A stretch of 21,866 bases of DNA from an uncultured virus (IMG/VR IMGVR_UViG_3300008113_000157) (taxonomy: Duplodnaviria; Heunggongvirae; Uroviricota; Caudoviricetes), in IMG/VR virus record IMGVR_UViG_3300008113_000157; one strand, written 5' to 3'. The notes beneath the pieces were generated by a model. It was given only the letters and a program-made list of their open reading frames with translations, did not search any database and was not told where the DNA came from. Both the position numbers and the translations under genes were made by a program. Shown in pieces: positions 1 through 21,866 of the stretch. Each line of letters begins with the position of its first letter. Positions within the stretch are counted from its first letter, which is position 1.

Positions 1-1
1 C

Positions 2-628
2 ACTCCTGAGTCCCAAGAACTGGCTAAAGCAGAGCTTGAGTCTTGCGCCGACTTACGGTCAGAAAAAGTTGATCGTATCTATTACGCCATGGCGGCGCAT
101 GAGGATGCCCTTGAACGCATCAAGAAAGAAGGCGATCTCATTACGCAATCCAAGCGTCACCACGAATCCCAGTTGCGGTCGCTGAAAGGCCTGCTAAATT
201 ACTTACGTCGAGTCCTTCCTTTGGACTCGAATAAAATCACAGGTCGCAATTATCAGTTCACCTTTGTCCGCAAAAAAGAACTTACCGTCGAAGTTACCAC
301 GGATCCAGAGTTTTGGCACACTCAAGAGCGAACAGATTATTGCATTGAAGAAGAAGTCACAACAACAAAACAAGTTGTTGTACGATCAATGTCAGGAGAA
401 GTTCTATCCACTAGAACAGAACCTAAAACCGTCACTAAAATCCTCCCTAATCTCGATGCCATACGCAGCGCCTATCAAGAAGGTCGGCAACTTCCAACAG
501 GAGTCAAGGTCGTCCAAGAGTACTCTGTCCGTTCCAAACGAATCTTCAGTGAACCCCGAATGGAATTGGTTTCATCCGAGTATCCAGACGAGCTTCTACG
601 AGAAGATCCCAGCACCGACGAATCTTGA
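2..628 (+). CDS. Siphovirus Gp157-like protein (5'-truncated by window edge)
   Basis: The frame of ORF 89..628 is open back to base 2 (TPESQELAKAELESCADLRSEKVDRIYYAM...). The coiled-coil 'EKVDRIYY...IKKE...LKGLLNYL' and C-terminal 'LDAIRSAYQEGRQLPTGVKV' resemble Gp157 proteins. Confidence 0.65.
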   Translation, partial: TPESQELAKAELESCADLRSEKVDRIYYAMAAHEDALERIKKEGDLITQSKRHHESQLRSLKGLLNYLRRVLPLDSNKITGRNYQFTFVRKKELTVEVTTDPEFWHTQERTDYCIEEEVTTTKQVVVRSMSGEVLSTRTEPKTVTKILPNLDAIRSAYQEGRQLPTGVKVVQEYSVRSKRIFSEPRMELVSSEYPDELLREDPSTDES

Positions 629-869
629 AGATGCGTGCATCAAGATGGATTGTCATCTACATGCCGTCAAGGATTTTGAATTGCAACTTGAGATGAACAA
701 GTTGCAGATCGACATGGTTAAAGATGGTGGTGAAGTAGCACCTTATTGTATGGATGAATACGAAGACCTAGAACAAAAGAAGCTCAAGCTTCTTGTTGGC
801 AAACGGTTTCATCAGAATGCATCCAATGCATACTGGTACTACTTGCAAAAAGAAAAAACAAGTAAGTAA
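549..869 (+). CDS. hypothetical phage protein
   Basis: 3' part of ORF 264..869. Probable GTG start at 549 (VNPEWNWFHPS...); the upstream part is shadow of the Gp157 frame. Start is uncertain. Confidence 0.55.
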   Translation: MNPEWNWFHPSIQTSFYEKIPAPTNLEDACIKMDCHLHAVKDFELQLEMNKLQIDMVKDGGEVAPYCMDEYEDLEQKKLKLLVGKRFHQNASNAYWYYLQKEKTSK

Positions 870-903
870 ATGCAAGTACAATAGTTAAAGCTGTAGGAGT
901 TCC

Positions 904-1167
904 ATGGGCGGTGATCCAGTCCTTAACAAATTAATTGCTGGGTTTACCCAGGATGGAACTCCTCTTTCCGCAACGATTGGTTCCAAGATGGAGCATGGTG
1001 TTGTCATCTTGACAGCAGCCATGCTTTCTAATGAAAACCTTGCGGCATCAATGGATGCAGAAGAGATGGTAGATGCTGCCATCAATTACTACAACATTAT
1101 TCAAAAACGTCTTGGTTATTACCAAGAGCATCAAGCCCATTCATTAGAACGTCTTTTAGGTAGCTGA
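904..1167 (+). CDS. hypothetical phage protein
   Basis: 87-aa ORF in a co-directional gene run, preceded by a TACAAT -10-like box. Confidence 0.7.
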   Translation: MGGDPVLNKLIAGFTQDGTPLSATIGSKMEHGVVILTAAMLSNENLAASMDAEEMVDAAINYYNIIQKRLGYYQEHQAHSLERLLGS

Positions 1168-1168
1168 A

Positions 1169-1540
1169 ATGCCTGACGTATTTGGATTACCCCAAGACAA
1201 AGCAGCTAATACTGCTAGCAGATTGGCTAGTCGTTACGATGCCAATACTGCATGGAGCTCTTTGGATGCAACGCCTACATGGCAACTTGGCGGAGACATG
1301 CGTGAACAATATACCAAACACATTCCACGTCGAGGACGGAATCAAATCTCTGTAGACTTTGACGATATTACTATTGATCGCACTCCATCTACTCCTGTGC
1401 GTTTTAATGTGTCAGAAGGAATGGGACCTATTCAAATTATGGATATGGCTAAAAATCTTCCTCAAGGTGTGCAAAATCTAGTTTTAGCTCCAGTGCAAAA
1501 AATTGCCGGCAAGTTCATGGTTGGCGGTTTTAACTCCTAA
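1169..1540 (+). CDS. hypothetical protein
   Basis: 123-aa ORF starting 1 nt after the previous stop. Confidence 0.65.
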   Translation: MPDVFGLPQDKAANTASRLASRYDANTAWSSLDATPTWQLGGDMREQYTKHIPRRGRNQISVDFDDITIDRTPSTPVRFNVSEGMGPIQIMDMAKNLPQGVQNLVLAPVQKIAGKFMVGGFNS

Positions 1541-1585
1541 TCTGCCAATAAATCTGGTAAGCTAGGACTGTCATACCCCTTATCA

Positions 1586-1780
1586 ATGGAACCTGTCTAC
1601 GTACCTAAGCTCACCGTCTCATACGCGGTTGATGTCGAGGTAGCATACAACGCATTCAATGGCAAAACCATGGATGAAATTGCTGATTTTATTCAAGACG
1701 AAATCCATGACATGTTATTTGACATTGAGCAAGTAACCGGTGTAACCTCTGATAACACTGCTCTTTACTTCAACGACTGA
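1586..1780 (+). CDS. hypothetical acidic protein
   Basis: 64-aa ORF; its stop overlaps the next start (TGATG). Confidence 0.65.
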   Translation: MEPVYVPKLTVSYAVDVEVAYNAFNGKTMDEIADFIQDEIHDMLFDIEQVTGVTSDNTALYFND

Positions 1781-2031
1781 TGATGAACACTGATTACCTT
1801 GCTGAGTTTGATCCAAAGGAAGAAGAAAAGACTCAGACTTTTCTTGAACACATGTACAAATGCTCGGGACGCGAAGATCCGAATCATCCCATGCATAGTC
1901 TTTACACTGGGTTGTACCAAGACTTTTGCATAAGGGAAGCTGGTCCTCTTGCTCGTGAGCGTTGGTTTGAAATGCAAGAAGCCATTCGCCTTTACGAAGA
2001 AAAGAAATTGCAACCCGTCATTCTTGACTGA
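1780..2031 (+). CDS. hypothetical phage protein (GRxDPxHPMHxxYTGL motif)
   Basis: 83-aa ORF, translationally coupled at both ends (TGATG). Confidence 0.7.
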   Translation: MMNTDYLAEFDPKEEEKTQTFLEHMYKCSGREDPNHPMHSLYTGLYQDFCIREAGPLARERWFEMQEAIRLYEEKKLQPVILD

Positions 2032-2381
2032 TGGAACATCCTCATGAACCCGTAGATGCCATCAAGGGTTGGCAAGACTGGTACAAAAAACATCGCATTG
2101 TTGCACAAATGGATGAGCCTCTTGTGACTAAAGACTCACGTGAAAACATGCACGACACTGCTGACGCTGTTAATAGTGCAGCCAAGGCAATGTGGATGAA
2201 CAAAGCTCAGGAACACTTTGCTGATACCCTTGCTGAGTATCAGTACGAACTTTCTGGCAAAGATCTGTACAAAGCTTTTTATAAAGCTGCGTACGAAAAC
2301 GCAGAGGCTGCTCGTAAAGAGTATGAAAAATCAAAAGAGTTGATGGACATGCTTCGTTATAGCAGCCTTGCACAAGACTAA
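2031..2381 (+). CDS. hypothetical phage protein
   Basis: 116-aa helical ORF, coupled by TGATG and TAATG overlaps. Confidence 0.7.
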   Translation: MEHPHEPVDAIKGWQDWYKKHRIVAQMDEPLVTKDSRENMHDTADAVNSAAKAMWMNKAQEHFADTLAEYQYELSGKDLYKAFYKAAYENAEAARKEYEKSKELMDMLRYSSLAQD

Positions 2382-2620
2382 TGGTGCGTTCCAAAGATCC
2401 TGAATATCCTTCGTGGATCTGCCATAGCTGTGGCGAGACCTATGGCACGTGGTACAAACGCGGCTCATACGTTGGGCCGCCTCATCACTGCGCAACCTTT
2501 CATAAGGGAACTTGTGAGATGTGTGAAGCAGAAGATGCGCTTGTTACCGAGCCTCGGGACTATGGACATCTACGGGCAGATTGGAGGCGTGCCATGATAC
2601 AAAGTAAAAACTCCCAGTAA
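2381..2620 (+). CDS. small Cys-rich (CxxC...CxxC) putative Zn-binding protein
   Basis: WICHSCG...TCEMC...VTEPRDYGHL; start overlaps the previous stop. Confidence 0.65.
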   Translation: MVRSKDPEYPSWICHSCGETYGTWYKRGSYVGPPHHCATFHKGTCEMCEAEDALVTEPRDYGHLRADWRRAMIQSKNSQ

Positions 2621-2657
2621 ATCAATGCGATAATAAAGAGTATATAGCTTAAATGAC

Positions 2658-3980
2658 ATGCCGTTATATAGAGACCCACGTCGTAAAGATCTTCTTTATG
2701 AAGTTATCAAAGTACAGACGTGTAGTGGGGAACCACTAGAAGTTACAACGGCAAGTGGTACAAGTACTTACGTGCAACCTGCTGGTATGGCAGGGGATGC
2801 ATTTGGACGTACACGTGTATCAGCACCTCTAACTCTCTTTGATTCAAGCCATCGTTACAACGACAATGGCTTGTGGTCTACGTCCAGTGGTACCGGTGGT
2901 ACTTCTGCATTCAATGCAAACCAAGGTCTTGTTGAACTCAACGTAACCACTACATCTGGTTCCGAGATCATCAGGGAAACAAACAAGGTCTGTTCATATC
3001 AACCAGGGAAATCCTTGTTGGCTATGTCAACCTTTGTAATGGATGCTCCAAAAACTAACTTGCGTCAACGCGTTGGTTACTACGGTGCTTCTAATGGTGT
3101 GTACCTAGAGGTCAGTGGTACCACGGGGCCTGCCTTTGTTGAACGCAGTGCTGTAACTGGAAGTGTTACTGAAACACGTGTACTGCAAGCTAACTGGAAC
3201 ATTGACAAACTAGATGGCAACGGACCCTCAGGTTTTACGCTTGATCTCACCAAGGCTCAAATCCTTTGGTTTGATATCGAATGGCTTGGCCTTGGTACCG
3301 TGCGTGCAGGGTTTGTAATCAATGGTGCATTCATTCACTGCCATTCATTCCATCACGCCAACCTAATTACGTCCACCTATATAACAACGGCATCTTTGCC
3401 GTTGCGTTATGAAATTACTAATGTAGGTACTACGGCAAGCAACAGTACTTTAAAGCAAGTTTGTTCGACAGTCCTATCGGAAGGTGGATACGAACTACGT
3501 GGAGCACAGTCTGCCATTGGTACTCCTATCGCATCACCACGTGATCTAACAGTCATCTCCACTGAGTACCCTGTTATTTCTATTCGTCTTAAATCAACCC
3601 GTCTTGATGCAATTGTTATCTTGACCGCCTTATCAATCATGGGTATTACTAACAATTCAAACTACAACTGGAAAGTAATTACAGGTGGTACAACCACAGG
3701 GGGGTCATGGGATACCACTGGAGCAACTTCTTCGGTTGAGTACAACATCACTGGCACTTCCTTTACCATGGGGACAGGACGTGTGTTGGCAAGTGGTTTT
3801 GCCACTGGTTCTAACCAAGGTTCAACTGTTGTTGACATTCTGAAAGAAGCTTTGTTTTCATTCCAGTTAGAACGCAATGGTCTTACCAGTACTCCAACAG
3901 AATTAACCTTGGTATGCAGCAGTGCTCAAGCTGGCTCTGATGTCCTTTCTTCCATGGACTGGGAAGAAATCTCAAGATAA
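2658..3980 (+). CDS. Ser/Thr/Gly-rich beta-strand protein, putative virion structural protein
   Basis: 440-aa ORF with DAFGRTRVSAPLTLFDS, YQPGKS and DIEWLGLGTVR motifs, typical of a widespread phage protein family. The virion role is inferred from composition. Confidence 0.6.
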   Translation: MPLYRDPRRKDLLYEVIKVQTCSGEPLEVTTASGTSTYVQPAGMAGDAFGRTRVSAPLTLFDSSHRYNDNGLWSTSSGTGGTSAFNANQGLVELNVTTTSGSEIIRETNKVCSYQPGKSLLAMSTFVMDAPKTNLRQRVGYYGASNGVYLEVSGTTGPAFVERSAVTGSVTETRVLQANWNIDKLDGNGPSGFTLDLTKAQILWFDIEWLGLGTVRAGFVINGAFIHCHSFHHANLITSTYITTASLPLRYEITNVGTTASNSTLKQVCSTVLSEGGYELRGAQSAIGTPIASPRDLTVISTEYPVISIRLKSTRLDAIVILTALSIMGITNNSNYNWKVITGGTTTGGSWDTTGATSSVEYNITGTSFTMGTGRVLASGFATGSNQGSTVVDILKEALFSFQLERNGLTSTPTELTLVCSSAQAGSDVLSSMDWEEISR

Positions 3981-4025
3981 GTCGTTGATTTGTTTTTGAT
4001 AAACTAGAACTATTGATTAAAAGCT

Positions 4026-4589
4026 ATGTATACCCCTGGTCCTCAAACGCAACAACCACCCCAGATGGGGGTGGAACCACTCAATTCTGGGGTGACTCCA
4101 GGACCTCAAGCAAAGCCCAAGGCTCCTGGTAAATCAAAGAATGGTGATGTCGGGGCCTTCATCCAGCAATGTATCTCCCTTTCCTCCTACCTCAAGGAAC
4201 TTGAGACACAATCCCATCTCATTCACCTGAACTACGAGGGGCCTAACTTCCTCGGGGTGCATGGGTTCCTTAAAGACCAGTACGAAGCTCATCTGGAACA
4301 GTTCGATACGTTAGGTGAGTTCATCCGCAGCATGGACTATCTGATGCCCATGTGCGCCAGGGGACTGGCTGATGCTGGTCCTGGCATCCAACATGTTACC
4401 AGCTACAAGGGAACAGAAATGCTTGCCACGTACTACAAGAACTTGGAGGAGCTAGGCATGAAGTCCAAAAAGCTAGAGCCTATTGCTGCCAAGGTGGGTG
4501 CCATTGATATCCAGAACTACATGGCTGAGCTGTGTGGGCAAGCCTTTAAGGCTGCTTGGTTTGTTAAAGCTACTTTGCGGAACGGTTGA
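4026..4589 (+). CDS. dps: Dps / ferritin-like DNA-protection protein
   Basis: HLNYEGPNFLGVHGFLKDQYEAHLEQFDTLGEFIR matches the Dps ferroxidase signature (H-x11-H...D-x3-E); Pro/Lys-rich N-terminal tail. Confidence 0.85.
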   Translation: MYTPGPQTQQPPQMGVEPLNSGVTPGPQAKPKAPGKSKNGDVGAFIQQCISLSSYLKELETQSHLIHLNYEGPNFLGVHGFLKDQYEAHLEQFDTLGEFIRSMDYLMPMCARGLADAGPGIQHVTSYKGTEMLATYYKNLEELGMKSKKLEPIAAKVGAIDIQNYMAELCGQAFKAAWFVKATLRNG

Positions 4590-6652
4590 TGGCTAATGAA
4601 AAATTAACCGAAGAACAACTTCGGGCTATCCAAGCAATGGGAGCTTCCCTATCCACATTGGGAATAGGGCCTGCAACAATGCTTCCCTTTCAAGACTTGT
4701 TGCAATCAAACGCAATTTCAAAAATTAAACAACAAGAAGCAATGCGGATGTTTCCGCAAGCTGACTCAAATCTATTTGATTACACGCGCGGTGGAACACT
4801 GCCATATAAACAACCAATGTTAGCTAATGAAGTAATTCCATTAACTGAAAAAACTGCTAGTAGTCGAGTTTTTGATAAAGAGATCAAAACAAATTCTCCA
4901 TTAAGTGCAAGAGAAATTTATAGAAGTAGATCATCTCTTCCTGAGTATTTAAGTGGGCGTCCAGGTGCTCCTAGTCCTGAGTTAGGTTCTTTTGCAAACG
5001 CTATTAGCAATAAAACAATTTTTCCAGAAGGTGATATACAAGCAATTACTGTAACGCCTGGTCCAAACCCTGGTCGTTTTGCACAAGATTATGCAGAAAT
5101 CTTAGCAGATAAGTTAGGCAAAACATTAACTGAATATGAACAAGAACAATTAAACAGCGGAACTAATGTTACAAAACTACAAAACAAAATTAAAGCATTA
5201 ACTTCTAAAACACCAGGTACGGCTGGTTATATTTGGGGCAATGTAAAATATCCTCAATATAGTTATGCAGAAGGAAATTGGGGTCTTGGACAAAAACTAG
5301 CAGGAGAAAATCCTTCTATATATTTGTCAAGAATAAATGCTGATCCATCAAACGAAGCAAGGTATCTTTATACAGGTGATATTTTAAAAGGACAAGGAGG
5401 CATTGAGCCAAGGGTTCCTTTTAAACAATACGAAGATCTTGGTCCCGGTACAGGTCCCTCTTGGGGCATAGCTCCAAATAAAGACATCAGTTTTAGAAAA
5501 GATTTAATTGGTGCCAGGGGAGAATTAACAACAGGAGATTTGCAAGCACTGCTCGCTGAACGAGGATTGCCTTTTGAATATCAAGTAGAAGGTGATCGCT
5601 ATACAAGAAAAAAACCTGGATTTGTATTACGAGCCAACTTAGAAAAATTAGCTAACTCTGAAAGCATTAGTCCAAGCCAGGCCGCTGAAAAATACGCGCG
5701 TTTGATTCCAAATGTAGGTGAACCTGTAATACCTCCAACGGCTGCGGTTAGCGCAAGAGTAGGGGAGTTTCCAGAACAAGGGCAAATGGCTAGCCCATTT
5801 GGTCGCTTTGCCGCCAAAACAGATTTACGGCAAATTGGCATCTTACCGCCAGGGGATAAAGCTACCTATAGTCCTTTTACAGTAGATGAATTTACAAATG
5901 TATTTCAACCTGAAAATACAAGATACAATGCAAGTTCCTTAAAAGAAATAACCCCATCAAAGGTAGTTCCGGCATCACCTGGATCTTTATTTGATGAAGA
6001 CTTTATCGAAGGCAGTTACCAATTCAACATAAACAGAGATGTATTAAGACCTCAAGCTGCAAATAAACTCTTAAACAAAACAACTAAAACTTTAATTGAA
6101 CAAGCAAAACCAGTTAGAGCTATGGGTCTTGGTGGTTTAGCTACAGGTGGAGTTTTAACTGCAATGGATCCTGCCGTTATTGATGCTTTGTCTCGTGGTG
6201 ATTACCAACAAGCAGGGACAACTGCTGCATTAAACACTGCTATTGGTTCTGTTACAGGTGGCGCAACGGCTAAGGGTTTACAAGCCTTGCAAGCTGCTGG
6301 ATACGCAAGACCTGCTGCTGCAATTGGAACTGTTCTTCCTGCAGTTGGTGGTGTTCTTGGTGGAGTTGGTTTAGCTGAAACTGGTAAAGCTCTTAACCGT
6401 GCATATCGTGCACAAACAGGTAAAGATTTTCCAACCAGAAATCAACCTATACAACCTACTCCCTACACAGGGCCAACTCCTTCTATACAACCACGGATGG
6501 GCAAAGCTGTTTTAAATAACAGGCTTGTTGACGTACCTTATGGTTCTGTAGCAGGAACCAAAACAGTTGGTCGTCCTTGGTGGGATAAAGCTGGATCCGC
6601 ATTCCAGGGTTTACTAAATCGTTTTAATGCCGGCAGTATTGTTGGACGTTAA
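4586..6652 (+). CDS. large hypothetical protein with Gly/Ala-rich C-terminus (possible internal virion protein)
   Basis: 688-aa uninterrupted ORF coupled to the dps stop (ATG at 4589). A/T-rich N-terminal two-thirds and hydrophobic Gly/Ala helices near the C-terminus. Confidence 0.7.
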   Translation: MMANEKLTEEQLRAIQAMGASLSTLGIGPATMLPFQDLLQSNAISKIKQQEAMRMFPQADSNLFDYTRGGTLPYKQPMLANEVIPLTEKTASSRVFDKEIKTNSPLSAREIYRSRSSLPEYLSGRPGAPSPELGSFANAISNKTIFPEGDIQAITVTPGPNPGRFAQDYAEILADKLGKTLTEYEQEQLNSGTNVTKLQNKIKALTSKTPGTAGYIWGNVKYPQYSYAEGNWGLGQKLAGENPSIYLSRINADPSNEARYLYTGDILKGQGGIEPRVPFKQYEDLGPGTGPSWGIAPNKDISFRKDLIGARGELTTGDLQALLAERGLPFEYQVEGDRYTRKKPGFVLRANLEKLANSESISPSQAAEKYARLIPNVGEPVIPPTAAVSARVGEFPEQGQMASPFGRFAAKTDLRQIGILPPGDKATYSPFTVDEFTNVFQPENTRYNASSLKEITPSKVVPASPGSLFDEDFIEGSYQFNINRDVLRPQAANKLLNKTTKTLIEQAKPVRAMGLGGLATGGVLTAMDPAVIDALSRGDYQQAGTTAALNTAIGSVTGGATAKGLQALQAAGYARPAAAIGTVLPAVGGVLGGVGLAETGKALNRAYRAQTGKDFPTRNQPIQPTPYTGPTPSIQPRMGKAVLNNRLVDVPYGSVAGTKTVGRPWWDKAGSAFQGLLNRFNAGSIVGR

Positions 6653-6903
6653 CTAGTCCAGTGCTCAAGCCTGTGGCAGTTGCAGCAAAGCGGAATACAC
6701 TTCTCAATCTCTTGCTCAACCCTGCTCCAAGCGTAACCATGGTTAACCATGGATGAGATGTTATTGTCCTTGTCACCTATGTGGTGGAACTCAAGGACAC
6801 GATGATCATTCAGCCCACACTTCTTGCACTGCAAAGTCTTCTTGTACTCCAGAAGCTTTTTTCGATTCTTATCGATACGTTTTTTAGCAGTGCCCCAGGT
6901 CAC
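6649..6903 (-). CDS. small HNH endonuclease
   Basis: CKKCG...LEFHH...NNIS...CIPLCCNCHRLEH: Zn-binding CxxC pairs plus the HNH core. Confidence 0.8.
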   Translation of the reverse strand: MTWGTAKKRIDKNRKKLLEYKKTLQCKKCGLNDHRVLEFHHIGDKDNNISSMVNHGYAWSRVEQEIEKCIPLCCNCHRLEHWTS

Positions 6904-6943
6904 GTCTAGTTTTTGTGCACGTGTGCATATAATTTATCAGTTT

Positions 6944-6968
6944 TCTCAATAAACGTGGTTTATTGAGA
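6944..6968. repeat. perfect 11-bp inverted repeat (hairpin/operator) just 3' of the RNA array
   Basis: TCTCAATAAAC-gtg-GTTTATTGAGA. Confidence 0.7.
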
Positions 6969-6977
6969 TTCTTAATA

Positions 6978-7053
6978 GCACCTGGGTAGGAGTCGAACCT
7001 ACATCGTCCTGCAGCGGCAGTAACCGTCTTATCCAATTAGCTCGGACCAGGTG
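6978..7053 (-). ncRNA. tRNA-like RNA without a canonical anticodon arm
   Basis: Minus strand CACCTGG...GTAGG-TTCGACT-CCTAC-CCAGGTG-C gives a perfect 7-bp acceptor stem and T arm, with a D-loop-like AATTGGATA. The anticodon arm is only CTGC-CGCT-GCAG. Confidence 0.65.
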
Positions 7054-7054
7054 A

Positions 7055-7125
7055 TCGGGATGGAAGGTACTGCCCCTTCTCCTTTGCGTCCCAAACGCAA
7101 TGTGATACTTTTCTACTACATCCCG
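7055..7125 (-). tRNA. tRNA-Pro(UGG), atypical T- and D-loops
   Basis: CGGGATG/CATCCCG acceptor stem (C1:G72, A73 = Pro identity), anticodon arm TTGCG-TT TGG GA-CGCAA, T stem GAAGG/CCTTC with loop GGCAGTA. No encoded CCA. Confidence 0.8.
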
Positions 7126-7129
7126 AGTG

Positions 7130-7213
7130 ACCCCCTGGTTTGTGCATCATCCTGAAAACCATTTTGTTGACGTCAACAAAATGGTCTACGTATAGGAGCT
7201 AAGCATAAGGGGT
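7130..7213 (-). ncRNA. putative structured RNA (long rod-like hairpin) with a 28-bp perfect palindrome
   Basis: Nested pairings CCCCT/AGGGG, TGC/GCA and TCCT/AGGA enclose ACCATTTTGTTGAC|GTCAACAAAATGGT (7158-7185). No ORF in the track. Confidence 0.45.
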
Positions 7214-7220
7214 GTTGTTA

Positions 7221-7303
7221 ATAGATGGATGCAGTGTAACTGGCGTACCGACAATCGGGCTGTGAGTTAACCAGGCGTATCCAGACAGTGACTGCACCTC
7301 TAT
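7221..7303 (-). ncRNA. putative structured RNA (three-way junction)
   Basis: ATAGAGG-TGCAGT / ACTGCA-TCCATCTAT closing stem, CTGG/CCAG stem, inner hairpins CTG..CAG and CCGA-TTG-TCGG. Confidence 0.45.
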
Positions 7304-7330
7304 CTTGGGCTCTCCTTCTAGGCTATCTGC

Positions 7331-7960
7331 CTAACGAGTCACCCCCCACTTGGGGGCGTGTTCCACATCAAAGTAGCGTGTTGATACCTTGAAGTCTGGT
7401 GTCTTGAGGTTGTGATAACTCAATGATGGATCAACCATGCGACACCGATTGTTGGGATAAGCGCCAATTTGACCGTTGTCCAAAGCCACAATATTATGGG
7501 ATTTGTGCTCATCAGGAAACTCCGAAAAGTAAAAATCAGGTTCGTTCCGATGAGGATGATAATTGTCTACGGTAAATAAATATGTGCCCTTCATTACACC
7601 TGCGCTTCGTGTCAGGATTTCAAAACCCATGTTGAAGATTAAATTCTTTTCAACGATCGTAAGTCCATGGTCAAACCCATTCCAGAACTGAAGGTCTGTC
7701 AACTCCAAGTCAGGTGTAGGTTCTTTGGGTTTGTCTGGATAGTCTGAGTCCCATGCAAGAAACGCACTGATAGGAAGCTTGTCATACAACGCTCCGTACT
7801 CAGTCAAGTACGCTTCAAAATACAGTGCTCGACCCGTAAGTGATTTACAGGTGACCCAATAGCCAGGTGTGTACTCACCATGTCCTTTCTGAAGGTCGTA
7901 CAGATATTCCTTGCGGACCCATACTTTGATTGGTGGTACGTTGGCAACAAGAGTTGTCAC
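7331..7960 (-). CDS. conserved phage protein of unknown function (common in cyanophages)
   Basis: 209 aa, GTG start. Motifs VRKEYLYDLQKGHGE, GALYDKLPISAF, EHKSHNIVALDNGQ..YPNNR and PDFKV. Confidence 0.8.
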   Translation of the reverse strand: MTTLVANVPPIKVWVRKEYLYDLQKGHGEYTPGYWVTCKSLTGRALYFEAYLTEYGALYDKLPISAFLAWDSDYPDKPKEPTPDLELTDLQFWNGFDHGLTIVEKNLIFNMGFEILTRSAGVMKGTYLFTVDNYHPHRNEPDFYFSEFPDEHKSHNIVALDNGQIGAYPNNRCRMVDPSLSYHNLKTPDFKVSTRYFDVEHAPKWGVTR

Positions 7961-7987
7961 AAAAAATCCCGGTTGTTATACCGGGAT
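7961..7987 (-). terminator. intrinsic terminator-like hairpin
   Basis: Minus strand ATCCCGGT-ATAACA-ACCGGGAT followed by a T run. Confidence 0.7.
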
Positions 7988-8094
7988 CATAGCTTCCTTC
8001 TCACCCAACTTGTTGCTAAGCACTACGTCTGTAACGTGAAGGAGCTTTCGACTATTGGCTCCAGAGCGATATTGCTCTGTATGTCAGGATACCA

Positions 8095-8259
8095 TCATTT
8101 CTTCTTCTTTGCGGCTGCTTCCTTCTTCTTGGCAATCATCTCTTTAAACTTGTCGCGTGCAGCAGCTTGCTTGTCGGTACCACCTGCTTTGCCCTTGGGA
8201 GGTACGGCTTTACCCTTGGGAGGAACAGCTTTGCCTTTAGGCGGAACTGCTTTAGCCAT
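8095..8259 (-). CDS. 54-aa Lys/Ala/Pro-rich basic protein with 3x KAVPPKG repeat (histone-H1-like composition)
   Basis: Manual translation MAKAVPPKGKAVPPKGKAVPPKGKAGGTDKQAAARDKFKEMIAKKKEAAAKKKK*. The 21-bp repeats differ only at synonymous positions in this frame, and there is a TATAAT upstream. Absent from the ORF track. Confidence 0.8.
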   Translation of the reverse strand: MAKAVPPKGKAVPPKGKAVPPKGKAGGTDKQAAARDKFKEMIAKKKEAAAKKKK

Positions 8260-8289
8260 GATCGTTAAGTATCTTTATTGATTATAAAG

Positions 8290-8429
8290 TTACTTACCTT
8301 GTTTATAACGACGGGCGGCACGTCCGGCTTTTTTTCAGTCTCCGCACGTTCTTCTTTAGACAGTGATGCCCACGCTTTCTCTGGGAGGTAACGCTTGGTG
8401 TAACCTTTTTGAATTGCTTTGTCTGTCAT
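8290..8429 (-). pseudogene. frameshifted small basic protein (RYLPEKAW motif; C-terminal half of DUF5872-like family)
   Basis: ATG at 8429 overlaps the previous stop (ATGA). MTDKAIQKGYTKRYLPEKAWASLSKEERAETE is followed by a frame break at the A7 run (8329-8335); the -1 frame gives KKAGRAARRYKQGK*. Confidence 0.6.
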
Positions 8430-8656
8430 GTTAAGGCAGCAGGTTTAAACTGAAGTGCATTCATAATTATTTCTTTTGTTCTTTGAGAATAATTACTATT
8501 TATAAGCTCAGTTAATTTAAAAGGATATTGATATCTTAATGCCGCTTCTCTTACCTCAGGATTATTGGCGCTTTGTTTTGCAATCTCCTGCATAAAAGTT
8601 TGATTAGGAAAAGCGTCAGGCGTATAACCTGTTGAATACTTACCAGCTAGGTTCAT
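8426..8656 (-). CDS. hypothetical protein (A/T-rich)
   Basis: 76-aa ORF with ATGA overlaps at both ends. Confidence 0.65.
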   Translation of the reverse strand: MNLAGKYSTGYTPDAFPNQTFMQEIAKQSANNPEVREAALRYQYPFKLTELINSNYSQRTKEIIMNALQFKPAALT

Positions 8657-8894
8657 TGTTTATTCTCTTTGTACTTCTTGGCAGCAGACTTAGCTTTACT
8701 ACGTTTTTCATACTCGTCTTTGGTCTGCCATTTTTCTTCGCCCCACTTCTCCAAGGACTTTTGTTTCTCGCCTTTGCCACCTTTATATCCACCACCAGCT
8801 TCTTTGTAGGCTTGCCACCTTTAGATCCTGCCATCACGCGATCTTTAATACGTTCGCGTAACTCAGGCTTAGTGTATTTATTCTCCTGAGACAT
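8653..8894 (-). pseudogene. frameshifted DUF5872-like basic protein
   Basis: N-terminus YTKPELRERIKDRVMAGSKGGKP. A second frame from 8808 reads YKEAGGGYKGGKGEKQKSLEKWGEEKWQTKDEYEKRSKAKSAAKKYKENKQ*, and its stop overlaps the next ATG. Confidence 0.65.
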
Positions 8895-9051
8895 CAGGAT
8901 TCGTAACTCTTTCTTCTAATATTTTAGCCCACTTACATGGACGTATTATTGCTTCTTCTATTTCCTTACTTTTGATGTAAGGAAATTCTTTCGTTAATCT
9001 TGCAAAGTATTTTTCGAGGCGTTCAGCCTCGGAAGGGATGTGGCACTTCAT
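8878..9051 (-). CDS. hypothetical protein
   Basis: 57 aa from ATG 9051 (MKCHIPSEAERLEKYF...), within the - strand gene run. Confidence 0.5.
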   Translation of the reverse strand: MKCHIPSEAERLEKYFARLTKEFPYIKSKEIEEAIIRPCKWAKILEERVTNPDVSGE

Positions 9052-9232
9052 GATTGGTATCAAACTTCTCAATGATCATGTCAATTTTTTCCAGTGAATC
9101 AAGACGACACATCAACTCCGTAATTGCATTGATAGTAACGGGGTGCTCAGTGCGTGCTGCAAAAGCAAGTGCATCGCGCAGATGGCGACTTGCTTCATCC
9201 AAGGATCCTTTAACTTGATTAGAAAGAGCCAT
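9023..9232 (-). CDS. small helical cyanophage-type hypothetical protein
   Basis: MALSNQVKGSLDEASRHLRDALAFAARTEHP; ATG at 9232 is more plausible than the track start at 9292. Confidence 0.7.
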   Translation of the reverse strand: MALSNQVKGSLDEASRHLRDALAFAARTEHPVTINAITELMCRLDSLEKIDMIIEKFDTNHEVPHPFRG

Positions 9233-9257
9233 TACTTTGCTAGGTAGTACAACTAGA

Positions 9258-9845
9258 TTAACACCAAATCCAACCAATCTGATAGGAGTCAAAGTACGGT
9301 TCTACCCCCAAGGATTCCATCAGCTCATACACAAGGCGTCCCTTGCCATGGCGGCGACCGTCAGGTGCTTTAATGTTGTCGTCCACCACAATCAAGGTGC
9401 TAGGCCCCAAGAGGCCAGACGCTGCAAACAATTCTTTTAGATGATGAGAAGCAGGCGCCCAATCATGATTCCAATCTGTGATGTTGTACGAATCCAAGTA
9501 CAAGAGAGATACATGGCCGTGCATCGTATCAAGAGCTTCGACAGAATCTGATTCAATAACTTCTGCATGCTTGGTAGATGTACGTGCTAGCTCACAAGCC
9601 TTTGGGTCAATGTCAATTGAAATCAGTTGACCTTTCCCACGGATGTCGATGTAGTTATCAAACAACAAAGTTGAGCAGCCATCTCCTGTGTAGTTGTTTT
9701 CCTCTCGGTACGTACCAGTCTCAACAATGATTGGCTCGTCACACGAGTCAAGGTGTGCAAAAATTTTTTCAAAGGTTTCTTTGCGAGCGCCTAGCTGTGC
9801 CTTAAGAGGAGCAAAATAAATATCCCAGGTACGCTTCTTGGTCAC
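9258..9845 (-). CDS. class I SAM-dependent methyltransferase (Methyltransf_24-like)
   Basis: Motif I IVETGT, SIDID, SDSVEAL, LLYLDS and IVVDD. Confidence 0.8.
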   Translation of the reverse strand: MTKKRTWDIYFAPLKAQLGARKETFEKIFAHLDSCDEPIIVETGTYREENNYTGDGCSTLLFDNYIDIRGKGQLISIDIDPKACELARTSTKHAEVIESDSVEALDTMHGHVSLLYLDSYNITDWNHDWAPASHHLKELFAASGLLGPSTLIVVDDNIKAPDGRRHGKGRLVYELMESLGVEPYFDSYQIGWIWC

Positions 9846-10114
9846 AGGTCTACGCGTGTGTATGGTACGTCCTGTGATTGTAGCTCCCTTTCGTACTCGT
9901 CAGCCTCAACGGTCTCCACGTCCTTGTATGCCAGGTTGACAAAACAACCAGTGCGGCACTCTTCGTCGAAGTCAAAATAGAACCGAGTTAAATTTGCAGT
10001 CATTTTCCAAAAACAAAACTTAGTTAAGAATTGCAACAACCATTTCCAAATTGCTGGCACAAGCCAGCCAAAACAAGAGTAGTACCCCTGAACACCAAGT
10101 AAAAACTTGTTCAT
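9842..10114 (-). CDS. hypothetical protein
   Basis: 90-aa ORF with ATGA overlaps at both ends; alternative internal ATG at 10003. Confidence 0.55.
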   Translation of the reverse strand: MNKFLLGVQGYYSCFGWLVPAIWKWLLQFLTKFCFWKMTANLTRFYFDFDEECRTGCFVNLAYKDVETVEADEYERELQSQDVPYTRVDL

Positions 10115-10215
10115 TGGCGGGATGCGACCTCCATGAAAAACAGGTAAGCATCCATGCTAATAACTACAAACATAGCCCCAAGGATTGAAGCAATCGCGTA
10201 GTTGAATCCGTCCAT
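10111..10215 (-). CDS. 34-aa single-TM membrane peptide
   Basis: Manual translation MDGFNYAIASILGAMFVVISMDAYLFFMEVASRQ*; the stop overlaps the ATG of the next gene. Confidence 0.5.
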   Translation of the reverse strand: MDGFNYAIASILGAMFVVISMDAYLFFMEVASRQ

Positions 10216-10266
10216 GGCAGTAGGTTCCTTCATCTGTTAGACTAATAGTAATACACAAAACCATCA

Positions 10267-11121
10267 ATGGTTGCTAGACTAAATACGTCAGACCCTTGGA
10301 TTAAAGCCAAGGACGAGCAACCAGAAGTCATGCGGTCGTTGAATAGGACCGCAGCCAGAATTTCTCTTAACGGTCGACGTCACTATACAACGCCGTTACC
10401 CACTGGTCCTGCGCCTTCCGTAACCACTATCATTGGCGAGACCGCTTCCGAAGCAAACAAGCGGAAGCTTGAAATGTGGTCGAAAGCAAATCCCGGTGTC
10501 AAGGAAGCTGCCGCCGAACGAGGAACCGCAATTCACTATGGCATGGAACAATACCTCAAGGGGAATAAAACTCCGGATATTCCTGAAGAGTATTCCGATT
10601 TTTGGTCGGGAATGCCATCGATATTGGACCAGTTCCAGGAGGTCCTTTGGGCGGAATCGCCGGTACTTGACAAGTTTAATTTTACTATTGGGTCTGATGA
10701 CGTGGCTCGTGTGTGGGGTTGCGATGATGAGGGACGTGCCTGGGCTGGTGCTCCTGACATCATTGCTGTGGCTAACGGTAAGCTTACTCTTGCTGACCTA
10801 AAGACCAGTGTCAAACCCTATAGCCGCAAGTGGCCTAAAGATTTGGAAAAAGGGTCCCAAGAATGGAGAGACCTGCTTGGTGGTCATATGAAATTTAAAA
10901 AGACTTGTAAGCAGCTCGCTGCCTACGACATAGCTATTGAGCAGACTCTTGGTATGACCGTCCAACAAGCGGCAATCTTGGTATCAACGCCTGTACGTAC
11001 ACAAGTCTTTAAGATCTCTCGGAATTTTCTTAACATGCTTCGAGAAGATTGGTACAAAATTGTAGATGAGTACTACAAACAAATTGAAAACTGTAATGTA
11101 TATGACGCAGATTTAATTTAA
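10267..11121 (+). CDS. PD-(D/E)XK exonuclease
   Basis: PSVTTII, ERGTAIH, AGAPD, ADLKTS and QLAAY motifs. Confidence 0.85.
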   Translation: MVARLNTSDPWIKAKDEQPEVMRSLNRTAARISLNGRRHYTTPLPTGPAPSVTTIIGETASEANKRKLEMWSKANPGVKEAAAERGTAIHYGMEQYLKGNKTPDIPEEYSDFWSGMPSILDQFQEVLWAESPVLDKFNFTIGSDDVARVWGCDDEGRAWAGAPDIIAVANGKLTLADLKTSVKPYSRKWPKDLEKGSQEWRDLLGGHMKFKKTCKQLAAYDIAIEQTLGMTVQQAAILVSTPVRTQVFKISRNFLNMLREDWYKIVDEYYKQIENCNVYDADLI

Positions 11122-11157
11122 ATCTATGCAAAGGGAGGCAAGCGCCTTACTAGAATA

Positions 11158-11340
11158 ATGGCCTACAACCCCCAAGAGAAGATGGAGTGTCGGAAACGGT
11201 TGGCATGGACGATTGCTTGCGAGCGGGCCGTTGTTACAAAAGAAGATGCTGTAACGATTTACAACAGACTCATGGATGAATTTAATGGGATGGATAAGAG
11301 AAATAAATATAAACAGAGTGAGTCCAATAAGTCTCAGTGA
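11158..11340 (+). CDS. hypothetical protein
   Basis: 60-aa ORF between the nuclease and the primase, same strand. Confidence 0.55.
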   Translation: MAYNPQEKMECRKRLAWTIACERAVVTKEDAVTIYNRLMDEFNGMDKRNKYKQSESNKSQ

Positions 11341-11406
11341 TTTAACGATATCTTAGGAGACGTCCTGGGTTGGTGGCCGTAGGATGAAAAGACAAGCCAA
11401 AAACAC

Positions 11407-11592
11407 ATGAGCACCCACGTCATCGGCGTGGGCGAATGGATGCATACCCTTGTTAGCCGCATGGCCAATGCGGCGGATGGGGATTTGTTTTGTCTTCCAA
11501 CGCCTATGCATTTACATGCTTACAACTTGGTAAAAGACGATCAATATCCCGATCGCAGCTTTAGAATCTCTCTTACCTACCCAACGAAATGA
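11407..11592 (+). CDS. hypothetical protein
   Basis: 61-aa ORF whose stop overlaps the primase ATG (ATGA). Confidence 0.6.
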   Translation: MSTHVIGVGEWMHTLVSRMANAADGDLFCLPTPMHLHAYNLVKDDQYPDRSFRISLTYPTK

Positions 11593-14222
11593 CGCCGAGT
11601 ATGAACCAGCAGGCAGTAAAACCGGGCGAAATTCGGCTCGATCTCATTCCCATTGACTGGCCCTTGACCCCACTGGGTCCCAACAAAGATCCTTACGTCA
11701 TGGGATGGCAGAACAAACCGTTTACTAAAGAAGAAATTGAAAATGAAATTATCAACGGAGAATGTAAAGCTATCGGATTACTTGGTGGTCCTGCCTACAA
11801 CCATCCTTATGGTCTCGTTTGGGTTGATGTTGACGGACCATCCGTCTATGAACTCATCGAACAGATTTCCAACCTCCCAATACTCGATGCATTGCCGCCC
11901 ACCCTTACCATCCTCAGTGGCAAAGCAGGCCGAGAGCGTCGCCTCTACAAAGTAAGTAAAGAAAAACAAAAGCATTTCATTCGTAACAAATACACATGGA
12001 CCTCGCAGGGGTCCATGGAAAAACTTGAGATCTTGTGGAAGCGGCACCAAGGCGTATTGATGGGTGCGCATCCAGATACGCAAGGTTATTTCACTGCCGA
12101 AGGTTTGGGATTTGAATGGGCAGACAAATTACCTGAACTTCCGGATTGGGTATTGAATGGCATCATTACCAGGAATGCAAAGCAAGGGCGTCCTGCTGAA
12201 GAAGTCTCACGCATCATCGGTAACTCGTTCGCAATCACCAGTCGCATTGGATTGGAACGGGATATGCAATTGGCAGTTGCTGCGATGTGGGCACTCCCCA
12301 TTGAGGCAGTCGATGACTATGACATTTGGATTGCGATCGGACAGTCGCTCCATGAGTTGGATGAATCCCTGCTTGATCAATGGGATGAATGGTCCAAACA
12401 AAGTGACAAATACAAAGAGAACGAATGCCATAAGCGTTGGTTATCCTTTACAAAAGGTGGTGGCCGGGGCATTGGTACGCTTTACCATCTGGCTGAGCAG
12501 AATGGATGGAAGCGTCCGCAGGAAGACAAGGTTTCTTCCCCTGACGATGCTACGATCAATCTGGCGGCAAGCATTCTTCCCGAAATCGAAAGAAATGTGG
12601 AAGAAGAAATGAATCGCCTTCTCAACACTGCAACTCCAACCGACACAACTCTAATGAACACCGAAGATTATGGCGATGATGTACAACCTAAAAGCGCCAA
12701 GAAGAATAAAGAGAAGGAACTCAGGCAACCTAAGAATGAAGTTGCGGACAAACTACTTGGAATCTATGCAAACAATCTGCTCTTTAGTCTCCCGCACAAT
12801 CAATTCTTTATGTATGACCCTAGCCAAGGTCTGTGGAGCAAAGTAAGCAAGATTGAAATGCTTGGTGATATCCGTTCCAAGCTACAAGCTCTTATTACTA
12901 GTGGTTGGTTACGCGAAGGGTTTAGCTTTCAAATGCTTGATGATATGTTCAAGCAACTGCAAGCAATGGTCCCGTGTGATAAATGGCACGAGGCAACAGA
13001 TGTTCTGCTATTCACCAACGGTGTACTTGACGTCACAACAAAGGAACTGCGGCCATTTGACCGTAATTTGCATATGACGCAACAGATGCCATATGCCTAT
13101 AACCCTCAAGCAACCTGCGAACCAATCATTGATTGGCTTCGTTACACGCAGCATGGTTCTGAAAAACGTACGCAAGTTCTTCGTGCATGGCTACGGGCAA
13201 CTCTTCTTGGTCGCCACGAGCTTCAAAAGTTTCTTGAGTTGGTTGGTCCTGGTAAATCTGGTAAATCCACTTATGCAAACCTATGTGTTGCACTGGTAGG
13301 TAAACGTAACGTCTGCTCCACAGAGCTAGAACAGATTGAGAAGAACCGATTTGAAACTGCAAGTTTCATGGGTAAGAAAATCATTCTGTTCCAAGACTCT
13401 GACCGTTATGGTGGCAGTGTTTCAAAACTAAAAGCCATTACTGGTGGTGACTGGATTCGTTCTGAGTTCAAATACCAAGCAGATCAACTGGAGCCTTTCC
13501 AGTTCCAGGGTGTTGTCATCATTACTGCTAACGAAGCAATTCAGTCCACCGACTACACCTCAGGTCTTGCCCGTCGCCGCCTTACTATTCCGTTCGACCG
13601 TCCTTTTACTGGTGGGCAAGAGCAACAACGTACCTTAATGGGTTTCGATAGTAAGGGTACTCCTGAAGGAGATTTTGCACCTTTGCTTCCAGGGCTTGTC
13701 AACTGGATCCTGGCTATGTCTGAGTCGGAAATGCGTGACTACTTGATGGAGACATCAAAGCACGTTGATTTCTTCCAGGCTTATGAGAAGGATCAAGCCA
13801 TTCGTTCCAATCCGATTTTGGATTGGCTGGATAAACGCGTTATCTTTGTGCCAGGGGCGGAAGTTGCTATGGGTATGTGTAAACCTTCACCAGGGGGTGT
13901 CAATTACTATGTCGACTGGACCACGCAGGTGTATCCGTCTTACGCAGAGCATTGTCGTAGTGCCAATGTTGGTGTATCGGGGCGTTCTCGCTTTGAGGTC
14001 CTACTTATGGACATCTGTAAAAACCAACTGAAACTAAATGTCTACGCAACCAAAAAAACCAATGGGTTGGTAATTCACAACATCTTGATACGTGATGGTG
14101 TCAGGGATGACTACAAGTGTTACCCCTCCATCCTGGAAGTAGCTGCAGACCCCGCCAAATACAAAGAAATGTACGGTGTTAACCCTGCGATAATGGAGGA
14201 ATACATTGCGACAAACCATTGA
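11589..14222 (+). CDS. primase-helicase: Prim-Pol + PriCT-2 + D5/P4-family SF3 helicase
   Basis: N-terminal VDVDG and HPDT Prim-Pol motifs; YDIWIAIGQSL...WDEWS PriCT-2; FTNGVLD D5_N; Walker A GPGKSGKS; KAITGGD; TANE sensor; RRL arginine finger. Confidence 0.9.
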   Translation: MTPSMNQQAVKPGEIRLDLIPIDWPLTPLGPNKDPYVMGWQNKPFTKEEIENEIINGECKAIGLLGGPAYNHPYGLVWVDVDGPSVYELIEQISNLPILDALPPTLTILSGKAGRERRLYKVSKEKQKHFIRNKYTWTSQGSMEKLEILWKRHQGVLMGAHPDTQGYFTAEGLGFEWADKLPELPDWVLNGIITRNAKQGRPAEEVSRIIGNSFAITSRIGLERDMQLAVAAMWALPIEAVDDYDIWIAIGQSLHELDESLLDQWDEWSKQSDKYKENECHKRWLSFTKGGGRGIGTLYHLAEQNGWKRPQEDKVSSPDDATINLAASILPEIERNVEEEMNRLLNTATPTDTTLMNTEDYGDDVQPKSAKKNKEKELRQPKNEVADKLLGIYANNLLFSLPHNQFFMYDPSQGLWSKVSKIEMLGDIRSKLQALITSGWLREGFSFQMLDDMFKQLQAMVPCDKWHEATDVLLFTNGVLDVTTKELRPFDRNLHMTQQMPYAYNPQATCEPIIDWLRYTQHGSEKRTQVLRAWLRATLLGRHELQKFLELVGPGKSGKSTYANLCVALVGKRNVCSTELEQIEKNRFETASFMGKKIILFQDSDRYGGSVSKLKAITGGDWIRSEFKYQADQLEPFQFQGVVIITANEAIQSTDYTSGLARRRLTIPFDRPFTGGQEQQRTLMGFDSKGTPEGDFAPLLPGLVNWILAMSESEMRDYLMETSKHVDFFQAYEKDQAIRSNPILDWLDKRVIFVPGAEVAMGMCKPSPGGVNYYVDWTTQVYPSYAEHCRSANVGVSGRSRFEVLLMDICKNQLKLNVYATKKTNGLVIHNILIRDGVRDDYKCYPSILEVAADPAKYKEMYGVNPAIMEEYIATNH

Positions 14223-14581
14223 GCAACGGTCGTCATCTGATCCTTGACCTTTATGGTTGTGATCAAAACCTTTTAGATAACTATGAGGAGCTCCAGCGTT
14301 TGCTGGAAGCTTCTCTTGTTTTGGCGGGAGCAAATATCTTACGTATCTTTGGTGAGAAATTTGAACCGCAAGGCGTTACCTTGTTGGCACTATTGTCTGA
14401 ATCCCACGCATCTATCCACACGTGGCCAGAAGTAGGGTATGCGGCAGTTGATCTATACACCTGTGGTGATACCACGCTCACACATCGGGCTGCAGAATTT
14501 TTGAAATCAAAACTCAAGGCAACAACAGCGGAAGAAAAAGAGCTTGTGCGATCAATTGAACCTCTTGATTGTGTAGAGTAA
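14219..14581 (+). CDS. speD: S-adenosylmethionine decarboxylase proenzyme (pyruvoyl-dependent)
   Basis: GRHLILDLYGC, FEPQGVT, LSESHASIHTWPE (E|S autocleavage site) and DLYTCG; TTG start overlapping the primase stop. Confidence 0.9.
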   Translation: MSNGRHLILDLYGCDQNLLDNYEELQRLLEASLVLAGANILRIFGEKFEPQGVTLLALLSESHASIHTWPEVGYAAVDLYTCGDTTLTHRAAEFLKSKLKATTAEEKELVRSIEPLDCVE

Positions 14582-14601
14582 ATCGGAATTATTCCGATCT
14601 A

Positions 14602-15864
14602 ATGACTAAGAAAGCAAAACTTTTGTGGTGTGGTGACATCGTTGCCATGACCGGCTTTGCACGTGTAACTGAAAATGTTATCTCTCGTCTGAAAGACGAC
14701 TTTGAAATTGTTGTTCTTGGTAACAACTGGTGGGGTGATCCAACGCCACTTCAGCAGGAGTACAAGATGTACCCGTCATCTAACCGTCATCAGACCGCAC
14801 CTTTTGGTGAGCAACGCATTCGTGAGATCGTTGAACGTGAACAACCCGACGTGGTATTTACGATCAATGATATGTGGATTATTAATGAGCAATACAATCA
14901 AATTAAGGATCTGCACAAGGCTGGCAAGTTTAAATTTGTTGGCTATGCACCCATGGATTCGTATGCATGGACAGGTTGCTTAGCGGATACTGCCAATGAA
15001 TGGGACGCTGTGGTCTCGTACACAGAATTTGGTGCACACGAATTTATGGCTGGTGGTATCACCAGGCCTATCTCTATTATTCCGCATGGTGTGACTCCTG
15101 GTCAGTTCTATCCAGTAGATAAGGCAGAGGCACGCCGCAAGCTGGGACTTAAAGAAGATAGCTTCATTGTTTTCAATGGTAACCGCAATCAATTCCGCAA
15201 ACGGATTGACATCACAATCAAAGCATTTGCTGCGTTTGCGGTAGATAAACCTAATGCAATGCTTTACCTGCACATGGGGCTCAAGGACCAGGGCTGGGAC
15301 ATCATGGAGGTGTTTGCACGTGAGATGACACGTGTGGGTCTTGATCCAAATGGACGCATCATTATGACGTCAAATCAACCCAGTCCTCCGAATGTATCGG
15401 TGGAAATGCTGAATGACATCTATAACGCATGTGATGTTGGTGTCAATACGTGTAAAGGTGAGGGCTGGGGTCTTGTCAACTTTGAACACGCTGCCTGTGG
15501 TGTGCCGCAGGTAGTGCCCGACCATACGTCATGCAAAGAGATCTTCGAGGGCTACGGCGAACTGATCCGTTGCGACCACATCGATGTGGATACCAACTAC
15601 GCACGTGAGATGCCATGCCCTTCCTCTGATCACCTTGCTGAGATCTTGACGTACCTGTACCAAGACAAAGGCATTCGTGAATGGGTTGGTACACGCTGCC
15701 GAGACCGTGTGCTGGATCCACAGTTCTCATGGGACACAGTTGCGTCTCAATTTGGTGGCATCTTTGAGGAGGTGTTGTCCCAAGAACCTGAACCTGTGGC
15801 AAAACCTAAAGAAAAACGGAAGGAACGAAAGGATCGTACGAAGACCCGGAAGCTTGGTAAGTGA
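14602..15864 (+). CDS. GT-B fold glycosyltransferase (GT4-like)
   Basis: TGFARV, PHGV, NRNQFRKRID and GEGWGLVNFEHAACGVPQV (E-x7-E motif); ATG at 14602. Confidence 0.88.
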   Translation: MTKKAKLLWCGDIVAMTGFARVTENVISRLKDDFEIVVLGNNWWGDPTPLQQEYKMYPSSNRHQTAPFGEQRIREIVEREQPDVVFTINDMWIINEQYNQIKDLHKAGKFKFVGYAPMDSYAWTGCLADTANEWDAVVSYTEFGAHEFMAGGITRPISIIPHGVTPGQFYPVDKAEARRKLGLKEDSFIVFNGNRNQFRKRIDITIKAFAAFAVDKPNAMLYLHMGLKDQGWDIMEVFAREMTRVGLDPNGRIIMTSNQPSPPNVSVEMLNDIYNACDVGVNTCKGEGWGLVNFEHAACGVPQVVPDHTSCKEIFEGYGELIRCDHIDVDTNYAREMPCPSSDHLAEILTYLYQDKGIREWVGTRCRDRVLDPQFSWDTVASQFGGIFEEVLSQEPEPVAKPKEKRKERKDRTKTRKLGK

Positions 15865-15962
15865 CGTTTGATGGTACGTATGTACTGTGGAGAACGTACG
15901 GAGATGGGTAAAACAATGAATACCGTCCTATTCAAGGATGAATACAGTCTTATCTAACCCTC

Positions 15963-16064
15963 TATAGGGTTTCATACGTTGTTAAAACAGTGTTGCATTT
16001 GTGGAAAAAATCATGAAGCCACACAGAGGTGCAACACTTTTTCAACACAGTATGAAACCCTATA
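15963..16064. repeat. ~100-bp imperfect inverted repeat (candidate origin / cruciform)
   Basis: Perfect 15-bp outer arms TATAGGGTTTCATAC / GTATGAAACCCTATA and inner 9-bp arms AGTGTTGCA / TGCAACACT, in non-coding DNA. Confidence 0.75.
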
Positions 16065-16079
16065 TCTAAGTAAATAAGG

Positions 16080-16111
16080 CGGTATTCACCCCTCCACAAG
16101 CCGGTATTCAC
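16080..16111 (+). repeat. two 10-bp direct repeats CGGTATTCAC, 22 bp apart
   Basis: Copies at 16080-16089 and 16102-16111. Confidence 0.65.
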
Positions 16112-16174
16112 AGTTTCTCTTGCGTACACTTCCCAACAGTGGTACAGTGTCATGGTCCCCACTACCAGGAGGTC

Positions 16175-16603
16175 ATGGCACGCACCTACCTAGAGATGCT
16201 TCCGCTTTGGTACGTACAGGACCAGCTAGAGCTCTCTGACCAATACGCGACAGGTCTTGCGTGGAAGACGCAAGCACGTGGTCACAAGCCCGGTGACATA
16301 GCTGGCCGGCAGCATGGCAAGTACTGTTACGTTTCTCTTTGCGGCGCACGGTACCAAGCGCATCGCATCGTGTACTACTTACGTACTGGTAGCGATCCAG
16401 GGAACGCAGACGTCGTTCACGACCCCTCCAACGTCACGTACGACAACCGTCAGGAGCTAGCCCTCAAACAACGCCGCACCCGTCCTGCGCCTTCATACCG
16501 ACGCCGCACACGTAACGCCGAAGGAGAGCTGGTCTACAACCTGGAGAACGGCATGTCCTTCCACAAGTACCAACGCCTTATCGGCAACCCACTCAGTTCT
16601 TAA
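16175..16603 (+). CDS. degenerate HNH-endonuclease-like protein
   Basis: TGLAWK...PGDIAG...YQAHRIVYYL...VVH...DNRQEL resembles phage HNH homing nucleases; AGGAGG before ATG 16175. Confidence 0.6.
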   Translation: MARTYLEMLPLWYVQDQLELSDQYATGLAWKTQARGHKPGDIAGRQHGKYCYVSLCGARYQAHRIVYYLRTGSDPGNADVVHDPSNVTYDNRQELALKQRRTRPAPSYRRRTRNAEGELVYNLENGMSFHKYQRLIGNPLSS

Positions 16604-16605
16604 TC

Positions 16606-17325
16606 ATGGCCAACTACACCAAACGCATCAACGAACTGGCTTCTGTACTGTCGCCTTTCCGGTACGTTGCCAACATTGAGTTACTTACGGATGCACAGTT
16701 AAGTGCACATGGTTATTACAGGGGATTTATATGCCCCCATGGGCATACCATTCGTGACAAGACATATCACTGGTGTTACGAATGTGTTCGTAAAATTTCC
16801 AATAACAACTGTGGTTTTGACATCAACTATATTGATGGCTTGTACAAACATCGCCTGCTATCCATCTGGAGCAAGATACCTGTAAAGGATTTTGAAGAGT
16901 GCTGGGAAGCACCTGCGTTAACAAAAGCGCGCATTCGTTTCCCTTCCTATCGTTCTGCTAACAGTAAAAACCTAGCTGAAAACATCAGTGCACATAAAGT
17001 CATTTATCAATGTGCATGGGGAGATGTTGGCAAGATGGTTGTAACACGTACGTGCCGCAATAAAGATTGTCTTAATCCTTTGCATATGATTTCAAGTTGG
17101 AATCGCACTTTCCCACCCGTTGAGATCCAACCGTTCCATCACACGTTTGACCCCAGCAAATTAATGCACGCTGCAGATAACCAGCTAAAAGAAACACCTG
17201 AACCCATTATGAAAGCCAAGTACAAACAAACGATTCAACATCCGTTGGTGAACAAAAACACCCCGGATTATGATGATACACAGGAGCTGTATTACGGTTC
17301 ATATGCCCAGGAATTCAGTAGTTAG
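16606..17325 (+). CDS. Zn-finger + degenerate His-Me (HNH-like) protein
   Basis: CPHGH...CYEC Zn ribbon; ECWE...SAHKVIY...TRTCRNKDCLNPLHM resembles the HxCxNxxCxNPxHL loop. Confidence 0.6.
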   Translation: MANYTKRINELASVLSPFRYVANIELLTDAQLSAHGYYRGFICPHGHTIRDKTYHWCYECVRKISNNNCGFDINYIDGLYKHRLLSIWSKIPVKDFEECWEAPALTKARIRFPSYRSANSKNLAENISAHKVIYQCAWGDVGKMVVTRTCRNKDCLNPLHMISSWNRTFPPVEIQPFHHTFDPSKLMHAADNQLKETPEPIMKAKYKQTIQHPLVNKNTPDYDDTQELYYGSYAQEFSS

Positions 17326-18211
17326 TCAAGAGCAACGAACTAAAAATAATCCATTAGTACTTGGTACTTTTGATCAGCTTTCGCTGCGTTATTTACGTGG
17401 CAATCTTGGTGCAAAGTACCAAGTAAAAACCAACGGGTTTGGCGGCGGTACGTACAACAATTGGTTCCAGGTCAATCTTTCGGCACCTGCTTGGATCATT
17501 GTTACCAAAGGGCCGCCGCGCCCTACATATATCAACGTCAGTGTCTATGATCTCAACAACATCCCTCAAACAGATCTGCCTGTGTTCCAGGCTGATTCAC
17601 TGACTGATGGTATCAACAATCTAGGAGATGTGTACATTCCTTACCTCAATACGGTAATGAGTGTTCAATCTGATCTTTACAACACCTTTGATAGGTTGCG
17701 GCTTGATCGTGGTGATGACCGATACTTTCCTTTAGGCGTTGGCAGCTATTTAATTTGCATTTCGTCTACACGCAACGAACCCCTTAATTACGAAGTTGGT
17801 GTTGTTATCGAGCCTGCTTCTACCGCTCAAGAAGTATATTGGGAGCTAGAAGACGTAGATGGCAGCATTGTATTGCAGGAGTACACGATTGATGTAGCAG
17901 AGATTGTTAGTCCTGTAGACACTGCAGTTATTATTCCTCCCAATGGAGGTGCATTCACTGAAGCTCTTTGTGTTATTGAATCTCCAGGGGGGAGTGTTAC
18001 TGTTGGCACCAACTCCACATGGTTAATTGGTACGCGTATTCCAAGTGGCAATATCAATGATTTTAAAATAGAACTAGAGCCTGGTGATGACGCATACTAC
18101 GATACTATTCATGACCACTCATTGTCAGATTGGCAAGCTGCTTGGAGTAGGGAACATCAAGATACCGATCGGTTCCCTGAGGTCTTTATTCCGTTAACAA
18201 ACAGACCATGA
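17303..18211 (+). CDS. hypothetical beta-rich protein, possibly virion-associated
   Basis: ORF 17270..18211 with a more plausible ATG at 17303; its stop overlaps the next ATG. Confidence 0.65.
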   Translation: MPRNSVVSQEQRTKNNPLVLGTFDQLSLRYLRGNLGAKYQVKTNGFGGGTYNNWFQVNLSAPAWIIVTKGPPRPTYINVSVYDLNNIPQTDLPVFQADSLTDGINNLGDVYIPYLNTVMSVQSDLYNTFDRLRLDRGDDRYFPLGVGSYLICISSTRNEPLNYEVGVVIEPASTAQEVYWELEDVDGSIVLQEYTIDVAEIVSPVDTAVIIPPNGGAFTEALCVIESPGGSVTVGTNSTWLIGTRIPSGNINDFKIELEPGDDAYYDTIHDHSLSDWQAAWSREHQDTDRFPEVFIPLTNRP

Positions 18212-18330
18212 TCAAAAAGCTACTTGCTTTATTCCGTAAAAAACCACGTAAACATTATCCGCATGTTGCTTGGTTGCGCTATTGTATGGAAAATCCATCG
18301 GCACCAGGGTGCCGCATGTATGACGTATGA
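18208..18330 (+). CDS. 40-aa peptide with CP12 C-terminal motif
   Basis: Manual translation MIKKLLALFRKKPRKHYPHVAWLRYCMENPSAPGCRMYDV*; ATGA overlaps at both ends. Confidence 0.6.
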   Translation: MIKKLLALFRKKPRKHYPHVAWLRYCMENPSAPGCRMYDV

Positions 18331-18467
18331 CTCTTTTAGATCCTCCTCAAAAACCCAAAGAACCTAAACCAGTGCCTTCCAGGATTACGGAAGCCACTGA
18401 AGAAGACTGGCAAGATTTTTTTGCCGAGCAAGAAAACTTGGATTACCTAAGAGAATTTGACCGGTAG
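18327..18467 (+). CDS. 46-aa hypothetical protein
   Basis: MTLLDPPQKPKEPKPVPSRITEATEEDWQDFFAEQENLDYLREFDR*; coupled to the upstream stop. Confidence 0.5.
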   Translation: MTLLDPPQKPKEPKPVPSRITEATEEDWQDFFAEQENLDYLREFDR

Positions 18468-18490
18468 AATAAAGAAAAACCAGATCTACC

Positions 18491-18679
18491 ATGAGCGTAA
18501 ACAACTATATCGAAGCTGCTCTCGCTGTTCATGCGGCGGCTTCTGTTATTACCGCCTTAACACCAACCCCAAAAGATGACGCACTTGCAGTAAAAGCTTA
18601 CCGCATCATCGAATTGTGCGCTTTGGTTGTAGGCCGTGCCAAAGAACCCGGCACTGAAAAGCGTCGCCGTCGTCGTTGA
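18491..18679 (+). CDS. small membrane protein, putative holin
   Basis: Hydrophobic segments flank TPTPKDD, with a basic C-terminal tail (KRRRRR); adjacent to the endolysin. Confidence 0.55.
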   Translation: MSVNNYIEAALAVHAAASVITALTPTPKDDALAVKAYRIIELCALVVGRAKEPGTEKRRRRR

Positions 18680-18681
18680 TC

Positions 18682-19686
18682 TCAATAGTTCCAACGAACG
18701 CGTGGCTTGCCTTCTCTGATACCAAGGTGCACGAAACCTTTTGGTGCGCCGTAGCCTAATGAGTAAGGCCAATTTTTATCACACCAGCTTTGCACTGTGT
18801 TGATATCCACACCATCAACGTAAAAATCAACGGCTCCTTTTGATGGAGCACTGTAAGTGTGCTCACTGTTCTTGGCACCGCCTACTTGTGTATTGATGGG
18901 TTCTGGGCGAGAAGCACTTGTGATGATCAATGGTTTGTTACCAAATTGCTTACGTACTTTCTCAAGGAATAAACAAAGTTCTTTTGCCGTATCACATTGA
19001 TACTGTTTGGTGAACCGACGAGCTTCTTGATTAAGAGTTAATTCACCATAGGTGATGTTAGGTGTGATCTTATAGGTGAACGGGCTCCAAGGAGTAAAGT
19101 TACTGGCGTGCGGGTCAACATCTTTTTTTTCTCCAATGTTTTGGAGTTGTCGATCCATAATTTGAATTAATTTTGTACTGTAGTCTGGATCAGTAGCGTA
19201 TCCTTCTTTGACCAGTAAACGCGCACATTCATTTCTACTGGTTGCCCTGTTAACACCTTTGTGCCCATCAAAGTCTTTGTACCAACGATCAACAAGGTAC
19301 GAAACACAGGTTCTTAGGTCAGGGAAATCAATGAATCCAGCCTTGATTGTGATCCACTGACCGTTGATAAATTCCTTTGTTTCAACCGTAGAGCCAGATC
19401 CTTTTAATCCAAAGTAATTGTTTTTACCGGAGGTGTGTTGACCCCAGCCAGACTCAAGTGCCCACTGTGCAGCAACGCATTCAGGAAATTTGGCACCTGC
19501 TTCTTTTGCTGTTTTAACAACAACATCCCAAGTAATGGTGCTTTCCTTGGCTGGCTTATTGCGATATTTAACAGAAAAAGACTCCAAGACCTCAGGTGTT
19601 AACTGAGATTGGAGCCATTCCCATGCGTCAATTTGATGCGGTTCTTTGTTAAAGAACTCAGCAGCGTCTGTAAGTTTAATTGTCAC
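18682..19686 (-). CDS. endolysin: GH73 glucosaminidase + peptidase M15 domain
   Basis: AQWALESGWG, NNYFGLK and GYATDPDY (GH73); ITSASR, N..VGGAKNSEH, AVD and FVHLG (M15 Zn ligands). Confidence 0.88.
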   Translation of the reverse strand: MTIKLTDAAEFFNKEPHQIDAWEWLQSQLTPEVLESFSVKYRNKPAKESTITWDVVVKTAKEAGAKFPECVAAQWALESGWGQHTSGKNNYFGLKGSGSTVETKEFINGQWITIKAGFIDFPDLRTCVSYLVDRWYKDFDGHKGVNRATSRNECARLLVKEGYATDPDYSTKLIQIMDRQLQNIGEKKDVDPHASNFTPWSPFTYKITPNITYGELTLNQEARRFTKQYQCDTAKELCLFLEKVRKQFGNKPLIITSASRPEPINTQVGGAKNSEHTYSAPSKGAVDFYVDGVDINTVQSWCDKNWPYSLGYGAPKGFVHLGIREGKPRVRWNY

Positions 19687-19736
19687 AACACAACTATCAA
19701 TTGTTTTTATTTTAACTGATAATAGTGTCGTGTATT

Positions 19737-20108
19737 TTAAACTTCAACGTAACCAAGTGGATGCGGTAATGGCGGCAAAGGATCTGGTACGTCCCAGGGG
19801 AGTCCTGATGCTTTGTTTAATTCCGCATCAACGCGTGCTGCCAAAGCGTTTTCAATTTCCTTAACGCGGTCAGACGTAAGGGCATCTTTGCACCAGCCCA
19901 TGACGGTCTCTTTATTGAGGCTGAGATAGGGCACCCATTTTTTACGGTCAGCGGGGGCAAGTTCAACAATGCCAGAAGTACTGACTGTGTACTTACCCGC
20001 CATCTGATACGCAAACCAATGGATTGCTGTGACTTCACTACCTGGGTAAGAAGCACTATCCGGAAGTCTCCGATCTAGCAATGAAATTCCCCAGGTAGTT
20101 TTAGTCAT
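19737..20108 (-). CDS. tail-associated small protein (paralogue of 20329..20652)
   Basis: W.I..LDRR...V.AIHW...L.KE.V..W...AL..D.V..IE.AL...G.PW pattern. Confidence 0.65.
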   Translation of the reverse strand: MTKTTWGISLLDRRLPDSASYPGSEVTAIHWFAYQMAGKYTVSTSGIVELAPADRKKWVPYLSLNKETVMGWCKDALTSDRVKEIENALAARVDAELNKASGLPWDVPDPLPPLPHPLGYVEV

Positions 20109-20111
20109 TAC

Positions 20112-20294
20112 TCAATCTTCAACAACTTCAGGATTAACGGCAGCAACTTGTTCTTCCTCTGGCGCAAACTCAAGAGTTTCGATCAGTTGGCCGATAAGGT
20201 TACCAGCGAAAGCAACAAGGTTGCCGTCACCAGTGGCACGTGCAGAACCAAAGGAATTGATGGCGCTAACTAGCTGAGACTTTGTGCAAGCCAT
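20112..20294 (-). CDS. hypothetical protein
   Basis: 60-aa ORF in the tail gene run. Confidence 0.6.
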   Translation of the reverse strand: MACTKSQLVSAINSFGSARATGDGNLVAFAGNLIGQLIETLEFAPEEEQVAAVNPEVVED

Positions 20295-20328
20295 AATGAA
20301 CAGATAACTTCAAAGAGTATAACAAAAA

Positions 20329-20652
20329 TCACCAGGGAACGCCAGATTCAGAAGTGGGGTGCAATTTGGCTTGGATCTGGTTGTGCAGTGCTTCTTCAAT
20401 CGAAACAACTTGATCAACGCCAAGTGCTGCCAGGGTCCAGTTCACCACTTCTTCTTTGGTGAGTTCACTGAAAGGAGTGAAGTTATCAGGGTCGGGTTCA
20501 CCAAGACCAACGCTGCCGTAACAACCGGTAGTTTCACCGTCTTCTTCCAGTGATGCAGTCCAATGGATGGTGTATACAGCGCCATCAGGACAGGTGTCAC
20601 CATCAGGAAGATGACGTTCGAGGTTGGCAATATCCCAAACAGTGTTGGTCAT
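20329..20652 (-). CDS. tail-fibre-associated small protein
   Basis: WDIANLER...VYTIHW...YGSVGL...LTKEEVVNW...GVPW*; directly downstream of the tail fibre. Confidence 0.7.
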   Translation of the reverse strand: MTNTVWDIANLERHLPDGDTCPDGAVYTIHWTASLEEDGETTGCYGSVGLGEPDPDNFTPFSELTKEEVVNWTLAALGVDQVVSIEEALHNQIQAKLHPTSESGVPW

Positions 20653-20702
20653 AGTTAATGATATTTTCTTTTATTTTACCAGGGGTGATTAGTGAGTAGG
20701 GC

Positions 20703-21866
20703 TTAGATGCCTGCCGCAGTTAAACGACCTTCCAAATCTTCGATCTTCTGGAGAGCTTCCTGCAGCGCAGCGGTCAGCAGGGGCACCAGTTTGGATTGGT
20801 CAATGCCTTGGTAGACCGGGTTGCCGTCGTCGTCCACTTCATCTTTGGTGCCAGTGGCACACTCAGGAACAATTTCCTGCGCTTCGTGAGCGATAAAGCC
20901 GTCAACGATCTTGTCTAGATCGGCAATAAAGTTAAACTGACTGGGCTTCAGTTTGTTAATGCGATCAATTGCACCCCTTAATGGAACCACATTTTCCTTT
21001 AGCCGGTAGTCGGACGACGTCGCGTATGTTGTAGCCGTTGTGGTAATGCTAACTGTTCCAACCGGAGTTCCACTAGTGCCGTTTGGGTTGGATGTATGGA
21101 AAAATGCCAGAACATTGCTGCCATTCCTGGAAATGCTTAACGCTCCTGCTGATGACGTTGCTTCTATTCCATACCAACCGGTTGAGTTTGTTGCGGCCGT
21201 ACTGGTTGTCATCAAGACGTCTTGGGTGTTCTTAATGACCATTGCCTGCGTCGGGCTGCTCGCTCCGTCGGCGGTAGTGGAGAACACTAAACGGCCCGGC
21301 ATGTCGTTAGCGCCGGGGGTGCCGTCTACGACAGCTTCTATGGTTGCGCCCGATTTGTCTGCGCTTCCATCAAAACCATTAAACGTAAGACCGCCGAGAT
21401 AATCTCCGTTTTGGACTATGGACGAACCACGTATTTTTGAGAAAGCAATCCCGCAGTTGGCATTGCTGTTCGAATTATTTGTAAGGTGAATTGAACCTTG
21501 CTGATAATCACCCAGCGCCTGAATTGAAGGCGTTCCGTAGACTGCTGTGCTACGCGCAGAAGACGTGCCAACTAACAACCTGCCGGAGCTGTCGATGCGG
21601 GCGCGTTCTCCTGCTGATGTAGTGAAAGAAAATGCTCCAGAGCCAGAACCAATATTGAAATCGTATCTTGTTCCGCTGTCAAAGTTATTTGCAATATCTA
21701 GATTATAACCATTCAGCCCATTTAGCCTAAACAAGCTGGCGCCTGTGCTTTCAAAGACGTTTAATCTAGTTGCAGGACTCGTAGTGCCAATCCCTACGTT
21801 GCCTGTGTTGGATACATGCAGTCGCGTTGTAGTATTAACAACATCAACAATTTGGAAACTTCCGTC
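20703..21866 (-). CDS. tail fibre with C-terminal intramolecular chaperone (peptidase S74) domain, 5'-truncated
   Basis: The frame stays open to the window end (GNVGIGTTSP and RIDSSGRLLVGT repeats). SSDYRLKENV...GFIAHE...IDQSKLVPLL plus a coiled coil mark the S74 domain. Confidence 0.88.
   Translation of the reverse strand, partial: DGSFQIVDVVNTTTRLHVSNTGNVGIGTTSPATRLNVFESTGASLFRLNGLNGYNLDIANNFDSGTRYDFNIGSGSGAFSFTTSAGERARIDSSGRLLVGTSSARSTAVYGTPSIQALGDYQQGSIHLTNNSNSNANCGIAFSKIRGSSIVQNGDYLGGLTFNGFDGSADKSGATIEAVVDGTPGANDMPGRLVFSTTADGASSPTQAMVIKNTQDVLMTTSTAATNSTGWYGIEATSSAGALSISRNGSNVLAFFHTSNPNGTSGTPVGTVSITTTATTYATSSDYRLKENVVPLRGAIDRINKLKPSQFNFIADLDKIVDGFIAHEAQEIVPECATGTKDEVDDDGNPVYQGIDQSKLVPLLTAALQEALQKIEDLEGRLTAAGI

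Follow-up and report, generated by a model that had tools for sequence, protein, structure and literature searches.

The tRNA region of phage T4 combines a tRNA cluster with small stable RNAs (RNA species I and II) and a free-standing homing endonuclease (SegB), and the locus analyzed here resembles it; the tRNA-Pro and adjacent tRNA-shaped RNA found here recall the dimeric Pro-Ser precursor of T4. The two regions differ in the nuclease, which is HNH here and GIY-YIG in T4, in the RNAs, and in that, among relatives of our locus, a variant tRNA with an altered T-loop sits inside the split target gene. SegB is described as cutting the tRNA genes of related phages at a T-arm sequence, thereby driving inheritance of the region (PMC2330249). 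GOLLD and ROOL are structured phage and prophage noncoding RNAs of unknown function, reported as "often near tRNA islands" (bioRxiv 10.1101/2024.12.08.627333). They are ornate, cage-forming RNAs of 500 to 800+ nt, whereas the modules here measure 38 to 93 nt, and the GOLLD and ROOL models of Rfam had no match in the window or the searched relatives.

In eukaryotic systems, tRNA shapes with stunted anticodon arms—the tRNA-linked small RNAs of MHV68, and mascRNA—are reportedly joined to hairpin RNAs or long transcripts and freed by RNase P and RNase Z; unlike these, with which they share no sequence relation, the modules here belong to a bacterial virus and shuffle between genomes. Decoding tRNAs of phages have been reported to rescue infection from tRNA-cleaving defenses such as PARIS and retron effectors (PMC11464382, PMC11555353). 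By analogy, a tRNA with non-standard features, as found here, could restore translation or escape a nuclease; the tRNA-like RNA found here, unlike the tRNAs that counter PARIS and retrons, has no anticodon loop. Finally, the abiF RNA of Rfam (RF03085) is the antitoxin-like RNA of AbiF/Abi_2 abortive-infection toxins (C. difficile RCd22). RNA of the abiF motif is reported to bind the AbiF toxin directly and neutralize it (bioRxiv 10.1101/2025.04.15.648962), and an abiF sRNA was previously reported from cyanophage S-CREM1 (PMC9964418). Our literature searches turned up no account of the scaffold, tRNA-like RNA or hairpin treated below, and the main text of a 2017 paper on 224 candidate structured RNAs mentions neither abiF, nor a tRNA-like RNA, nor cyanophages (PMC5737381).

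The array and its flanking genes

The locus lies in the window, the whole 21,866-nt stretch of DNA that was analyzed (IMG/VR record IMGVR_UViG_3300008113_000157), which comes from an S-EIVl-like freshwater cyanophage. Its features, in 5' to 3' order on the - strand, are as follows.

6944-7344, - strand: RNA array, flanked by a conserved 209-aa gene and an HNH gene of 84 aa
7331..7960, - strand: upstream conserved 209-aa gene (phrog_3704, E 5.9e-91)
7307..7344, - strand: anticodon-arm-like hairpin (MFE -15.9, z -3.47)
7221..7304, - strand: GAUAGAGG scaffold RNA of the 80-nt class, the three-way junction of the earlier note (P1 covariation)
7126..7218, - strand: rod, an abiF-like RNA with an expanded tip, ending UCACU directly before tRNA-Pro
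7055..7125, - strand: tRNA-Pro(UGG) with a non-canonical elbow (Rfam tRNA RF00005, 42.3 bits)
6978..7053, - strand: anticodon-less tRNA-like RNA, beginning 1 nt past tRNA-Pro
6944..6968, - strand: terminal 11-bp hairpin (z -8.70 versus shuffles)
6649..6903, - strand: HNH endonuclease gene, 84 aa (phrog_2255, E 3.8e-20)

The array thus reads, 5' to 3', anticodon-arm-like hairpin, GAUAGAGG scaffold, abiF-like rod, tRNA-Pro(UGG), anticodon-less tRNA-like RNA and closing hairpin. All six folds and the HNH gene were found where the earlier note, made from the letters alone, had put them, and its description of five separately bounded modules on one strand, two of them tRNA-shaped, is backed by compensatory changes and fixed borders in relatives. 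It is this comparative evidence, and not energy, that puts the modules above chance (the whole 431 nt had a fold energy z of -2.96 versus shuffles). Comparison of homologous sequences shows each module to be an RNA family of its own, maintained by compensatory changes, which were found in the scaffold, the tRNA-like RNA, the hairpin, the rod tips and tRNA-Pro.

Searches of Rfam 15 returned no relevant match for the hairpin, the scaffold or the tRNA-like RNA, either at E ≤ 10 in the window region or at E ≤ 0.1 in 10 relatives. The loci of S-SZBM1 and DSL-LC02, searched at E ≤ 1, gave only tRNAs, abiF and unrelated sub-threshold rows (snoRNA, Plastid-ycf2, Tymo tRNA-like, tRNA-Sec). Of the window's modules only tRNA-Pro passed an Rfam gathering score, and ARAGORN called no tRNA in the window, so that both tRNA-shaped units were missed. 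The earlier note could assign none of the three non-tRNA modules to a family; this stands for the hairpin and the three-way junction, which have no Rfam family, and fails for the rod, a relative of abiF RNA. Comparison by blastn with 50,697 phage records gave short matches only for the whole 416 nt and generic T-arm words only for the tRNA-like RNA alone. Palindrome matches to unrelated phages in these searches were dismissed as chance.

The 209-aa gene has 85% DNA identity to a gene annotated "PurM" in Synechococcus phage S-EIVl, and a Pfam search of it returned no family. Its 3' end in the window is a fusion produced by a 91-nt deletion between GTGGG repeats. The missing 91 nt are present in record G001 and in relatives, whose gene is 18 codons longer; the long form occurred in 62 fetched loci and the deletion junction in none. 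It is only because of this deletion that the first hairpin overlaps the gene's stop codon. At the other end, the terminal hairpin has an AU-rich stem of 11 bp, after which AAAACUGAUAAA follows on the - strand. It is conserved in relatives, with one compensated pair (A-U to G-C) and one mismatch in L005, and is probably the 3' end or a stabilizer of the array. A test of 6944-6968 as an intrinsic terminator found no U-tract on the - strand and a terminator-like arrangement on the + strand only.

The HNH gene that the earlier note placed after the array was borne out by two profile matches (phrog_2255, as listed, and phrog_3106, E 4e-17). The 84-aa product is a nuclease core only, covering positions 96-171 of 211 in the phrog_2255 profile, and its match to Pfam HNH was sub-threshold (E 0.0024; 18.4 versus a cut-off of 21.4 bits). 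By tblastn, 51 of 80 loci had a homologue downstream of the RNAs, and its distance from the upstream gene ranged from 1 to about 1000 nt.

Hairpin, scaffold and the tRNA-shaped units

In the first module, an outer stem (GGGU..CUC / GAG..GCCC) surrounds a 5-bp stem with the 7-nt loop CAGAUAG and is followed by AAGGAG. The 25 distinct copies had eight stem versions, including the compensated pairs UUAGG/CCUAG, CCAGG/CCUGG and UUGGG/CCCAG, and the loop varied among CAGAUAG, CAAAUAG, CACAUAG, CAGACAG and CUCAUAG. In three relatives (L113, L126, L129), a 70-nt tRNA-shaped gene has this arm as its anticodon arm, and in the cultured phages S-SZBM1 and DSL-LC02 the hairpin adjoins tRNA-Pro.

The scaffold consists of GAUAGAGG, a 6-bp P1, CNCUG, a Y-shaped apical domain, YAC, P1' and UCCAUC, a frame common to size classes of 37, 52, 63 and 80 nt. 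All six P1 pairs covaried and none was broken among 26 sequences (columns 12-17/73-78, with both-side changes in 8, 11, 11, 4, 1 and 8 of them). The apical domain of ~45 nt was almost invariant, in a sequence set that is largely close kin gathered by patterns, so that counts of conserved positions are inflated. A second pattern scan found almost no variation in the inner helices of the junction, too little for covariation to be read there. With a z of -0.48 versus shuffles for 7221-7303, the fold energy is not exceptional. A -10-like hexamer was seen 4-10 nt upstream of the scaffold in 12 of 39 contexts, and several scaffolds immediately precede tRNA-Pro or tRNA-Ala.

The region might instead encode small peptides, given that AAGGAG at 7311-7316 resembles a ribosome-binding site, that a 33-codon GTG frame, read by eye, spans the junction and the rod, and that mechanical ORFs of 41 and 50 aa were listed at 7037-7162 and 6884-7036. 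The GTG frame was rejected, however, as relatives lose it: its start is part of the covarying P1 helix and does not occur in other versions of P1. What comes after AAGGAG in L014, L021 and L026 is a tRNA or another module, and the two mechanical ORFs overlie the tRNA-Pro and the tRNA-like RNA, so that the absence of ORFs claimed earlier holds for genuine genes. A coding role is therefore exceedingly improbable.

As far as its sequence indicates, 7055-7125 is a real, though atypical, tRNA-Pro(UGG). It matched RF00005 over the full length (1-71) at 42.3 bits versus a gathering score of 29, with mismatches in the D-stem, and its fold had a z of -3.11 versus shuffles. The anticodon loop UUUGGGA has 7 nt on a 5-bp stem, carries the anticodon UGG, and has U33 and a purine at position 37. 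The canonical elbow is absent, with a D-loop (AAAAGUA) that lacks GG and a T-loop (GGCAGUA) that is not UUCRANY, and CCA is not encoded. Five distinct sequences had three anticodon-stem versions, UUGCG/CGCAA, CCGUC/GGCGG and CUGCU/AGCAG, all fully compensated, and an A-U/G-C swap in the acceptor stem. In L028, L029 and L097, a canonical tRNA-Pro is split within its anticodon loop by the variant tRNA-Pro and an HNH gene of 130 aa (phrog_4234, E 8.8e-33); an Rfam E-value scan of L028 and L029 for a group I intron gave tRNAs only.

The tRNA-like RNA has a 7-bp acceptor stem (C1:G72, discriminator C), a canonical T arm, a D arm with the loop AAUUGGAUA and, as its central arm, a 4-bp stem (CUGC/GCAG) closed by the tetraloop CGCU in place of a 7-nt anticodon loop. 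Across copies this loop was CGCU, UGCU, CGUU, GGCU, CGAU, the 5-nt CGAUU and, once, larger. The match to RF00005 was below gathering (18.7 bits, E 0.69), with the acceptor and T arm aligned and the middle not, and the fold z was -1.90 versus shuffles; one relative's unit gave a sub-threshold match to mascRNA (26.9 versus 42.5 bits). Among 33 distinct sequences, 94.3% of cells were paired, compared with 29-41% when partners were slid, and both-side changes affected 61 cells, a level reached by none of 500 shuffles (18.8 cells there). Pairs of all three stems, acceptor (1, 10 and 11 sequences), D (7 and 15) and T (9 and 8), showed such changes, giving a cloverleaf in which each of these stems covaries. 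An initial D-arm model (UCCGA/UUGGA, the MFE hairpin) was weakened by L190, L230 and L191 and had no both-side changes; because it failed this comparison, the D stem was reassigned to columns 15-27 and 16-26.

Of 19 viral and 70 metagenome stretches, 17 and 69, respectively, were genuine copies of the tRNA-like RNA. Each of the 17 viral ones directly follows the 3' end of tRNA-Pro, mostly by 1 nt and in a few cases by 2 nt, and the preceding unit was one of four tRNA-Pro types or, once, a 3' half. In L197 and L210, a -10-like hexamer precedes the tRNA-like RNA. Pattern scans of genome_contigs gave no true match for it, and two pattern matches in Acidoferrales MAGs were judged false, lacking the acceptor and T-arm context.

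It is conceivable that the region is debris, made of fragments and degenerate copies of tRNA genes left by repeated HNH cutting and repair and conserved only through the youth of the genomes. The broken tRNA-Pro halves in L028, L029 and L097, the homology of the hairpin to the anticodon arm of the 70-nt tRNA-shaped gene, the failure of ARAGORN to call the variant tRNA-Pro and the tRNA-like RNA, and the 91-nt deletion in the window itself would all fit such decay. Yet the helices of four modules are kept by compensatory double changes, loops are fixed while stems vary, and the modules are present in unrelated cyanomyoviruses and in RNA-library contigs, making debris quite improbable.

The rod as an expanded relative of abiF RNA

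The rod (7126-7213: z -3.83 versus shuffles) rises from a C5/G5 basal helix through a UGC/GCA helix to a palindromic tip hairpin of 14 bp, with the internal loop CAAACC on its 3' side. Its family comprises 26 distinct sequences in classes of 60 nt and about 94 nt. The tips are compensated (CCGG/CCGG, CUGG/CCAG and CCAG/CUGG; GACGUC, GAUAUC and GGCGCC). Covariation in the base was not above shuffles (258/500), the base being 95% paired and too conserved to covary, under a search pattern that held one of its strands fixed.

A perfect 28-bp palindrome in the tip, with variants that remain symmetric as for a dimer-binding site, raises the alternative that the modules act as DNA—operators or promoters, or sites for homing endonucleases or recombination—and not as RNAs. 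A TTGACG hexamer in the tip (read by eye), the coincidence of recombination break points with module borders, and the reported recognition of T-arm DNA in tRNA genes by T4 SegB (PMC2330249) are in line with such sites. However, the short rod tips (CCGG-GACG-CCGG) are not DNA palindromes and still keep their pairing, G-U pairs at varying, covarying positions are compatible with the - strand only, and covariation reaches across 60-70 nt in the scaffold and the tRNA-like RNA. A promoter scan of 6600-8100 also found no sigma-70-like promoter on the - strand. We consider a DNA-level role highly improbable.

By sequence and predicted architecture, the rod can be placed as an expanded, sub-threshold relative of abiF RNA. 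Like abiF, the rod family has a C/G-rich 6-bp basal helix, a bulged A, a 3-bp helix and the 3' loop CAAA(C/U)C. RF03085 aligned end to end (positions 1-37) with rods in L234, L181 and L175 at 24.6, 24.5 and 23.8 bits, respectively (gathering 37); the abiF architecture was recovered in L234 and L181, and the window's rod has matching columns. The window's own rod had no abiF match at E ≤ 10, including in a 141-nt search, and neither did the copy in G001. Canonical 37-nt abiF forms hold the rod's position in the array in related contigs (L107, L148, L111, L202) and in S-SZBM1, scoring 52.9-55.7 bits; in S-SZBM1, abiF ends 4 nt before tRNA-Ala. The rod departs from abiF in that the conserved 11-nt terminal loop (CUCUCAACGAU) is replaced by a hairpin insert of 23 nt or ~55-57 nt, the window having the long class, and in that it is a single copy, fused to the 5' end of a tRNA and with no adjacent abiF gene. 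Mycobacteriophages also gave matches to the abiF-like stretch (E about 2e-3).

No Abi_2 gene was present among the 35 ORFs of the window, and PF07751 (Abi_2) was not found in G001, S-SZBM1, DSL-LC02, S-EIVl or S-RIM8. A test for a type III toxin-antitoxin system of the ToxI kind found a single rod, no direct-repeat family in the region, where the palindrome alone matched itself, and no toxin gene in the window. The likeness to abiF lends substance, for the rod, to the earlier guess of antitoxin mimics.

A probable tRNA-punctuated transcript and its putative roles

The module families recur in varied order in about 250 fetched viral and metagenome stretches, where modules are found singly and in other orders, and they recombine at exact module borders among many phage genomes. 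Unrelated T4-like cyanomyoviruses carry them inside tRNA clusters. In 19 of 28 unique contexts, a tRNA-shaped unit begins at offset 0 from the rod's 3' end (...UCACU). Twenty of the 24 listed sequencing runs held part of the stretch (10 recorded as RNA; 13 studies). Contigs from RNA libraries (4 studies) bridge the hairpin/junction/rod and the rod/tRNA-Pro/tRNA-like borders, with DNA carry-over possible and contigs the only form of the data; X1 record 1 spans 7135-7336 without a difference, X9 spans 7143-7344 and X12 6971-7169. That flanking genes were uncovered in the X1, X3 and X9 contigs was not counted as RNA enrichment.

These observations suggest, with moderate confidence, that the array is a co-transcribed, tRNA-punctuated small-RNA operon whose processing and functions we infer; its putative roles probably lie in counter-defense. 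Host RNase P would cut at the 5' ends of the tRNA-shaped units and free the upstream RNAs with defined 3' ends, the rod ending in ...GGGGGUCACU and tRNA-Pro being left with a 1-nt trailer. The tRNA-shaped RNAs would then be completed by 3' trimming and CCA addition. The earlier note had proposed one precursor cut by tRNA-processing enzymes: the fixed borders and bridging contigs fit the precursor, and the cutting is a predicted step. Against this reading stand the absence of a sigma-70-like promoter on the - strand in 6600-8100 and of a U-tract at the closing hairpin, the missing abiF match and replaced terminal loop of the window's rod, a rod base that does not covary above shuffles, and the unexceptional energy and unvarying inner helices of the junction.

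An unlikely alternative is that the non-tRNA modules act only in cis, as leaders or spacers that stabilize the precursor and position RNase P or RNase E, and are waste once released. The rod and scaffold do lie directly 5' of tRNA-shaped units (the rod in the 19 of 28 contexts given above), the scaffold appears to start the transcript in 12 of 39 contexts, so placed that a hairpin at the 5' end could shield the RNA, and no trans target is known. A spacer, however, would not be expected to keep a near-invariant 45-nt apical domain while its stem covaries, nor to share architecture with an RNA reported to bind a toxin (bioRxiv 10.1101/2025.04.15.648962). In many relatives such leaders are missing and tRNA-Pro comes right behind the gene or other modules, and the tRNA-like RNA has a promoter-like context of its own in L197 and L210.

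If the operon reading is correct, the rod may serve as an orphan antitoxin mimic that binds a host HEPN toxin of the AbiF/Abi_2 type. The variant tRNA-Pro could provide proline decoding from a copy that escapes the HNH endonuclease splitting the canonical copy, and perhaps also escapes a host tRNA nuclease, while the tRNA-like RNA and the hairpin would be putative non-decoding mimics of parts of tRNA. A bolder version, which we hold only tentatively and regard as rather doubtful, joins all of these in an RNA-only counter-defense island—abiF-mimic rod, hairpin and tRNA-like decoys, and nuclease-proof tRNA-Pro on one transcript that host RNase P would cut at the tRNA shapes, with the modules passing as cassettes between unrelated cyanophages through HNH homing. 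The rod would there disarm a host HEPN abortive-infection toxin, and the decoys would target host enzymes that cut or modify the anticodon loops or acceptor ends of tRNAs.

At least three structured RNA families of this locus have no entry in Rfam 15: the anticodon-arm hairpin, the GAUAGAGG scaffold and the anticodon-less tRNA-like RNA. The locus also carries an expanded form of abiF antitoxin RNA that the Rfam model overlooks. Routine tRNA finders overlook the variant tRNA-Pro, and in at least one public phage record a tRNA-Pro is left unannotated (L306 1246-1319). The array also points to an organizing rule for the small RNAs of cyanophage tRNA islands, which are joined end to end with tRNA shapes such that RNase P could set their ends. 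Cultured phages carry the modules without annotation, namely S-SZBM1 and S-CREM1 (both isolated on Synechococcus sp. CB0101) as well as DSL-LC02 and S-RIM8 (from other Synechococcus hosts), and these ideas are therefore testable in the laboratory. Cas13 is described as having arisen from the stock of AbiF-type toxins with RNA antidotes (bioRxiv 10.1101/2025.04.15.648962), and a phage-borne orphan abiF RNA, if the proposed role is true, would be a natural inhibitor of AbiF-type systems.

Structured RNAs and their genomic setting

The placement of all elements in the earlier note, which had described five RNA modules in a row, was confirmed in the window sequence. The array is situated where a - strand gene block ends, between an upstream gene and an 84-aa HNH gene (profile match to phrog_2255, E 3.8e-20).

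7331-7960, - strand: upstream gene
7307-7344, - strand: hairpin
7221-7304, - strand: three-way junction (scaffold RNA)
7126-7218, - strand: rod, predicted 3' end ...GGGGGUCACU at 7126
7055-7125, - strand: tRNA-Pro
6978-7053, - strand: tRNA-like RNA, with a 7-bp acceptor stem (C1:G72, discriminator C), a D stem around AAUUGGAUA, a central CUGC/GCAG stem with tetraloop, and a canonical T arm
6944-6968, - strand: terminal hairpin

Of the two tRNA shapes proposed, Rfam recovered the one at 7055-7125 (42.3 bits, anticodon UGG); 6978-7053 scored just 18.7 bits, with only its acceptor and T arm aligned. The rest of the region was unmatched, and ARAGORN called no tRNA in the window. Fold energy was clear of shuffles for the hairpin (z -3.5), rod (z -3.8), tRNA-Pro (z -3.1), and terminal hairpin (z -8.7) and unclear for the three-way junction (z -0.5). 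Since fold energy was not clear for all modules, the argument relies on relatives. These are real structures, most of them undescribed.

Judging from sequence, the window comes from a cyanophage, a relative of Synechococcus phage S-EIVl. The upstream gene has 85% DNA identity to an S-EIVl gene annotated "PurM"; this label conflicts with "ferredoxin" from PHROG 3704, and the gene has no Pfam family. Other window products include prim-pol/D5 helicase, AdoMet decarboxylase, and ferritin-like and lysis proteins. The viral record G001 has every sampled word of the window and carries, outside it, a tRNA-Leu(UAA) (L001:1501-1576); shortage of tRNA-Leu(UAA) is reported to underlie resistance of a marine Synechococcus to cyanophage Syn9 (PMC11726456). 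A terminator-like hairpin with a T-run stands at window 7965-7988 (- strand), immediately upstream of the upstream gene (209 aa). In three related stretches (L142, L132, and L169), a -10 box and scaffold RNA come after the same hairpin in place of the 209-aa gene.

The window is missing 91 nt at 7343/7344 that G001 and all relatives have (compared with L002 and L004); the lost stretch lay between two GTGGG repeats. None of the fetched loci share this junction, whereas the long form occurs in 62. The loss, which may be natural or may stem from assembly, takes away one hairpin element along with the final 18 upstream-gene codons. In relatives (e.g., L004:3675-3705), not in the window, a CCCC...GGGG hairpin directly follows the upstream gene's stop codon, and a compensated CCCG/CGGG variant exists. 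With its complementarity to the following module's AAGGAGAG tail, the pyrimidine loop (CUCUCUUU) looks like an anti-Shine-Dalgarno sequence.

A variable RNA island in related phages

Searching viral contigs with the upstream protein gave 598 related stretches, the best 80 of which were fetched. An HNH homologue lies 3' of the upstream gene in 51 of these 80 loci, and the gap between them (1 to ~1000 nt) is a variable RNA island where the window modules occur singly and in different orders; by ARAGORN, 19 loci have tRNA-Pro(UGG), 4 have tRNA-Thr, and others gave odd calls. Pattern scans added true copies of the tRNA-like RNA (17 of 19 stretches), junction (47 of 49), and rod (34), and a metagenome pattern scan gave true copies in 69 of 70 stretches.

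A total of 33 distinct tRNA-like sequences fit a cloverleaf, with 94.3% of cells paired (versus 29 to 41% with slid partners) and 61 cells changed on both sides (versus 18.8 in shuffles). Within the D stem, two Watson-Crick pairs show both-side changes, in 7 and 15 sequences. An earlier D-hairpin model fitted more poorly than the adopted cloverleaf. Having no anticodon loop, the RNA therefore cannot decode. All 17 viral copies come after the 3' end of a tRNA-Pro, mostly 1 nt apart, and these tRNA-Pro are of four types; metagenome copies are also preceded by other modules or, in L197 and L210, by a -10-like box. A pattern scan of one genome per species, covering 185,579 species, returned no true matches. 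A second tRNA-like family (CGGUCGGUAGUCUAUUGG...) was seen at L007:3925-3998, L028, L021, and L305:1300-1370, called "tRNA-Cys(ACA)" by ARAGORN in two loci. Another recurrent module (GGGUGCAACAAGGAACGUUGCAUUAAAC...), noted among these stretches, has no Rfam family match.

The scaffold RNA has a constant frame: GAUAGAGG, a 6-bp P1, CNCUG ... YAC, P1', and UCCAUC. Among 26 sequences, P1 occurs as six helix sequences, with both-side changes at 6 of 6 pairs and none broken. Apical inserts come in four sizes, giving overall lengths of 37, 52, 63, and 80 nt; the hairpin motif of the window caps the 63-nt class, and the apical domain of the 80-nt class is nearly invariant. Upstream of the scaffold, 12 of 39 contexts have a -10-like hexamer 4 to 10 nt ahead of its first G and 10 have the hairpin module, as in the window. 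Downstream, the rod or abiF form follows in 19 of 51 contexts (one doubtful), and many others lead directly into tRNAs.

The hairpin module, in 25 distinct copies, has a stem of 5 bp (eight versions) and the 7-nt loop C-A-N-N-(U/C)-A-G, flanked by ACUCG and AAGGAG. In three related stretches (L113, L126, and L129; loops CUCAUAG or CAGAUAG), a 70-nt tRNA-shaped gene has the same arm as its anticodon arm, which makes the module a stand-alone anticodon-arm look-alike.

Variant and split tRNA-Pro

The tRNA-Pro at 7055-7125 has a normal acceptor stem and anticodon arm and an unusual elbow, with a D-loop (AAAAGUA) lacking GG and the T-loop GGCAGUA. Five distinct versions of this variant include three fully compensated anticodon stems and one compensated acceptor pair; selection therefore maintains it as a tRNA. 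A 64-nt tRNA-shaped unit at L107:409-472 (- strand), 4 nt past an abiF RNA and with loop CUCAUAG and a non-canonical T-loop, is a second case of a tRNA with an unusual elbow.

In L028 (4083-4640), L029 (4300-4470), and L097, a canonical tRNA-Pro is broken within its anticodon loop: a cassette holding the variant and a 130-aa HNH gene (phrog_4234, E 8.8e-33) is inserted there, and the 3' half of the canonical tRNA comes after the HNH gene. An Rfam scan of L028 and L029 gave no match to the group I intron model, and the arrangement resembles intron-less homing. The T4 SegB gene is reported to sit among tRNA genes, and SegB to recognise a T-arm DNA motif (PMC2330249). The variant tRNA-Pro, with its altered T-arm, could be an endonuclease-resistant spare copy.

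The rod, abiF RNA, and a proposed tRNA-punctuated precursor

All 26 distinct rod sequences share the base ACACCCCCUAUGCYUAGCUC ... GAUGAYGCACAAACCWGGGGGUCACU, which is too conserved for covariation. Two kinds of tip occur, a short compensated one (CCGG-GACG-CCGG) and a long hairpin that is palindromic. Cultured cyanomyovirus S-SZBM1 and the contigs L107, L148, L111, and L202 have at this array position a 37-nt form that fully matches the Rfam abiF RNA (52.9 to 55.7 bits). Expanded rods, in which an insert replaces the terminal loop, also align with the abiF model over its whole length, below threshold (23.8 to 24.6 bits). An abiF-motif RNA is reported to bind and neutralise the AbiF (Abi_2, HEPN) toxin of C. 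difficile (bioRxiv 10.1101/2025.04.15.648962), and an abiF sRNA was earlier reported in cyanophage S-CREM1 (PMC9964418). Since an Abi_2 gene was absent from five of five phage genomes searched, the phage RNA is an orphan, as a mimic would be. The earlier guess of antitoxin mimics gains, for the rod, a concrete basis in homology with abiF; the window copy itself had no abiF hit. In S-SZBM1, 29 to 36 nt of the abiF region match many Mycobacterium phage cluster-mates (89 to 97% identity, E about 1e-3), mostly unannotated; abiF motifs may be present there as well.

At the rod end UCACU, 19 of 28 unique contexts have a tRNA-shaped unit beginning at offset 0. Contigs of RNA libraries, drawn from four studies, contain the modules and run across the borders between them (contigs only; RNA libraries can contain DNA). 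Such borders and bridging contigs are consistent with one precursor that RNase P would cleave at every tRNA shape. As a reading of sequence, the proposed polycistronic, tRNA-punctuated precursor is well supported by anatomy; the processing itself we infer.

T4-like cyanomyoviruses have the same modules, without annotation, in their tRNA clusters, and scaffold-like matches were found in S-RIM8, S-RIM32, and S-SRM01. S-SZBM1 and S-CREM1, both phages of Synechococcus sp. CB0101, each have the hairpin, a tRNA-like unit, the 52-nt scaffold, and abiF beside tRNAs. Two cultured cyanophages have the following orders.

S-SZBM1 (cyanomyovirus): tRNA-Pro, hairpin, tRNA-like unit, 52-nt scaffold, abiF, tRNA-Ala
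DSL-LC02: HNH, hairpin, unannotated tRNA-Pro, antitoxin genes

The DSL-LC02 tRNA (L306:1246-1319; Rfam 68.6 bits; anticodon by eye UGG), missing from the public record's annotation, lies between the HNH gene and two antitoxin-type genes, and L306:1112-1197 holds a sub-threshold tRNA-Sec-like unit (45.7 versus 47 bits). Roles for the scaffold, hairpin, and tRNA-like RNAs are ones that we infer. Exchange of modules among unrelated phages with shared hosts points to a host-directed role.

Follow-up and report, generated by a model that had tools for sequence, protein, structure and literature searches.

The window analysed here is the whole 21,866-nt stretch of IMG/VR record IMGVR_UViG_3300008113_000157, from an uncultured virus of the Caudoviricetes. 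Its 24 ORFs include a primase/helicase, an AdoMet decarboxylase, a glycosyltransferase and a lysin-like protein, and all the words sampled from it are shared with a 61.8-kb viral contig (G001), the nearest record. On the minus strand, an auxiliary gene is followed by a non-coding module, an RNA of the abiF type, a CACU spacer, a proline tRNA and, after a single base (U, position 7054) that separates the discriminator of this tRNA from the next unit, a tRNA-shaped element, which is the subject of this study (Table 1). Beyond the element come an A/U-rich hairpin and a partial HNH endonuclease ORF. The sequencing runs containing the array stretch are mostly labelled freshwater or lake.

Table 1. 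Features of the array and its flanks in the window, with the long-arm relatives of the element found in other contigs.
Feature	Position	Strand	Characteristics
HNH endonuclease-like ORF, 84 aa	6649..6903	minus	PHROGs phrog_2255, E 3.8e-20
A/U-rich hairpin, 11 bp	6944..6968	.	directly 3' of the element
Anticodon-less tRNA-shaped RNA gene (element)	6978..7053	minus	76 nt
Element, discriminator C	6978	minus	read from sequence
Element, acceptor stem	7053-7047 with 6985-6979	minus	CACCUGG/CCAGGUG, 7/7 pairs
Element, D arm	7045-7024	minus	CCG..CT / AG..CGG enclosing loop AATTGGATA
Element, capped hairpin in place of anticodon arm	7023-7007	minus	core CTGC-CGCT-GCAG
Element, variable region, 4 nt	7006-7003	minus	read from sequence
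Element, T arm	7002-6986	minus	GUAGG-UUCGACU-CCUAC
tRNA-Pro(UGG)	7055..7125	minus	Rfam tRNA 42.3 bits; sole above-threshold tRNA
CACU spacer	7129-7126	minus	between abiF-type RNA and tRNA-Pro
abiF-type RNA motif	7130..7212	minus	outer stem CCCCUU/AGGGGG, inner UGC/GCA, 3' bulge CAAAC
Palindromic hairpin, perfect, 24 nt	7160..7183	.	CATTTTGTTGACGTCAACAAAATG; inside apical insertion of abiF-type RNA
Non-coding module	7213..7344	minus	contains hairpin GGC-AGAUA-GCC; kept in relatives
Auxiliary gene	7331..7960	minus	annotated 'PurM' in S-EIVl; phrog_3704 profile positions 1-200 of 223
Long-arm element, L180	626-726	minus	found with model R1
Long-arm element, L190	998-1099	plus	found with model R1
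Long-arm element, L201	148-249	minus	found with model R1

The DNA of the auxiliary gene is 81.5% identical to that of 'PurM' of S-EIVl, an arctic-lake phage of Synechococcus. In the window the 3' end of the gene is shortened by about 23-25 codons and fused directly to the non-coding module (7331-7345); G001 and other relatives, of which L002 and L007 were compared, keep the end of the gene, with a hairpin before the module. The module itself has no Rfam match, and contigs from the RNA libraries of four studies span it. Its hairpin GGC-AGAUA-GCC recurs in relatives, where it is either free or takes the 'anticodon' position of further tRNA look-alikes (for instance L280 and L181). At the opposite end, the HNH-like ORF covers only positions 96-171 of the 211 of the phrog_2255 profile and has no Pfam match, and the hairpin preceding it, conserved in window-type relatives, is terminator-like only on the plus strand.

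The tRNA-Pro of the window is noncanonical, with a D loop lacking GG and a T loop reading GGCAGUA, and it escapes ARAGORN, which finds no tRNA genes in the whole window. The same slot holds a canonical tRNA-Pro (67-71 bits) in other relatives; the degenerate allele recurs in several contigs. Mobile-looking insertions were also observed in the array, upstream of the element in L021 and L096, and in L170 and L176 together with L033. One insert, about 0.4 kb long and with an ORF, interrupts tRNA-Pro at its anticodon loop and could possibly be an intron, and an insert of about 0.5 kb is preceded by a stray copy of the first seven bases of the element. A further conserved non-coding module stands upstream of the element in L009, L015, L016, L018, L020, L023, L025, L032 and others; it starts with GGGTGCAACAAGGAACGTTGCA, ends with GGACATCCTTGCCC, has a variable middle, and gave no Rfam match at E<=1.

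All the features that the preliminary description had listed for the element are present when the minus strand is read: the perfect acceptor stem, the T loop, the D loop with GG, the C discriminator and the short central hairpin were each confirmed in the sequence. Like a canonical tRNA (RF00005), the element has a 7-bp acceptor stem, a 5-bp T stem with a 7-nt UUCGAnU loop, a length of 76 nt, a D loop containing GG (AAUUGGAUA) and a site in a tightly spaced phage tRNA cluster. It differs from a canonical tRNA in that the D loop sits inside a stem extended at its base by 2-3 pairs, and in that a 5-bp stem with a 7-nt anticodon loop is found in none of the 37 sequence variants described below. 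Two extra pairs (U31-A47 and U32.G46) and a bulged A33 lengthen the central hairpin, so that the arm measures 17 nt, as a normal anticodon arm does, and folds into 6 bp, a bulge and a 4-nt loop. No CCA is encoded.

Standard tRNA finders fail on this molecule. In each of 22 related loci ARAGORN passed over the element, and the Rfam tRNA model (RF00005) gave 18.7 bits (E 0.44), under its gathering score of 29, with an alignment that spans the acceptor and T arms only. The single-sequence fold is weakly informative (z = -1.9), and uninformative for the middle of the molecule.

Other readings of the fold were tried and rejected. Several alternative registers yielding a 7-nt loop were drawn by hand, and none gave a 5-bp stem; an alternative CGG/CCG pairing is broken in 75-nt variants; and a class II tRNA with the hairpin as its variable arm was rejected because a 76-nt molecule has no room for a further arm. 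As to a mimic of the YrlA or Y RNA type, no such family appeared among the Rfam matches at E<=10 in positions 6800-7500, and the helix joining the two ends of the element is the acceptor stem, unlike the long Ro-binding stem of YrlA and Y RNAs.

Homologues were retrieved by three pattern scans of viral contigs, giving 22, 32 and 33 stretches, and one of metagenome contigs, giving 70 stretches, with overlap between the two collections. From both collections, 159 copies of the element were recovered, representing 37 distinct sequences. It should be noted that four parts were held constant in the patterns (D loop, ACGG in the D-arm stem, CGATG and T loop), so that their invariance is partly built in; in the last pattern the central arm could vary over its full length, as could the acceptor stem, the T stem and the inner D stem.

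A canonical anticodon arm (5-bp stem, 7-nt loop, U33, purine at 37) was found in none of the 37 distinct variants. Throughout, the remodelled arm has 6-7 bp, one bulged base (mostly A) and a loop of 3-5 nt reading CGCU, CGUU, CGAU, UGCU, GCU, ACU or CGAUU; the exception is L063, with a different 6-bp stem and a 7-nt loop, UAGCAUG, that lacks U33. In four variants the central arm gains one whole extra pair (CCUGC/GCAGG).

The five-helix structure was tested on the alignment of the 37 variants (A1). Standard pairs fill 98.9% of its 846 cells, compared with 36-43% when the partners are slid by 1-3 columns; 10 of the 23 pairs have changed on both sides, and no shuffle out of 500 matched the observed covariation score. 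Pairing over the 37 variants reaches 99.2% in the acceptor stem, where double changes occur at 5-77 (UA/CG) and 6-76 (GC/AU), and 99.5% in the T stem, where they occur at 59-73 and 60-72. The remodelled arm shows them at 32-53 (UA/CG, in nine variants) and 40-48 (GC/AU, in two). The D stem is composed of two covarying inner pairs, both with double changes (CG/AU and UA/CG), an A/G-A internal loop and 2-3 outer pairs. RNAalifold, unaided, finds the acceptor stem, the T stem and the central hairpin; its choice for the D region is a helix formed by invariant bases, and this does not account for the inner pairs with their perfect covariation. In tRNA numbering, C1-G72 is invariant, pairs 2-71, 3-70, 5-68 and 6-67 vary, and the discriminator is C in 35 of the 37 variants. 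A T follows the discriminator directly in all 37, and the base at position -1 is U, C or A.

A covariance model built from alignment A1 (R1) scores the window element at 104.7 bits and finds a single copy per genome in G001, G003 and G004. It also picks up four diverged copies. That of L198 is 75 nt long, with a shorter D loop. The other three (L180, L190 and L201) measure 101-102 nt and keep the tRNA frame, with an arm of 43 nt in which an inner hairpin of 6 bp covaries and bears a GACG loop; this arm looks like a displayed payload.

A decaying tRNA pseudogene, or an assembly error without function, could be suspected from the rejection of the element by tRNA finders, from the degenerate look of the neighbouring tRNA-Pro allele and from the mobile HNH genes that disrupt the array region in relatives. 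However, every one of the 159 copies and 37 variants, which come from many independent assemblies, has the same remodelled arm, and compensatory changes have occurred in every helix, the remodelled one included. Decay or error is therefore highly improbable, and a one-off indel is rejected on the same grounds. The view put forward in the preliminary description, that of a non-decoding mimic under selection rather than a product of random decay, is thus supported, in that the arm covaries and is conserved among the homologues. The same description had named a normal tRNA in close relatives as the observation that would speak for a pseudogene, and none of the 37 distinct homologues has a normal anticodon arm.

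The unit that precedes tRNA-Pro belongs to the abiF type. abiF RNA has been described as the antitoxin of the HEPN RNase AbiF in a type III toxin-antitoxin and anti-phage system, and AbiF as related to the ancestor of Cas13 (PMC12737573, PMC12373285, PMC13064643). The copy in the window carries a 54-nt insertion in the apical loop, and Rfam does not report it, either at the gathering score of the abiF RNA family (RF03085; 37) or at E<=10. Two short-loop relatives, L012 (1460-1496) and L008 (1387-1423), match RF03085 at 52.2 and 46.6 bits, and the two halves of the window motif, CCCCUUAUGC and GAUGCACAAACCAGGGGGU, align to these copies with the outer 6-bp stem, the inner 3-bp stem and the CAAA bulge present. 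The outer stem covaries across phage copies (CCCCUC is paired with GAGGGG in 6/6 variants), and the apical inserts of these copies measure 8, 20, 53-55 or 70 nt. Folding of 7200..7126 gave z = -2.99. The palindrome CATTTTGTTGACGTCAACAAAATG inside the insertion gave chance-level matches only, to a microRNA family and to unrelated phages.

No Abi_2 gene (PF07751) was found in five phage records (G001, G002, G003, G004 and S-EIVl, two of them rated complete), nor an Abi_2 protein among the 24 ORFs of the window, and the phage motif is therefore considered toxin-less. S-EIVl lacks both the abiF RNA and the element, and neither the element nor the array had a match at E<=0.01 in the 'phages' collection of cultured phages. 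Pseudo-ToxI is described as a phage RNA antitoxin mimic acting against type III ToxIN (PMC3475682), and by analogy the toxin-less abiF-type RNA may be an antitoxin mimic. In both cases a phage has a copy of a type III antitoxin RNA but no toxin gene to go with it; the abiF-type RNA differs in being of the RF03085 type, a single copy rather than a repeat array, and followed by tRNA-shaped units instead of a terminator. According to a review, a hairpin at phage sk1's cos site inhibits AbiF without resembling the AbiF ncRNA (PMC13064643). An anti-defence RNA probably stands at the head of the operon. In the literature searched, we found neither a phage-borne abiF RNA nor a link between abiF RNA and tRNA-like genes. 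A canonical-loop abiF motif, TTTT and a tRNA look-alike whose 'anticodon' hairpin is GGCAGAUAGCC were also observed in L280, a 2.2-kb contig in a freshwater actinobacterial MAG bin; the contig is probably a piece of phage DNA that ended up in this bin.

A contrast between bacterial and phage abiF RNAs lies in what follows the closing stem. In bacteria, at least four T come directly after it in 73 of the 77 distinct copies of the core pattern among the matches listed (mostly Bacteroidales, none titled cyanobacterium), and the abiF gene comes after this T run; the closing stem and the run together make an intrinsic terminator. In contrast, no T run follows the motif in any of 40 phage copies. 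In 33 of these, a tRNA-shaped unit, defined as a 7-bp acceptor plus a 5-bp T arm, begins exactly at +1 after TC(A/G)CT, against 42 of 4000 random positions in the same loci at which such a unit can be drawn. Four of the remaining seven copies lead on into a further non-coding module that is conserved, two are followed by shorter units that bear a T arm and do not fit the tRNA shape, and one has none visible. The unit after the phage abiF motif may be a canonical tRNA (Pro, but also Ala and Gly, as judged by eye from the anticodon loops), the degenerate tRNA-Pro, a member of a family with a RACAA pentaloop, or the element; since these units are interchangeable, it is their shape that appears to matter.

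The RACAA family is a second group of anticodon-less look-alikes, with a 3-bp covarying stem (GCA/UGC, CCC/GGG or UCC/GGA) under the pentaloop. Members occur in L005, L008, L017, L019 and L022 (about 73 nt before the element), and also in L015, L020 and L025, and ARAGORN labels them 'tRNA-??? (ca)' or 'tRNA-Cys (aca)'.

The element, too, is tightly joined to what lies upstream of it. Of the 68 distinct contexts classed upstream of it, 47 have a tRNA-shaped unit whose end lies 0-3 nt before the element, and in six the element abuts an abiF-type motif; the other 15 include two in which the 3' half of tRNA-Pro stands behind an ORF-bearing insertion and one with a tRNA whose CCA is encoded. In L022, L106 and L122 the element stands by itself, preceded by an AT-rich stretch in which a -10-like box was recognized by eye; a promoter scan of L022 gave TTAACA-18-TACAAT, with about as many hits as chance gives. 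It should also be noted that no element was found within 800 nt in 15 of the 40 phage loci bearing abiF, even with the four diverged copies found by R1 counted.

Part of the region 6900-7400 is contained in six metatranscriptome runs, four of which, from four studies, were compared as assembled contigs, which for this reason cannot show RNA ends. The front half of the array is present in these RNA libraries: contigs of X15, X17 and X19 span 7126/7135/7143 to 7336/7344, that is, the non-coding module and the abiF-type RNA, and some run on into the versions of the neighbouring units found in relatives. The predicted cut at 7125|7126 lies about 10-18 nt beyond the ends of the contigs stopping at 7135-7143, and this is a weak hint of processing there. 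No contig of X15, X17 or X19 covers the element or tRNA-Pro, although missing cover in assembled contigs is not evidence. One contig of X18 covers 6954-7060, joined to the canonical tRNA-Pro of a relative; since this run also covers the flanking gene, DNA carry-over is possible.

These data can be read in terms of the enzymes that mature tRNAs. RNase P, RNase Z and the CCA-adding enzyme recognize the stack of acceptor and T arms, the T loop and the GG of the D loop, and tight junctions and a U after the discriminator are also among the features they use. Because the element retains these features, we infer that it is excised as a tRNA would be. A cut at its 5' end (7053|7054) would trim the preceding unit, which is tRNA-Pro here and the abiF-type RNA itself in some relatives, while the compact tRNA fold of the element would cap the 3' end of the array. 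With its anticodon arm remodelled into a closed 6-bp hairpin, the element would keep the dimensions of a tRNA but could not decode. It would then be a functional, non-decoding tRNA-shaped gene and the final unit of a phage small-RNA operon, in a lineage where tRNA-shaped units would have replaced the intrinsic terminator of the bacterial abiF antitoxin RNAs.

The retention of processing features, the loss of decoding and the replacement of terminators by tRNA-shaped units make a tRNA-type handle, serving processing by RNase P/Z as well as stability, the best-supported role, to which we give slightly less than an even chance. On this reading, the element probably helps to cut and stabilize the RNAs of the array rather than to make protein. 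The structure of the element, its conservation, the architecture of the array and the contrast between terminators and tRNA-shaped units are direct observations. The cleavages, the addition of CCA and the benefit to the operon are what this handle would be expected to entail. Among the roles suggested in the preliminary description, that of a processing signal fits the comparative anatomy best, given the junctions in 47 and 6 of the 68 contexts, with the cleavage step predicted from that anatomy.

Tailored comparisons can be made with known tRNA-like RNAs. MALAT1 mascRNA, the tRNA-like/miRNA units of gammaherpesvirus 68, mitochondrial tRNA punctuation and the t-elements of Haloferax are all tRNA-like processing elements. 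The element is tRNA-shaped, non-decoding and directly abuts another RNA, the traits by which processing or punctuation elements are recognized, and like mascRNA and the t-elements it stands against a functional RNA whose end tRNA enzymes can define. Unlike them, it is borne by a phage, closes a multi-unit array at its 3' end, has an antitoxin-type partner, and its cleavage is a prediction. Stable tRNA-like RNAs are also known from phage tRNA regions, such as species 1 and 2 of T4 and RNA1-3 of T5. These resemble the element as non-decoding, tRNA-related small RNAs beside phage tRNA genes; the element belongs to another family and host environment, is linked to an abiF-type RNA, and is without a match in the collection of cultured phages at the threshold given above.

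Some observations argue against a handle, or for more than a handle. The element is dispensable for the abiF-type RNA, considering the 15 of 40 loci without it, and a mere handle would not need a conserved and covarying 'anticodon' hairpin. The covarying arm, the payloads of the long-arm copies, the stand-alone copies and the loci without an element argue together for something beyond a handle. It is conceivable that the element acts in trans, as a full-size look-alike that can be neither cleaved nor decoded and that titrates a host factor of tRNA-directed defence or presents its bulged hairpin, on a tRNA frame, to a partner protein; the operon would then contain two anti-defence RNAs, the copy of the AbiF antitoxin and the element. 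We regard this as possible, although on balance doubtful.

Several facts favour such a trans-acting mimic. The operon starts with an orphan abiF-type RNA, which parallels the pseudo-ToxI described in phage (PMC3475682), and a decoy gains some plausibility from this probable anti-defence RNA. The capped arm holds its length of 17 nt, covaries and conserves its bulge, the long-arm variants have a different conserved hairpin in the same frame, the anticodon-less RACAA family occurs in the same arrays, and stand-alone, promoter-proximal copies exist. Phage tRNAs, moreover, are reported to counter tRNA-cleaving defences (PMC10264068, PMC11464382, PMC11555353). On the other hand, AbiF is described as a non-specific single-stranded RNA nuclease, not a tRNA nuclease (PMC12737573), and the mimic has no known target. 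The letters of the loop vary among variants, which argues against sequence-specific recognition of the loop. Furthermore, anticodon nucleases mostly read the anticodon loop, which the element does not have. Nor is there any sign of a network of operators, as the window has the hairpin a single time and one copy of the element was found per genome.

Two more specific ideas about the hairpin were set aside. A mimic of a CRISPR repeat, to which the hairpin may bear a likeness, agrees poorly with the variable loop letters, and a repeated operator does not agree with the single occurrence in the window (0.19 expected by chance) and the single copy of the element in three genomes. The molecule does resemble engineered tRNA scaffolds, in which a tRNA body carries a foreign hairpin in place of the anticodon arm, and the relatives with a 43-nt insert are a case in point; unlike those scaffolds it is natural and conserved, and the insert in the window is a minimal capped hairpin. 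A wider proposal would see in the whole array (7344..6978) an anti-defence RNA operon, in which tRNA processing would free the copy of the AbiF antitoxin and the look-alikes (the element and the RACAA family) would be trans-acting, either as full-size tRNA decoys that resist cleavage or as natural scaffolds presenting short hairpins, and would neutralise tRNA-directed or HEPN-type nucleases of the host. We consider it unlikely.

The intact acceptor stem, the invariant C1-G72 and the discriminator C in 35 of 37 variants might also suit a private amino-acid carrier, that is, a CCA-tailed molecule charged by a synthetase indifferent to the anticodon, and serving as donor to a non-ribosomal transferase. 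However, families of the Fem, L/F-transferase and cyclodipeptide-synthase-like types are absent from the 24 ORFs of the window, and acceptor pairs 2-71, 3-70, 5-68 and 6-67 vary. By the tRNA identity rules, the element has no G3:U70, no long variable arm and no -1 G with C73, and it is not known to contain any anticodon-independent identity set. The lack of G3:U70 also led to the rejection of a tmRNA-like or Ala-type identity. The amino-acid donor of the preliminary description therefore finds no support, there being no tRNA-dependent transferase among the window ORFs, and a carrier role is very unlikely.

Phage tRNA genes are now being re-read as tools of counter-defence. The lineage described here goes further, with tRNA-shaped genes that have given up decoding, are still under structural selection, and are coupled to an AbiF antitoxin copy that lacks its toxin; AbiF itself is regarded as the ancestor of Cas13. 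The standard tRNA finders miss the element and the odd tRNA-Pro alike, which should serve as a warning for annotation. If our reading is correct, this would be a natural case of tRNA-guided 3'-end formation taking the place of a terminator for an antitoxin-type RNA; it would also provide the first candidate, within the literature searched, for a phage-borne mimic of abiF RNA, and a compact natural design of the 'tRNA scaffold' kind.
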